Source: Porticoccus sp. (lineage in GTDB: Bacteria; Pseudomonadota; Gammaproteobacteria; Pseudomonadales; CAWVSB01). Taken from it: DNA of 62,122 nucleotides. The position numbers and the translations under genes were made by a program. Under the pieces are notes generated by a model. It saw only the letters and a list, made by a program, of their open reading frames with translations. It was not told the DNA's origin and searched no databases. Position 1 is the first letter of the stretch, and each line of letters opens with the position of its first letter. Location: NCBI GenBank assembly GCA_047628915.1, contig JBLHWB010000001.1, forward strand, positions 1-62,122, in the 5' to 3' direction. This document shows positions 1 to 62,122 of the stretch, in pieces.

Positions 1-1946
1 TTGACGCATTACGTGAATATTGGGGTGCTGGCAAAAATCAAGTAATCGCAGTTGAAGGCGATTTGACCAGTAACAAGCTTGGCGTAAAAGCTGCTTGGGT
101 TAAACAGCACGCCGGCTCTATCGATCACTTTATGCATTTAGCGGCAATTTATGATTTAACGGCAGATGCCGAGTCGCAGCGATTATCGAATGTTGAAGGT
201 ACCAATGAGGCGATTAAGTTATCCAAATCACTTAAGTCTGGTTGTTTTCATCTGGTGAGTTCAATCGCAGCCGCGGGTTTGTATAAAGGTACCTTTACTG
301 AAGATATGTTTGAAGAAGCCACCGATATGGATAATCCATATTTTTGGACCAAACATGAGTCTGAAGGTTTGGTGCGCAAAGAGAAGAAAATGGCCTGGCG
401 CATTTATCGGCCCGGTATGGTGGTAGGCCATTCTGAAACAGGACAAATGGATAAGATAGATGGCCCTTACTATTTCTTTGATTTAATTAATAACGTGAGC
501 AAAGTTATGCCAGAAGGCTTTCCGCTGCTAATGAGTAAAGCCGGTAACTTAAATATCGTGCCAGTAGATTTTGTTGCCGATGCAATAGATCATTTGGTGC
601 ACTTGCCAGATCAAGATCAACAGTGTTTCTTTATTACGGACCCTGATGGGGTGCGCGTTGGTAACTTGATTAAAACATTATTAAAAGTATCTGGCGGTGG
701 AAAGCTTAAAGCCTTAGATGCGCCAATTTTTGACAGCACCACCGAAAAAGCGGGCAAGGCCTTAAGTAAAATTGGCGCGGTTAAGTCACTCAGTAATCGA
801 TTGATTAAGCGGTTGGGCGTGCCGGCAGAGGTGATGGCTTATCTTAATTACCCTACACTTTATGACAATGAACAAACCACGGCTATATTGGCAGAGGCAG
901 GAATTATTTGCCCACCGTTTGAATCTTATGCTGATATTGTGTGGGCTTACTGGAAAGAGTTCATGCACCCTGAAAGTGTGTCAATGCGCGAAGAAATTGA
1001 CGGTATTTTCAATAAAATAGTTGGACGTCCTACCGTTTCTGCGTTGCGACGTGAAGTGAAGGGTAAGGTTGTTGTGGTTACCGGTGCAACCTCCGGTATT
1101 GGTAAAGAGTGTGCCTTGCGTCTTGCGCAAGCTGGAGCCGACGTTGTATTAGTGGCGCGCACCGTTGAGAAGCTTGATGAGACCCTAGCAGAAATTTCTG
1201 AGAGCGGCGGCAAAGCTTTTGCCTATTCATGTGATGTTTCAGATTTAAATGACTGCGATAAGCTAATAAAAAATCTACTGAGTAATCATGGAAAGGTAGA
1301 TATTTTGATTAATAACGCAGGCCGCTCAATTCGTCGTTCAGTACGATACAGTTATGATCGTTTCCATGATTTTGAACGCACCATGCAGCTTAATTATTTT
1401 GGTGCATTGCGTTTAATCACCGGTCTACTTCCCTCAATGGAAGCACAAAAAAGCGGTCATATTATAAATATTTCATCGATTGGAGTGCTAACAAGCCCAC
1501 CGAGGTTTTCCGCTTACGTTGCTTCTAAAGCAGCGCTTGATGCGTTTAGCCAATGTGCGGCACCAGAATATGCAGCGCAAAACATCCATTTCACTACTAT
1601 TTATATGCCGCTAGTACGCACGCCGATGATTGCGCCTACTAGTATGTACAAGGCATTTCCTACGTTATCGCCAGAGCAAGCAAGAGATCTTATTGTTAAG
1701 GCGATTTTAGGCAAGCCCAAGCGTGTTTCTACTGGTTTAGGTATAGCGGGGGCAGTGGCTCAGGCGACCACGCCAGATTTTACCGAGGCAATGTTAGCGC
1801 AGGCCTATAATTTGTTTCCGGATTCTGCAGCGGCGCGTGGTCTAAGTGATGAAGAAGCCGAAGCAGAGAAAGCTAATATACCAACCACTAAACGTCAGAT
1901 CGCTAGAAGGCTGTTTACTAGTGTCATGCGCGGTGGCCATTGGTAA
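1..1946 (+). CDS. Two-domain fatty acyl-CoA/fatty aldehyde reductase-like protein (thioester-reductase type NAD-binding domain fused to a classical SDR); 5' end lies outside the window
   Basis: Frame 3 is open from nt 3 (DALREYWGAGKNQVIAVEGDLTSNKLG...), so the TTG at 63 in the track is internal and the gene starts upstream. The N-terminal part looks like a reductase NAD-binding domain (IDHFMHLAAIYDL, YRPGMVVGH). The C-terminal part is a classical SDR (VVVTGATSGIGKE glycine motif; YVASKAAL = YxxxK). The same two-domain layout occurs in the characterised Marinobacter fatty acyl-CoA/aldehyde reductases. Confidence 0.8.
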   Translation, partial: DALREYWGAGKNQVIAVEGDLTSNKLGVKAAWVKQHAGSIDHFMHLAAIYDLTADAESQRLSNVEGTNEAIKLSKSLKSGCFHLVSSIAAAGLYKGTFTEDMFEEATDMDNPYFWTKHESEGLVRKEKKMAWRIYRPGMVVGHSETGQMDKIDGPYYFFDLINNVSKVMPEGFPLLMSKAGNLNIVPVDFVADAIDHLVHLPDQDQQCFFITDPDGVRVGNLIKTLLKVSGGGKLKALDAPIFDSTTEKAGKALSKIGAVKSLSNRLIKRLGVPAEVMAYLNYPTLYDNEQTTAILAEAGIICPPFESYADIVWAYWKEFMHPESVSMREEIDGIFNKIVGRPTVSALRREVKGKVVVVTGATSGIGKECALRLAQAGADVVLVARTVEKLDETLAEISESGGKAFAYSCDVSDLNDCDKLIKNLLSNHGKVDILINNAGRSIRRSVRYSYDRFHDFERTMQLNYFGALRLITGLLPSMEAQKSGHIINISSIGVLTSPPRFSAYVASKAALDAFSQCAAPEYAAQNIHFTTIYMPLVRTPMIAPTSMYKAFPTLSPEQARDLIVKAILGKPKRVSTGLGIAGAVAQATTPDFTEAMLAQAYNLFPDSAAARGLSDEEAEAEKANIPTTKRQIARRLFTSVMRGGHW

Positions 1947-1980
1947 TTGTGTAGACTTTAGTAATGATAGCAGTATAAAA

Positions 1981-2007
1981 AAACGCGCCTAGTGCGCGTT
2001 TTTTTAT
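1981..2007. terminator. Bidirectional Rho-independent terminator between convergent genes
   Basis: AAACGCGC-CTAGT-GCGCGTTT hairpin (1981-2001), preceded by an A-run and followed by a T-run. It lies between the stop at 1946 (+) and the stop at 2031 (-). Confidence 0.7.
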
Positions 2008-2030
2008 GACCGAAAAATAACTATTAGTCC

Positions 2031-2669
2031 CTAGACATAGCGATTACTGCGCGCATCAACGGTGAGTAAATATTGAGCTAAATAGTAAGTGACCATGATA
2101 GCGTAATGGGCGCCTTCAATAGGTGCGTCAAATCGATTAAAGGCGATAATTGAATCTGACACCATAAATGCCAGCGCACCTAGAATTACCAGCGGATGAT
2201 TATTTGCTCCCAAGCTAGCAGTGATGCCCATAGCCGCAATTACACCAATATAAAAATACACTGCAATAGCCAGCTCACCCAAGTTGGGGCTGAGAATAGA
2301 GGCAGATATAAACGTTGATGAAACTATAATAAGGCCAAGTAACAGCCTGAGTAAGTTGAATTCAATGTTGCGACAAAAAACCACTAAGTAGCAGATATGG
2401 GCTATTAAAAAGAAGCTTAAACCGAGGATAAAATTATCCTGTTCCATAAAAATATCGCCGCTAGCAGAAAACACCAATGCAGCAAAAATACCAATGCGTT
2501 TCCAGTCTCCAGTAGAGCGTAGAACTAAGATTGCTAACATCGCAATAGGCACTATTTTTAGCAGGGTAGTTAATACTGACGGTGTGTATGGAAGTAATGC
2601 TATAAATAATATTGCGCTTAACCAAAAGATCGCTTCGACAGTTTTGTCAGCAGTAGAGAGTTTTGCCAC
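2031..2669 (-). CDS. YhhN-family (lysoplasmalogenase-like) integral membrane protein
   Basis: 212 aa and almost entirely hydrophobic helices. Carries YhhN/TMEM86-like motifs (SASGDIFME, FLIAHICYL, MVSDSIIAF). Confidence 0.6.
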   Translation of the reverse strand: MAKLSTADKTVEAIFWLSAILFIALLPYTPSVLTTLLKIVPIAMLAILVLRSTGDWKRIGIFAALVFSASGDIFMEQDNFILGLSFFLIAHICYLVVFCRNIEFNLLRLLLGLIIVSSTFISASILSPNLGELAIAVYFYIGVIAAMGITASLGANNHPLVILGALAFMVSDSIIAFNRFDAPIEGAHYAIMVTYYLAQYLLTVDARSNRYV

Positions 2670-2765
2670 GGTAGTAATCCCCAGGTAGTTTACTAATATT
2701 TTGCTACACCATAAATGGTGGCAAGCATATTGGCTAGAATTTATTAGACTGACGAATATATGGAT

Positions 2766-2813
2766 TGAAAAATGCCAGACGAAAACATAGGCGGGGGGAC
2801 AGAATCGTCTGGC
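2766..2813 (-). terminator. Rho-independent terminator ending the sensor kinase / regulator / LTXXQ-protein operon
   Basis: 9-bp arms GCCAGACGA (2774-2782) and TCGTCTGGC (2805-2813). On the minus strand the hairpin is followed by ATTTTTC. It starts 9 nt after the stop at 2822. Confidence 0.55.
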
Positions 2814-2821
2814 AGAGGGGT

Positions 2822-3184
2822 TTAGCTTTTTTGCGGACGCTTTTTAGGGCGGTTTTCTTTCATAAATGTATGAAACATTTCTAATTGTTCTGGCGTTAGT
2901 ACTTCAGCCATTTCTGCTTTACGCTTGGTATGGGTTTCATCGCGCATCTGCTTGTTCACTTGTTTGCGCTCTTGGCGCTCAGTGCGGTGTTTTTCTAGCG
3001 TTGCGGTAAACTGTTCTGTTTGCTTATCACTAAGTTGCATTTGTTCAATAATTGGCGCGAAATCCAGTTTCTTGTGGTTTTTTCCTTCTTGTTTTTTTTC
3101 GGCTACGGCAAAGTCAATACTGGCTACTAGTAGTAAGCCACCAAAAATTTTTGTAACGTTTTTAACAGTAGTGTTCATTGTCAT
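2822..3184 (-). CDS. Small periplasmic LTXXQ-motif protein (Spy/CpxP/ZraP-like)
   Basis: 120 aa with a signal peptide (GGLLLVASIDFAVA|EKK). Highly charged helical body with two LTXXQ-type motifs (LSDKQ, LTPEQ). Lies directly downstream of an OmpR-type two-component system. Confidence 0.6.
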   Translation of the reverse strand: MTMNTTVKNVTKIFGGLLLVASIDFAVAEKKQEGKNHKKLDFAPIIEQMQLSDKQTEQFTATLEKHRTERQERKQVNKQMRDETHTKRKAEMAEVLTPEQLEMFHTFMKENRPKKRPQKS

Positions 3185-3258
3185 CTTCCTATTTATTTGT
3201 TTAAGTACATATAGTAGAACTTAACTGCGCATAAAATATGGACGAAAAAAGGAAGTAA

Positions 3259-3930
3259 TTAAGCGGTGGGTTCAAATTTGTAGCCAGCGCCATAGACTGA
3301 GTAGATGACATCGTCATCGGGTATTAGTCGCTGTATTTTTTTACGCAATTTCTTGATGTGGCTATCTATTGTCCTATCACTAACCACGCGGTGATCTTGA
3401 TATATTTCATCCATGATTTTATCGCGGGAGAATATATAACCGGGTTTTTCAAACAACATCGTGAAGAGCTCAAATTCGACTGTGGTCAACTTTGTATCTT
3501 CACCGTTGACGGTCACCTTTAATCGATCTTTATCCACTAGGATTCCCTGCATTGATGGCGTAGGCGGCTGAAATCTTCGCAATACTGCTTTTACTCTGGC
3601 GACAACTTCACGTGGGCTATAGGGTTTGCAAATATAATCATCGGCCCCTAATTCTAGTCCTAGCAGGCGATCAATCTCTTCAATTTTTGCGGTTAACATC
3701 ATGATGGGAATAGTTGATGACAGGCGAATTTCTTTACAAATGTCTAAACCATCTTTTCCTGGTAGCATTAAATCTAACAGAATTAATGCAGGCTTATTTT
3801 CTTTTACCCATGCTGCTACTGCTAAGCCGTTGTCAATAATGTGAGAATTAAAACCGGCTGCATGCAGGTAGTCGGCAAGAATTGAGGCAAGTTGTGGTTC
3901 ATCTTCAATAATTAATATTGTTTGGCTCAT
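3259..3930 (-). CDS. OmpR/PhoB-family response regulator (BaeR/CpxR-like)
   Basis: Receiver domain (ILIIEDEP..., phospho-acceptor context LLDLMLPGKDG) plus a winged-helix output (LTTVEFELFTMLFEKPGYIFSRDKIMDEIY). Confidence 0.9.
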   Translation of the reverse strand: MSQTILIIEDEPQLASILADYLHAAGFNSHIIDNGLAVAAWVKENKPALILLDLMLPGKDGLDICKEIRLSSTIPIMMLTAKIEEIDRLLGLELGADDYICKPYSPREVVARVKAVLRRFQPPTPSMQGILVDKDRLKVTVNGEDTKLTTVEFELFTMLFEKPGYIFSRDKIMDEIYQDHRVVSDRTIDSHIKKLRKKIQRLIPDDDVIYSVYGAGYKFEPTA

Positions 3931-3938
3931 AGTGGTAC

Positions 3939-5387
3939 CTAGGTTACTAATGGCAGTTTAATCACAATACACAGTCCGCCTAAATTTGACTGAGTAGCAG
4001 CAATGCTGCCATTGTGAGCTTGCACTATATTTTTACATAATGACAAACCTAAGCCAGCCCCTCCATCAGCGCGATTTCTAGATTTTTCTGCCCTAAATAA
4101 GCGGTCAAATAACTGCAGCAGATCGGTGTCACTGACACCAGGGGATGAGTCGTTTAACTCAAACTTTATTGTGTCTGTGGTCGCGCTTAGTCTAATTGTT
4201 AATTCACCCGGCGCATCGGTATAACGTAAAGTGTTGGTTAGTAAATTGGCGAATAGTTGCTGCAGACGAGATGGGTCGGCAAACACCATATCAGTTTCCT
4301 TAGCGCTATTAATTAGTTTTATAGCAATCCCTTGGTGTTGGAATTCGGTATCAAAATCATTAATAATCTGGGTAATAACCGGGATAAGCTGAATTTTTTC
4401 TTTTCTATAGCTTAGCGAACCTTGGTCTGAAAGTGCGAGTTGGTATAAGTCGTTAACTAGATTACCCAACTGATTAATATTATTATTAAGCTGCTTGAGC
4501 GAGTCTTTGTCGTTTGGACGAATCCCGTCAATCATTGCTTCTATCTGCCCTTTGATAACGGCAATAGGCGTGCGTAATTCGTGAGATATATCGCTTACCC
4601 ACTGTTTTCGAGAGTTTTCATTGGCGCGCAGTGTTTTCGCCAATTGATTGAAATTATTACTTAGTTGGCCCATCTCGTCGCTGCTACTGCTTTTGGTATC
4701 AATATTATAGTTGCCAGCAATAAGTGATTTGGTAGAACTTAGTAGCTTAAGAATAGGGCGCACTAGCTGGCGAGCTAAGGGAATAGAAATTAATAGCGAC
4801 AGCAATAACATCGCTGCACTGATCATAGCGAAGGTTTTGGTTTGGCTAGCGACAAAACCAAGGTCTAACTGGTTTTGTAGCAACTTCGAGGGAGCAAGTT
4901 GCAAATAACCAACGACAACACCGTTACTGATGATTTTTTGGGTGAGTGATGGCTGATTATTATCTACCGAGGTATTGTCGCGAAGGCGGCGGCCGATGAT
5001 CTTATTTTGTTCATCATCAAACAATGAAATGCGCTCTAGTATCTGACGGCCTTCTGGCGGCAGCTTATCTCTCGGTGGCCGTCCAAATGGAGGCGGTGGG
5101 CGGTTATCGCGCTTTGACTTTATGCTGGGGTCTTCATTTAATATGTATTCGCGATGCAAGTCGCGCCACAGACGGCGACTGTCTATGATGAATTCCCAAC
5201 TGCCGTGTTTAGTATAAAGTTTGCCCAGTTCATCGGTTAGTGGCGCAAGTTTTACTAACTCTTGCGAATTAACATAGTTGAGAAAACCGCGGTCAAAACT
5301 CCATTGCATAAATGCAAACATGCCGCTGGTGGCAATCAATGTGGTTAGCAAAAAAGCGCTAATGAGTTTTAATTGAATATTGTTCAT
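3939..5387 (-). CDS. Sensor histidine kinase (BaeS/CpxA-like): two TM segments, periplasmic loop, HAMP, HisKA, HATPase
   Basis: H-box SHELRTPIAVIKGQIEAM, N-box LLTNTLRYT, and G-boxes DSSPGV and GGAGLGLSLCKNIV. The periplasmic loop has a proline-rich stretch, RPPPPFGRPPRDKLPPEGR. Confidence 0.9.
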   Translation of the reverse strand: MNNIQLKLISAFLLTTLIATSGMFAFMQWSFDRGFLNYVNSQELVKLAPLTDELGKLYTKHGSWEFIIDSRRLWRDLHREYILNEDPSIKSKRDNRPPPPFGRPPRDKLPPEGRQILERISLFDDEQNKIIGRRLRDNTSVDNNQPSLTQKIISNGVVVGYLQLAPSKLLQNQLDLGFVASQTKTFAMISAAMLLLSLLISIPLARQLVRPILKLLSSTKSLIAGNYNIDTKSSSSDEMGQLSNNFNQLAKTLRANENSRKQWVSDISHELRTPIAVIKGQIEAMIDGIRPNDKDSLKQLNNNINQLGNLVNDLYQLALSDQGSLSYRKEKIQLIPVITQIINDFDTEFQHQGIAIKLINSAKETDMVFADPSRLQQLFANLLTNTLRYTDAPGELTIRLSATTDTIKFELNDSSPGVSDTDLLQLFDRLFRAEKSRNRADGGAGLGLSLCKNIVQAHNGSIAATQSNLGGLCIVIKLPLVT

Positions 5388-5478
5388 AGCGTTATTATGA
5401 AGTGGCGATTAGTGAAAGCTATGACTTTACAGCGCTTGCACAATGCTTTCACATTTGTCGACATTGTGAGCGCTAGTG

Positions 5479-6354
5479 TTACACCGTTAGTAAACGACGC
5501 CACAGACTTTCGTTGCCTTTGTTTTGCTCACGTAGCAATAATAGTTCTGCTAGCATTCCTTCTATATCTTCTGAGATATCTTCACGAATTGAGGATAATT
5601 GACGTTTGGTTGGCAACGTGCCTTTAAAATCGCTTAAGTCTACCGGTTGGCCAAATTGAATATAGCAGTGCTGTGGTTTAGGTATTAATGAGCCAAGCGT
5701 TCCTGCTGGAATTGGCGGCAACATATCTGGTCTGGTATTTTCGCTTAGCAGTCCCAGTTTAGTTAACCATTTGCCAACAGTGGTATTTGGTAAGTCCTCA
5801 CCTTCGATTAAATGATTATAAAATTCATCGGGCCCGACTAGCGCCATAGGCATAATTGTGTAGCCATGCATCGCTGCCATCTTGATAAAGCCAAAGCGCT
5901 CTTTCCATTGCAGGGTATAACGCTGAGCTTGTGTTTTAGTTGCCTCATGAGCCCCACCAGGGAAAACTAGTAGATCATGGCCTGCGTCCATTAGTGCGCT
6001 GCAGACTTTTGGGTCGCCTAATACGCCACCTTGTCTCAAAATGAATTCTTCGGTTTTAGGTGTCCACATAAAGCGATCACCTAGGCCACGTAAAAAACGC
6101 TGCTGCTCAACTAACATTGCTGGGGCTAACACCATGCCATCTATAGCAAATAAAGAATGGTTGCCAATAAACAGACAAGGTTGGTCGGGAATATTGTCGG
6201 TATTGATTAACGTTGGGTTAAACAAACGCTTGATGATTTTGTATGTCGGACTGCTAGCTGTTAGTAAGGGTGGGGTAACTGCTAACGCTTTTTCAATATG
6301 ACGATCTAGCCCTTCATCGTCATAAGGGCGGCTATTTTTGTCGGCGGCGCTCAT
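5479..6354 (-). CDS. Acyltransferase of the PlsC/LPLAT superfamily (lysophospholipid or glycerolipid acyltransferase-like)
   Basis: 291 aa. Motif I-like FIGNHSLFAIDG (His and Asp spaced HX5D rather than HX4D) and motif III-like VFPGGAHE. Confidence 0.6.
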   Translation of the reverse strand: MSAADKNSRPYDDEGLDRHIEKALAVTPPLLTASSPTYKIIKRLFNPTLINTDNIPDQPCLFIGNHSLFAIDGMVLAPAMLVEQQRFLRGLGDRFMWTPKTEEFILRQGGVLGDPKVCSALMDAGHDLLVFPGGAHEATKTQAQRYTLQWKERFGFIKMAAMHGYTIMPMALVGPDEFYNHLIEGEDLPNTTVGKWLTKLGLLSENTRPDMLPPIPAGTLGSLIPKPQHCYIQFGQPVDLSDFKGTLPTKRQLSSIREDISEDIEGMLAELLLLREQNKGNESLWRRLLTV

Positions 6355-6449
6355 GGTGTTTCCCTATTCAAAAATATGTAGACTAACTAAAAATTGATAT
6401 TTTACCCTGTAGCAAGTAAAAAAGGGCAAAAAATAGGGTTTTGACTGCT

Positions 6450-7769
6450 TTATTGGGTCGGTATTGGGGATAGTACGCCAATAGTTAGCTGCGTTGCTTG
6501 AGCGTTAAACCCTGCTCGACGCAGTGCGTTGGCCAAACTGAAAGCGTCATTTAACGGTATTGTATGCTGACGTTGCCATAAGGCTATGCGCATCGATACC
6601 TGCTCTGCCTTACTGTCTTTAAGTCCGCGCAATAAGTTTTGCGACCATCGTTTAGTAAGTATCAAATTAGGGTCTAGTACCGATGCTAATTCTAGATAAT
6701 CTAGTGCATTATCAAAATTACCGCTGACCTCCGCTATTGTGGCTTTCGCTAATTGCAGTGATGCTGATGCTGGGTCAGCAATGGCGGTTACAATTTTTTT
6801 AGCTTCTTTAACTCTGTTTTGATCTAACAAGGCATAGCTAAGAGCTAGGTTTAAGTTGGTACTTTGCGGATGGCTGGCAATTGCGCTGCGGGCAATTCTT
6901 TCTGCGGCAACGGGTTGGCTTAGCGCTCTCAATAGCTTGGCGACACTAACTAGTTGTTGCTCGGTAGGTTGTGGGTCAGCATCGTTAATCAGTGTTTGAA
7001 CACCAAGAAAATCGTCAGCCCAGGCACTAAGCATTAATTGAGTGTTTTTGTATTCAACTTGATTTGCCGCGATGGCAGTTCTTTGCAGGCGACTTAGGGC
7101 TGTTGCTGGTGATTTTTGTTGCGCATATTGAATAATAAGATTGGCATAGAGTTTTAATGCTTCCCTGTCACTACTATTACTCGCTAAGTAATCTTCTATG
7201 TAATCGAGAGCTACTAGGTAATCACGGTCACGAAATGATTTGGCTGCCAATAATTGCAGCTCATTATTGCTAGGTGCTAATCTAGTTGCTTCAACCAATA
7301 GCTCATTTGCCATACTGGGATTATAAGTCAGCAGCTGTTTGCTAAGTCTGGTAGCGAGGTAGGGGCTGTCAGGTAGCAGGTCTAAACTGGCGCCATATAA
7401 CAGTGAGTAACCAGCATTATTAGCAGATGCAGCTTCAACCAACATGTCTATTGTCTGCTTGCTGGCAAGCTGTAGCTCTAAGCTTGCAAATAAATCCAGT
7501 AATTCAGTATTGCGGCCAGCATTGTGCAGAACTTCCAGTTGATCGATTAGTAACTCAGGATCATTAGGATAGTTTTTTTGCAATAATTGTAATTTTCGTA
7601 TTGCTTGATCAATCTGGCCATTGTTAGCGAGCGTCAATGCTTCTTTACGCATTGACTGCACTTCGTCGCGCACTAAGTCAGCAGGCGATGGTGCGAGACT
7701 AATAATTAGCATACAGGTACCGACAAGGGCGGTAATCGCTATTAAGGGATGAATTCTTTTTCGTGGCAT
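6450..7769 (-). CDS. TPR-repeat protein with N-terminal signal anchor
   Basis: Repeated helical TPR-like units run throughout. I prefer the internal ATG at 7769 (MPRKRIHPLIAITALVGTCMLIISLAPS) because a hydrophobic anchor follows it. The track ORF extends to 7886. Confidence 0.6.
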   Translation of the reverse strand: MPRKRIHPLIAITALVGTCMLIISLAPSPADLVRDEVQSMRKEALTLANNGQIDQAIRKLQLLQKNYPNDPELLIDQLEVLHNAGRNTELLDLFASLELQLASKQTIDMLVEAASANNAGYSLLYGASLDLLPDSPYLATRLSKQLLTYNPSMANELLVEATRLAPSNNELQLLAAKSFRDRDYLVALDYIEDYLASNSSDREALKLYANLIIQYAQQKSPATALSRLQRTAIAANQVEYKNTQLMLSAWADDFLGVQTLINDADPQPTEQQLVSVAKLLRALSQPVAAERIARSAIASHPQSTNLNLALSYALLDQNRVKEAKKIVTAIADPASASLQLAKATIAEVSGNFDNALDYLELASVLDPNLILTKRWSQNLLRGLKDSKAEQVSMRIALWQRQHTIPLNDAFSLANALRRAGFNAQATQLTIGVLSPIPTQ

Positions 7770-7994
7770 TAGCTGATAAATTTTCGCGTGAAATAGGGTT
7801 TGTTTGTTATTTGAAGCCAATAATAGCACGGTTTGTGCTGTACGCAGAGTGATCAGTGTCAAATTTTGAACACCACTAAGTGGCATAATTCACGGTTATT
7901 ACGCACATTTAAGTAAGCCCTAGCGTGTCGTATTGTTAAACTGATTTATGTAGCCAGTAAATGTCGCTTAGACAAAGATGTCGAGAGAGCCTTA

Positions 7995-9266
7995 ATGAAA
8001 TTTGAAACCGTGAAACTTCCATTAATTATATTATCAGCCAGTGCAATGGTGGTTTTATTATTGGTGTTGTTTAAACCTGAACCGCCCCGCAATCCGGTAG
8101 AGATAGAACCGTTGATAGTGGATGTGGTTGAAGTTAAGCGTAAGGCATTACCCGTGTCTATCGCTGGGCAGGGTGTTGTGTCTCCCAGAATTCACACTTC
8201 GATGATTTCTGAAGTGTCTGGTCGAGTGATTAGTGTGTCTGATAAATTTGTGGTTGGCGGGTTTTTTGAGCGTGGCGAGGTGTTGCTAAAAATTGATGAC
8301 ACTGACTACATCGTTAAATTAAGACAAGTAGAAGCCGCAGTGGCCTTAGCACGCAGTAAGCTTGCCCAAGAAAAAGGTTTTTCTAAGGTAGCTTTAATTG
8401 AATGGGAGAGGCGTCACAATAGAGATTCTCTTGATTCTCCATCGCGTGATTTGGCGTTAAGAAAACCACAGATAGAAGAAGCAAAAGCGCAGTTAGTATC
8501 TACCTTGGCCCAACTAGAGCAAGCCAAAAGTGATTTGCAAAAAACTCAATTCACCGCGCCTTATCGCGGTTTAGTTAAGTCTAAAAGTGTCGATATTAGT
8601 CAATATGTTTCAGCAGGGAGTGAAGTTGCGCAAACGTTTGCTATTGACATTGCTGAAATTAGATTACCGGTAGGCGAAAGTAAATTGGCCTACTTAAACC
8701 TTCCTGATGACTTTTCAGCTAACACTGGCCTGACAAACGCATCGGTGATGCTGACGCATACAGTTGGCGAAAAAATTTATGGTCATCAAGCCTATTTAAC
8801 TCGAACAGAAGGTGTACTCGACGCTGGTAGCCGCAGCCTTTATTTGGTGGCGCAAGTGGCAGACCCTTATGGCTTGGAACGTAAGTCTGAGAACTCATCT
8901 ATGTTAAGAGTTGGCACCTTTGTTAATGCCGAAATACAAGGCAAAACAATACCCAATTTAGTTGAGCTACCCCGAAACATTTTACGACCAGGAAATAATC
9001 TTTGGGTAGTGGATTCACAAAACAGATTGCAGCTGCGCAAGATAAGTGTGTTGCGAACAGGCGGTGAAAAAATGTTAGTGTCGAATGGTTTAGATGATGG
9101 TGACCTTGTTTCTTTGACCAGTGTTGGCACTGTGTTGTCAGGAACCCCCGTGCGCATTGGCTCCATTTCTAGTCAGCAAGACGCCTCAATGCTCGGTAGT
9201 GAAACTAATGCCAGGCCAAGCTCTGTTGCTCAAGATATTAGTATTGCCCCTTTAGGCGGGGTGTAA
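7995..9266 (+). CDS. RND efflux periplasmic adaptor (membrane fusion protein, HlyD family)
   Basis: 423 aa with an N-terminal TM anchor, a coiled-coil hairpin (LRQVEAAVALARSKLAQEK ... QIEEAKAQLVSTLAQLEQAKSDLQKT) and a beta-barrel C-terminus. Its stop abuts the RND permease start. Confidence 0.85.
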   Translation: MKFETVKLPLIILSASAMVVLLLVLFKPEPPRNPVEIEPLIVDVVEVKRKALPVSIAGQGVVSPRIHTSMISEVSGRVISVSDKFVVGGFFERGEVLLKIDDTDYIVKLRQVEAAVALARSKLAQEKGFSKVALIEWERRHNRDSLDSPSRDLALRKPQIEEAKAQLVSTLAQLEQAKSDLQKTQFTAPYRGLVKSKSVDISQYVSAGSEVAQTFAIDIAEIRLPVGESKLAYLNLPDDFSANTGLTNASVMLTHTVGEKIYGHQAYLTRTEGVLDAGSRSLYLVAQVADPYGLERKSENSSMLRVGTFVNAEIQGKTIPNLVELPRNILRPGNNLWVVDSQNRLQLRKISVLRTGGEKMLVSNGLDDGDLVSLTSVGTVLSGTPVRIGSISSQQDASMLGSETNARPSSVAQDISIAPLGGV

Positions 9267-9269
9267 TTG

Positions 9270-12200
9270 ATGAGTAATGACACTTCGCAAACAGGATTGA
9301 TAGCCTGGTTTGCCCGTAATCATGTAGCGGCTAACTTGCTAATGTGGTTTATTATCATACTAGGTTCCTACTCTGCGTTTACCATTAAAAAAGCTATCTC
9401 GCCCGAGATTGAATCAAATCTTATTCGAGTTACCCAATTTTATCCTGGCGCTGCACCGGAAGAAGTTGAACAAGGCATAGTTCAAAAAATTGAAGAAGCG
9501 ATAAAAGATGTTGAGAGTATCAAAAGAATTGAGTCACGTTCTTATGAGTCTAATGCCCAAGTAAATATAGAAATCTTTGAAAGCATGGACGTTAATGCGG
9601 CATTAGATGAAGTAAAAATAGCGATTGATAGCATTTCTACTTTTCCTGAAGAGGCAGAAAAACCAGTAATGTCCATTGCAGAAATGGGCATACATGCGGT
9701 GCAGCTGCAGTTACATGGCAATTTGAATGAGTATTCTAGCAAACAGTTGGCCGAGCAAATAAAGCATGAACTGTTAGTAAATACCGAGGCCGCCAAGGTT
9801 ACTATTTTTGGTTCGCGTGACTATGAAATAACCGTAGAAGTACCTGAGTCACAGTTGCGAAAATACAACTTAACTTTAGGTGAAGTCGCTACTGCAATTA
9901 GAAATAATTCGCTTAATTTACCGGCCGGCTCAATCCGTACTGACTCTGGGCAGATTCTATTGAGAACCAAAGCTCAAGCTTATTGGCAGCACGGTTTCGA
10001 AGATATTTTGTTGCTATCGTCTAATGACGGTGTGCGAGTAAAACTGGGCGATATCGCCACTATTAACGATGCTTTTGTTGAAACCGACGGCTTTGCAACT
10101 TTTGATAATTCTCCCAGTGCTGCTTTAGTGATTTATGCGGTAGGTGATCAAGACGTTATTTCGGTCGGTACGTCGGTAAAAGACTATGTAGAGAAAAGAC
10201 GTGCTAGCTTGCCTGAAGGGGTAAAACTAGACTATTGGGCGGATACCACTTATTACTTAGATTCGCGATTGAATATGATGTTGAAAAACCTAGCGATGGG
10301 GGCATTGCTAGTGTTTTTTATCTTAGCCGTTTTTATGGAGCTAAAAATAGCGTTTTGGGTAATGTTAGGTTTGCCGCTATGTTTTCTAGGTGCTTTTATT
10401 TTATTACCTTTTGAACCTGCCGATGTCAGCATCAATATGATTAGTCTATTTGGCTTTATCTTAGTGTTGGGGATCGTGGTAGATGACGCAATTATTATCG
10501 GCGAAAGCGTTAACGATTATACCGAAAGACACGGGCATTCACTCGAAAACGTTGTCATTGGCGCTAAGAGGGTTGCTACTCCGGCAACCTTTGGTGTATT
10601 GACTACAATTGTCGCCTTTATGCCAACATTGTTTGTCGGCGGTCCATGGCGAAATATGCCTGCGGCCTGTGGTTATGTTGTTCTATTCTGCCTGATATTT
10701 TCGCTGATTGAGTCTAAATGGATATTGCCAAGTCATTTAGCAAATATGAATAAAGGGATGTTTAGGTGGATGAAAAGTAGGCGTCAGATGGCGTTTCAGC
10801 AACGTAATAATGCTCGTCTGCAGAGCTTTATTGCTAGAACATATCAACCGTTTTTAAAAAAATGTTTAGCCGTACGCTACACCACATTGTCGGTATTTGT
10901 TGGTGTATTGATTATTGTGCTGGCATTAATCGCGACTGGCTGGGTACGCTATGTTTTATTCTCAGATCAGCCCGGTGATTATATTCAAGTTAAGTTAGAG
11001 ATGGCTAGAGGAACGCCAGACTATAAAACCCGTGAGGCATTAGAGCGTATAGGTACTGCAATCGCCGAAATTGAGGGTCAATATAGCGAGCAACATGGCG
11101 ATGGCTTTATCAAACATATATTTGGTTATGGCGCCGAGGGTCGGGTTGGCGCGTTTATGATTGAATTGGAAAAAAACGAACAACGAGCAATTACTGACGT
11201 AGAAATACAGCAGCAATGGCGTGACAAAGTTGGTGATATTGTTGGTGCAAAAACGCTAGCGTTTATATCAGTTGATGACGACGACAATAGTGATATGTCA
11301 TTTAATTTAGTTGGCGACAATCCGGTTGAGTTAAAAGCGGCGGCAGCTGAGTTAACCACGTTTTTAGCAGCCTATGATGGTGTGTTTGATATTCGAAGCG
11401 GTGCTAGCGAGATCGTCAGTGAAATTCATATGGATATTAAACCGGGTGCAGAGGCGCTAGGGCTTACCTTAAGTGAATTAAGCGTCCAAGTACGTGAGGC
11501 TTTCTATGGTGCTGAAGCGCAGCGTATTCAACGTGACAAAGACGAAGTTAAAGTGATGGTGCGCTACCCGTTAAATCAGCGTAAAACGATTGCTGATTTA
11601 GAAAGCATGTATATTCGTACCAGCGATGGTAGAGAAGTACCTATTATGTCGGTAGCCACGCTTGAGATTAAACCTGGCTATGCCGAAATGATTCGGATTA
11701 ATAGGGAACCGGCTATTCCAATTTCTGCTGCCGCAGACAAAGCCGTTGTTGAGCCAGATCGAATCGTTAATGAAGTAGTTGAAGAATTCTTCCCTGAACT
11801 TTTTGAGCGCTATCCATCAGTTAAATATCGTCTCGACGGTATGAGTATTGAAAGCGTCAATATGCAAAACGACTTATTTACCGGTTTTGCTGTTGCCTTG
11901 TTTGGTATTTATGCTCTGTTAGCAATTCCGTTGCGTTCATATATGCAGCCATTAATTATCATGAGCGTCATTCCCTTTGGCGTTATTGGCGCAGTAGCGG
12001 GGCATATCATTATGGATATGGCAATAAGCATGATGTCTATTTTCGGTATTATTGCTTTGTCTGGGGTGGTAGTTAATGACAGCTTGATATTGGTGGACTT
12101 TATTAATCGCGCGGTTAATGAGGGTAAGTCTGTGTTGTCAGCCGTTATTGATGCTGGTAGTAGCCGTTTCCGAGCGATATTGATTACCTCTCTGACAACA

Positions 12201-12404
12201 TTTTTCGGCATATTTCCTATGCTGCTAGAAACCTCAGCCCAAGCTCAGTTTGTGTTGCCTATGGCAGTATCGCTAGCCTTTGGCATTGTTTTTGCCACTG
12301 TCATCTCACTAATAGTGGTGCCATGTTTATATCTTGTATTGGATGACTTTGGATTGATTGCTAAGAGCGATGATGATGTCGACACTGCGTTGGCCTCTGC
12401 TTAA
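9270..12404 (+). CDS. RND efflux transporter permease (AcrB/MdtB family)
   Basis: About 1044 aa with 12-TM topology and two large periplasmic loops. Proton-relay context VLGIVVDDAIIIGE, with the duplicated half showing LSGVVVNDSLILVD. ATG at 9270; the track starts at TTG 9267. Confidence 0.9.
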   Translation: MSNDTSQTGLIAWFARNHVAANLLMWFIIILGSYSAFTIKKAISPEIESNLIRVTQFYPGAAPEEVEQGIVQKIEEAIKDVESIKRIESRSYESNAQVNIEIFESMDVNAALDEVKIAIDSISTFPEEAEKPVMSIAEMGIHAVQLQLHGNLNEYSSKQLAEQIKHELLVNTEAAKVTIFGSRDYEITVEVPESQLRKYNLTLGEVATAIRNNSLNLPAGSIRTDSGQILLRTKAQAYWQHGFEDILLLSSNDGVRVKLGDIATINDAFVETDGFATFDNSPSAALVIYAVGDQDVISVGTSVKDYVEKRRASLPEGVKLDYWADTTYYLDSRLNMMLKNLAMGALLVFFILAVFMELKIAFWVMLGLPLCFLGAFILLPFEPADVSINMISLFGFILVLGIVVDDAIIIGESVNDYTERHGHSLENVVIGAKRVATPATFGVLTTIVAFMPTLFVGGPWRNMPAACGYVVLFCLIFSLIESKWILPSHLANMNKGMFRWMKSRRQMAFQQRNNARLQSFIARTYQPFLKKCLAVRYTTLSVFVGVLIIVLALIATGWVRYVLFSDQPGDYIQVKLEMARGTPDYKTREALERIGTAIAEIEGQYSEQHGDGFIKHIFGYGAEGRVGAFMIELEKNEQRAITDVEIQQQWRDKVGDIVGAKTLAFISVDDDDNSDMSFNLVGDNPVELKAAAAELTTFLAAYDGVFDIRSGASEIVSEIHMDIKPGAEALGLTLSELSVQVREAFYGAEAQRIQRDKDEVKVMVRYPLNQRKTIADLESMYIRTSDGREVPIMSVATLEIKPGYAEMIRINREPAIPISAAADKAVVEPDRIVNEVVEEFFPELFERYPSVKYRLDGMSIESVNMQNDLFTGFAVALFGIYALLAIPLRSYMQPLIIMSVIPFGVIGAVAGHIIMDMAISMMSIFGIIALSGVVVNDSLILVDFINRAVNEGKSVLSAVIDAGSSRFRAILITSLTTFFGIFPMLLETSAQAQFVLPMAVSLAFGIVFATVISLIVVPCLYLVLDDFGLIAKSDDDVDTALASA

Positions 12405-13483
12405 GTGCGGTTAAGCATTTTTTTGTCAGCGTTTGTGGTGATCTCTTTTAAGCTGGTGCCATCAATAGGGTAAATAGCGGTTCCCACGCTAGTGATGATT
12501 TCTATTTGCTGGCCCTCTATCTTTATAGTTCCCGATATTTGGGCAACTAACTTTTCTACGCTTTTTTGGACTTGTTCTTGGTTCTCAGGATTTATTGTTA
12601 GCAAGGCAAAACGAGTGCCGTATAAGCGCCCTAAGGTTTGATTTTCGCCTAGTACTTTATCTAAGCGATAAACTAAGCTTTTAAGTATTTTATCCCCAAA
12701 ATCATAACCATATTCATCATTTATTGATTTGAATTTTTCTATTCCGATAAAAGAATAAGCGAATCTTTGGTTTAAATTTCCGTCACTGTCAATAATATCG
12801 CTAACCAGTTCAGTTATTTTTTTATAGTTATATATCCCTGTCAGTTCATCATAATTAATCGTATGTAGAAGTTTGGACTGTTGTTTTAAAAGTATTTTTC
12901 TTTCGCGATAATATAAATAGGTGTAAAGATAACAGCAGATGGCAATAATAAAAATTGTGCCTATATAAATGTTGCGCTCGATCAGATATGCATGTTGGCT
13001 GCTAAAACCTTCAATGCCTACTTCTATATTAATAATGTTCTCTTTTAGTATTAGAATAACTATCGCCGCTGCAACGGCGATAGTCGTCCATGATTTTCCT
13101 GATTTCGGGCCTGCTATAAAGTAAGCCGCTATAGGAATGCCCAAGTAGTAGTAAGTTGTGAGGCCGTAAGCATTTAAGAATGCTAAGCTTGTCGCTAAAC
13201 CCGCAATAAAGAAACCCATTAGTAATAAGTTACAGCAGTTGTTTAACTTACCATTAAGTAGATATACCGATAGGCCTGCTGCGCTAAAGCAAAAAATCGT
13301 GATAAGCGTTGATAAACCAAAAAAAACATCAGGTTGAAATATTTTTAAAAAAACAATTAATATTAGCGATGCAGCGATGGATGTTAGAGTCAGATAAATG
13401 AAAAATTGATGTCGCATAATATCGTGGCTGTCGAAGTTCGCATGCCCCGCGATAAATCTATTTACAGTCGTTGAAAAATTCAT
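12401..13483 (-). CDS. Polytopic membrane protein with a degenerate GGDEF domain (YGTRF in place of GGDEF)
   Basis: The N-terminal ~200 aa are hydrophobic helices. The C-terminus aligns to GGDEF landmarks: YDELTGIYNYKK (D-x-LTGL-x-NRR), IEKFKSINDEYGYDFGDKIL (D-x-FK-x-IND-x-GH-x-GD), and LGRLYGTRFALL where R-x-GGDEF is expected. Confidence 0.75.
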   Translation of the reverse strand: MNFSTTVNRFIAGHANFDSHDIMRHQFFIYLTLTSIAASLILIVFLKIFQPDVFFGLSTLITIFCFSAAGLSVYLLNGKLNNCCNLLLMGFFIAGLATSLAFLNAYGLTTYYYLGIPIAAYFIAGPKSGKSWTTIAVAAAIVILILKENIINIEVGIEGFSSQHAYLIERNIYIGTIFIIAICCYLYTYLYYRERKILLKQQSKLLHTINYDELTGIYNYKKITELVSDIIDSDGNLNQRFAYSFIGIEKFKSINDEYGYDFGDKILKSLVYRLDKVLGENQTLGRLYGTRFALLTINPENQEQVQKSVEKLVAQISGTIKIEGQQIEIITSVGTAIYPIDGTSLKEITTNADKKMLNRT

Positions 13484-13484
13484 T

Positions 13485-14600
13485 TTAGAAATACTCAGTC
13501 TTAATTGTTTTCTTGGTGTAGTTTTTCATGGTTATAGCGCTAAGTTGCTCAAGAAGATCGCCGTCACGTTTAGTGTAAAAAATATACCCCGCGTCTACAT
13601 CTATCTCGGCAGTGTAGCCATTATATGCGACAGTCTCACAGACATCGTCTAATAGCTTTTCAAAAAACATTGTGATTTTTCTTTTGTCATTTGTCATTAT
13701 GATTATGACGAATTTAGTGCTAGATACTCTTCCGATAATATCCTTTTCACCTAGTAGAAAATTCATTCTAGCGGTAATGGTTAATAATATATCGTTGGTG
13801 AAATTTTGCCCATATTCATAGTTGAACTCTCTAAGGCCATTTATGTTTAGCGCAATAATACTGACTTTTTGTGCTAACGGGCTTGATTGGGCTTGTAGCT
13901 TATTGAATCTTGATATGAGTGCTTTCCGGCTATATATTTTCAGTAACGGATCTAGGTTTGACAGCTCTGCTAATATTTTACGAGTAGTTAAAATGTCTGT
14001 TTTTTTTACAGTTATTAGTTTTTCATAGTTAGAGCAGGCGAAAATAATCAGTAAATAGCTCGAGATATAAAAACTACTAATGATAATAATTGCTCTCTCA
14101 TCAGCCGCGATTGCTTCTATAGAATAGCTATCTAAGTCGTGCAAGTATAGAAGCACTGCCACCGTTAGAATGCCTATTAGACCATTAATGATTAGCGCGG
14201 ATCGACCTAAAACGAGTAATGACAATATTGGCAGTAGCAATATATAATAGGTTGGGTAATTAATGGTCACTACATAACTAAATGCAGGCAAAGCAAAGGA
14301 TACATAGAGTAACAAAGACACCATTATCCCAGTAATCTTCAGCGATTTAGTTTTTAAATAGAAAAAATTAACGGTGATAACCAGTATTAATAATACTGGC
14401 GGAATCACTGCGTTGAGTTGCAGGGCACTGCTAACATCGAAAAACAGGTAAAGGTAGCTGTCCAAAATAAGCAGTACAGTAATAAGGTCTAATAGCTTTA
14501 AGAACAATTTATGGCGTATTATAAGATAGTCATTTTTAGCTGAAATGCTGTCAATTACTGCGGCGCGATCATTAAAAAAACGTTTTGCGAGCGTGATCAT
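13485..14600 (-). CDS. Paralogous polytopic membrane protein with a degenerate GGDEF domain (SSTKF in place of GGDEF)
   Basis: Same architecture as the neighbouring gene, and a shared N-terminal signature (IIRHKLF versus IMRHQFF). GGDEF landmarks are degraded: DPLLKIYSRKAL, INGLREFNYEYGQNFTNDIL, IGRVSSTKFVIII. Its stop codon is 1 nt from the downstream start codon. Confidence 0.7.
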   Translation of the reverse strand: MITLAKRFFNDRAAVIDSISAKNDYLIIRHKLFLKLLDLITVLLILDSYLYLFFDVSSALQLNAVIPPVLLILVITVNFFYLKTKSLKITGIMVSLLLYVSFALPAFSYVVTINYPTYYILLLPILSLLVLGRSALIINGLIGILTVAVLLYLHDLDSYSIEAIAADERAIIIISSFYISSYLLIIFACSNYEKLITVKKTDILTTRKILAELSNLDPLLKIYSRKALISRFNKLQAQSSPLAQKVSIIALNINGLREFNYEYGQNFTNDILLTITARMNFLLGEKDIIGRVSSTKFVIIIMTNDKRKITMFFEKLLDDVCETVAYNGYTAEIDVDAGYIFYTKRDGDLLEQLSAITMKNYTKKTIKTEYF

Positions 14601-14712
14601 TTGTTAGTTGCCCTGTTCTTATAGCTACCTAAGGCTAATGATTATTTACTTATAGCATATATTGTTGTTGAATGGGCTTATATTTTGGTAATGGGGACTG
14701 GTTTTATCTTTT

Positions 14713-15141
14713 TTATTTGTGCCTTTCAACCACTGTATTTGCTGTGCCAGAAAATTCTGCAATCTCTACATTCCTGCCATCGGGGTCGGGGATAAACATC
14801 ATCATTACGCCTTCAACTTCAAACGGCTTTGGGGGGTTAAGTCCAGCGGCTTTAAGCGCAGCATGGGCTATTTGTATGTCGTCGACTGAAAACGCCGTCA
14901 TCGCAGTATCAGTGCTGCCATCGATCTGCACTGTGCCGCCTTCAGGATTGTTAAGTTCGATAAACTCAATGGCGCCGTTATCCGGCGTTTTACAGCCAAC
15001 CGCTCGACCAATACCGTCGGGGAGATCAATGTCAAAAATCACTTTAAGACCCAGCGTGTCACGATAAAATTGTAGAGTTTTTTCAATGTCGCTGACGCGA
15101 GTTGAAACGTGGGAAAAATTATTTACTGTAATAATTGACAT
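14713..15141 (-). CDS. VOC (glyoxalase/bleomycin-resistance/dioxygenase) family protein
   Basis: 142 aa with a typical VOC fold signature (FSHVSTRVSDIEKTLQFYRDTLGLK ... DPDGRNVEIAEF). Confidence 0.75.
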   Translation of the reverse strand: MSIITVNNFSHVSTRVSDIEKTLQFYRDTLGLKVIFDIDLPDGIGRAVGCKTPDNGAIEFIELNNPEGGTVQIDGSTDTAMTAFSVDDIQIAHAALKAAGLNPPKPFEVEGVMMMFIPDPDGRNVEIAEFSGTANTVVERHK

Positions 15142-15160
15142 AAGACCTCCGCTAGAGGCG

Positions 15161-15952
15161 TTACTTGCCAGTAAAGTTTGGTTTACGTTTTTCTAAAAAT
15201 GCTGCGATACCTTCTTTACCGTCGGTAGTCGCGGCCATCGTCGCAATGCCATTTGTTTCTAGTTGCAGCTGAGTTTCGTAGCCATTTTGAAAACTGCTCA
15301 TTAATAGATTTTTCACTTGTCCATAAGCAGTGCTTGGCCCTTTAGCTAACTGCGTAGCAAGCTCGTTTGCTCGCATCATAACATCTGCAGGTGGAACAAC
15401 TTCACTGACTAAGCCCCAGTCCAAGGCCTCGGCCGCACTGAGTACGCGGTTAGTGATCATCAGCTCCATGGCTTTTCGCATGCCCACTAATCTCGGCAGT
15501 ACATAGGTGCTTGATCCGTCTGGTGACAAGCCTGCCCCAGTGTAAGCTAAGGTATATTTGGCAGTATCAGCACTGATCGCAAAGTCCCCAGCGATGGCAA
15601 GGCTAAAGCCCGCGCCAGCAGCGGTGCCATTAATCGCGGTAATCACTGGTTTATTCATGCGGGCAAAATTGGATGTAGCGCTATGCAGTGCCGAGGTGAT
15701 CGTTCTTAGGCCGTCGGCAATTTTGTCGCCATAGGCCGCAAAGCTTGCTAAGTCGCCACCAGCCGAAAACATTTTTCCATTGCCAGTGATAATGACAGCA
15801 CGAATTGAATCGTCACTATAAATTTTGATGGAAGCATCATTGAGCTCTTCTGCCAAAGGGATATTAATACTGTTGGCTGCGTTAGGACGATTTAGAGTGA
15901 TTGTGGCGACGGCGTTATTGACTTCGTATTGAATGTTTTTGTAATCAGACAT
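15161..15952 (-). CDS. Enoyl-CoA hydratase/isomerase (crotonase) family protein
   Basis: 263 aa. Crotonase motifs: ATITLNRPNAANS, FSAGGDL, PVITAINGTAAGAGFSLAIAGD. Confidence 0.85.
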   Translation of the reverse strand: MSDYKNIQYEVNNAVATITLNRPNAANSINIPLAEELNDASIKIYSDDSIRAVIITGNGKMFSAGGDLASFAAYGDKIADGLRTITSALHSATSNFARMNKPVITAINGTAAGAGFSLAIAGDFAISADTAKYTLAYTGAGLSPDGSSTYVLPRLVGMRKAMELMITNRVLSAAEALDWGLVSEVVPPADVMMRANELATQLAKGPSTAYGQVKNLLMSSFQNGYETQLQLETNGIATMAATTDGKEGIAAFLEKRKPNFTGK

Positions 15953-16131
15953 AATGCTCTCAGATATTGGTGGTTTGATTTATAGCGTAGTAAATAATAA
16001 TAGCTGAATAGTAACCAATCTTGAGTAGGTCAGTCTATGCGGTATCCAGATAGTTAGCGAAGTGGCTATTTACTGAGGTAGGTGCTGACAAGTATCATGG
16101 CGACCTAATTTTTAGTAGGCAGTGCATTGGT

Positions 16132-17142
16132 ATGAGTAAAAGTCGAGTTTTAACCGGTATCACCACCACCGGTACGCCACACTTAGGTAATTATGTTGGC
16201 GCTATACGCCCAGCAATTACGGCGAGCAAGCAAAGTGATAATGAGAGTTTCTTTTTTTTGGCGGATTACCATGCCTTAATTAAATCCACTGATCCTAAAC
16301 TTGTGCAGCAATCGACCAAAGAAATTGCTGCTACTTGGTTAGCGTTGGGGTTGGATACTGATAAAACAGTGTTCTACCGCCAGTCTGATGTACCGGAAAT
16401 TACTGAGTTGTGCTGGATGCTAACCTGCGTTGCTGGCAAGGGTTTAATGAATCGCTCCCATGCCTATAAGGCGGCGGTAGATGCAAATCAAGAAAAAGGT
16501 GATGACGCTGACCTTGGTGTGACCATGGGTTTATTCAGTTATCCGATTTTGATGACTGCTGATATTCTTATGTTTAACGCCCACAAAATCCCAGTAGGCA
16601 AAGATCAACTCCAGCATTTAGAAATGGCTCGAGATATCGCTCAGCGATTTAATCATATTTATGGCGACCACTTTGTCTTACCTGAGGCCGTTGTGGGAGA
16701 TGATGAGTCGGTATTAGTGGGTTTAGATGGTCGTAAAATGAGTAAAAGCTACGGCAATACTATTCCATTGTTTTCGACTGAAAAGAAATTACAAAAATCG
16801 ATCAATAAAGTACTGACTAATTTATTAGCGCCAGGCGAGGCTAAAGATACCGATGATTCGGCGGTGTTTCAGCTGTGGCAGGCTTTTGCCAGTGAAGACC
16901 AAATTACCTATATGCGTGACCAATTTGCCGCCGGCATTGGTTGGGGTCAGGCCAAGAAAGAGCTATTTTCGTTAATCAATGAAGAAGTTAAGGACGCACG
17001 TGAGCGTTATAACGAGCTAATGGAAGATGGCGCTAAAATGGAACAGATTTTGCTGGCTGGTGCAGTGAAAGCACGTAAGGAAGCTAAGCCATTGATGGCG
17101 AAAATTCGCGAATCTGTCGGTATTGGCAGTCTTGCGCTTTAG
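16132..17142 (+). CDS. trpS: Tryptophan--tRNA ligase
   Basis: 336 aa class I aaRS. HIGH-type motif [14 protein letters not shown] present verbatim ([10 protein letters not shown]), and TrpRS-like length. Confidence 0.85.
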
Positions 17143-17259
17143 TTTCTAATGGATAGCGAGGCGTTAAACAATTAAGGGATAGTAAGTTGAATTTGCTTAG
17201 TCGATAGGCGTTAATCCTCCCATCAAAATTATAACTAAAACTTCTATATGGGTGGTTTA

Positions 17260-18036
17260 ATGACAAGAGTAGCAGGCAAGGTTGCGATAGTAACAGGGGC
17301 AGGTAGTGGCATGGGTAGAGCCGATGCTATTTTGTTAGCAGAGCAAGGCGCTAAAGTTGTTGTTACTGATCTCAATTTAGCTAGCGTGGAAGAAACCGCT
17401 GGTATGATTGGCGATGCGGCCTTGGCCATCGCTCATAATGTGAGTAAAGAGGCCGACTGGGAAACAGTTATCGCCAGAACCATTGCGCACTTTGGGCGCT
17501 TAGATATCTTAGTTAATAATGCCGGTGTCATGAAAATGGGTAGTGTGGTTGATACAACACTTGAAGACTGGCATTTTGTTAATTCGGTTAATAGTGACGG
17601 CGTATTTTTAGGTTGCAAACACGCGATACCGGCAATGGAACAATGCGGAAATGGCGGCTCAATTATTAACATGTCATCGGTTGCCGCGCTACATGGGATG
17701 AGTTTTGTAGCCGCTTATTCAGCTTCAAAGGGCGCGGTAATGGCCTTAACTAAATCTGTCGCTATGTATTGCCGTGAAAATAATAATGGCATTCGCTGTA
17801 ACTCAATTCATCCTGATGGCGTAAAGACGCCGATGGTCGTGAAGGTATTTACGGGCCAAGATAGCGCTACCCGTGAAGAAATTGAGGCGATGCAGATTCC
17901 ATCCATGCCTATGGCTGAACCGGAAGATATTGCTAATTTGGTGCTGTATTTAGCCAGCGACGAGTCGCGTTTTATGAATGGCTCTGAAATGGTAATTGAT
18001 AACGCTGCCACTATCACGCCCCCCGCTATTGTTTAA
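17260..18036 (+). CDS. Short-chain dehydrogenase/reductase
   Basis: TGAGSGMG glycine motif, NNAG, and YSASKGAV (YxxxK). ATG at 17260 is preceded by GGGTGG. The track start at 17248 is an alternative. Confidence 0.85.
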   Translation: MTRVAGKVAIVTGAGSGMGRADAILLAEQGAKVVVTDLNLASVEETAGMIGDAALAIAHNVSKEADWETVIARTIAHFGRLDILVNNAGVMKMGSVVDTTLEDWHFVNSVNSDGVFLGCKHAIPAMEQCGNGGSIINMSSVAALHGMSFVAAYSASKGAVMALTKSVAMYCRENNNGIRCNSIHPDGVKTPMVVKVFTGQDSATREEIEAMQIPSMPMAEPEDIANLVLYLASDESRFMNGSEMVIDNAATITPPAIV

Positions 18037-18048
18037 CCAGAGCTCCTT

Positions 18049-18981
18049 ATGCCTTTAGATCCTGCTGCGAAATCTTTATTGGATTTGATTAATTCACTGG
18101 ATACCGCTCCGATGGCTGAAAAGACGCCACAAATGATGCGCGGCGGGATGAAATTACCAGCCGATGAAAATCCTGTCGAAATGGCTCAGATTGAGGATGT
18201 AGTGATTGCGGGCAGTGCTTCGTCTATCGATGCTAGGGTCTATGTGCCTCATAGCAATGTTGATCAGCTGCCACTTTGCCTGTTTTATCATGGTGGAGGT
18301 TTTGTGGTTGGCGATTTGGCTGACTATGACAGTTGGTGTCGCCGCGTCGCAGATAAAACAGGCGCTATTATTATTTCAGTTAACTACGCCTTGGCGCCTG
18401 AATATAAATTTCCGCAAGGGCCAGACGATTGTTATCAAGCTTTGTTGTGGGCTGAGTCCAATGCTGTTCACTACGGTGGAGATAAAAGCAAAATAGCAGT
18501 GATGGGTGATAGTGCTGGCGGCTGCATGGCGGCGGTTGTGTGTCAGCGGGCCGTAGTCGAACAAGGCCCGGCTATTTGTCATCAAGTATTAATTTATCCG
18601 GTAACAGATTTTAATTTTGACACTACGTCGTATATTAATAACGGTGAGGGATATTTTTTAACTCGTGAGCTAATGCAGTGGTTTTGGAATCACTATTTGG
18701 AGAACATTGAGCAAGGCGCTTTGCCGTATGCATCCCCCATTCGAAGTGAAAGCTTAAGTGGTTTGCCTAGCGCAACGGTGATTACGGCTGAATATGATCC
18801 TTTATTAGATGAAGGTAAAAACTACGCTGACAAACTAAGATCTCATGGGGTTAACACTACTTATCAAATGTACGAGGGTATGTTTCATGGCTTTGTTAGT
18901 TTTATTAATATGCTGCAGCAGGCGGATCAGTCGATAGAGTTTATTGCCAGCCAGTTACAGCAATCATTTAGCGAGGTTTAG
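18049..18981 (+). CDS. Alpha/beta hydrolase, hormone-sensitive-lipase-type esterase
   Basis: HGGGF oxyanion motif, GDSAGG nucleophile elbow, and a C-terminal His context MFHGF. Confidence 0.85.
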   Translation: MPLDPAAKSLLDLINSLDTAPMAEKTPQMMRGGMKLPADENPVEMAQIEDVVIAGSASSIDARVYVPHSNVDQLPLCLFYHGGGFVVGDLADYDSWCRRVADKTGAIIISVNYALAPEYKFPQGPDDCYQALLWAESNAVHYGGDKSKIAVMGDSAGGCMAAVVCQRAVVEQGPAICHQVLIYPVTDFNFDTTSYINNGEGYFLTRELMQWFWNHYLENIEQGALPYASPIRSESLSGLPSATVITAEYDPLLDEGKNYADKLRSHGVNTTYQMYEGMFHGFVSFINMLQQADQSIEFIASQLQQSFSEV

Positions 18982-18989
18982 CAAACACC

Positions 18990-19754
18990 ATGGGTATTTA
19001 TGCGTTAACAGGAGGTGCTACTGGCATTGGTGCCGCTATTAAGCAGCAGCTGATCGATGACGGGCATGAGCTTGTTGTTGTCGATATAAAAGATGCGGAT
19101 ATCATCGCTGACCTTGCTACCACTGCTGGTAGAGATAAGGCTATTGTGGCAATAACGGCGGCAGCGCCGAATGGTCTTGATGGTTTCGTGCCCTGCGCAG
19201 GTATAGCACCGGTTATTACCCCCTCATCACTTATTATCAGCGTAAACTTTTTTGGTGCCATAAATTTGGTCAAAGGCTTGAAGCCATTGCTGGTAAAACG
19301 CTCAGGCTCGGTAGTGTTGGTGTCGTCTAACTCGGCTCCCATGGGCTCAGATGAGCAAACAGTTGATGCCATGCTTGAGGGTGATGAAAGTGCAGCGTGT
19401 AAAAGGGCCGATGAAGTTGCTATAGGCCAAAGTGCCTACGGCGCATCAAAGCTAGCGTTGGCGCGCTGGATGCGCAGAAATACGGCTGAATATGCGCAAG
19501 CAGGAATACGAATAAATGCCGTTGCGCCAGGCGTTATTCAAACGCCAATGACTGATCAAGTTGCAGCTGATCCAGAATATGGTCAGTTAATTAAAGACTT
19601 TGCTGCTTCTATCCCAGTTGGCCGTTCAGGCACCCCGCAAGATATTGCTAACGCGGTATGCTTTATGCTGAGCGACAAAGCAGCATTTATGGCGGGGTCT
19701 GTTATGTTCGTAGATGGCGGCCATGATGCAATGCTGCGTTCAGACCAGTTTTAA
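18990..19754 (+). CDS. Short-chain dehydrogenase/reductase
   Basis: LTGGATGIGAA glycine motif and YGASKLAL (YxxxK). Third gene of a tight SDR-esterase-SDR operon. Confidence 0.8.
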   Translation: MGIYALTGGATGIGAAIKQQLIDDGHELVVVDIKDADIIADLATTAGRDKAIVAITAAAPNGLDGFVPCAGIAPVITPSSLIISVNFFGAINLVKGLKPLLVKRSGSVVLVSSNSAPMGSDEQTVDAMLEGDESAACKRADEVAIGQSAYGASKLALARWMRRNTAEYAQAGIRINAVAPGVIQTPMTDQVAADPEYGQLIKDFAASIPVGRSGTPQDIANAVCFMLSDKAAFMAGSVMFVDGGHDAMLRSDQF

Positions 19755-19762
19755 GACGCGAT

Positions 19763-20278
19763 TCAATCTTCGTCGTAATACATAAACGGGCCGCTGTTAA
19801 GGTAAGGTTCCATTGTCTTGACAGCGTTATCATAAATTACTTGTATATCGATTGGTGCGTTGCCAGCAGCACGGCGCGACAGCATCGTTACCGGGAATAA
19901 AAAGTGCTGTGTTTCACGATATTGCAGGGCTTTGCTGCGGCCCAGCTTGTCTTCATAGATAACCCAGTGCAGGCCCAGCTCTTTGGCCATTATGTCACCT
20001 AGTGCCACCCCCATGGCTTGCATCATCTCAGTGTCTTTTTTATTGACAAAGTGCTGGTCTAATAGGCGCTGCATGTTTGCGATGTCGGTTAAGTCGGCCC
20101 GCAAATTAGACCCCGTATTAAGCTTTAATAGATCGTCTACCTTAGCTTTCTGAGCATTCATAGCCTTGGTGTGCAGTGGCCATAAACTTTCAAGTTTGTA
20201 TTTGTCTTCGCTTTGCACAGTATTACTGGCAAATAACACGCATAAAATAGTGGCGATAAAACTGTTTTTTAGCGGCAC
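19763..20278 (-). CDS. Secreted hypothetical protein
   Basis: 171 aa with an N-terminal signal peptide (FIATILCVLFASNTVQS|ED). I recognise no catalytic motif. Confidence 0.5.
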   Translation of the reverse strand: MPLKNSFIATILCVLFASNTVQSEDKYKLESLWPLHTKAMNAQKAKVDDLLKLNTGSNLRADLTDIANMQRLLDQHFVNKKDTEMMQAMGVALGDIMAKELGLHWVIYEDKLGRSKALQYRETQHFLFPVTMLSRRAAGNAPIDIQVIYDNAVKTMEPYLNSGPFMYYDED

Positions 20279-20484
20279 AGTTATCCTCCTTTGCTCGGTT
20301 GTCTCTTATAGTTTACTAGGGCTGTTTTTAATAGACCGTTAGTATACTAAAAATATCCCTGTGATAGCCTTAATAATCAATAGATATAGGCATTTACTAA
20401 TATATTGATGGGCTGGTGTTTTACTTGTGCTGAGTACAGTGCGCTAGTAATATGTCGGCCTTTTCTACGCGACGGAGTCAGGGC

Positions 20485-21366
20485 ATGATAAAGGGCAGTA
20501 TGGTAGCCTTGGTAACACCAATGGAAAGCACCGGAGTAATAGACTGGCAGGCTTTGTCAAGGCTAGTAGAATGGCATGTTCAATCTGGTACAGCAGCGAT
20601 AGTTGCAGTTGGTACTAGCGGCGAGTCAGCTACTTTAGGTGTTCCCGAGCATTGTGCGGTAATAACCGCAGTCGTTGAAAAAGTTGCTGGGCGCATACCG
20701 GTTATTGCGGGCACTGGCGCCAATTCTACCGCCGAGGCAATTATTCTAACCAAAGCGGCTAAAGATGCTGGCGCCGATGCGGCTTTATTAGTTACCCCTT
20801 ATTACAATAAACCTACTCAAGAAGGCTTGTATCTGCATCATAAAGCGATTGCAGAAGCCGTAGATATAGATCAGATTTTATATAATGTTCCTGGTCGCAC
20901 CGCCTGCGATATGCAACCTGAAACAGCGGTGCGCTTATCCCAGATTAGCAATATTATTGGCATTAAAGAGGCTACCGGTGATCTAAGCAGAATAGATATG
21001 TTGGTTAATCAAACACCAGCAGATTTTGCTTTGTATTCTGGCGATGATGCAACGGCGATGGACTTTATTTTGGCTGGTGGTCACGGTGATATATCAGTAA
21101 CAGCGAATGTCGCTCCCAAAGAAATGGCTGAAATGTGTGCTTTGGCTATAGCCGGCGACCGCGCTGGCGCAGAGGCGATAAATAAGCCTCTGTTGTTATT
21201 GCACGACAGGTTATTTTTAGAGTCTAACCCAATACCCGCTAAATGGGCTTTGGCTGAAATGGGTATGATTGATTATGGTATTCGTCTGCCACTAACCGTA
21301 TTAGACACGCAATATCACTTGCCAGTGCGTGAAGCATTGCAGCAAGCGGGCATTTCGCTTAAATAA
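20485..21366 (+). CDS. dapA: 4-hydroxy-tetrahydrodipicolinate synthase
   Basis: MIKGSMVALVTPM matches the DapA N-terminus; GTSGES and the Schiff-base Lys context IIGIKEATGD are present. ATG at 20485 follows a GGAG. The track start at 20452 adds 11 atypical residues. Confidence 0.9.
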   Translation: MIKGSMVALVTPMESTGVIDWQALSRLVEWHVQSGTAAIVAVGTSGESATLGVPEHCAVITAVVEKVAGRIPVIAGTGANSTAEAIILTKAAKDAGADAALLVTPYYNKPTQEGLYLHHKAIAEAVDIDQILYNVPGRTACDMQPETAVRLSQISNIIGIKEATGDLSRIDMLVNQTPADFALYSGDDATAMDFILAGGHGDISVTANVAPKEMAEMCALAIAGDRAGAEAINKPLLLLHDRLFLESNPIPAKWALAEMGMIDYGIRLPLTVLDTQYHLPVREALQQAGISLK

Positions 21367-21376
21367 AAGGATAAAC

Positions 21377-22429
21377 ATGGTACACAGTAAGCGTCTATTA
21401 TTGGCTTTAGTAACACCGTTGGTTTTTTCTGGTTGTGGTGTATTTGGCGGTGAGTTTTTCAGAGATCGCAGTGGCGATTATCGCAACGCCGAGTCAACCC
21501 CGGCGCTAACTATTCCACCAAACTTAGATAGCAGTTCGATTAATAGCTACTATCCTATTCCTGAAATAGGGCCAAACGCACCATTGTCTTCTAATTTTGA
21601 AGTACCAAGACCGATGCGTCTGGCGGGTAATAACGAAGATTCTATTAAAATTAAATCCCTTGATGATCAGCGCTGGATTTTAGCCAGTATGGCGCCGGGC
21701 CAAGTATGGCCAAGACTGCGAGATTTTTTAATTACTCGCCGTATCGGTTTGGCTAGTGAAAACGGTGCCACCGGCATCATTGAATCTAATTGGCTAACTA
21801 AGGCTGACGATGACCCATATCGTGAGCGTTACAAAATTGCAGTAGTACAAGGCTTACAGCGTAACAGTTCAGAAATATCGGTATTACAATATCAAGAAGA
21901 GAAAGTAGGTGTGGCGGGTGCTATCAGCTGGAATGACCGCTCGGTTGATGCCGCCAGGGAAAAAATTGTAATTGATGAGTTTGCACGGTATTTAGCCGAA
22001 ACCATCGATGCAACTAGCTCGGTATCACTGAAAGCTCAAGGCATTAATACGGCTAGAAGAATGTATTTAGTGAGTGGTGAGGCGCCAATTTTGCGTTTTG
22101 ATTTAGCGCGTGACAGAGGCTGGGCATCAGTTAACTTTGCTCTTGGTAAAGCCGGCTTTACGGTTAATGACATGGATTCAAGTCTGGGGGCTTTTTATGT
22201 CACCTATGGAGGGCCACAAGATGAGTTTGAAAAAGAAACCTCGTTTTGGAGTTATTTAAACCCATTTGCTTGGGGTGATGATGACGAATGGCCGCCGACT
22301 GATTATCGTATTCGAATGACTGATGGGAGTAATGACGGCTGGTTAGAGCTGCGGGTTGAAAAAGACGCCGAGCAAAACCCTAATGAATTTGAAATGATGC
22401 TTAATGAAATCAAAGGAAACATGAGCTAA
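21377..22429 (+). CDS. bamC: Outer membrane protein assembly factor BamC (lipoprotein)
   Basis: Conserved position immediately after dapA. Lipobox LVFSGC. AAGGA Shine-Dalgarno 6 nt before the ATG at 21377. The track start at 21329 overlaps dapA. Confidence 0.75.
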   Translation: MVHSKRLLLALVTPLVFSGCGVFGGEFFRDRSGDYRNAESTPALTIPPNLDSSSINSYYPIPEIGPNAPLSSNFEVPRPMRLAGNNEDSIKIKSLDDQRWILASMAPGQVWPRLRDFLITRRIGLASENGATGIIESNWLTKADDDPYRERYKIAVVQGLQRNSSEISVLQYQEEKVGVAGAISWNDRSVDAAREKIVIDEFARYLAETIDATSSVSLKAQGINTARRMYLVSGEAPILRFDLARDRGWASVNFALGKAGFTVNDMDSSLGAFYVTYGGPQDEFEKETSFWSYLNPFAWGDDDEWPPTDYRIRMTDGSNDGWLELRVEKDAEQNPNEFEMMLNEIKGNMS

Positions 22430-22433
22430 TTAC

Positions 22434-23186
22434 ATGCGTTTAGCATCTTTAGGTAGTGGCAGCAAAGGTAACGCTACCTTAGTAGAGTCTGATAATACCT
22501 GCATATTAATTGATTGCGGCTTCTCGCTGAAGGAAACCACTAAGCGCCTAAGCCGTCTTGGTCGGAGCGTTGAAGATCTTGATGCAGTTCTGGTTACCCA
22601 CGAACATTCTGACCATATTAAAGGCGTGGCTGTCTTAGCTAAGAAGCACAAAGTGCCGGTGTATATGAGCCACGGCACCGCTAGCTCACAAAAAGAACTA
22701 GCCTTTGAGGTGGAAAGAATAAATTGCCACGGCAGTTTTACGATTGGCGATATTGATGTCCATCCGGTGCCTGTTCCTCATGATGCCAGAGAGCCTTGCC
22801 AATTTGTATTTTCGCAAAATAATTTTCGTCTTGGAGTGCTGACTGATTTGGGTCATATCTCGCCTATAGTTTTCGACCAATACAAAGATTGTGATTTATT
22901 ATTGGTTGAGGCTAATCACGACGTTGAGATGTTGTATCAAGGCCCTTATCCAGAGAGTTTAAAACAGCGAGTCGCCGGTGATTGGGGGCATTTATCCAAT
23001 CGTCAAACGATGGATTTTTTGCAGGCTATTAATCATGATCGCTTACAGAAAGTAGTCTTAGGTCATATTAGTGAAACCAATAATTCTACTCGTTTGGTTG
23101 AAGGCTGCTTATCAGATGTGAGTAAATTGCAAGCAGATGTGGTGCTGGCTGATCAGAATGATGGTTCCCATTGGTTATTTTTATAA
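22434..23186 (+). CDS. MBL-fold metallo-hydrolase
   Basis: HxHxDH motif as VTHEHSDHIKG. 250 aa. Confidence 0.8.
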   Translation: MRLASLGSGSKGNATLVESDNTCILIDCGFSLKETTKRLSRLGRSVEDLDAVLVTHEHSDHIKGVAVLAKKHKVPVYMSHGTASSQKELAFEVERINCHGSFTIGDIDVHPVPVPHDAREPCQFVFSQNNFRLGVLTDLGHISPIVFDQYKDCDLLLVEANHDVEMLYQGPYPESLKQRVAGDWGHLSNRQTMDFLQAINHDRLQKVVLGHISETNNSTRLVEGCLSDVSKLQADVVLADQNDGSHWLFL

Positions 23187-23196
23187 TTAGCTAAGG

Positions 23197-24462
23197 ATGC
23201 TTGCTATGTCTTATTGGTTGTTTTCTTTAGGTCTATTGAGTTTAGTTTTTACTTTGATGGCGCTGTACCCAGCGCGCAGGCTTGGTTTTTTCATGCCATT
23301 ATATTTTTTCTCGTCATTGTTGCAGGGTGAATTAGCTCCTTGGCATTTGTTATTGCAAATGCCCTTAGCTTTATGGATGGCTAATAGCGGTGGGCTTGAG
23401 AGTCTATACGGTCAACTGGGCTTAGTGTTTTATGTGCTGTCTTGGCTTGGCTTGGTGCTGGTGATAATTAGAGCCAAAGGCTCTGAAAAGACATTGGAAG
23501 GTGCCTTAGTAGAAGGGCTGGGCCAAAATTACTTGGCGACTATTGATAGTACTCGTCTGCCGTTAGTTAATGCGCCGTTAAAATTAAGTCACTGGTTGAT
23601 GCCGTTTAAGTTCAGCCGGAAAGGGGTTAAGTGTCAGTACAATATCGCCTATGGTGAGGCGGGCAAGCGTAATTTACTCGACGTTTATTATCCTGAAAGT
23701 GAAGCCGACAAACTCCGACCGGTGTTGATTCAAATACACGGTGGTGCATGGATAATAGGCCATAAACAACAGCAGGCCATGCCACTTATTCACCATTTGG
23801 TTAGCCGCGGTTGGGTCTGTGTTTCGATTAACTATCGTCTTAGTCCCAAGGAAAAATTCCCGGCGCATATTATCGATGTTAAAAAAGCGATTGCTTGGAC
23901 CAAAAAAAATATTGCCGAATATGGTGGTGATGCAAACTTTGTTTGTCTAACGGGTGGCAGTGCAGGTGGTCACTTGTCGTCATTAGCAGCGGTTACAGCT
24001 AACGCGGCTGAGTTTCAGCCGGGTTTTGAAGATAGCGATACGACGGTGCAAGCGGCGGTGCCATTTTATGGCGTGTATGACTGGGTCGACAAAGATGGCT
24101 GGCGGCTTGGTACTGATATGCAAGACATGCTAATTAAATATGTGATGCCTGAAAATACTCAGCGAGGTGATGCGGTTTGGGAGCATTCCAGTCCTTTGTA
24201 CCAGGCTGGCAGTCACGCCAATATTCCACCTATGTATTTAATTCACGGCGATAATGACTGCTTGGCATGGGTAGAAGATGCACGTTTTATGACGGCCAAG
24301 TTAAAACAGGTGTCTGATCAAGCTGTAGCTTATGCCGAGTTACATGGTGCGCAACATGCGTTTGAAATTTTCCACTCGTTACGTACTGATATCACCACTA
24401 GATCTATTATTAAGTTTTTAGAGTGGACCTATGCCAACCATCTAGCCAATAATAAGCGTTAA
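23197..24462 (+). CDS. Membrane-anchored alpha/beta hydrolase (esterase/lipase family)
   Basis: The N-terminal ~95 aa are hydrophobic helices. These are followed by HGGAW(IIG) and a GGSAGG nucleophile elbow. Confidence 0.75.
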   Translation: MLAMSYWLFSLGLLSLVFTLMALYPARRLGFFMPLYFFSSLLQGELAPWHLLLQMPLALWMANSGGLESLYGQLGLVFYVLSWLGLVLVIIRAKGSEKTLEGALVEGLGQNYLATIDSTRLPLVNAPLKLSHWLMPFKFSRKGVKCQYNIAYGEAGKRNLLDVYYPESEADKLRPVLIQIHGGAWIIGHKQQQAMPLIHHLVSRGWVCVSINYRLSPKEKFPAHIIDVKKAIAWTKKNIAEYGGDANFVCLTGGSAGGHLSSLAAVTANAAEFQPGFEDSDTTVQAAVPFYGVYDWVDKDGWRLGTDMQDMLIKYVMPENTQRGDAVWEHSSPLYQAGSHANIPPMYLIHGDNDCLAWVEDARFMTAKLKQVSDQAVAYAELHGAQHAFEIFHSLRTDITTRSIIKFLEWTYANHLANNKR

Positions 24463-24543
24463 TCTTAAGATTACCTTAATAAAAATATTAATAGTGAATG
24501 CGACTAAGGCAACTTTGAATCGCTACCGCAAAGGGAGTTTATA

Positions 24544-26151
24544 ATGAAACAGCTTGGCGTCCTCGACTCAGCGTTTATCAACCTTGAGCAACCCAATACC
24601 CCACAACATATCGGTGGGCTCGGTATTTACGACCCATCGACTGCACCAGACGGTTTTGTGCGCTTTAAACAGGTTATATCAAGCTTTGAACGTCGCTTGG
24701 CAACGATGCCACTGTTTCGTACACGTTTAGTTGAAGTGCCGGGTGGACTAGATAAACCCTACTGGGTACGAGATGAAAATTTTGATGTAGAGTTTCACCT
24801 GCGTCATATTGCCTTGCCTCACCCGGGCGACTGGCGTCAGCTATGTATTCAAGTCGCTAGGCTACATGCGCGGCCCTTAGATATGACCCGACCGTTGTGG
24901 GAGGTATATATTATTGAAGGGCTGGATAAAATCCCGAATATTCCGCAAGGGAGTTTTGCAGTCTATACCAAAATCCATCATTCGATGGTTGACGGTGCCG
25001 GCAGTCAAGGTTTTATGGCGGCACTACATGATTTAGAGCCAGTGCCAGCTCAGCAATTTCAAACGATGAATGCTGACGAGCAAGGAATATCTGACCGAGA
25101 ACCCGCTGTCGGTGAATTATTAACCCGCGCAGCTATAAATTCAGCTAAAGATGCCGTTAGTCTGACTAAGGGTGCAGTTAATCTTACTGGTGATTTAGTT
25201 AAAATGGGTTTGGCTTTAGTACGAGATGAAATGCCAGCACCCGAAATGTATGCACCTAAAACTAGGCTAAATAAGCCGGTTGGACCACATCGAGTTTTTG
25301 AGTCAGCAACGTTTAAATTACTTGATTTTAAAGCCCTAAAAAACGCCACGGCAACAACGATAAATGATGTCGCTTTGTCGGTAATAGGCGGTGCAATGCG
25401 CAAGTATTTGGAGCATTACAATGAATTACCGGATGAATCGCTAACCGCTTCATTCCCACTTAATATGCGCTCTCGCCGCAGCCGGTCTAAAGACAACAAT
25501 CAGGTTGGTTCAGTATTCGCTTCCTTGCATACTAATATTGCTGACCCTGCAGAGCGCCTGCAAGCGATTCATATAAGTACTCAGGCGGCCAAGCAGTTTG
25601 GTGAAAAAAGTCCGCTAGTTGATACCTTGAAGTTGGCGGGTATTTTCTCACCATTAGTGACTAAAGCCGCCGCAAGGCTATGGTCTGAAAGTGAGATATC
25701 CAGCACTTTGCCAACCAATATTTCTACCGTTATATCAAATGTGCCAGGTCCCAACTTTGATTTATACTGCGCCGGAGCGAGACTGGTTAGCAATCATGGA
25801 TTGGGCTTGTTAACGCCGGGCGTTGGCATATTTCAAATGGTATACAGCTCTAGTAACATTTTTACTATTTCAGTGTTAGCCGACAGGGATATCATTCCTG
25901 ATCCTGAGTTTTATCGTCAGTGTATTGAGGAGTCTTTCGCAGAACATAAAGCGGCTATTCTTGGTAAAACTATGAACAAGACTGTGGTTAAAGGCTCAGC
26001 TAAACTAAAGCCTAAAACAAAGAACTCTGTGCCAGCTAATAAAGTATCCGCTAAGAAAAAAACGTCGGTCAGAAAAGTTGTCAGAGCAAATACGTCGCTT
26101 AAAAAGAAAAAGGGGGCGCCGACTAAAGTCGTTGATAAGAAGGTTCAGTAA
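24544..26151 (+). CDS. Wax ester synthase/acyl-CoA:diacylglycerol acyltransferase (WS/DGAT) with a lysine-rich C-terminal extension
   Basis: Catalytic HHxxxDG motif present as HHSMVDGAG. N-terminus MKQLGVLDSAFINLEQPNTPQHIGG is typical of WS/DGAT. The last ~60 aa are K/R/S/T/V-rich. Confidence 0.85.
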   Translation: MKQLGVLDSAFINLEQPNTPQHIGGLGIYDPSTAPDGFVRFKQVISSFERRLATMPLFRTRLVEVPGGLDKPYWVRDENFDVEFHLRHIALPHPGDWRQLCIQVARLHARPLDMTRPLWEVYIIEGLDKIPNIPQGSFAVYTKIHHSMVDGAGSQGFMAALHDLEPVPAQQFQTMNADEQGISDREPAVGELLTRAAINSAKDAVSLTKGAVNLTGDLVKMGLALVRDEMPAPEMYAPKTRLNKPVGPHRVFESATFKLLDFKALKNATATTINDVALSVIGGAMRKYLEHYNELPDESLTASFPLNMRSRRSRSKDNNQVGSVFASLHTNIADPAERLQAIHISTQAAKQFGEKSPLVDTLKLAGIFSPLVTKAAARLWSESEISSTLPTNISTVISNVPGPNFDLYCAGARLVSNHGLGLLTPGVGIFQMVYSSSNIFTISVLADRDIIPDPEFYRQCIEESFAEHKAAILGKTMNKTVVKGSAKLKPKTKNSVPANKVSAKKKTSVRKVVRANTSLKKKKGAPTKVVDKKVQ

Positions 26152-26178
26152 GAGACCGTATTAAGTATTAATAACTTG

Positions 26179-26955
26179 CTAGTTATCCAAACTAAATTTA
26201 TCGGCATCTCTATAAGCAGGGAATTTTTGTTGATAAGTAGTTTGCTCATCAAGATCTATCGTTTGCGTGTACAGGCCTTCTCTATCGCCACAGTCTTGTA
26301 CTAACTCGCCTAAATGATTTAACAGCAGTGAATCACCGCTATAGCTTATATCTTTGCCATCTATGCCTACACGATTAACCCCAATAACATGGCTCTGATT
26401 TTCAATCGCCCGTGCAATTAGTAAATTACGCCAGTGCAGACGCCTGCGTGCTGGCCAGTTTGCCACATACAGTAGTAGATCATAATTTTGTTGGTTGCGA
26501 CTCCAGACGGGAAAACGTAAGTCGTAACAGACTTGTAAGTTTATTCGCCAGCCGCGCCAGTTAATAATTTTAAGCTTGTTGCCAGCTTTATACCGCTCAT
26601 GTTCTCCGGCCATGCTGAACAAGTGCTTTTTATCGTAATATTCCAAATTGTCGGGTGTAGCAAAAATTAATCGATTATAAATACTGCCGTTTTCTGAAAT
26701 AGGGATACTGCCGGTAATAGCACAGTTATACTTTTTAGCGGTATCTTTTAGCCAATTGACACTGTTGCCGTTCATTGTCTCGGCAATTTTTACGTTATCC
26801 ATGGTAAAGCCGCTGGTGAACATTTCAGGTAATACGATCAGGTCTGTTTTTTGTATTAATTGATTTTCTAATAACGTTGTTATTTGGGCTAGGTTTTGGC
26901 TTGGGTTTTCCCATAGCAAATTGAGCTGGGCTAAAGTGACGGTTAGTTTTGTCAT
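26179..26955 (-). CDS. Carbon-nitrogen hydrolase (nitrilase superfamily, omega-amidase YafV-like)
   Basis: Glu-Lys-Cys triad contexts LPEMF, KKHLF and QVCYDLRFP. Confidence 0.8.
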   Translation of the reverse strand: MTKLTVTLAQLNLLWENPSQNLAQITTLLENQLIQKTDLIVLPEMFTSGFTMDNVKIAETMNGNSVNWLKDTAKKYNCAITGSIPISENGSIYNRLIFATPDNLEYYDKKHLFSMAGEHERYKAGNKLKIINWRGWRINLQVCYDLRFPVWSRNQQNYDLLLYVANWPARRRLHWRNLLIARAIENQSHVIGVNRVGIDGKDISYSGDSLLLNHLGELVQDCGDREGLYTQTIDLDEQTTYQQKFPAYRDADKFSLDN

Positions 26956-26969
26956 AGGAAAACCCAGAG

Positions 26970-28430
26970 TTATGGTGTTGGAGTGAAACCTTTACCGAGT
27001 GTTGTCAGCAACGCACTGTTGAAGCTTTCTTTAATACTAGCTTCATCCCAATTGCGCAACAGGCGATCTATATCAGACTTGATTGCCACCACAGTTTTTG
27101 CGCGGCTAGAATGTATTTGCATAGCATCTAAATCGATAAGCTGAATACCATTGTTGGTCACAATAAAATTAGTGGCCTTCATATCGCCATGGCTGATATT
27201 TGCCCCTATCAACTGGTCAACTAACTTAGCCGTCAAGGCTGGCAAATGAGAGGGATCAATTGGACTCGCATCAGTTGATCTAACTGCTGTCAATAAATCT
27301 ATGCCAGCAGAATATTCGGTGACTAGCCATGCTCGTTTTCTGATAAAGCCAAAGCGTTCCTCAACTAAAGCTACTGGTAATGGCGTGTTAATTTCGTTAT
27401 AGCGTAAATAATTACCATTATGCCAAGAAGCCCAGCCGCGTGTTGGGCGCAGACTGCGGCTGACAGCGTGACGCCAGTCTTTAATATTGTAACGTTTGAT
27501 CACATAGGGTTTGCCGTTGTATTCAACTTTCGCAACAGTTGCGGTATTACCGTCTTTTAGTTGGCTGCCACTTTCCATCCATCGGTCAATATTTTCTAGC
27601 TTGTTTAACAGCTCATCACTTAAATGGTCTTTGCGGACAACGGTGATGCCCGCATTGTTTTTCGCCACCCAGAACTCAGTGCAATTACGGCTTAGTTTTT
27701 TCTTGTAATGAGACCAGCGACTTTGCTGCATACGCGCAATAGCGCTATTTAACTGGTCTGGGTTTATTATGAAATAATCATAAATGTCACTGTAGTGGCG
27801 ACACACTTCAGCGATATTGGGACGTTGCTCTGCAGGAGTTTGCGCAAGTAATAAACCTAGATTATTTAGTGCCAACTTTTTACTTAATGGTCCCTTATTG
27901 TTTTTAATCGAGGCGCTATCGACTATCCAAATTTTGTCATGATCATATAAAAAATTATCCAGATGGATATCGTCTTGATATAAGCCACGAGCATGCATTT
28001 TGGCGACAATTTGGCAGCATCTAAGTAGTAAGTTTTGCTGCTCTGCGACCTTCATACTGAGCATTGCGCTAGCAACGCTTATCGTATCTATGTGTTCGTA
28101 GACTAGCATCCAGCTTCGGTTGCTTGGCTGGCGGCGGGGTGCGCTCGCTGCATTTACTGATGGCGTTAAGAACCCTTTGTTTTCCAGCCATTTTTGGCCA
28201 CGAATTTCACGATCGTAGTCTTTTTTGCGATAAAATAACTTTCCCACAACAGTTGTGCTTGCGCGGTGTAGTTTTAGCACTAGTCGTTTTTTCGGTAGGT
28301 GGCGATAAACCTTTTGACACAGCCATAGCTCATCTTTGTCAACATCGATGCGCAAATAGAATGGTGTGGCAGGAAGTTGCTCTGCAGTGGCTAGCTGATC
28401 GCTACTGACAATATCTATTGCTGATGCCAT
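26970..28430 (-). CDS. Tandem Kdo/WaaP-family (lipopolysaccharide kinase-like) protein kinase-fold protein
   Basis: 486 aa with two kinase-like halves. The C-terminal half has an intact catalytic loop SHGDMKATNF and metal-binding LIDLDAM. The N-terminal half has DDIHLDNFLY and WIVDSAS. Confidence 0.65.
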   Translation of the reverse strand: MASAIDIVSSDQLATAEQLPATPFYLRIDVDKDELWLCQKVYRHLPKKRLVLKLHRASTTVVGKLFYRKKDYDREIRGQKWLENKGFLTPSVNAASAPRRQPSNRSWMLVYEHIDTISVASAMLSMKVAEQQNLLLRCCQIVAKMHARGLYQDDIHLDNFLYDHDKIWIVDSASIKNNKGPLSKKLALNNLGLLLAQTPAEQRPNIAEVCRHYSDIYDYFIINPDQLNSAIARMQQSRWSHYKKKLSRNCTEFWVAKNNAGITVVRKDHLSDELLNKLENIDRWMESGSQLKDGNTATVAKVEYNGKPYVIKRYNIKDWRHAVSRSLRPTRGWASWHNGNYLRYNEINTPLPVALVEERFGFIRKRAWLVTEYSAGIDLLTAVRSTDASPIDPSHLPALTAKLVDQLIGANISHGDMKATNFIVTNNGIQLIDLDAMQIHSSRAKTVVAIKSDIDRLLRNWDEASIKESFNSALLTTLGKGFTPTP

Positions 28431-28610
28431 AAAAGTGGTTGTTTGTTATGATTTGTTTGAATTCTAGCAAAACAAACGTAATTTGGCTTGGAACATTTTG
28501 TCTTTATATTGATCACTATTTATAAGTTAGGAAAATATTGCCAAGTAATATCATGCAGTATTAGAAATTGGCACTATAATTATTACTAAAGAATGTAAGC
28601 GAGAATTACC

Positions 28611-29108
28611 ATGAAAAAATTGCTGGTACTGTTAATGATGTTGGCCCCACTAGCAGTGGCCGCAGAGCAAAAAATTTATCGCACAGAAGATGAATCTGGC
28701 CTAATACGGTTTAGTGACAGGCTGCCTGTTATTGACCCTGATGCCCTTGAAATGATCGATGCTGAGGAGATTGTGATAGACCCTAAGGTGACGAACACCA
28801 TCCCCAGCGCTGGTTACGAGCAGGCTATAAAGATAAATGAGCTTGAGAAAAAACAGAAGGCTAAAGCAAAGGGTCAGCAAGAAACTATTTTTGATGAAAA
28901 AATAGCTAGGGCTGAAGAAGTTTTAGAGCAAGCAGAGCAGGCGTTAGCAAAAGGTCGAGTCAGAGGCGGTAACGACATTGTCGCTAATGTTGGCGGAGGC
29001 ACACGCTCTTCTTCAGAGTTTCTGGCACGGGTAGAAAAACTCACCGCTAAAAGAGATGCAGCTGCCGCTGAACTTGAATCGCTGAATATGGAAAAGTCTA
29101 GACTTTAG
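28611..29108 (+). CDS. DUF4124-like secreted coiled-coil protein
   Basis: Signal peptide (LMMLAPLAVAA|EQ), then the DUF4124-type start KIYRTEDESGLIRFSDRLP, then a charged coiled-coil. Confidence 0.6.
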   Translation: MKKLLVLLMMLAPLAVAAEQKIYRTEDESGLIRFSDRLPVIDPDALEMIDAEEIVIDPKVTNTIPSAGYEQAIKINELEKKQKAKAKGQQETIFDEKIARAEEVLEQAEQALAKGRVRGGNDIVANVGGGTRSSSEFLARVEKLTAKRDAAAAELESLNMEKSRL

Positions 29109-31071
29109 CTTTCGGCTCTGGCTCAGCAGTCGCTTGTTCAGCAAGTACCATTCGGATCAACTGTTTATCGGCATCAACAGATTTAATCGTTACAGCAACA
29201 TTTTGTCCTAACGCATAGCTAGAGTTATCAGCTGTTAGACTCAGTTCTAAACTATTAAAATGATATTTTTCAGTTAAGGTTTTGGTCTCGAGTTGACCTT
29301 CAATACCGGTTTCATCAAGTCGAATACCAAGTAAGCGGTTAGTAACTTTGATTACTTTTCCATCCAGCTTTTCACCAATAAGTGTCGTCGCGAATTGCGC
29401 CTTTAACCAATTGTCAGTTTCAAAAGTTGCTGTTCTGATAGTGCTCAGGGTGCTTTGCATTTGATCTATTTTAGTCGCATCGATCGGTGCAACATCTATG
29501 CCTGCGATATATTGTTTTAGCTGGCGGTGAATCAGTAAATCCTGGTAGCGTCTAATTGGTGATGTAACTGTTAAGTATTGTTCCAGCCCTAAACCTTTGT
29601 GTGCTTGCGGCTGCGGGCTGATATCACCCCGAGCAAACATACGACGCAGTATTTCCATTAATGGCAATTCTGTTTCTGCCTTGCTTAGCTCGCGAGTAAA
29701 GCGAATAAAGCCAGTAAGTGAATCAAGTTCCTCAGTAGACCACTCTGTATCGGTGTGTTTGTTTAGCAACGTTTGTGCGTCAGTTAGCCGCTCAGTGCGC
29801 AGCCCTTGATGCACACTATAGGCACTATCTATAGCTTTGCTTGCAAAGGCTTTGGCAATAGCTGTATTGGCCGCCAGCATACATTGCTCTACTAGGGTAT
29901 GCGCTACGGTTTTATTAAATTGATTAATCGATTGAATTTTGCCGTTGTCACCTAGCTGAAAGAAGTAATCTTTTCGATCTTCATTGATAAGCTGATTCGT
30001 CTGTCGATAGCTTAGCATTGCTTCGCTAATGGCTTGAAGTTGAGTTAGCGAATCAACAATTTCTCCGCCAAAGTCTGCTGCTTTGTTGTCGCGCAAAAAG
30101 TGAGTGACCTGTGAATAGCTGAGCTTTGCATGTGAGGTGATTGTTGCCTCAGATATATCAAGGCTATCAGTACTACCATCACTGTTGATCGTTAGGCTGA
30201 ACACTAGGGCTAAGCGCTTTTGCTCAGGCAGTAATGAGCATAAATCACTAGCTATTAATTCTGGCAGCATCGGTATTACTTTATGTGGAAAATAAACAGC
30301 GCTACTGCGTTTGGCGGCAACCTTGTCTAGCAACGAGCCTTCTTCAATTAACGCCGTCGGGTCTGCTATCGCTACTTTTAATAACCAGCCAGATGCGGTT
30401 TTTTCTGCAAATAGGGCATCATCCATATCAGTAGTATTGGCAGAATCAATAGTGACAAAAGGCGTTTTACTTAAATCTTTACGCGCTTTCAATAATATTT
30501 GTTGGCGCGCAGAAATAGCGTTTATTTCCTCGCCTACATTAGCAGGCCAATGAGTGGGTAAACCATATTTGGCAATGGCATAATTAGTTTCAATACTAGC
30601 GTCTTTTGCGTTACCAATAATATCTAGTACTTTGCCCTGAGTTTTCCCCTCGTTTTTAAACGGATGGCGTAAAACTTTACAGCGTACTCTGTCGCCACGT
30701 TTTGCCTTATTGCGCTCCTTCGGTGGAATAAACACCCAGCGAGACAAGCCATTACTATCGGCTTCAACAAATAAGCTTTTACCACGCTCTACCACAAAAC
30801 CGTAAAACTCTTTTAGTTCGGTTTTAAATACCGCTTCAACAGTACCGGCCTCGCGACCGCCTTTATCTTTGTTAATTTCAATATCTATAATGTCGCCGGG
30901 TAGCACTTTGGCCATTTCATCGGGCGCTAAAAACACCTGCTTATTGTCTTCGCATTTTACAAAGCCAAAATTGGCACGCGAAGGGATAACCTGGCCACGT
31001 TTAACATTTCTAGCGGTGCGAATTTCTTGCTTTAGCTGTTTGAGTGCACCAAGAGTTTCATTGTTCAACAT
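29098..31071 (-). CDS. rnb: Exoribonuclease II
   Basis: 657 aa. Has cold-shock-like N-terminal domains, an RNB catalytic motif (IDSANTTDMDDALF) and a C-terminal S1 domain. Length and N-terminus (LGALKQLKQE) fit RNase II rather than RNase R. Confidence 0.8.
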   Translation of the reverse strand: MLNNETLGALKQLKQEIRTARNVKRGQVIPSRANFGFVKCEDNKQVFLAPDEMAKVLPGDIIDIEINKDKGGREAGTVEAVFKTELKEFYGFVVERGKSLFVEADSNGLSRWVFIPPKERNKAKRGDRVRCKVLRHPFKNEGKTQGKVLDIIGNAKDASIETNYAIAKYGLPTHWPANVGEEINAISARQQILLKARKDLSKTPFVTIDSANTTDMDDALFAEKTASGWLLKVAIADPTALIEEGSLLDKVAAKRSSAVYFPHKVIPMLPELIASDLCSLLPEQKRLALVFSLTINSDGSTDSLDISEATITSHAKLSYSQVTHFLRDNKAADFGGEIVDSLTQLQAISEAMLSYRQTNQLINEDRKDYFFQLGDNGKIQSINQFNKTVAHTLVEQCMLAANTAIAKAFASKAIDSAYSVHQGLRTERLTDAQTLLNKHTDTEWSTEELDSLTGFIRFTRELSKAETELPLMEILRRMFARGDISPQPQAHKGLGLEQYLTVTSPIRRYQDLLIHRQLKQYIAGIDVAPIDATKIDQMQSTLSTIRTATFETDNWLKAQFATTLIGEKLDGKVIKVTNRLLGIRLDETGIEGQLETKTLTEKYHFNSLELSLTADNSSYALGQNVAVTIKSVDADKQLIRMVLAEQATAEPEPKAKV

Positions 31072-31242
31072 TTATACAGGCTCTATTACGTAAAAAGGGG
31101 CATATTCTAGCAGACAAAGGACAGGTTTTGACTGCCATATAGTTAACTAATGATAAAAATATAAGTAACGGTTCGGTTTAAGAATTGCAAGCGAACTGCT
31201 AGCATTGAGCTTGTTTTAATAGTGTCTAATGAGTGACTTGGC

Positions 31243-31830
31243 TTGGATAATAGTGATGACAATGAGTTGTTTGGTGCAGAGATGGGCGATGTTCAACCTC
31301 TGCAAACCAACAACAAGGCAAAACTAGCCAAACTCGCAAGCACCGATGCTAGTTTGCAGCGGCGGCGGGTCGCTGCGACTCAGCTTGCGGGCGAGGATGA
31401 AAATTATCTGTCGTCAGAATTCACTCAGCCGTTAAAAGCTGGTGATATCATTGATTTTAAGCGCCCCGGTATGCAGCACGGTGTATTGAAGAAGTTTCGC
31501 TTAGGGTATTACACTATTGAAGGGTCTTTAGGTTTACATCAAATGAAGGTGGAGCAGGCGCGCAAGGAAGTGTTTGAATTTATCCAAGAATGTTCAAACT
31601 ACGGGCTACGAACCGTGTTAATTACCCATGGTAAAGGTATGCGCAGCGTTGACAAAATTGCAGTGTTAAAAAGCTGTGTTGCCCAGTGGTTGCCGCAAAT
31701 GCCTAATGTATTAGCGGTACACAGCGCTCAGCCTCATCATGGTGGTAGCGGTAGCGTCTATATTATGTTGAAAAAAAGCGCTAAGGATAAACTGGCTAAT
31801 CGAGAAAAAAATGCCAAGGGTAAGCGCTAA
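31243..31830 (+). CDS. Smr-domain endonuclease-like protein (SmrA/YdaL-like)
   Basis: C-terminal Smr domain with LGLHQM...ARKEVFEFI and VLITHGKG motifs. TTG start as given in the track. Confidence 0.7.
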   Translation: MDNSDDNELFGAEMGDVQPLQTNNKAKLAKLASTDASLQRRRVAATQLAGEDENYLSSEFTQPLKAGDIIDFKRPGMQHGVLKKFRLGYYTIEGSLGLHQMKVEQARKEVFEFIQECSNYGLRTVLITHGKGMRSVDKIAVLKSCVAQWLPQMPNVLAVHSAQPHHGGSGSVYIMLKKSAKDKLANREKNAKGKR

Positions 31831-32525
31831 TCAATAGTGCTGCTGACTGCATGATGGGGCACACGCCACTCCTGGATGCCCAAACCTTTAGCAACAGCGA
31901 TAGTAAAAGTAAGTTTGTTACAGCGTTTGACTAAACCATGGTAGCTGGTCCCTGCATGGTCAAATTGTACTTGGCTGCCACGCTGATATTGCTGCGCGGT
32001 AGTGATCGCAAATTGTTGGTGGCTATTAAATGTCATTGGTAACTGATAAAGGCCAGCGTGCTCAGCTAAGGCTTCGTTGACGGTAGCGCCATAGCCATGA
32101 TGATAAATGTCATCAAGCAGGCGATAGAATAGGGCATTGTGAACTTTGGTATTTCGACGTTTTCTTGTCTGATCATATTCAAACTGCAGAATATGGGCAA
32201 ATTCATGGCATACAGTGTGGCTGAGTAAATTTAGATAACTGATGTTGCCATCAAAATATCTTCGGTCGGCGATTTCTCGACTGGTTAACCAACCACTGCA
32301 TAAATTGGCATCACGTTTATCCATAATCATACCTAGGCCGTAGGTAATGGAATAACTGCTCTGATATTTTCTGCAATAAGTAGCTTTACCACTGCCAACC
32401 CGCGTTTTTAAGTTGATATTGGCTAGGCTGAAGTTAGGTAGTTCAGCGCTATAGTAGTCTTGAAATATTTGCTGGGTAAGTTGTCCCATCAATGTGGCAA
32501 TGGCATGTGCTTGTTCTGATGTCAC
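31827..32525 (-). CDS. SprT-like zinc metalloprotease-domain protein
   Basis: HExxH present as VCHEFAHIL, in a SprT-like context (TYGLGMIM..., LLSHTV). 232 aa. Confidence 0.5.
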   Translation of the reverse strand: MTSEQAHAIATLMGQLTQQIFQDYYSAELPNFSLANINLKTRVGSGKATYCRKYQSSYSITYGLGMIMDKRDANLCSGWLTSREIADRRYFDGNISYLNLLSHTVCHEFAHILQFEYDQTRKRRNTKVHNALFYRLLDDIYHHGYGATVNEALAEHAGLYQLPMTFNSHQQFAITTAQQYQRGSQVQFDHAGTSYHGLVKRCNKLTFTIAVAKGLGIQEWRVPHHAVSSTID

Positions 32526-32564
32526 TAATCGTCTAGCTCTTAATGTATGTATTCGTTGGGTTAA

Positions 32565-33002
32565 TTATGCCGCATCATCTTCTTCAGATGGAGGGAATTT
32601 TTCTTGCAGCAGCTGGGCTAATTTCAAGCAGGCATCATGACTAGTAAAAATGCCTACTGGCTCGCCGTCTTTAACAGCAATTATTGCTTTGATCCGTAGC
32701 TCTACCATTCGTAGCAGTACTTTATCCAGCGGGTCATTAACATCGCTAAAGCAGGCAGGGGTAGAGCTAATGTCGCCGACTCGCAGTTGCTCATAGGGTT
32801 GCACCCGATGTCCTACCAGTTTTACACGGTTTAAGTCTTGGCTAGAAATAATGCTTTCAACAACGCCGTCGATAACTACTGGCAAGTGATGAATATCATG
32901 TTCTAGCATTAATTGTTCGGCTTTGGTAATACTTTCTTTGCCATCAATGGTTTGTGGGAAAGGTGTCATCACCGCGATCATAGTGGGCATTATCTTAGTC
33001 AT
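32565..33002 (-). CDS. CBS-domain pair protein
   Basis: 145 aa with two CBS repeats (HHLPVVIDGVVESIISSQDL; AIIAVKDGEPVGIFTSHD). Confidence 0.75.
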   Translation of the reverse strand: MTKIMPTMIAVMTPFPQTIDGKESITKAEQLMLEHDIHHLPVVIDGVVESIISSQDLNRVKLVGHRVQPYEQLRVGDISSTPACFSDVNDPLDKVLLRMVELRIKAIIAVKDGEPVGIFTSHDACLKLAQLLQEKFPPSEEDDAA

Positions 33003-33037
33003 TCTTTTTCCTATTATGGCGCCATAACAGTGCAGAG

Positions 33038-33496
33038 TTAACTGATAAGAATATCTTTTGCCTTGTTCAACTGCACAGCGAGGTATTCACTGCCACCTTT
33101 ATCAGGGTGACATTTTTGGATTAAACGACGATGCGCTTGGATAATATCTTCTTCGCTGGCGCCTTCCTGCAAACCTAAAACCTCTAAGGCGTGTTCGCGG
33201 GTACTTGGCATATCGCTGTCTGGGCTCTGCGTAGCAGCTTGTTTCTTACCTAATAGTCTTGGCACATATTGTGCTAGCCACGGCAGTGAAGCTTTTAAAC
33301 CAGCAAACAAAGTTGCAATAGCGGCGCCAATCCAGTGTAACTTGCCCATTGCTACCAGTAGCAAGGACAACACAACCAGTAAAATCGCCCCAGCTTGCCA
33401 TAGTTTTTTCTTGTTGTCGGGGCTAGGTTTTTTAAGCAATTGGTAGCCAATGTAAATAGCTAAAACAACGGCAACGAATAAAATAAGTCTGGGCAT
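33038..33496 (-). CDS. Membrane-anchored J-domain protein (DjlA-like)
   Basis: N-terminal TM helices and a C-terminal J domain with HPD (RRLIQKCHPDKGGS). Confidence 0.75.
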   Translation of the reverse strand: MPRLILFVAVVLAIYIGYQLLKKPSPDNKKKLWQAGAILLVVLSLLLVAMGKLHWIGAAIATLFAGLKASLPWLAQYVPRLLGKKQAATQSPDSDMPSTREHALEVLGLQEGASEEDIIQAHRRLIQKCHPDKGGSEYLAVQLNKAKDILIS

Positions 33497-33642
33497 GATA
33501 TGGGTCTTTATTAATCTCGTTTATTAGATGAAATTTCATGTTAGCAGTAATGACTCTTGGCGCAATCGGTTTGTTTATCTAAGCGCCATATTAAGGTTAA
33601 ATATACTCAGAATAAGTATGGATAGATCATCAGGCCAAATTT

Positions 33643-34374
33643 ATGACACCAGCAAGACTGAGTAAAATAAAACAAGTATTGTCTCAACGACAGCCAGATT
33701 TAACGGTTATAACTGACCATGTCCACAAAGGACGTAATTTGTCGGCTATTGTTAGAACCTGTGATGCCGCAGGTATTCAAGATATTACTGCAGTGATAGA
33801 AGAGAACGAGAGCTATAGAGCCTTTTTACGCGCGGCCATGGGCAGTCATCAGTGGGTTGATGTGCATAAGCAAGTCGGTTTACAGACGGCGATTGATCAG
33901 AAAAAACAACAGGGTTTTCAAGTGGTTGCAGCACATCCTGGTGATGGAGCAAAGGATTTTCGCGAGATCGACTACACCAAACCAACTGCTATATTACTAG
34001 GTGGTGAACTAGTCGGGGTTAGCGGCGAAGGTTTGCAATTAGCTGATGAATTAGTGGTTATTCCAATGATGGGTATGGTGGCATCACTCAATGTCTCGGT
34101 GGCGGCAGCAATTATTCTTACTGAGGTGCAACAGCAACGTCAGCAAGCGGGTCTATATGAAGGGCCTAGGATTCCTAATAAACAATATGAAGAGCTATTG
34201 TTTCGCTGGGGTTATCCGCGGTTGGCTAAGTTTTGTCAGCAACGCCATATTCCGTATCCTAAACTAAACGATGACGGAGATATTATTGATACTGATCAGT
34301 GGCGTGCAGCGGTTGATAAATCGGCGGCAAAAACGGCGGCCAGAAGAAGAAGAAGGAATGCGGCGTTAATCTAG
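33643..34374 (+). CDS. trmH: SpoU/TrmH-family RNA 2'-O-methyltransferase (TrmH-like) with an Arg-rich tail
   Basis: SpoU motifs NLSAIVRTCDAAG, LLGGELVGVS and IPMMGMVASLNVSVAAAIIL. The C-terminus is AAKTAARRRRRNAALI. Confidence 0.7.
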   Translation: MTPARLSKIKQVLSQRQPDLTVITDHVHKGRNLSAIVRTCDAAGIQDITAVIEENESYRAFLRAAMGSHQWVDVHKQVGLQTAIDQKKQQGFQVVAAHPGDGAKDFREIDYTKPTAILLGGELVGVSGEGLQLADELVVIPMMGMVASLNVSVAAAIILTEVQQQRQQAGLYEGPRIPNKQYEELLFRWGYPRLAKFCQQRHIPYPKLNDDGDIIDTDQWRAAVDKSAAKTAARRRRRNAALI

Positions 34375-35187
34375 CGAATGGCCACAATGTTTACAGTACT
34401 GTGCATCAGTTTCATGGCCATAACGGCCACAGCTATTGCACAAGGCATTTTTTCTTTCACGGGTTATTTCGGCAGCTATACCGGCGGTAATAATACCAGT
34501 AGGCACCGCAACAATGGCATAGCCCATTAACATAGTCAGCGAGGCCAATACCTGGCCAATAAATGTTTGCGGCGCTATATCGCCATAGCCGACAGTTGTG
34601 ATGGTAACAATAGCCCAGTAAATGCTTTTAGGGATTGAGCTAAAGCCGTTTTCAGGGCCCTCGATTGCGTACATTAATGAGCCAAAAATAGTGGTGAGTA
34701 TGCAAATAATAAACATAAATACCATAATTTTATGGCGCGACATTATCATCGCACGAGTTAGTATATTGGCCTCTTTCACAAAACGAATGAGCTTTAATAC
34801 ACGAAATATTCGCAGTACCCGCAAGAGGCGGACAACAATTAAAAACCCGCCACTGCCTAAGAAGAAGGTGATATAGGTGGGCAGTACTGACAATAAGTCG
34901 ATCATGCCGTAAAAAGAGCGAAAATATTTAAGCGGTTGCGGCGAGCAATAGAGGCGCACAAAGTATTCGATAGTAAATAGAATGGTGAAACCCCATTCTG
35001 CGTAAAAAATCAAATCGTGGTATTTATAATCAATTCCATCGACTGTAGAAAGAATAACCAGTAAAACACTGATTAAAATGGCATAAATAAGCACGATATC
35101 GAAGAATTGACCTGCTGGAGTCTCAGTGCCAAAAATAACGTCGTTTAGCTTAGTTCTAAGCGGGGCATGGAAGCGATAATCATTCAT
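34366..35187 (-). CDS. Voltage-gated-type (6TM) potassium channel with a C-terminal zinc-ribbon
   Basis: S4-like helix VVRLLRVLRIFRVLKLIRFVK, selectivity filter TTVGYGD, and C-terminal CNSCGRYGHETDAQYCKHCGH. Confidence 0.85.
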   Translation of the reverse strand: MNDYRFHAPLRTKLNDVIFGTETPAGQFFDIVLIYAILISVLLVILSTVDGIDYKYHDLIFYAEWGFTILFTIEYFVRLYCSPQPLKYFRSFYGMIDLLSVLPTYITFFLGSGGFLIVVRLLRVLRIFRVLKLIRFVKEANILTRAMIMSRHKIMVFMFIICILTTIFGSLMYAIEGPENGFSSIPKSIYWAIVTITTVGYGDIAPQTFIGQVLASLTMLMGYAIVAVPTGIITAGIAAEITRERKNALCNSCGRYGHETDAQYCKHCGHSLD

Positions 35188-35233
35188 AAATGCTCACCCA
35201 GTAACGGTTGATAAAATAGCAGCACTATATACC

Positions 35234-35755
35234 TCAGCTAGCGCAATGCTCTGGCAAACTCAGCTCGTCTAGGACCTCAACTAACACTTTACTGGTAGCA
35301 CAATCTAAGTCGGTGTTACCTGCTAGATTAACTTTCTGCAAATAGCTCAAGTCAGATAAGCGCGACACGTCAGTAACTTTGTTATTCGCAAAAGCAACGT
35401 TTTTCAGCGCTGACAACTCATTTAACAAACTGAGATCTGAAATCGAGTTGTCATTCATAACCAGTACTTCGAGCTTATAAAAACGTTCTAGCCCGGCCAG
35501 GGTTTCAATTCCTGCATTGGTGCAAGCAAGTTTTGTTAATTGTTCTACTGCAGTAATTTTTTGGTCTTTTACAGTTTGCTGTAAACAGTCGTTTAAGGCT
35601 GCATCAGCCACATGCATTTTTGTTAGCAGTTTAGGTGGCGTGTAAATAACGTTGTCATTAATTCTAACGTCGTAGTCGGCGCAAGCAGTTAATAAAACTG
35701 CAGTTATAATAGGGCTTAGCTTTTTTAAGGTATGATGCATCCACATATTCCGCAA
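35234..35755 (-). CDS. Leucine-rich-repeat lipoprotein
   Basis: Lipobox AVLLTAC. About four 22-residue LRRs (LEVLVMNDNSISDLSLLNELSALKNVAFANNKVTDVSRLSDLSYLQKVNLAGN). Confidence 0.7.
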   Translation of the reverse strand: MRNMWMHHTLKKLSPIITAVLLTACADYDVRINDNVIYTPPKLLTKMHVADAALNDCLQQTVKDQKITAVEQLTKLACTNAGIETLAGLERFYKLEVLVMNDNSISDLSLLNELSALKNVAFANNKVTDVSRLSDLSYLQKVNLAGNTDLDCATSKVLVEVLDELSLPEHCAS

Positions 35756-35815
35756 AAATGGTTTACGGCAAGTTTAGCATAGCTAGAGGCTGTGTCTTGT
35801 AAGGAAAATTACTGA

Positions 35816-37048
35816 ATGGCTTTTGATCCAAACAATACCATCGATAATGCCGACAACGCGAAGATTGGTATTACACAGCGGGGAAACTTAAAGTTTTTAG
35901 AGCAAGCGCTACGCGAGTATTGGAATCTTGGGCAAAACAATGTGTTGTGCTGGAGTATTAACAGTGCCGGTATTAGCGTGCTAATGGTGCCACATTATTT
36001 TTTAGCACAGTTTTCATCCAGCATAGACAACATTGCTTCTAAAGATCGATTAGACGCTTTGAATGGTCGTTTTGTTCGTCAGTTAATTGCGGGTAAGCGC
36101 CAAATGGGTGAAGAAGAGTATGCCGGCACGGCTAGACGCTTTGATATAACTCCTACTCAAATAGATCTTCCTGTGCCGATTGGTAAAGATGTGCCAGTTC
36201 TAGACGCTATTGAGTCTATGGTGCGTCGTTACAGTATCAGTTATGTGAGTAAACGAGCGGTACTATTATTTGATATTGTCGATTTTTCCTTGTTTAGTCC
36301 GTTTGAGCAAACTAGTCAGATCAGCAGCTTGTCTTATTCATTAAATGCGGCGTTTAGTAAAATGCTAGCTCATAATATTAATATCGACTTTGCGCGTACT
36401 ACTACTGGCGATGGTTTTTACATTTGGAATCGCAACCTAGATACGATGGCCGATACCCATTTATTTCAATTTATGCTGATGGTGATGGCAAATAATGCAG
36501 TGGCGCAGTCAAAGGCCATGGGTAGAACTGTACCAACAATACGTACAGGCTTTCATGTGGGTAGTCATTACGAATTTTACCAAGCTCAGGGCGTTAATCC
36601 GACAATGTTTAGTTATATCGTTGGCGATGTCACCATTGAGTTGGCGCGTATTCTTGAATCAGCTGCTCCCGGTCAAATCTATATCGGTGATTTTACTACC
36701 AATATGCCAACTTCCAGTCGTGACTCAGCATTTTTGATAGAAGTAGATAGCGCCCGTTTTGTTGAGCGCGCGCGTAAGCATTTGGCTTCACTAAAAGGGG
36801 TGGAGCTATCTGACGGTGGTATTGAATCAATCCATTGTTTTTTGACGGGTGAAACCAGTGTTGCCGGCGGTGAGTCAATTCATCGGTTTAAAATTATCGA
36901 TAAACATGGCCTTAGTCGTAACGCCTACAATCTTCGAGTTAATATTCAAACAACTCATGGGCGACCAATTTTATTAGGCTCAAATGCTCGTGCCAATACT
37001 ACAGACCGTGTTACCGGTGGTATAATGCGCAGCTCTCGCGAGAAATGA
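35816..37048 (+). CDS. Hypothetical protein with a divergent class III nucleotidyl-cyclase-like central domain
   Basis: Residues ~146-295 match class III cyclase landmarks. These are AVLLFDIVDFS (FxDIxGF, first metal Asp, D153), TTTGDGFYIW (xxxGDx, second metal Asp, D199, 46 aa later), IRTGFHVGS, and IVGDVTIELARILESAAPGQIYIGD. The N- and C-terminal regions are unassigned. Confidence 0.5.
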   Translation: MAFDPNNTIDNADNAKIGITQRGNLKFLEQALREYWNLGQNNVLCWSINSAGISVLMVPHYFLAQFSSSIDNIASKDRLDALNGRFVRQLIAGKRQMGEEEYAGTARRFDITPTQIDLPVPIGKDVPVLDAIESMVRRYSISYVSKRAVLLFDIVDFSLFSPFEQTSQISSLSYSLNAAFSKMLAHNINIDFARTTTGDGFYIWNRNLDTMADTHLFQFMLMVMANNAVAQSKAMGRTVPTIRTGFHVGSHYEFYQAQGVNPTMFSYIVGDVTIELARILESAAPGQIYIGDFTTNMPTSSRDSAFLIEVDSARFVERARKHLASLKGVELSDGGIESIHCFLTGETSVAGGESIHRFKIIDKHGLSRNAYNLRVNIQTTHGRPILLGSNARANTTDRVTGGIMRSSREK

Positions 37049-37115
37049 TTTTCGATTTTGTGTAATCATTCAAAGATAACCCTTACTAATTCGGTTAAAA
37101 ATACTAATTTAAATA

Positions 37116-37784
37116 ATGGAGAAATTAATGATTCGTCTTGGGTTTATCATTGCCTTAGTTATATCTACTACGGCTTGTATGTCGACAGATCCATACACCG
37201 GCGATCAACAAGTAAGTAATACTGCTAAAGGTGCAAGTATTGGCGCCATCACCGGGGCCATCATTGGAGCCGCCACCTCGAGTAAAGACGATCGCAAAAA
37301 AGGAATATTAACTGGTGCCGTAGCAGGTGGTGCTATCGGCGGTGGTGTCGGTTTTTATATGGACAAGCAAGAAGCTGCATTGCGCCAGCAACTAGAAGGC
37401 ACTGGCGTAAGAATCGCTCGTGAAGGCGACAATATTCGCTTAATCATGCCAGGTAATATCACTTTCGATGTAAACCGTTACAATATACGCGGTCAATTTT
37501 TACCTGTTTTAGACTCTGTAGGCGTTGTCCTTGCCGAGTTTGATAAAACCACTGTTGTGGTTGAAGGTCACACTGACTCAACTGGCTCGTTTGAAACCAA
37601 TCAAGTCTTGAGTGAAAATCGTGCAGGGTCAGTTAGCCGTTATTTAACGCAGCAAGGCGTGGCGTTTAGTCGTGTTCAATCCCAAGGTTTGGGCCCGCGC
37701 AACCCTATTGCCAGTAACCAGTCAGCTTATGGCCGTGAGCAAAATCGTCGGGTAGAGTTACGTTTGCTGCCACTGGCGCAATAA
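37116..37784 (+). CDS. OmpA-family lipoprotein with glycine-zipper (YiaD-like)
   Basis: Lipobox ISTTAC, a glycine zipper (GASIGAITGAIIGAA...GAVAGGAIGGGVG), and an OmpA C-terminal domain (VEGHTDSTGS, NQVLSENRAGSV, NRRVEL). Confidence 0.85.
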   Translation: MEKLMIRLGFIIALVISTTACMSTDPYTGDQQVSNTAKGASIGAITGAIIGAATSSKDDRKKGILTGAVAGGAIGGGVGFYMDKQEAALRQQLEGTGVRIAREGDNIRLIMPGNITFDVNRYNIRGQFLPVLDSVGVVLAEFDKTTVVVEGHTDSTGSFETNQVLSENRAGSVSRYLTQQGVAFSRVQSQGLGPRNPIASNQSAYGREQNRRVELRLLPLAQ

Positions 37785-37791
37785 TCGCTTT

Positions 37792-38577
37792 ATGAGCGAC
37801 AGTAAGGTTATTGTTTTTTATTCAGATGACAATTTTGCTGATGCTGCGAAAGGACTAGCGCAAACCACAGGTTTGCCCGTTAAGAAAGGCACCGACTTAA
37901 AATTTGAGTCGGTGCCTTTTTGTTTATGTGTTAATGACCTGGGAATATCACTCAGGCAGTCAGGGAAAAAAGCACCTGGGCCTGTGCGAGTAGACTTTTT
38001 GGCAGGCAAGACCAAGCATCGGATGAATTACGGCGGTGGTAGAGGTCAGCTTCTGTCAAAGGCTATAGGCGTTAATAAGCGGGCAGGGCTTAAAGTTTTA
38101 GATGCTACCGCTGGTTTAGGGCAAGACAGTTTTGTGCTGGCTACCTTGGGTTGCGATATGACATTAATCGAGCGCTCTCCAGTCGTGGCAGCATTGCTAC
38201 GTGATGGTATTGAGCGCGGCTTACAAGGCGACGATGAGGTCGCTGCAGTGCTTGGTCGAATGAATTTAGTCTGCGCAGACTCTATAGATTATTTGCAGCA
38301 ATTAGCAGAGCCTGTGGATGTGATTTATTTAGACCCTATGTATCCACATACCGATAAAACCGCCAAAGTAAAAAAAGAAATGGCAGTCTTTCGTGAGATT
38401 GTCGGTCAGGATTTAGACAACGAAAAACTACTAGCTGAGGCCTTAGAAAAAGCAATTTATCGGGTAGTTGTTAAGCGCCCAAGACTAGGGGCTAAAATTA
38501 GTAGTACTAAACCAACACTGCAGTTAATGGGTAAATCATCGCGCTTTGATATTTATACTAATAAAGGTCTTAGCTAA
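37792..38577 (+). CDS. rsmJ: 16S rRNA (guanine1516-N2)-methyltransferase
   Basis: VLDATAGLGQDSFVLATLGCDMTLIERSPVVAALLRDGIERG closely matches the RsmJ (YhiQ) core. Also has DVIYLDPMYPH. Confidence 0.8.
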   Translation: MSDSKVIVFYSDDNFADAAKGLAQTTGLPVKKGTDLKFESVPFCLCVNDLGISLRQSGKKAPGPVRVDFLAGKTKHRMNYGGGRGQLLSKAIGVNKRAGLKVLDATAGLGQDSFVLATLGCDMTLIERSPVVAALLRDGIERGLQGDDEVAAVLGRMNLVCADSIDYLQQLAEPVDVIYLDPMYPHTDKTAKVKKEMAVFREIVGQDLDNEKLLAEALEKAIYRVVVKRPRLGAKISSTKPTLQLMGKSSRFDIYTNKGLS

Positions 38578-38580
38578 GCG

Positions 38581-38946
38581 TTAATGTCCTTGCCAATCAA
38601 TTAGGTTCTCACCATCGCTATCGATTTTCCACCAGCGATCGTCATTGCTGTCTTCCCGCCAGCCACCTTGGCTTGCTCGAACTTCCTTCTCAAAATACTG
38701 CCATGCTTGTTTGGCGCATTCTAAATCCTCTGCCCAGGGTGTTTGATCTGATTGAAACCAAATAGAAGTGAATTTCCCGCTGTTTATTGTAAATACGGTA
38801 ATAGATTTGTCACCAGTATCGGCTACAATTTTATTAGTGTTGCGGTTAACGGGTGTAAGTTGTGTTTGCCAGCCTAGATGTTGTAGCCATTGCTCGGCTT
38901 TAGTTGGATTAATATTTTTAACGTAAATTTCTATATCAGATTGCAT
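38581..38946 (-). CDS. Hypothetical protein, probably co-transcribed with dapE
   Basis: 121-aa Trp-rich acidic protein starting 6 nt after the dapE stop. No motif recognised. Confidence 0.45.
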   Translation of the reverse strand: MQSDIEIYVKNINPTKAEQWLQHLGWQTQLTPVNRNTNKIVADTGDKSITVFTINSGKFTSIWFQSDQTPWAEDLECAKQAWQYFEKEVRASQGGWREDSNDDRWWKIDSDGENLIDWQGH

Positions 38947-38952
38947 AAAATG

Positions 38953-41137
<2,185 letters not shown>

Positions 41138-41152
41138 GTTGTCTATTAACCT

Positions 41153-41500
41153 CTAATTAAATATTGCTTGGTATTGATCGGCTTTAAAGCCAACAAATAC
41201 AGAATCGTCTATGGTTAGCACCGGACGTTTGACTAAAGTTGGGTTGGCCAACAATAAATCCAATGCGGTTGTCTCGTTCAAACCTTCTTTTTGAGTATCA
41301 CTTAGCTGTTTCCAAGTGGTGGAGCGTTTATTAACCACTACATCAACCCCTGCCACATCTAACCAACGTTTAACTTCAGCCTTGTCTACACCGTCTTCAC
41401 GTACGTCTACGAAAGTATAATCGCTGCCATTAGCGTCTAGCCATTTACGTGCTTTCTTTACCGTGTCGCAGTTTTTAATACCGTATACCGTTGCGGGCAT
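41153..41500 (-). CDS. ArsC-family reductase-like protein (YffB type)
   Basis: 115 aa with N-terminal YGIKNCDTVKKARKWL, typical of the ArsC/Spx/YffB fold. Confidence 0.8.
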   Translation of the reverse strand: MPATVYGIKNCDTVKKARKWLDANGSDYTFVDVREDGVDKAEVKRWLDVAGVDVVVNKRSTTWKQLSDTQKEGLNETTALDLLLANPTLVKRPVLTIDDSVFVGFKADQYQAIFN

Positions 41501-41734
41501 GGAATTGTCCTGTATTAGTGTTTTAATTGCCCAGTTCTAAGGCTGCGTAGCATACCATTGGAAGCGTATTTGGTTAAGCAATAGCGGCAATAGTTACAGC
41601 GTATCGATAAGGTGGTCTGAGCGGCTAAATCTCTTGTGATTTAAACTGTGTGCTATACGGTAGAGTTACATTCCCGTTTTGTCATTTATCTATCCGCCTG
41701 ATAGCTGGCCGAGCGCCAAATATCAGGCAGCTTA

Positions 41735-42385
41735 ATGACAAACCTTCGCTACAACTTCCAAACCATTGAGTTTGGCAAGATAGATATCCATCTTTGTACC
41801 TTGCGTGACAATCAAGAATTCGACGATCCTGAAGGTGTTGCTGAAAAACTGGGCATATCATCGGCGTCTTGGCCAATATTTGGCATTATTTGGCCATCAG
41901 CTCTAGTGCTTGCTCATCATCTTTGTGATTACGACACTGGTACTAAACGAATTTTAGAAATGGGCTGCGGTATGGCGTTAAGTAGCTTGCTGCTAAATAA
42001 ACGACATGCCGACATTACTGCTACTGACTATCATCCCGAGGTAGGCAGGTTTTTAATAAGAAATACTTTGTTGAACGAAGATCAACCTATTAACTATAAA
42101 CAAGCCGACTGGGGCGATAGCGATGATGAACTAGGCTTGTTTGACTTAATAATCGGTAGCGATTTGTTATATGAAGAAGAGCATATTGAATTACTAGCTA
42201 ACTTTATAGAGCGTCATTCAAAGCCAATTTGTGAAGTAATTTTGGTTGACCCAGGGCGGGGCAGAAAAAACAAGTTAACGGCTAAAATGCTAGAGTTTGG
42301 TTTTAGTTCGAGCCATTCAAAGCCTGCGCATACCGATTATTTAGAGAAAGATTTTAAAGGGCATATTTTGACGTTTGCACGATAG
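41735..42385 (+). CDS. Class I SAM-dependent methyltransferase (protein-lysine MTase family 16-like)
   Basis: Motif I ILEMGCGMALSSL, a post-I acidic residue (ITATDY), and LIIGSDLLYEEEH, typical of the METTL21/FAM86-like family. Confidence 0.65.
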   Translation: MTNLRYNFQTIEFGKIDIHLCTLRDNQEFDDPEGVAEKLGISSASWPIFGIIWPSALVLAHHLCDYDTGTKRILEMGCGMALSSLLLNKRHADITATDYHPEVGRFLIRNTLLNEDQPINYKQADWGDSDDELGLFDLIIGSDLLYEEEHIELLANFIERHSKPICEVILVDPGRGRKNKLTAKMLEFGFSSSHSKPAHTDYLEKDFKGHILTFAR

Positions 42386-42445
42386 TTTTGATTCCTTGAC
42401 CGGTGGTCATTAGTACATAATTTAATTATTTATATTGGATTTAGT

Positions 42446-42697
42446 CAGGTTTCGCCTGGTGGCGAGTTACTTTTCAATACTCGCTACGCTCGCCCTGCGG
42501 GTCGCCCATTCGGGCGCTCAACGCACTTCGTGCTTTTGTGATGGGCAAAGAAAATGTAACCAAAAGAAAGCCACCCAAATTCGTCGCCCTTCGGGAAACC
42601 TGAGTTTTAACCCACATAACGGACGCTCGGTAACTCGCCTGCGGCTCAAACATCCCTCACTTTACTCCGTTATCTGGATTAAAACTCAGGCGACTTC
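42446..42697 (+). repeat. Structured intergenic repeat, copy A (MITE/REP-like, two hairpin modules, carries a 58-nt GC-rich insertion)
   Basis: Matches the reverse complement of 43417-43608 block by block (GGTTTCGCCTGGTGGCGAGTTACTTTTC; GAAAATGTAACCAAAAGAAAGC; GCCCTTCGGGAAACCTGAG; AACTCGCCTGCGGCTCAAACA; ACTCAGGCGACTTC). The 42476-42533 block is extra relative to copy B. Weaker similarity continues to about 42730. Confidence 0.85.
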
Positions 42698-42800
42698 AGA
42701 TTGGGGAGAGGTAGATCGAAACCAATTGAGGATTCTCTCTGTTATTATTATAGTGGATCAATGAGTCTTGCTTAAAAGCTATTAAAAAGGATATGAAATA

Positions 42801-43358
42801 GTGAATTACAATAACTATGTAAAGGATATTAGCTTCGATGAAAATGGTTTTAGTTCAAGCCCTTCATTAAGTAGCAGGTCAGGCTGGCTTATTTTCGCTG
42901 TATTCTTTTTTCTCGCAGCGGTTAAATTTACTTTCGTTGCTTTTTCGGGCAATGAATCAGTTATGGCAAGTATTGTAGTTATTGCTAGTCTATTGGGTAT
43001 TTGTTGTCTTTGGTTACAAACAAAAGAGGTACAAATTAACTCAATAAATTTTTCTAGACATAATTATGTAGGTTTTTCTAACTATCATATCTTTTCAAGA
43101 CATACTTCGATTCCAATTAAAAATTATGAATATATAGATCTTGTTGTAGACGAGGTTTTTAGAACGCCGAAAACCCACAAGCATAGTAATGTCACATTTT
43201 ATATTGAGTCTTCAGGTTTGTCTGAGGCTATTGGTGTGAAAATGGACTTGGTGGATAGGAGCGCAAAGAGTGCAGTGTTAGCTTTGGCTAAAGATTTATC
43301 CGTATTAACAGGCTTGCCTGTAAAATCAGAGTCTCATCTTTTAGAAGAGCATTTATAA
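42801..43358 (+). CDS. Orphan hypothetical membrane protein (two TM helices plus a soluble C-terminal domain)
   Basis: 185-aa ORF with a GTG start 9 nt after AAGGA. Hydrophobic helices are WLIFAVFFFLAAVKFTFVAF and ASIVVIASLLGICCLWL. AT-rich, N/S/K/I-rich composition unlike its neighbours. No motif recognised. Confidence 0.55.
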   Translation: MNYNNYVKDISFDENGFSSSPSLSSRSGWLIFAVFFFLAAVKFTFVAFSGNESVMASIVVIASLLGICCLWLQTKEVQINSINFSRHNYVGFSNYHIFSRHTSIPIKNYEYIDLVVDEVFRTPKTHKHSNVTFYIESSGLSEAIGVKMDLVDRSAKSAVLALAKDLSVLTGLPVKSESHLLEEHL

Positions 43359-43416
43359 ATATCTCAATTATCTTATATTTAAACCATTTGATTTCGATTT
43401 CTAAATTCCCATTGAA

Positions 43417-43608
43417 GAAGTCGCCTGAGTATTGTCAAAAATCACGACGTAAAGCGAAGGGTGTTTGAGCCAAAGGCGAGTTCCTGAGCGGTCGTTATTT
43501 TTGGCAATGCTCAGGTTTCCCGAAGGGCGGCTTATGTGGGTGTGCTTTCTTTTGGTTACATTTTCTTTTCACACAAAAGAAAAGTAACTCGCCATCAGGC
43601 GAAACCAG
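43417..43608 (-). repeat. Structured intergenic repeat, copy B (inverted relative to copy A)
   Basis: Its reverse complement aligns with 42446-42697 apart from the 58-nt insertion. Contains a 14-bp outer hairpin (43555-43588, loop CACAC) and a 25-bp inner hairpin (43424-43448 with 43491-43515). Confidence 0.85.
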
Positions 43609-43644
43609 ATAAAATTAATCTACTCAATAATGAGCAAAGCTAGA

Positions 43645-44229
43645 TTAAAGTAATGCTCCAATCCTCTCCTGCATCAGCGGCACAAACTCTCTCTCAAACC
43701 ATTCATTCTTCTTCAACCAAATATTATTCCTCGGGCTAGGGTGGGGCAGTGGTAATAGCGTTGGCCAATACATCTCCCATTGCCTAACAGTCTCGGTTAA
43801 ATTTTTCTGCAAACGATCTTTCATATGCCATTGCTGCGCATAGCTTCCTATAACTAAAGTGAGCTGAATATTAGGCATATGATCCAAAAACTGCTGTCGC
43901 CATTGGGGAGCACATTCTATCCGAGGCGGTAAGTCGCCCGATTTACCTTTGCCGGGATAACAAAAGCCCATAGGTAAAATAGCTATTTTATCTGAATTGT
44001 AAAAAGTGCCTTTATCTATACCCATCCATTGGCGCAAGCGTTCTCCGCTTTTGTCGTCAAAGGGGATGCCTGACAGATGAACTTTGCTGCCCGGCGCTTG
44101 CCCTGCGATTAAAATTTTTGCGGTATGACTAACTTGAAATACAGGGCGGATACCATCTATTAAATGGTCTTTGCATAGTGTGCATTGCGTGGCGTTTGAG
44201 GCGATGACATCGAGTGCTGACTTAGTCAT
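43645..44229 (-). CDS. Uracil-DNA glycosylase superfamily protein (family 4/5-like)
   Basis: Motif A as IAGQAPGSKVH and motif B as HPSPRN. Confidence 0.75.
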   Translation of the reverse strand: MTKSALDVIASNATQCTLCKDHLIDGIRPVFQVSHTAKILIAGQAPGSKVHLSGIPFDDKSGERLRQWMGIDKGTFYNSDKIAILPMGFCYPGKGKSGDLPPRIECAPQWRQQFLDHMPNIQLTLVIGSYAQQWHMKDRLQKNLTETVRQWEMYWPTLLPLPHPSPRNNIWLKKNEWFEREFVPLMQERIGALL

Positions 44230-44266
44230 CTGTAACCTCTTTTTTTATAGATTGTTAGTGTGCGGT

Positions 44267-44920
44267 TTAAGCCTTTAGCGTTTTCTTAGGCTTCTTGCGA
44301 TTAGGATAACAGGTGGTACAAATTTCGCAGCCGATGCCATAACAAGTCCGAGCGCTGCAGTATTCGCGGCCGTAGTAAATGATTTGTAAATGCAGTTTAT
44401 TCCATGCCTCGATAGGGAATACTTTTTTTAAGTCTTTTTCTGTTTTCGTCACATTGCTGCCATTGGTTAAACCCCAGCGCTGCGCCAGTCGATGAATATG
44501 AGTGTCTACAGCAAAGGCAGGTACCCCAAAGGCTTGTGACATAACCACACTTGCGGTTTTGTGGCCAACTCCTGGCAGCGTTTCTAATGCCGCCATATCC
44601 GCTGGCACTTCGCCGTCATAATCTTCAACCAATATTTCAGACAGCCTTTTAATAGCTTTAGACTTTTGCGGTGCTAGCCCGCATGGTCTTACTGCTTGAT
44701 AAATATCTTCAACGTCTACTTGTGACATACCGTGTGGGTTGTCTGCCAGGCGAAATAAATCAGGGGTTATCTGATTGACACGTTCGTCGGTACATTGGGC
44801 TGACAATAGAACAGCGACTAATAGCGTGTAAGGGTCTTTATGATCTAATGGAATAGGGACTTGTTCATAAATTTCATTCAAACGTTTAAGTATATAGTCG
44901 GCGCGTTGTTGTTTTAGCAT
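44267..44920 (-). CDS. Endonuclease III-like HhH-GPD DNA glycosylase/lyase
   Basis: HhH-GPD core LPGVGHKTASVVM (catalytic Lys) and FAVDTHIHRL (Asp). C-terminal Cys cluster CSARTCYGIGCEICTTC. Confidence 0.75.
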   Translation of the reverse strand: MLKQQRADYILKRLNEIYEQVPIPLDHKDPYTLLVAVLLSAQCTDERVNQITPDLFRLADNPHGMSQVDVEDIYQAVRPCGLAPQKSKAIKRLSEILVEDYDGEVPADMAALETLPGVGHKTASVVMSQAFGVPAFAVDTHIHRLAQRWGLTNGSNVTKTEKDLKKVFPIEAWNKLHLQIIYYGREYCSARTCYGIGCEICTTCYPNRKKPKKTLKA

Positions 44921-46113
44921 CAGCTTGTCTGCATAAATTTGCGAATACGAGTGGCGGCTTCAATGCATTCTTGTTTAGTGGCCACTAACGCCATACGAAT
45001 ATGGTTGCTACCCGGGTTAGTGCCATTATTGTCGCGACCTAAAAAGCTACCGGGTAAAACGGTGATGTTAGTATACGCAAAAATGTCAGCCGCAAATTGA
45101 TCATCAGCGATGGGTGTTTGTGCCCATAGGTAAAAACCGGCTTCGGGCATTTGTATAGGTAACACTTCTGACAAGATTGGCACGACGGCGGCAAACTTTT
45201 CGCGGTATTGGCGGCGGTTGTCGATAACGTGCTGCTCGTCATTCCACGCAGTAATACTGGCTTGCTGGCTGGCAATTGGCATGGCGCAGCCGTGGTAGGT
45301 ACGGTAGCGCAAAAATTGCTTCAACACTGCTGCATCGCCAGCAACAAAGCCAGAGCGAAGCCCAGGAAGATTTGAACGTTTAGATAAGCTATGAAATACC
45401 ACGCAGTTTTTATAACTGGTATTACCCATATTGCTAGCAGCTTCCAGCAAACCAATTGGCGGTTTGTCTTCATCAAAATACAGTTCTGAATAACATTCGT
45501 CAGAGGCGATAATAAAATTGTGCTTAGCACTTAAATTAATCAGTTTTTGCAGAGTCTCTTCATCGGTAACAGTGCCAGTTGGGTTGCCCGGGCTGCAGAG
45601 ATAAAGTAGTTGGCAGTTATCCCAAGTTGACGGAGCGATAGCGTCAAAATCTGGATGGTAATCGTTTTCTGCTAAGCAGTTTACAAAGTAAGGCGTCGCG
45701 CCTGCTAAAAATGCCGCACCTTCATAAATCTGATAAAAAGGATTTGGCATTAACACTAGCGGCTTGTTCTGGTTGCGGTCGACCACTGCTTGGGCAAAAG
45801 CAAACAACGCCTCGCGAGTGCCATTAACTGGCAGGACTTGAGTTTGCGCGTCGACGCGTGCTAGTTTAAAGCGACGCTCTAACCAATTGGCTATACTTTG
45901 TCTTAATTCTGGTAAGCCAGCGGTTGTTGGGTAGTTGGCAATCAAGTTCATATTATCGTGCAGAGCGTCCAGCACAAATTGTGGCGGTGCGTGCTTCGGC
46001 TCACCGATCGATAGCGCAATATGATTTAAGTCTGCGGGCGGGGTTAAGCCCTGCTTAATTTTGTTTAGGCGTTCGAACGGGTAGGGCTGTAGTAATTGTA
46101 AATCTGGATTCAT
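44920..46113 (-). CDS. dapC: Succinyldiaminopimelate transaminase
   Basis: Class I aminotransferase (NPGNPTG, SLSKRSNLPGLRSG with the PLP Lys). N-terminus MNPDLQLLQPYPFERL matches the beta/gamma-proteobacterial DapC start. Located immediately downstream of glnD, as in Pseudomonas. The track start at 46167 would overlap glnD by 38 nt. Confidence 0.75.
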   Translation of the reverse strand: MNPDLQLLQPYPFERLNKIKQGLTPPADLNHIALSIGEPKHAPPQFVLDALHDNMNLIANYPTTAGLPELRQSIANWLERRFKLARVDAQTQVLPVNGTREALFAFAQAVVDRNQNKPLVLMPNPFYQIYEGAAFLAGATPYFVNCLAENDYHPDFDAIAPSTWDNCQLLYLCSPGNPTGTVTDEETLQKLINLSAKHNFIIASDECYSELYFDEDKPPIGLLEAASNMGNTSYKNCVVFHSLSKRSNLPGLRSGFVAGDAAVLKQFLRYRTYHGCAMPIASQQASITAWNDEQHVIDNRRQYREKFAAVVPILSEVLPIQMPEAGFYLWAQTPIADDQFAADIFAYTNITVLPGSFLGRDNNGTNPGSNHIRMALVATKQECIEAATRIRKFMQTS

Positions 46114-46129
46114 GGCTATGGGTTCAAGG

Positions 46130-48811
46130 CTATTCGTCGTCGGAGTCGAGCGTTTCGGTAATGTCATTACTTATTGAATCTAGTCTTGCTTGATCTTTAA
46201 TCAAACCGCCATTTTTATCGGTAACAAAAAACACGTCTTCTACCCGTTCGCCCAAGGTACTGATTTTGGCGTTTTGTAAAATGGCGCCGTGACGAATAAA
46301 TATACGTGCAACTGCTGCCAATAAGCCAGCGCGGTCTGGGCTGATTACTTCAATAATAGTTTGCTGCTTACCTTCGTCGGTCGTAAAACCAACCGTTGTC
46401 GGATAGGAAAAGTGTTTTAATGTACGCGGAATATATTGATGTTCATTGCCGGTATATTCTTCAGGATTTTCTAGCGCATCAAATAAGGTAGTTTTTATTT
46501 CGGCTAAGCGTTTCGGTGCATTGCCTATCGGTGTGTCGTCAGCCTCTAGTACGATATAAGTGTCTAGGCAGTACTGGCTAGAGTTTTCATACATACGTGC
46601 ATCTTGAATACTTAAGTTTAACTGCTCAAATGTTGATGAGACTAAGGCAAATAAATCATCACGCACCGGCGCATAAATAAATACTTGGGTGGCACCCTCA
46701 TGTTCGCGCTCTGATGTATCTTTGATTAGAATTAGTGGTTCTAGTGAATTACCATGTTTGGAGATTGCTAAGGTTTGCCAAGCAACATCAGCTGCAGTTT
46801 CGCGCAGGAAATAGTCGTCGCGAGTATGGTTCCATAGTTCGATAACTTCGTCGGCATCGAGGCCCTCTTCTTCCAAGATTCGAATGGAAGACTCTTGCGC
46901 TTCTTGGACCCATTCCCCTTTATCGATATCTACGCCTAATCCAATACGCAGCGCACGTTTGGTTTCTAAATATAGTTGGCGCATAAGCGATGCGCGCCAG
47001 CTATTCCAAAGTTTTGGATTAGTACCGTTAATATCTGCAACAGTCAGTGCATACAAATAATCAAGATGAACTTTGTCACCGACCAGTTTAGCGAATGCTA
47101 AGATTTCTTCTGGGTCAGATACATCTTTGCGCTGTGAGGTGCTAGACATAATCAAATGGTTTTGTACCAGCCAGACAACCATGTTGGTGTCACGAACAGA
47201 AAAGCCATGGTCTTGGCAGAAAACGCGTGCGTCCGCCATACCTTTTTCTGAATGGTCGCCGCCGCGCCCTTTGGCAATATCGTGCATCAATCCAGCAATA
47301 TATAATACTTCTATATTTGGCAGACGCTTAACGATACTTGAGGCAATTGGAAATTTTTCGGAATAATTGTCATAGCTAAACAGGCGCATGTTTTTTATGA
47401 CTTCGATAATGTGAGCATCGACTGTGTAAATATGAAATAAGTCATGTTGCATTTTGCCAACCAGCTTACCAAATGCGGGTAGATACTTCCCCAGAATGCC
47501 GTAGCGGTTCATGCGGCGTAATTGAGTAGCTACTTTGTTACGCGAGCGAAACACGTCCATAAATAATTGACGATTGTGCGCATCGGCTCTGAAATCGTCG
47601 TCGATTAAATCTGATGCCTCGCGGATTAGTCGCACTGTTGATGCTTTAGGGCCAATTATTTGTTCGTCTTGCGCCATAATGACGAAGGCTTCAAGTATTG
47701 CAAATGGTGTTTGGGTGAACACTTTATTGTTAGCGGCTTCTAAGTAGCCATTGTTGTTTCTAAAGCGAACATTAATCTCATGGATCTCTTCTGGCTCACA
47801 GGCGCGCAGCAGATTTTCGTCAAACAACTGTACTAATAAATCGTTTACGTCAGCTATCGCTTGAACCCAGCGATAATAGGTTTGCATTAATTGCTCAACC
47901 GCTAGGCTTTGGTCGTTGTCGCTGAAACCAAACAGTGCAGCTATGTTACGTTGGTGATCAAATAGCAGTCTGTCTTCTGCGCGGCCGGCAACAAGATGCA
48001 ATGCCCAGCGAATGCTCCATAAATATTCTTCGCCTTTGCGTAGTAGTTCTTGTTCTTCTTCGGTGAGCAAGCCTTGCTCGAATAATGCTCTTTCGTTTCT
48101 TGTGTTGAAATGACGTTGCACAATCCAGTCGATCATTTGGATATCGCGTAAACCGCCCGGGCCATTTTTTACATTAGGCTCTAAGTTGTATTCGGTATTG
48201 GCAAATCTATGATGACGGCTTATTTGCTCTTCCCATTTGGCGCGGTAAAAGTCATTGCTCGGCCAAATATGTTCGGGGCTGGTGGCATCAATCATTTCAT
48301 CGAAGATGAATTGATTGCCGTGTAATAGACGAGCTTCCATTAGGTTAGTTGCGATAGATATGTCTTCTTTGGCCTGGCTAACGCAATCTTCGACGGTGCG
48401 AACGCTGTGACCAATATCTAAACCAACATCCCACAGCATAGTAAGGAATTTTTCCAATGAGCCTTGTACTTCACTGATATCCTCATTAGACAGCAAAACC
48501 ATTATGTCAATGTCAGAGAAGGGGTGTAACTCGCCGCGACCATAGCCGCCAACGGCCACTAAACTGAGCGCGGTTGCTTTATCTAAATTAAGGCTTTGCC
48601 ATGCCGCACACAGCAGGCCATCAATAAAATTAGCACGCGCATGTACTAGGTCAACCACGGGGTGGCCTGCCTTAAACTGCTCATTCATTTGCTCGGTGAC
48701 ATCTATAACCGCCTGCTTACAGATTGGCGCAGGATTATTGCTGGCAGATATTTGCGTAAAAATTGAAGTGCTATTAATCAGGACTTCAATTGACGTGGCA
48801 GGGGCGTTCAT
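46130..48811 (-). CDS. glnD: Bifunctional [protein-PII] uridylyltransferase/uridylyl-removing enzyme
   Basis: 893 aa. Nucleotidyltransferase motif GGYGRGELHPFSDIDI, HD domain (LMHDIAKGRGGDH), and two C-terminal ACT-like regions. Confidence 0.92.
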   Translation of the reverse strand: MNAPATSIEVLINSTSIFTQISASNNPAPICKQAVIDVTEQMNEQFKAGHPVVDLVHARANFIDGLLCAAWQSLNLDKATALSLVAVGGYGRGELHPFSDIDIMVLLSNEDISEVQGSLEKFLTMLWDVGLDIGHSVRTVEDCVSQAKEDISIATNLMEARLLHGNQFIFDEMIDATSPEHIWPSNDFYRAKWEEQISRHHRFANTEYNLEPNVKNGPGGLRDIQMIDWIVQRHFNTRNERALFEQGLLTEEEQELLRKGEEYLWSIRWALHLVAGRAEDRLLFDHQRNIAALFGFSDNDQSLAVEQLMQTYYRWVQAIADVNDLLVQLFDENLLRACEPEEIHEINVRFRNNNGYLEAANNKVFTQTPFAILEAFVIMAQDEQIIGPKASTVRLIREASDLIDDDFRADAHNRQLFMDVFRSRNKVATQLRRMNRYGILGKYLPAFGKLVGKMQHDLFHIYTVDAHIIEVIKNMRLFSYDNYSEKFPIASSIVKRLPNIEVLYIAGLMHDIAKGRGGDHSEKGMADARVFCQDHGFSVRDTNMVVWLVQNHLIMSSTSQRKDVSDPEEILAFAKLVGDKVHLDYLYALTVADINGTNPKLWNSWRASLMRQLYLETKRALRIGLGVDIDKGEWVQEAQESSIRILEEEGLDADEVIELWNHTRDDYFLRETAADVAWQTLAISKHGNSLEPLILIKDTSEREHEGATQVFIYAPVRDDLFALVSSTFEQLNLSIQDARMYENSSQYCLDTYIVLEADDTPIGNAPKRLAEIKTTLFDALENPEEYTGNEHQYIPRTLKHFSYPTTVGFTTDEGKQQTIIEVISPDRAGLLAAVARIFIRHGAILQNAKISTLGERVEDVFFVTDKNGGLIKDQARLDSISNDITETLDSDDE

Positions 48812-48828
48812 AAAACTCCAAGAGTTGT

Positions 48829-49611
48829 TTAAGCAGTAAAGTAAGGCTCGTTCTTACGTGCTGTTAGTACTTCAACGCCATTGCTAGTCACTGCTAGGGT
48901 ATGCTCCCATTGCGCAGAAAGGCGACGATCGGCAGTGGTAACGGTCCAGCCATCACGCTTATTGAGCTTCGTTTTCCAGGTGCCGGCATTGAGCATTGGC
49001 TCGACTGTAAACGTCATACCTTCGGTTAACACTAGTCCTTCGCCAGCGTTGCCGTAATGCATCACTTGCGGATCTTCGTGAAATATCTTGCCAATGCCAT
49101 GGCCGCAATACTCACGCACTACGCCATAGTGCAAGCCTTCAGCATGGGTTTGAATAATATGGCCAATATCGCCCAGAGTGACGCCGGGTTTGATGATATC
49201 TATTGCTTTGTATAATGATTCTTGGGCGACTTCGCAAATTCGCTGAGCATGTTTCTCTACTTCGCCGACGTAAAGCATAATGCTGGTGTCGCCGTGGTAC
49301 TCGTCTTTTATCACTGTTACATCAATATTGATGATGTCGCCTTTCTTCAGTATTTTTTCATCAGATGGAATGCCGTGACACACGACTTGGTTAATAGAAG
49401 TGCAGACAGATTTAGGGAAGCCATTGTAGTTAAGTGGTGCTGGGACCGCTTTTTGCACATCGACAATGTAATTGTGGCAGATGCGGTCAAGCTCGCCAGT
49501 ACTGATGCCAGGCACTACATGAGGCGTGATCATTTCTAGCACGTCGGCGGCCAAACGACCTGATACGCGCATTTTTTCAATTTCAGCCGGAGTTTTGATC
49601 GTGACAGCCAT
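48829..49611 (-). CDS. map: Type I methionine aminopeptidase
   Basis: 260 aa. N-terminus MAVTIKTPAEIEKMRVSGRLAADVL, with pita-bread metal ligand contexts (DIINIDVT, GHGIG, FTVEP, EHT). Confidence 0.92.
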   Translation of the reverse strand: MAVTIKTPAEIEKMRVSGRLAADVLEMITPHVVPGISTGELDRICHNYIVDVQKAVPAPLNYNGFPKSVCTSINQVVCHGIPSDEKILKKGDIINIDVTVIKDEYHGDTSIMLYVGEVEKHAQRICEVAQESLYKAIDIIKPGVTLGDIGHIIQTHAEGLHYGVVREYCGHGIGKIFHEDPQVMHYGNAGEGLVLTEGMTFTVEPMLNAGTWKTKLNKRDGWTVTTADRRLSAQWEHTLAVTSNGVEVLTARKNEPYFTA

Positions 49612-49724
49612 AAATTCAGTGCCTAAATAGTCAAAAAAACGCTATTGTAAAGTATCCGGATGATCCTGCCTATGCGTAATCATTATCGAAGTCAGTTAAC
49701 ACAAAACCCTACAAAATTAGTGGA

Positions 49725-50588
49725 TTAGATTAAGTTTATTAATTGCTTAATGACTTGCTGTCTAGGTGTGGTTTTACGCCAGACTAGACCTATTGATCTG
49801 CTCGGAGCCGGTTTGGTAAAAGGAATATATTCAATCCCAGTTTCCTTCGCTTGAATTGCAATTTTTGGCATAAAGGTAATACCTGTGCCTGCTTTTACCA
49901 TTTGCCGAAGGGTTTCAAGCCCCGTCGCCTTGAAATCCTGCTCTTCACCAATGTTATGTAGCTGGCATATTTCTAATGATTGATCGCGCAGACAGTGGCC
50001 TTCTTCCAGTAGCAGCAGCCGATGTTGTTTTAGTTTTGTTTGGTCTACGGTTTTATATTTAGTCAGATCATGGCCGCAAGGCACTGCTAGAAAAAACTCA
50101 TCGTCAAATAATGATTTGCTAACCAAGTAGTCGTCTTGAATCGGCAGTGCAAGTAATGCTGCATCGATATCACCATTGTGTAACTGATCTATAAGCTGAG
50201 AAGTTTTCTCTTCGATGAGGATGAGTCGTAAATTAGGCATAGCGGCTTTTACCTGTGGCACTATCCTTGGAAAAATGTAGGTGGATAGTGTCGGAAACGC
50301 ACCTAGGCGAAACTTACCGGCTAGCGGGTCTCGCGTGCTGTCAGCAATCTCGTGAATAGCGTCTACTTCTCTTAAAATACGTTTTGCATAAATAACAATC
50401 TGATGACCTGCTTCGGTTAGCATTACGCGGCGGTTTGTTCGTTCAAACAGCATGATTCCCAGGGTTTCCTCAAGTTTTTTAATTTGACCACTAAGCGTTG
50501 GCTGACTTACATTACATTGCTGTGCTGCATGGCCAAAGTGTTCTAGCTCGGCTATTGCCAGAAAGTACTTTAAGTCTTTTAGATTCAT
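49725..50588 (-). CDS. oxyR: LysR-family peroxide-sensing regulator OxyR
   Basis: wHTH LKYFLAIAELEHFGHAAQQCNVSQPTLSGQIKKLEE. Redox Cys pair context EEGHCLRDQSLEIC (two Cys 9 residues apart, as for C199/C208). Divergent from katG. Confidence 0.8.
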   Translation of the reverse strand: MNLKDLKYFLAIAELEHFGHAAQQCNVSQPTLSGQIKKLEETLGIMLFERTNRRVMLTEAGHQIVIYAKRILREVDAIHEIADSTRDPLAGKFRLGAFPTLSTYIFPRIVPQVKAAMPNLRLILIEEKTSQLIDQLHNGDIDAALLALPIQDDYLVSKSLFDDEFFLAVPCGHDLTKYKTVDQTKLKQHRLLLLEEGHCLRDQSLEICQLHNIGEEQDFKATGLETLRQMVKAGTGITFMPKIAIQAKETGIEYIPFTKPAPSRSIGLVWRKTTPRQQVIKQLINLI

Positions 50589-50834
50589 CGTATAGTCTCA
50601 ATTAGTCATTTGTTTTACCTATCAATTGTATAGGAATAAACGATTTTACCAAACGCTGGCCAGTCGCTATTATGGCAATTAGTAACAAGCGGTAGTTATT
50701 TTAATGTGTATCTGTTGTTTAACTATCAATTTTCTATTGCGACGGTTCTACTGCTATGGTGAAAGCTCTAGTTATAGATCTCACAATGTTATAAGTGCAG
50801 CCGATATGGTGGCAAATAATAAGTGGAGTAAGCT

Positions 50835-53084
50835 ATGAAAAAACGTAATTTATTGATAAAAACTGCAGTCGTGAGTGTGTTGGCTACGGCTATGGTACAG
50901 CATTCGCTAGCTGATGAAATGTCTAAGCCGAAAGGAGCTATAGGCAGTGGCAATGTAGTTGCTGGGCAGGCTAAGCCTAATCAGTTTTGGTGGCCTGATC
51001 AGTTAGATCTTTCTGCGCTGCGTGATCATGATAAGCGCTCAAGCCCTATGGGCGAGGATTTCAACTATGCAGAGGAATTTAGCAAGCTAGATTTAAAGGC
51101 TGTTAAGCAAGATATAGATCTGCTGCTAACCACTTCACAAGATTGGTGGCCAGCTGATTACGGCAATTATGGGCCGTTTTTTATTCGAATGACATGGCAT
51201 AGCGCTGGTACTTATCGCACTTTAGATGGACGCGGTGGCGGTGATGGCGGCCAACAACGGTTTGAGCCGCTTAACAGCTGGCCGGATAACGGCAATCTAG
51301 ACAAAGCACGGCGCTTGTTGTGGCCGATAAAACAACAATACGGTCACAGTTTGTCATGGGCAGATTTAATGATTTTGGCTGGTAATGTTGCGTTAGAGAA
51401 CATGGGCTTTGAAACCTATGGTTTTGCTGGTGGCCGGACTGATGATTGGGAGCCGGATTTGGTTTATTGGGGGCCGGAACTGGAAATGCTGGCCAGCGAT
51501 AGACATCTAAAAGACGGGACGTTGCAGCGCCCGCTCGGTGCAACACATATGGGTTTGATCTATGTGAACCCAGAGGGCCCTAGGGGCAAGCCAGATCCTA
51601 TCGGTTCTGCCAACAATATCCGTGAGTCGTTTAAGCGCATGGCGATGAATGATGAAGAGGTGGTAGCTTTAATAGCCGGCGGCCATACCTTTGGTAAAAT
51701 GCATGGAGCTCACAAGCCTGCTGATTGTCTGGGCGCAGAACCGGCCGCTGCAGAGCTTGAAGAGCAAGGTCTTGGCTGGAAAAATAAATGTGGTAAAGGC
51801 CATTCTGAAGATACTGTTACCAGTGGTTTAGAAGGTGCGTGGACGCAGGCTCCAACCCAATGGACATCGCTGTACTTAACTAACTTACTTAACTTTGAAT
51901 GGCAGCAAACTCGCAGCCCAGCCGGTGCAATACAGTGGATTCCGACGGATGAGTCAGTACATAACTCGGTTCCCGATGCGCATATTGAGGGTAAGTTTCA
52001 TGCGCCAGTGATGACGACTGCCGATTTGGCAATGAAGTTTGATCCAGCTTATAGAGCCATTGCCGAGCGTTTTGTGGCTAATCCTGCTGAGTATCAACAG
52101 GCCTTTGCCAAAGCGTGGTACAAGCTTACTCACCGCGATATGGGGCCTAGTGCGCTTTATTTAGGGGTAGAAGTGCCAAGCGAAGAACTTATTTGGCAAG
52201 ACCCAGTGCCTGCTGGTAAAAAGCTAAGTAATCGAGCGGTTAAACGCCTTAAGAAAGAGCTATTAGCTTCAGACTTAACTGTGTCGGAGCTGGTGAGTAC
52301 AGCGTGGGCGTCGGCGTCAACTTTTCGTGCCAGCGACAAGCGTGGCGGTGCCAATGGTGCTCGTATAGCACTTGCTCCGCAAAAGGACTGGGCGGTTAAT
52401 AACCCGCAACAACTGACAAAAGTGATTGCTGTGTTGGAGCAGGTGCGAGCTGACTTTGGTAAAGACAAGGTCTCGCTTGCTGATTTAATTGTCTTAGGTG
52501 GTGCGGCGGCCATTGAGCAAGCCGCTAAAGATGCGGGTGTTAAAGTTGAGGTGCCATTTAAGTCAGGGCGTGGCGATGCACTGCAAGCACAAACTGATGT
52601 GAATTCGTTCTCATTACTTGAGCCTAAAGCCGATGCCTTTCGCAATTACTTTGATGTCAGTGCGGCTTATCGTTCGCCTGCAGAAATGTTAGTTGATAAG
52701 GCTGATTTACTTGGCTTAACTGTGCCGCAAGCGACTGTTCTGGTTGGTGGTATGAGGGCGTTAAATACTAATGCCGATGGCTCTCAGCATGGCGTGTTAA
52801 CCGCTAGGCCGGGTATGTTAAGTAATGACTTTTTTGTCAGCTTGTTAGATATGTCTACCAAATGGCAGAAGTCTGCGGCTGATGGCTTGTATGAAGGCGT
52901 TGATCGTCAAACTGGTAAGGTGAAGTACACCGCAACCCCAGTTGATTTGATCTTTGGGTCGAGCTCAGAACTGCGTGCTGTTGCAGAGGCTTATGCCTTT
53001 GATGGTTCTAACGAGAAGTTTGTCAATGACTTTGTTCAGGCTTGGGTGAAAGTGATGCAAGCAGATCGCTTTGATTTGAAGTAG
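50835..53084 (+). CDS. katG: Catalase-peroxidase KatG with an N-terminal Sec signal peptide
   Basis: Distal-site motif [10 protein letters not shown] and proximal His context GGHTFGK, with two peroxidase-like halves over 749 aa. The first 26 aa, [26 protein letters not shown], look like a cleavable signal peptide. Confidence 0.92.
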
Positions 53085-53101
53085 CTCAATCATATAATAG
53101 T

Positions 53102-53132
53102 GCCGCGATAGAATTTATCGCGGCTTTTTTTT
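53102..53132 (+). terminator. Rho-independent terminator of katG
   Basis: GCCGCGAT (53102-53109) pairs with ATCGCGGC (53117-53124), followed by TTTTTTTT. Confidence 0.8.
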
Positions 53133-53265
53133 GTCTAGCGATTATAAAAACTCATAGATTTACCATATAGCTAGATTGTTATCGCTATTTTGGCCGTTTA
53201 AAGGGTTAGTCAGTGGGTATATTTAATGTTTTTTACAGGTCTAAAACTTTAATCTGACCAGTAAA

Positions 53266-53276
53266 TATGGTATAAA
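53266..53276 (+). promoter_or_regulatory. Candidate extended -10 promoter of rpsB-tsf, followed by a ~150-nt leader
   Basis: TATGGTATAAA is a TGn-TATAAT-type extended -10 element. It is nearly identical to the extended -10 element I recall for the E. coli rpsB promoter. It lies ~155 nt upstream of the rpsB ATG, comparable with the long E. coli rpsB 5' UTR. Confidence 0.5.
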
Positions 53277-53431
53277 GCGCGCCGCTGTCTGCATTAGGTA
53301 GGCAGTGATTAAAATTCGAACACTTATCGACACATGTTTCGGGGTGCTTGGCCTTATCTATAATAACTAGGGCTAGGTTGAAATATGGGATAGGTGGGAG
53401 AGATAACCCATTACAAAATATAGGCAATATT

Positions 53432-54208
53432 ATGGCTACCGTTTCAATGCGTGAGTTGTTGCAGGCTGGTGTTCACTTTGGTCACCAAGCCCGTTACTGG
53501 AACCCTAAGATGAGCAATTATCTATTTGGCGTTCGCAACAAAATCCACATTATCAATTTAGAGCAAACTGTTCCTGCACTTAACGATGCGTTAACAATGG
53601 TTCAAAAATTAGCTGCTAACAAAAACAAAATTCTTATAGTTGGTACTAAGCGTGCTGCCAGCAAGGTTGTTAAAACCGAAGCTGAGCGTGCTGGAATGCC
53701 TTACGTTAGCCAACGTTGGTTGGGCGGCATGTTAACTAACTACAAAACTATTCGTCAGTCGATTAAGCGTTTTCGTGATTTAGAAGCGCAAAGTGCCGAT
53801 GGTACTTTTGACCAGCTAACTAAAAAAGAAGGCTTAATGCGCAAGCGTGAAATGGAAAAGCTAGAGCGCTCTATTGGCGGTATTAAAGATATGGGCGGTT
53901 TGCCTGACGCTTTATTCGTAATTGACGTTGACCATGAACGTATTGCTATTACTGAAGCTAACAAGCTTGGTATTCCTGTTATCGGTATCGTTGACAGCAA
54001 CAGTAATCCAGATGGCGTTGATTACGTTATTCCTGGTAATGACGATGCGATTCGTGCGATTAAACTTTACGGTAAAGCTTTGGCTGATGCGATTCTTGAA
54101 GGTAAGAACGAGAATGACCCTATCGTTAAAGATGACTTCGTAGAAGTTGAAGCTGAAGCGGCTGAAGCAGTTGACGCTCCAGAAGCTCCAGCTCCTGCTG
54201 CAGAGTAA
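53432..54208 (+). CDS. rpsB: 30S ribosomal protein S2
   Basis: [27 protein letters not shown] is the canonical S2 N-terminus. The ATG at 53432 is Met29 of the track ORF. Acidic Ala/Glu-rich C-terminal tail. Confidence 0.95.
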
Positions 54209-54230
54209 GACGCTCAGTTAAGTACTAGAG

Positions 54231-54252
54231 AAGGGGCTTTGCCCCTTTTTTT
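54231..54252 (+). terminator. Hairpin plus T-run after rpsB (terminator/attenuator before tsf)
   Basis: AGGGGC-TTT-GCCCCT followed by TTTTTT. Confidence 0.65.
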
Positions 54253-54340
54253 AAGTCGAATTATTAGTTTAATCTGTTTCATCCTAAGGCTTTAGCGCGC
54301 AGCGCTTATCAAAGATGAATGAAATATAGAGGTGAGTTCC

Positions 54341-55198
54341 ATGGTTGCAATTTCTGCATCATTAGTAAAAGAACTTCGTGAGCGTACCGGTTTGGGTATG
54401 CTTGATTGTAAAAAAGCACTACGTGAGACTGAAGGCAATATTGATCAAGCCATCGAGAACTTACGTAAATCTAGTGGTATGAAGGCGGCTAAAAAAGCTG
54501 GCCGCGTTGCTGCTGAAGGCGTTGTAGTCGCGCGAGTAAGCGCCGACAACACTTATGCTCAGTTATTGGAAGTAAACAGTGAAACTGATTTCGCAGCCCG
54601 CGATACTGGTTTTTTGGCATTTGTTAATGCTGTTGCCGACAAAGCATTAGCTGGCAAGCAAGAAGATGTACAAGCTTTGCTAGCTAGCGGCGTTGAAGCT
54701 GATCGTGAAACATTAGTACAAAAAATTGGCGAAAATATCAGTCCAAGACGCATTGCTTCATTGAGCGGCGATGTGGTTGGCAGTTATGTGCACAGTAACA
54801 ACCGTATTGCCGTATTGGTTCAGCTTAAAGGCGGTGATGTAGAGTTAGCGAAAGATATCGCTATGCATGTAGCCGCGTCTAACCCGCAGTATGCCAATCC
54901 TGAAGATGTGCCTGAAGATGTGATCACGAAAGAGAAAGACATTTACAGCGCGCAAGCACAAGATAGTGGCAAACCTGCTGAAATCATTGAGAAAATGGTT
55001 GTTGGTCGCGTACGTAAGTTTTTGGAAGAAATTAGCTTAACCAAGCAATCTTTCGTAAAAGACCCTGATGTAACCGTTGGCGAGCTGGCTAAGAAAGCCG
55101 GTGCTGAAGTGGTTGCCTTTGTGCGTTATGAAGTTGGTGAAGGGATTGACAAAGAAGAGGTTGATTTCGCCGCCGAAGTTGCCGCACAATTGAAGTAA
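54341..55198 (+). CDS. tsf: Translation elongation factor Ts
   Basis: [27 protein letters not shown] matches the EF-Ts N-terminal UBA-like domain. The ATG at 54341 lies 6 nt after GAGGTG. Confidence 0.95.
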
Positions 55199-55210
55199 GT
55201 TTGCAGTATT

Positions 55211-55237
55211 AAGGGCATCCACAGGATGCCCTTTTAG
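55211..55237 (+). terminator. Rho-independent terminator after tsf
   Basis: AAGGGCATCC-ACA-GGATGCCCTT perfect 10-bp stem followed by TT. Confidence 0.65.
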
Positions 55238-55265
55238 TATCACCACACTATGACACTTAGGGCGG

Positions 55266-55994
55266 ATGGATATGTCGAATAAAGATAAAAAGTATAAGCG
55301 CATCATGTTGAAGCTAAGCGGTGAAGCGCTTATGGGTAATGAAGGCTTTGGTATTGATCCTAAAGTACTTGACCAAATGGCTTTAGAGATAGGACAGCTG
55401 GTCGGCATTGGTGTACAGGTTGGCTTAGTTGTTGGTGGTGGTAATTTATTTAGAGGCGCGGCATTAAGTGCAGTGGGCTTAGACCGAGTTACTGGCGACC
55501 ATATGGGTATGCTGGCAACAGTGATGAATGCCTTAGCATTGCGTGACGCCTTAGAGCGTTCCAATATAGCTAGCCGGGTGATGTCAGCTATTCCAATGAG
55601 TGGTGTGGTTGAGCATTATGACCGTCGTGCTGCCTTGCGTTATTTAGATCAGGGTGATGTAGTTATTTTCTCTGCAGGAACCGGTAATCCCTTTTTCACT
55701 ACTGATTCTGCGGCCTGTTTGCGTGGCATTGAAATCGACGCTGAAATAGTACTGAAAGCGACTAAAGTTGATGGTGTTTATACGGCTGACCCAGAAAAAG
55801 ATCCCGACGCGGTTAGGTATGACGAGTTAACCTATGACGAAGCCTTGGATAAAAAATTAGGGGTGATGGACTTAACCGCTATTTGCCTGTGCCGTGATCA
55901 TGATATGCCACTGCGGGTATTTAAAATGGAAGAAGTCGGTGCATTGCTGAGTATTGTTGGTGGCGGCGATGTAGGCACTTTAGTTAGATCATAA
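55266..55994 (+). CDS. pyrH: UMP kinase
   Basis: [13 protein letters not shown] and [10 protein letters not shown] motifs. An alternative start lies 6 nt downstream at 55272. Confidence 0.93.
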
Positions 55995-56024
55995 AATTAA
56001 TAAGTTATTAGTAGGAGATCGACT

Positions 56025-56582
56025 GTGATCAATGAAATTAAGCAAGACGCTGAAGTGAGCATGCAAAAGGCCGTTGAGGCATTGGGTAGCGCTTTTGGCC
56101 GAATTAGAACTGGTCGTGCTCATCCTAGTATTTTGGACGGAGTGATGGTTGATTACTATGGCAGTATGACGGCGTTAAGCCAGGTGGCTAACGTGTCGGT
56201 TGACGACGCCAGAACACTCAGTGTTACTCCTTGGGAAAAAAACTTAGTGCCGGATATCGAAAAAGCGATTATGAAGTCTGATTTGGGTTTGAATCCAAGT
56301 ACGGCTGGTTCGGTTATCCGTCTGCCTATGCCAATGCTGACTGAAGAGACGCGTAAAGTGTTTATCAAGCAAGCTAGGGCTGAGGCTGAGTCGTCTAGAG
56401 TATCGATTCGCAACTTTCGGCGCGATGCTATTGGCAACATTAAAGACTTACTTAAAGACAAAGACATTAGTGAAGACGACGACCGTCGTGGTCAAGAAGA
56501 TATTCAAAAACTAACCGATAAATATGTAGCCAAAGTCGATCAGCTGTTAGCAGCTAAAGAAGTCGACTTGATGGAAATTTAA
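56025..56582 (+). CDS. frr: Ribosome recycling factor
   Basis: [20 protein letters not shown] parallels the E. coli Frr N-terminus. GTG start preceded by AGGAG. 185 aa. Confidence 0.93.
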
Positions 56583-56599
56583 GGCGGGCTTTGTCTCCA

Positions 56600-57349
56600 A
56601 TGGCTGATGACAGCTTGGCAGTAGTTCCGCATCACGTTGCCATCATTATGGATGGTAATAACCGCTGGGCGAAAGCCAAAGGTTTACGCGCGGTTGCCTC
56701 GGGTCATCAAGCTGGCGTTGAGGCTATTCGAGGCGTGTTAGATGGCTGTTTAGATGCTGGGGTGAAGGTGCTAACGCTATTTGCCTTTAGTAGCGAAAAT
56801 TGGCAGCGCCCTAGCAGCGAAGTTAACGCCTTGATGAATTTATTCTCGCGCTATCTCTCCAAAGAAATTCCAGAATTAAATGTTAAGGGGACCCGAGTTA
56901 GGTTTATCGGCAGGCGTGACCGCTTTTCAAAATCCTTACAAAAGCAAATGCAATTAGCAGAAGAGCTCACTGACACTAATACCGAAGGTACTTTGGTTAT
57001 TGCTGCTGACTATGGCGGTCAGTGGGATATTACTCAGGCGATGGCTAAGTTATTTGCCGCTGTGAAACAGGGTGTTCTAACGGAAAGTGATATCAGTGAG
57101 GAGCAATTAGCGAGCTATCTCTCTCTGGCCGATATCCCTGCGCCGGACTTGCTGATTCGCACTGGCGGCGAGCAACGCATAAGTAATTTTTTATTGTGGC
57201 AAACTGCTTATTCAGAGCTATATTTCACTGACACTTATTGGCCAGATTTCTCCAAGCAAGAACTGCGGGCCGCACTGGCTGATTATGCTCAGCGTGAACG
57301 CCGTTTCGGTCATACCTCTGAACAAATAGGAGCAAAGACTAGTGCTTAA
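56600..57349 (+). CDS. uppS: Ditrans,polycis-undecaprenyl-diphosphate synthase
   Basis: HVAIIMDGNNRWAK, FAFSSENW and RTGGEQRISNFLLWQ motifs. ATG at 56600; the track uses the TTG at 56591. Confidence 0.92.
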   Translation: MADDSLAVVPHHVAIIMDGNNRWAKAKGLRAVASGHQAGVEAIRGVLDGCLDAGVKVLTLFAFSSENWQRPSSEVNALMNLFSRYLSKEIPELNVKGTRVRFIGRRDRFSKSLQKQMQLAEELTDTNTEGTLVIAADYGGQWDITQAMAKLFAAVKQGVLTESDISEEQLASYLSLADIPAPDLLIRTGGEQRISNFLLWQTAYSELYFTDTYWPDFSKQELRAALADYAQRERRFGHTSEQIGAKTSA

Positions 57350-58163
57350 ATACAGAATAATAACTGCACTGATTATGGCGATATTATTTGTGGGGGTGTT
57401 GTTTCTGAAGCCCACACAAATGGTATTAATATTTAGTTTTGTTGTGGTTGTCGCCGCCTGGGAGTGGGCGCAATTAGCAGATTTTGTAGGATTGCAAAAA
57501 ATTGCTTATGCAGTAGTTGTTGGTTTATTGCTAGCGGCTATGGGCGCTACGGTAAGTTTTGAAGCCGAAAACACCGAATGGCTGACACAAACTTTAGGCT
57601 CTGCGACAACTTTATGGGCTATTTTGTTGTGCTGGGTAATTACCTATCCTACTTCTGCAACTGTGTGGGGTAGCAAATGGGCTCGGTCGTTATTGGGTTT
57701 GATTATTCTCAGTGCCGTGTGGCTAGCGATGGCCTTTTTGGGCTTTAGCGAACAAGGTCCGTTATTAATTTTGTATATTATTGCGGTGGTAGCTTTTACT
57801 GATATAGGCGCTTATTTTAGTGGCCTGACTTTTGGTAAACACAAATTTGCTCCTTCTGTCAGCCCTAAAAAAACGTGGGAAGGTTTTTTCGGTGGCGTAA
57901 TTGCGGCTGGCTTGATGTCCTATTTGGTGGCTACTTATTATGGTTTATTAAATATGAGTGTTGCGCAAGCCGTGGCTTTGTCGGTAGTGTGCGCCGCGGC
58001 CTCCGCATTGGGTGATTTGGCTGTCAGTATGCTTAAGCGTCATGCCGGTGTTAAAGACAGTTCCAACTTACTGCCGGGACATGGTGGTTTTCTTGACCGG
58101 ATTGACGGAATATTAGCGGCGCTGCCGATGTTTGCCTTTGGCTTGTTAATGGTTGCCAAATAA
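57342..58163 (+). CDS. cdsA: Phosphatidate cytidylyltransferase
   Basis: CDS signature SMLKRHAGVKDSSNLLPGHGGFLDRIDG. Polytopic. The GTG start overlaps the uppS stop. Confidence 0.9.
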   Translation: MLKYRIITALIMAILFVGVLFLKPTQMVLIFSFVVVVAAWEWAQLADFVGLQKIAYAVVVGLLLAAMGATVSFEAENTEWLTQTLGSATTLWAILLCWVITYPTSATVWGSKWARSLLGLIILSAVWLAMAFLGFSEQGPLLILYIIAVVAFTDIGAYFSGLTFGKHKFAPSVSPKKTWEGFFGGVIAAGLMSYLVATYYGLLNMSVAQAVALSVVCAAASALGDLAVSMLKRHAGVKDSSNLLPGHGGFLDRIDGILAALPMFAFGLLMVAK

Positions 58164-59351
58164 ATGAGCGCAATTGAACAGATTACTGTTTTAGGCGCTA
58201 CTGGCTCTGTTGGGCTTAATACATTAGATGTTATTGCTAGGCATCCAGATAAGTATGGTGTGTTTGCGCTTACCGCAAATAGTAAAGTTGATCAGTTGGC
58301 TGAGCTATGCGTGGTTTATAAGCCGCAATATGCAGTGCTTGGGTCAGCTAACGCAGCACAGCAATTAAAAGATAAATTAAACTCATTGAATGTCGATACT
58401 GAAGTATTGTGCGGCGACGATGGCTTGTGCCAAGTGGCATCCCATCCACAAGTTGATTCAGTGATGGCTGCCATTGTTGGGGCCGCTGGCTTAAACCCTA
58501 CCTTAGCTGCTGCTGAAGCTGGCAAGAAAGTATTGTTAGCTAATAAAGAAGCCTTAGTAATGGCTGGCGATTTATTTATGCAGGCGATTGCTGCCAGCGG
58601 TGCAACTTTATTGCCGATTGACAGTGAACATAATGCTATCTTTCAGTGTCTACCTCAGACAGCGACCAAAAGCTTGGCCGAAAATGGGGTGGAGAGAATA
58701 TTGCTCACTGCGTCAGGCGGGCCGTTTCGACAATTCACCGCGGAGCAAATGCGTGGCGTCAGTCCTGAGCAAGCATGTGCGCATCCGAACTGGAGCATGG
58801 GGCGAAAAATCTCAGTTGATTCAGCGACTTTAATGAATAAAGGGCTTGAACTTATTGAGGCCTGCTGGCTGTTTGACACCGATCAGTCAGGCATTGATGT
58901 GGTGGTTCACCCGCAAAGTATTATCCATTCTATGGTGCAATATGTGGACGGTTCGGTGATAGCGCAAATGGGTAACCCCGATATGCGAACCCCCATAGCA
59001 TATGGGTTGGCATGGCCAGAGCGAATAGACGCTGGTGTTAAGCCACTAGATTTTATTCAACTTGGCAGCTTAGATTTTGAAGCCCCTGACGAGCAGCGTT
59101 TCCCTTGTTTGGTTTTGGCGAGAGAAGCATGGCAGCAGGGTGGTACCGCCAGCGCAGTGTTAAATGCCGCTAATGAGGTTGCTGTAGCTGCATTTTTAAA
59201 TAAAAAAATAGGCTTTACTGACATCACCAGTATTATTGAACAGGTGTTAGCCAAGCAAAGTACAGTTAAAGCCACTACTATAGAAGTTGTGCAAGCAGCC
59301 GACGCTGAAGCACGATTAATTGCTAACCAAATTGTCGCTGAGATACACTAA
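58164..59351 (+). CDS. dxr: 1-deoxy-D-xylulose 5-phosphate reductoisomerase
   Basis: NADPH motif VLGATGSVG, plus [20 protein letters not shown] and HPNWSMG motifs. Confidence 0.93.
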
Positions 59352-59357
59352 AATCTA

Positions 59358-60716
59358 ATGATGGAAACTCTAGAAACAGTTCTTATTGCGATTGTCACCT
59401 TTAGTATTTTGGTGGCATTCCATGAATACGGTCATTTTTGGGTGGCGCGTAAATGTGGCGTTAAGGTATTACGTTTTTCTATCGGTTTCGGGCCGGTACT
59501 GTTCAGTCGAAAAGACAAGTTAGGCACTGAGTTTTCGCTCAGTGCACTGCCACTTGGCGGCTATGTAAAAATGTTAGACGAGCGCGAAGGTGAGGTTGAT
59601 GAGGCTGAACGTCATATGGCGTTTAACAACAAAAAGCCGCTGCCGCGTATTGCGATTGTCTCAGCTGGGCCAATTGCTAATTTTATCTTGGCATTTGTTG
59701 CTTACTGGTTGGTATTTGTATCTGGTGTGACTGGCGTAGTGCCAATTATCGGAGAGGTAACGCCAGGTTCTGCTGCTGAACGTGCTGGGCTGACGTCTGG
59801 GCAAGAAATTATTTCAATTGAAAACGAGCCCACCCCTACGTGGCGTGCAGTCAGTATGCAGTTGATCTCTCGTTTAGGTGAGACTGGAGAGATCAACACT
59901 ATCGTATTGGCGCCAGAATCTAAGTTTGAATACAGTACCAAGCTGATGATTAAAGACTGGCTGGTTGGCGAAGGTGATCCAGATATTTTGGGAAGCTTAG
60001 GGATTACCCCTTACCGGCCGGTATTAGAGCCTGTTATTGAAGATGTATTACCTGCTAGTGCCGCTGATCAAGCTGGTTTTGTAGCGGGGGATAAACTATT
60101 GCAAGCTAATGATATAGAGCTAACGTCTTGGTCTGACTGGGTTGAGTATGTGCAACCACGGGCCGGAGAGAGTATTGCTGTATTGGTTGACCGCGATGGC
60201 GAGCTTGGTATTAGAGATATCACTCCGGCCAGGCATATTATCGAAGATGGCTCTGCGGTTGGCCGGGTGGGTATGCGAGTTATGGTGCCTGATTTATCAG
60301 AGTCTATGATTCGCGAATTTAAATATTCACCGATAGATGCTGTGGGCGAAGCGGCCGCTGAAACCTGGAAAATGTCGGTATTTACCCTACAGTCAATTAA
60401 AAAGCTATTAGAAGGCCTGATTTCGCCAAAAAACTTGAGTGGACCTATTACCATTGCTAAAGTAGCCACCGCATCTGCTAAAGCCGGTTTCGAGTCATAT
60501 TTAAGTATTTTGGCTTTGCTTAGTATTAGCCTTGGTGTATTGAACTTACTGCCTATTCCAGTTTTGGACGGCGGTCATATTTTGTTTTATACCATTGAGT
60601 GGCTTAAGGGCAGTCCGGTACCGCAATGGGCTCAGAATATTGGTTATCAGTTAGGCTTAGTCATGGTGGTCTGTTTGATGTTTTTTGCGTTATATAACGA
60701 TATTGGTCGTTTGTAG
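59358..60716 (+). CDS. rseP: Sigma-E regulated-intramembrane-proteolysis (site-2) zinc metalloprotease RseP
   Basis: HEYGH zinc motif in TM1, PDZ region, and C-terminal NLLPIPVLDGGH. Confidence 0.92.
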   Translation: MMETLETVLIAIVTFSILVAFHEYGHFWVARKCGVKVLRFSIGFGPVLFSRKDKLGTEFSLSALPLGGYVKMLDEREGEVDEAERHMAFNNKKPLPRIAIVSAGPIANFILAFVAYWLVFVSGVTGVVPIIGEVTPGSAAERAGLTSGQEIISIENEPTPTWRAVSMQLISRLGETGEINTIVLAPESKFEYSTKLMIKDWLVGEGDPDILGSLGITPYRPVLEPVIEDVLPASAADQAGFVAGDKLLQANDIELTSWSDWVEYVQPRAGESIAVLVDRDGELGIRDITPARHIIEDGSAVGRVGMRVMVPDLSESMIREFKYSPIDAVGEAAAETWKMSVFTLQSIKKLLEGLISPKNLSGPITIAKVATASAKAGFESYLSILALLSISLGVLNLLPIPVLDGGHILFYTIEWLKGSPVPQWAQNIGYQLGLVMVVCLMFFALYNDIGRL

Positions 60717-60773
60717 ATAATAATAATTTTAGTTGGGTTTAATCCTTACGAGATATCTCTGGAAAATAATTTA

Positions 60774-62122
60774 ATGAAGTGTGCGTTAAAATTAGTTGTA
60801 TTTTTGCTTTCATTTGCAGTGTTATCCGCCCGTGCTGATAGTTTTACCATTGCCGATATTCGCATAGAAGGTCTACAGCGCATTTCTTCCGGTAGTGTGT
60901 TTGCGGCGATGCCAATAAGTATTGGTCAAACTGTTGATCAAGGTTCACTGCGCAACGCTGCTCGCTCGCTGTTTGCGACCGGTAATTTCGAAGATATCCA
61001 AATTGCACGTGATCGCGATATCTTGGTGATGATACTGACTGAGCGTCCATCTATTAGCGAAATTAATATAGAAGGCAACAAAGCGATTGAGACCGAGGCT
61101 TTGTTAGAGGGGTTGAAAGGTGCTGGTTTATCCGAAGGGCAGGTATTAAAGCGCGCTACTTTGGAAGGAATGCGGATGGAGCTTCAGCGCCAATACGTAT
61201 CACAAGGCAGATATGACGCTGGCATTGAAACCGAAGTTGTTGAGCAACCCAGAAACCGAGTTGCGGTAAGTATTACTGTTGATGAGGGTAATGTCGCCAA
61301 AATTAAGCATATTAATATCGTCGGTAATGAAGTGTATAACGACGATGTTTTACGCGACTTGATGGAAGTTCAATCTACCGGCTGGTTGAGTTGGATTACT
61401 AGCGATGATAAATATTCACGAGAGAAATTGAAAGGAGACTTAGAAGCCGTTGAGTCCTTCTACCTTGACAGCGGTTACGCCCGCTTCAATATTGACTCTA
61501 CCCAAGTGTCCATCACCCCAGATAAAAAAGCTGTTTATATCACAGTAAATTTGCTTGAAGGCGGTGTTTATACTATTACCGATGTCGAGCTTTCCGGCGA
61601 CTTAGTTGTGCCAAAAGAAGAACTGATGAGGTTCGTTGTAATACAAGAAGGGCAGGCTTTTTCTCAGAGCGCATTGACGCAAACTGAAGACTACATCACT
61701 AAACGCTTGTCTAACGATGGTTATAGTTTTGCTAAAGTTTCTGCGCGGCCTGATATTTTTGATGAAGAAAATACGGTAGCGGTAAAATTCTTCATTGACC
61801 CCGGTAAACGCACTTATGTTAATCGGATTACTTTTACTGGTAATGCCAACACTAGTGACGAAGTACTGCGCCGTGAGTTACGTCAAATGGAAGGGGCGCC
61901 AGCGTCAAGTCTGAAAATTGACCAAGGTCAAATCCGCCTCCAGCGGTTAGGCTTCTTTGCTTCCGCCAATGTAGAAACGATTCCGGTTGCCGGTGCGGAT
62001 GATTTGATTGATGTTGCCTATATAGTAGAAGAACAGCCATCTGGAAGCATTAGTGCAAGTGTTGGTTTTGCACAGGAATCAGGTTTGATACTGGGTGCAA
62101 ACTTGCAGCAAAACAACTTTCT
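60774..62122 (+). CDS. bamA: Outer membrane protein assembly factor BamA, 3' end outside the window
   Basis: My translation from the ATG at 60774 is MKCALKLVVFLLSFAVLSARADSFTIADIRIEGLQRISSGSVFAAMP... This gives a signal peptide followed by POTRA1 (compare E. coli FVVKDIHFEGLQRV). The frame is open to the window edge, so the stop-delimited track does not list it. Confidence 0.9.
   Translation, partial: MKCALKLVVFLLSFAVLSARADSFTIADIRIEGLQRISSGSVFAAMPISIGQTVDQGSLRNAARSLFATGNFEDIQIARDRDILVMILTERPSISEINIEGNKAIETEALLEGLKGAGLSEGQVLKRATLEGMRMELQRQYVSQGRYDAGIETEVVEQPRNRVAVSITVDEGNVAKIKHINIVGNEVYNDDVLRDLMEVQSTGWLSWITSDDKYSREKLKGDLEAVESFYLDSGYARFNIDSTQVSITPDKKAVYITVNLLEGGVYTITDVELSGDLVVPKEELMRFVVIQEGQAFSQSALTQTEDYITKRLSNDGYSFAKVSARPDIFDEENTVAVKFFIDPGKRTYVNRITFTGNANTSDEVLRRELRQMEGAPASSLKIDQGQIRLQRLGFFASANVETIPVAGADDLIDVAYIVEEQPSGSISASVGFAQESGLILGANLQQNNF

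Follow-up and report, generated by a model that had tools for sequence, protein, structure and literature searches.

The window, a stretch of 62,122 nucleotides from Porticoccus sp. (contig JBLHWB010000001.1), contains a unit in which two long, inverted and structured arms enclose a single AT-rich orphan gene. The recurrence of this arrangement with other cargo at other loci of a second species indicates that it is probably an undescribed, rare portable gene cassette. In our best explanation, to which we assign a probability of about 50%, the unit is a low-copy, non-autonomous cassette of a rare, uncatalogued family characterised by long structured inverted arms; its mobility is deduced from its distribution alone. 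Orphan genes are numerous in marine bacteria, and integrons are almost the sole well-understood route by which single genes are packaged and moved. The unit would represent a second, structurally distinct gene package besides integrons, marked by two long folded inverted arms, apparent terminators of its own and sites only between convergent genes, with a cargo family common to the unit and integron cassettes. The coordinates of the individual elements are listed in Table 1.

Table 1. Elements of the unit and their positions in the window.
Element	Position	Strand	Basis or remark
Arm A (A-type), full structured repeat	42439..42730	+	Inverted-repeat segments, alignments with arm B and five arms elsewhere, covariance model match; limits include the outer inverted-repeat extension (starts ATTTAG) and the inner extension of ~35 nt
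P1 hairpin (TCGCC-TGGT-GGCGA) with TTACTTTTC tail	42451..42475	+	Terminator scan; faces the incoming methyltransferase (MT) transcript
P2, AU-rich hairpin (GTTACTTTTC ... GAAAATGTAAC), variable loop	42466..42560	+	Helix 2 of the alignment fold
GC-rich, three-hairpin insertion of 58 nt in the P2 loop	42476..42533	+	Specific to the window lineage
Junction block J (CAAAAGAAAGCCACCCA)	42561..42577	+	Near-invariant, unpaired alignment columns
CCCAA in the J region	42574-42578	+	Proposed 5' strand of P5
Core domain	42583..42694	+	Closing stem GTCG/CGAC, P3 (CCC-TTC-GGG), long P4
Inner extension (AGATTGGGGAGAGG...TCGAAACCAATTGA)	42698..42730	+	A(T/A)TGGGG in all arms
TTGGG in the inner extension	42701-42705	+	Proposed 3' strand of P5
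Promoter-like site TTGAGG-17-TATAGT for the cargo	42726..42754	+	Consensus scan, pattern match only
Cargo ORF, 185-aa orphan protein	42801..43358	+	ORF list; GTG start; 31-35% GC
Arm B (B-type), full structured repeat, inverted	43383..43615	-	Inverted-repeat segments, alignment, covariance model match
P1 of arm B	43603-43588		Terminator scan; faces the UDG transcript

Arms A and B are homologous inverted copies with approximately 78% identity (79% for winA/winB in the arm-versus-arm comparison). The repeat search revealed three collinear inverted segments, namely 42572-42697 / 43417-43542 (126 nt, 76%), 42439-42475 / 43579-43615 (37 nt, 89%) and 42542-42571 / 43544-43573 (30 nt, 93%). When arm A was compared by BLASTN with the 62-kb window, arm B was the sole match above noise (E = 1.6e-33). 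A covariance model of the 142-position core, not of the full-length arm, likewise identified two sites only, at 42557-42698 (163.4 bits) and 43416-43558 (162.2 bits). The homology claimed in the first-pass annotation was thus borne out by the repeat search, BLASTN, pairwise alignment and the core model, and every shared block that it named was found in the alignment of A and B. The true limits of both arms are slightly wider than those first given. The arms are oriented as it claimed, with the GGTTTCGCC ends outward and the CTCAGGCGACTTC ends towards the gene, and the weaker similarity that it described further inward proved real, since this extension of ~35 nt was kept in seven of seven arms. 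The short terminal inverted repeats were also found, as complementarity between TCGCCTG(A/G) and TCAGGCGA. The flanks of the units in the window and at the loci L015 and L016 were read again, and no target-site duplication was seen at the boundaries, in line with the earlier reading of the window.

The arms did not resemble any coding or catalogued element in the searches performed. There was no Rfam match over the unit (permissive matches reached 19-22 bits, against thresholds of 50-94), and the tRNA/tmRNA search found nothing. A six-frame chimeric query of the arms against 5.8e9 proteins gave no protein match in any frame. The possibility that the arms are small-protein genes was rejected, as a reverse-strand ORF (RFPEGRRIWVAFFWLHFLC) changes frame between A and B over a stretch of 25 identical nucleotides, so that the conservation of this region is non-coding. 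The sole gathering-level Rfam match in the window was t44, at 53299-53407.

The cargo gene is the sole ORF between the arms, and the description of a single AT-rich orphan gene held true. The encoded protein has two predicted TM helices and a beta-rich C-domain, with no Pfam, PHROG or convincing PADLOC match; the HUH motif is missing from this predicted membrane protein, and its AlphaFold model (pLDDT 50) was too poor for a fold search. Homologue searches returned three matches in 5.8e9 proteins and four in 1.84e9 representatives. The window and L017 alleles share ~100% identity as far as codon ~50 and ~55% over the rest, and they carry the identical promoter-like site. Their dN/dS of 0.26 indicates that the cargo is a real gene. 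The only distant homologue, P0125, is an ORF in an attC-type array from the same metagenome, which suggests that the cargo family travels as cassettes elsewhere.

An exact arm 21-mer had three matches in 596 Gb of species-representative genomes, all of them in one MAG (uncultured Cellvibrionales) and distributed over two contigs. Inverted pairs with outward-facing outer ends were found at L015 (388-588 / 1351-1553) and L016 (652-872 / 1673-1900), the arms measuring ~200-225 nt, and the two-armed architecture was also present as a divergent allele at the window locus. The cargo differed by unit, being an ORF of 185 aa in the window, an ORF of 147 aa at L016 and a pseudogene of roughly 165 codons at L015; its GC content was 32-37% in all units versus 43-44% for the whole loci. 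The flanking host genes were convergent at every unit and unrelated between loci: MT and UDG in the window (with nth, dapC and dapD as wider neighbours), TatD and a glutaredoxin-like gene at L015, and an amidohydrolase and MatE at L016. The proposal that the stretch from arm to arm acts as one unit is therefore supported by its recurrence with other cargo and other flanks at L015 and L016. Arm L017b was 88% identical to L015a of the other species versus 79% for winA/winB, and at the level of sequence the arms were shown to be mosaic between genomes. Neither within the units nor near them did ORF lists and domain searches reveal a transposase, integrase or recombinase, which agrees with the earlier reading. 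Nor was an autonomous element with these arms present in the 260 kb searched, or similar DNA found by plasmid and phage BLAST. A scan of a metagenome collection with CGCCCTTCGGGAAACCTGAG gave four chance matches, the source contigs lying outside that collection, and viral contigs, scanned with an exact 17-mer and with a gapped pattern of two blocks, yielded chance matches or nothing.

These data bear on the improbable and disfavoured explanation that the arms are MITE-like dispersed repeats that inserted independently, the inverted pair being a coincidence or the result of a shared target preference, such as one for the terminators of convergent gene pairs. The arms are indeed short, non-coding and hairpin-forming, each with a long hairpin and short complementary ends (TCGCCTGA/TCAGGCGA), as in many MITEs, and they sit at terminator positions; at L016, the arm comes immediately after a terminator-like hairpin of the host. 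However, all full or near-full arms seen were halves of inverted pairs of the same polarity, ~0.7-0.9 kb apart, at three independent loci, which is the number known and makes for thin statistics. Each unit with clear marks paired one A-type with one B-type arm, and orthologous loci without arms also lacked the cargo. The core model detected no solo arm in 260 kb, every arm being paired, and the many, mostly solo copies typical of MITE- or REP-like families were seen neither in these 260 kb nor with the 21-mer in 596 Gb. In the sequences searched, the repeat is thus not an abundant solo element in random orientation, and the composite of two independent elements considered in the first-pass annotation is not supported, as no arm was ever seen alone. 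REPIN/RAYT, REP, ERIC, Correia and RUP elements are similarly non-coding, hairpin-forming and intergenic, often at 3' ends, and RAYT genes are flanked by inverted REP-type repeats, the flanked gene being the transposase itself. REP-type families are nevertheless abundant and mostly solo, whereas the arms described here are of very low copy number and enclose an unrelated membrane protein gene.

The history of the unit at its own locus was apparent from relatives that lack it. In several of these (L018-20, L021, L025-27), MT and UDG are just 63-90 nt apart with no cargo between them, and three different remnants of the outer ends are kept. L021 has exactly the sequence that results when a deletion joins the direct repeats GTTAC(A)TTTTC carried by the two P2 hairpins. 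For L015 and L016, no clean empty site was available, so the comparison with loci lacking the unit covered the window locus. Since the relatives hold different outer-end remnants, the interior was deleted several times, and the aligned loci show that the unit was lost by internal deletion which left the outer hairpins alone. Arms and cargo were missing together, and the gene was not found without its repeats at these orthologous loci. Clean excision, as envisaged for an excisable cassette, is not supported, because the three remnants look like illegitimate deletions rather than a single recombinase product. The unit at the window locus is older than lineages that are 15% apart in their MT proteins, and its movement at this locus is therefore infrequent. 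A distant MT orthologue (78% identity, L035-39) shows other synteny and no trace of an arm, and was set aside as uninformative on the ancestral state.

It is extremely improbable that the unit is an invertible, phase-variable segment in which recombination between the arms flips the cargo and its promoter. Inverted repeats do surround a segment composed of promoter and gene, and with respect to the A-type arm, the L015 cargo points the opposite way to the cargo of the window and of L016. Yet the same orientation was observed in all five assemblies spanning a junction (window, L003, L004, L008, L017), neither an invertase gene nor another recombinase is nearby, and the arms are ~10x the length of known inverton repeats. 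In addition, with an identity of only 78% and exact matches of at most 25-28 nt, they are poor substrates for recombination. The earlier suggestion of inversion was consequently not supported.

The arms share a multi-helix fold of 44 pairs, with 93.7% of cells paired. Compensatory double changes were found in 14 pairs versus 6.9±1.7 in shuffled alignments (0/500 shuffles reached 14), and slid controls gave three or fewer compensatory pairs. The core domain accounts for 21+4 pairs, 12 of them with compensatory double changes. Its P4 hairpin (CCTGAG...CTCAGG) is long, with an apical helix and a variable tip, to which L015b, L016a and L016b add an optional hairpin of 23 nt. A duplex between J and the inner extension was predicted in all arms (RNAduplex), and the proposed P5 shows a swap of A-U for U-A between winA and L015a. 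In P2, three arms have G-C as the inner pair and three have U-A. Template-directed repair, instead of selection, may likewise produce compensatory changes in a palindrome, but such repair would not account for the non-palindromic apical helix. The two strands are not equivalent: the inside-to-outside strand is favoured by a fold that is better by 5-20 kcal/mol in all seven arms, and the fold z-scores were -5.6 (better strand) versus -2.8 for arm B and -3.3 (better strand) versus -1.9 for L015a. In the downstream arm this strand is the cargo sense strand (window, L016, L015). The wobbles on the outside-in strand, 6 G-U versus 10 C-A, are too few to fix the functional strand.

At the outer end of the arms, P1 was flagged by pattern scan as terminator-like in the incoming direction in six of the seven arms, combining a GC-containing hairpin, a T-rich tract and a position at a gene 3' end. 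It covaries (CGCC/GGCG to CGCT/AGCG in L016b) and is kept in the remnants of relatives. From its sequence, P1 with its T-rich tail looks like a candidate intrinsic terminator toward each neighbouring gene. The covarying multi-helix fold, the terminator-like outer hairpin and the constant convergent-gene context had all been missed by the earlier reader.

A rather unlikely alternative is that the arms are mainly functional RNA modules (a structured 3'-UTR, terminator or insulator) and not transposon ends. In the outside-in direction, P1 of each arm would end the mRNA of the adjacent host gene; in the inside-out direction, one of the arms would serve as the structured 3' UTR of the cargo mRNA. 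Two inverted copies would be present simply because the unit stands between convergent genes, and the package would spread by ordinary horizontal transfer and homologous recombination only. The complex, non-palindromic fold, with its long-range closing helices, optional tip hairpins and invariant unpaired blocks, is typical of structured RNAs. The strand bias in all seven arms, its coincidence with the cargo sense strand downstream, the terminator-like P1 facing both neighbours and its retention in the remnants also fit this explanation. On the other hand, the consensus scan found no sigma-70-like promoter inside the arms, the upstream arm precedes the cargo promoter, so that its well-folding strand is without an obvious transcript, and no Rfam family matches. 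Moreover, ~200 nt of conserved structure far exceeds the need of termination, and homologous recombination alone cannot put the package at new loci with unrelated flanks.

Several known systems share individual traits with the unit. Mobile insertion cassettes (MICs, e.g., MIC231 of the Bacillus cereus group) also have inverted repeats around passenger gene(s), no transposase inside and a mobility presumed to be provided in trans; here, too, inverted arms surround a single ORF without a Pfam, PHROG or PADLOC transposase match. However, MICs terminate in short IS ends shared with a known autonomous IS and generate target duplications, whereas the unit has 200-225-nt arms with a covarying multi-helix fold, no known partner IS and no target duplication. 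Acinetobacter plasmids carry pdif (Xer) modules, small gene modules with inverted recombination sites at their borders, but these are 28-bp XerC/XerD sites on plasmids, while the units described here are chromosomal. TIMEs, Tn3-derived miniature elements of ~260 bp, mobilise in pairs the DNA between them, so that small non-autonomous repeats flank arbitrary cargo as a composite unit (PMC4133298). In contrast to the unit, for which no solo arm, Tn3-type IR or duplication was seen, TIMEs also occur solo and have 38-bp Tn3-type IRs and 5-6-bp duplications (PMC4133298).

A further likeness is to integron cassettes, in which a single small orphan ORF is combined with a recombination site that acts as a folded single strand kept by structure. 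Such a cassette has a single, directly oriented attC with R''/R' cores, its ORF lacks a promoter, and an integrase-attI platform stands next to it. It is very improbable that the arms are divergent attC sites or Xer (dif-like) module boundaries and the unit a cassette of a known system. In favour of this are the single orphan ORF of cassette size, the occurrence of the only distant cargo homologue in an attC-type array of the same metagenome, and the folded arms with covariation-kept structure, like attC. Against it, a regex scan of both strands of 42301-43750 found neither R'' (RYYYAAC) / R' (GTTRRRY) core pairs nor dif/pdif-like half-sites, and the arms held no Xer half-site within 2 mismatches (a weak test). 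In the unit, moreover, each gene has a pair of inverted sites in place of a single direct one, the arms are conserved in sequence as well as structure, and the cargo has its own promoter-like site. No integrase or intI-attI platform lies nearby, the neighbours being MT, UDG, nth, dapC and dapD.

In the portable-cassette explanation, each cassette would consist of one AT-rich orphan gene with its own promoter (recognised by pattern) between two inverted folding modules, each in the order P1, P2, junction, P3, long P4 and closing P5. The unit would be moved or exchanged horizontally by factors acting in trans, and where arms are already present in a genome, cargo may be swapped by homologous recombination within them. 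The arms would be read as folded single strands and not as simple binding sites in duplex DNA. P1, together with the T-rich tail, would end both host transcripts converging on the unit, insulating the cargo and substituting for the terminator displaced by insertion; this proposed replacement would account for the survival of P1 in relatives from which all the rest has gone. It is conceivable, though unlikely, that the units form a cassette system parallel to integrons, in which modules of ~225 nt, as folded single strands (DNA or RNA, inside-to-outside), serve as recognition signals. Through those signals, single orphan genes would be captured, exchanged and inserted between convergent chromosomal genes; some enzyme would act on the arms, and each cassette would have its own bidirectional transcriptional insulation. 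Should the arms be recombination or mobilisation signals, they would open up a new class of cassette system, along with a new structured motif in nucleic acids; should they be RNA insulators, they would illustrate a way for foreign genes to lie between host genes without harm to transcription. In either case, the arm family provides a searchable model (consensus and structure) for screening genomes and metatranscriptomes.

The outer hairpins did not occur as a dispersed target in the window, where no solo P1-P2 palindrome was found elsewhere; a match with three mismatches at 15748 was rejected, as it falls within a long ORF (15161-15952). For the 58-nt block in the P2 loop, a resemblance to an attC central hairpin (13-nt match, E = 0.27) was taken as chance, and no further copy was present among all the sequences examined. 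The interpretation of this block as a nested insertion was confirmed in L040 (Tara) and L022-24 (Logan), where alleles of arm A that are identical in other respects lack the block and read CTTTTCTTTGGTGGCAAAGAAAATG.

A repeat search, together with direct reading of the region, identified three collinear inverted segments surrounding a single sizeable ORF, with genes encoding a class I methyltransferase (MT) and a UDG-family protein converging on them. When arm A was compared with the whole window by BLASTN, arm B was matched (78% identity over 166 nt, E = 1.6e-33), and beyond arm B and the internal hairpin of arm A itself nothing rose above noise. The first-pass annotation had proposed two inverted copies of a structured repeat; the pair was confirmed, while its limits proved slightly wider than proposed. 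Each of the shared blocks listed there was found in the pairwise alignment of A and B, as were the weaker similarity reaching about 35 nt inward and a gap in B opposite the 58-nt block of arm A. JGI metagenome contigs carried the MT protein, and one of 114,945 nt shared the gene order of the window. With a probability of roughly one half, we read the unit as a gene cassette of low copy number that is non-autonomous and self-insulated and is bounded by two long, structured arms in inverted orientation; it would be mobilised in trans, spread horizontally and disappear through deletions between the palindromic hairpins that it carries.

Coordinates of the inverted unit, its counterparts at other loci and nearby elements
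Feature	Position	Strand	Description
Arm A (winA)	about 42439-42730	+	window
Arm B (winB)	about 43383-43615	-	window
Inverted segment 1	42572-42697 / 43417-43542		126 nt, 76%
Inverted segment 2	42439-42475 / 43579-43615		37 nt, 89%
Inverted segment 3	42542-42571 / 43544-43573		30 nt, 93%
58-nt block	42476-42533		within arm A
Cargo ORF	42801-43358		185 aa, GTG start
L017 cargo allele	167-724		compared with window cargo ORF
MT	41735-42385	+	class I methyltransferase
UDG	43645-44229	-	UDG-family gene
UDG 3' end and spacer	43616-43660		adjoins arm B
t44 RNA	53299-53407	+	RF00127, 53.3 bits
L015 left arm	388-588	+	flank genes TatD and glutaredoxin-like
L015 right arm	~1351-1553	-	
L016 left arm	652-872	+	flank genes amidohydrolase and MatE
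L016 right arm	1673-1900	-	
L016 hairpin	620-645		host terminator-like
L033 repeats	965-1041, 1352-1416, 1714-1776, ~2510-2570, 3270-3334, 3731-3795		...TAACAAGGCAAACC...GTTTGCGGCGTTARR
L034 repeat	42-110		

The whole architecture recurred at unrelated loci in two species, and its convergent-gene context was constant across units. When 596 Gb of species-representative genomes were scanned for AAAATGTAACCAAAAGAAAGC, the sequence occurred in a single genome, that of an uncultured Cellvibrionales MAG, where two contigs carried it (loci L015 and L016). At both loci two arms lay in inverted orientation, outer ends pointing outward, and likeness to the window was confined to the arms, the flanks being unrelated. 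The gene between the arms (the cargo) differed from locus to locus. It was a 147-aa ORF in L016 and a reading frame of roughly 165 codons with three in-frame stops, read as a pseudogene, in L015. The cargo was AT-rich at these loci (32-37% GC versus 43-44% for the whole loci), as in the window (31-35% versus 43-48% in the flanks). Convergent core genes flanked the unit in every case; beyond them, L015 and L016 carried an AmtB-like gene, called from sequence, and cytochrome oxidase genes, and no mobility gene was present near either unit. A fourth unit, L017, occupied the same locus as the window unit, as a divergent allele. When 260 kb of sequence, comprising the window and 23 loci, were searched with a covariance model built on the arm core, seven full-length arms scored 132-163 bits and two contig-truncated arm-A fragments (L040, another related locus, and L017) scored 51-80 bits; the remaining matches at E ≤ 0.01 were only weak ones on the reverse strand of the same hairpins. 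No solo arm copy was detected in these 260 kb, which speaks against the abundant, randomly oriented solo repeat that the first-pass annotation had named as its alternative. Chance pairing of a MITE and an invertible switch were both disfavoured by direct tests.

The arm fold covaried. Alignment of the seven arms gave a consensus structure of 44 pairs with 93.7% paired cells, composed of an outer hairpin P1 (TCGCC/GGCGA), an AU-rich hairpin P2, a closing stem (GUCG/CGAC), P3 (CCC-UUC-GGG), P4 with 21 pairs and an apical helix of 4 pairs. Changes on both sides affected 14 pairs, versus 6.9±1.7 when columns were shuffled (none of 500 shuffles reached 14) and three or fewer in slid controls. The apical helix also showed compensatory changes and was not a simple palindrome, as it kept a conserved internal mismatch. 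Helix-tip length varied among the arms: the P2 loop of window arm A held the 58-nt insert, and an extra 23-nt hairpin was present at the P4 tip in the right arm of L015 and both arms of L016. The unpaired blocks (CCAAAAGAAAGC-CACCCA, AACTCGCC and CTCAAACA) were nearly invariant. A further helix, P5, was predicted in every arm (CCCA(A/U) with (U/A)UGGG, with one A-U to U-A swap); through it the conserved inward extension could perhaps pair with the junction and close the core domain, which would account for the similarity running past the hairpin. In each of the seven arms the cargo-outward strand folded better, by 5-20 kcal/mol; its z-scores against shuffles were -5.6 versus -2.8 for the other strand in arm B and -3.3 versus -1.9 in the left arm of L015; the raw wobble count (6 G-U versus 10 C-A) pointed in the same direction and is too small to decide the strand. 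Conserved intramolecular folding would be unexpected if the arms were simple double-stranded binding ends for a transposase; more probably they are read, and would be recognised, as folded single strands, either RNA or DNA.

Searches against known families did not identify the unit. No Rfam family matched it, the sole gathering-level match in the window being t44, and the tRNA and tmRNA search returned none. A reverse-strand ORF in the arms seemed conserved, yet it was frame-shifted between A and B across 25 identical nucleotides, so the conservation lies at the nucleic-acid level; no frame of the arms matched any of 5.8e9 proteins. Neither attC R''/R' cores nor dif-like half-sites occurred in the unit, and membership of an integron or Xer system was disfavoured. 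No DNA resembling the unit was found in plasmid and phage collections. The closest described elements are mobile insertion cassettes and paired TIMEs, which mobilise the intervening DNA (PMC4133298). The unit lacked the target duplication that, alongside a matching autonomous IS, defines these elements and was therefore filed outside every named family, as a variant of non-autonomous inverted-repeat cassette not previously described.

Mosaicism was observed both between arms and between genomes. Pairwise arm identities were star-like, at about 72-83% (79% for winA versus winB), with two exceptions at 88%, namely winB with the right arm of L017 (L017b), which are orthologous, and L017b with the left arm of L015 (L015a), from different species. 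Two small characters, the P2 inner pair and a 1-nt indel after GAAAGC, both separated A-type arms (winA, L015a, L016a) from B-type arms (winB, L017b, L016b). Each well-preserved unit had one arm per type, and in the window and L016 the ORF pointed from the A-type arm towards the B-type arm. The grouping was cut across by the P4 tip hairpin, which both L016 arms carried. The picture from this small sample suggests common descent of whole units, followed by exchange from arm to arm and from genome to genome.

In a consensus scan, P1 with its TTACTTTTC tail was terminator-like in six of the seven arms, always in the direction of the incoming host transcript; the exception was L015b, the most degenerate arm, in the pseudogene-carrying unit. 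The units almost filled the convergent spacer, leaving 10-60 nt per side, and P1 was the part retained by relatives after loss of the interior. From these pattern matches we infer that both host mRNAs would terminate at P1, which would also shield the cargo from read-in. In the main rival reading, the arms would be RNA modules that function as a 3'-UTR, terminator or insulator, in a package spread solely by ordinary transfer and recombination, an explanation that we consider rather unlikely and that is not fully exclusive of the cassette reading. In L016, a host terminator-like hairpin (GCTCATTAAGTTGAGC with a T-tract) overlapped the amidohydrolase stop codon and directly abutted the outer end of the left arm, which hints that units may land right after terminators.

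The cassette reading includes loss of the unit, and the same locus was retrieved from related lineages using MT orthologues. In L018-20, L021 and L025-27 (MT identity 95%, 93% and 85%), the MT-UDG gap was just 63-90 nt and the cargo gene was absent. These spacers were not clean, as they held outer-end remnants only, which differed among lineages. In L018, the outer 28 nt of arm A ran directly into the final 13 nt of arm B; over the arm-B-side part, 29 of 30 positions agreed with the right end of L017. The L021 spacer (GGCGA, the P2 hairpin and TCGCC-ATCA-GGCGAAACC) was the exact product expected of deletion between direct repeats GTTAC(A)TTTTC, which exist because P2 is a palindrome present in both arms. 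What persisted in L025 was an outer stretch of arm B, about 47 nt long. With three distinct breakpoints, the remnants favour independent illegitimate deletions, in separate lineages, of a unit already present in the common ancestor and speak against a single site-specific excision product. No orthologous locus carried the gene without the arms. In L022-24 and L040 (MT identity 91% and 89%), lineages with the unit, arm A lacked the 58-nt block, proving the nested insertion suggested earlier, so that the block is a later addition. It is GC-rich and polymorphic, with three small hairpins, and was present in the window and in loci L003-L010; no second copy occurred in any sequence compared. Several Logan contigs break inside or beside it.

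The cargo protein of the window had no Pfam, PHROG or convincing PADLOC match, and its relatives numbered three among 5.8e9 proteins and four among 1.84e9 cluster representatives. Its AlphaFold model was too poor for use (pLDDT 50). A promoter-like site (TTGAGG-17-TATAGT) lay just inside arm A. Compared with the L017 allele, nucleotide identity was ~100% across the inner part of arm A, this site and the first ~50 codons (dS 0.03), and ~55% thereafter, marking a sharp recombination breakpoint within the gene near codon 50. Codons 50-185 gave dS 1.47 and dN/dS 0.26, which indicates a real gene under purifying selection. Strains that co-occur carry deeply diverged alleles of the C-terminal domain. 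The sole distant homologue, P0125 (full-length identity 31%, E = 8e-20), was encoded in L033/L034, which derive from the metagenome series that also yielded the window. There, direct repeats of ~65 nt, starting ...TAACAA and ending ...GCGGCGTTA(R), separated single small Pfam-less ORFs, and no integrase was present on the 3.8-kb array contig. The arrangement resembles an integron cassette array of the attC type, so elsewhere the cargo family travels in cassette form.

Further variation was seen beside the unit. The UDG 3' end and the adjoining spacer varied in length and sequence among the window, L017, L018, L021 and L025, and the window's exact UDG protein had no database record, although its neighbours' proteins were recorded; the UDG C-terminus may have been remodelled by rearrangements at the unit boundary. 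A second indel polymorphism, immediately beside the unit, was an extra three-gene block (DUF2860, zinc alcohol dehydrogenase and LysR regulator) between an ArsC-family gene and MT in L022, L023 and L027, lineages with 85-91% MT identity; it was absent in the window (41500-41735), L018 and L021. The t44 RNA lay upstream of an ORF starting at 53348; the gene called there in orthologous loci, after a catalase-peroxidase gene, matched Pfam Ribosomal_S2, and the element is probably the usual, ordinary rpsB leader.
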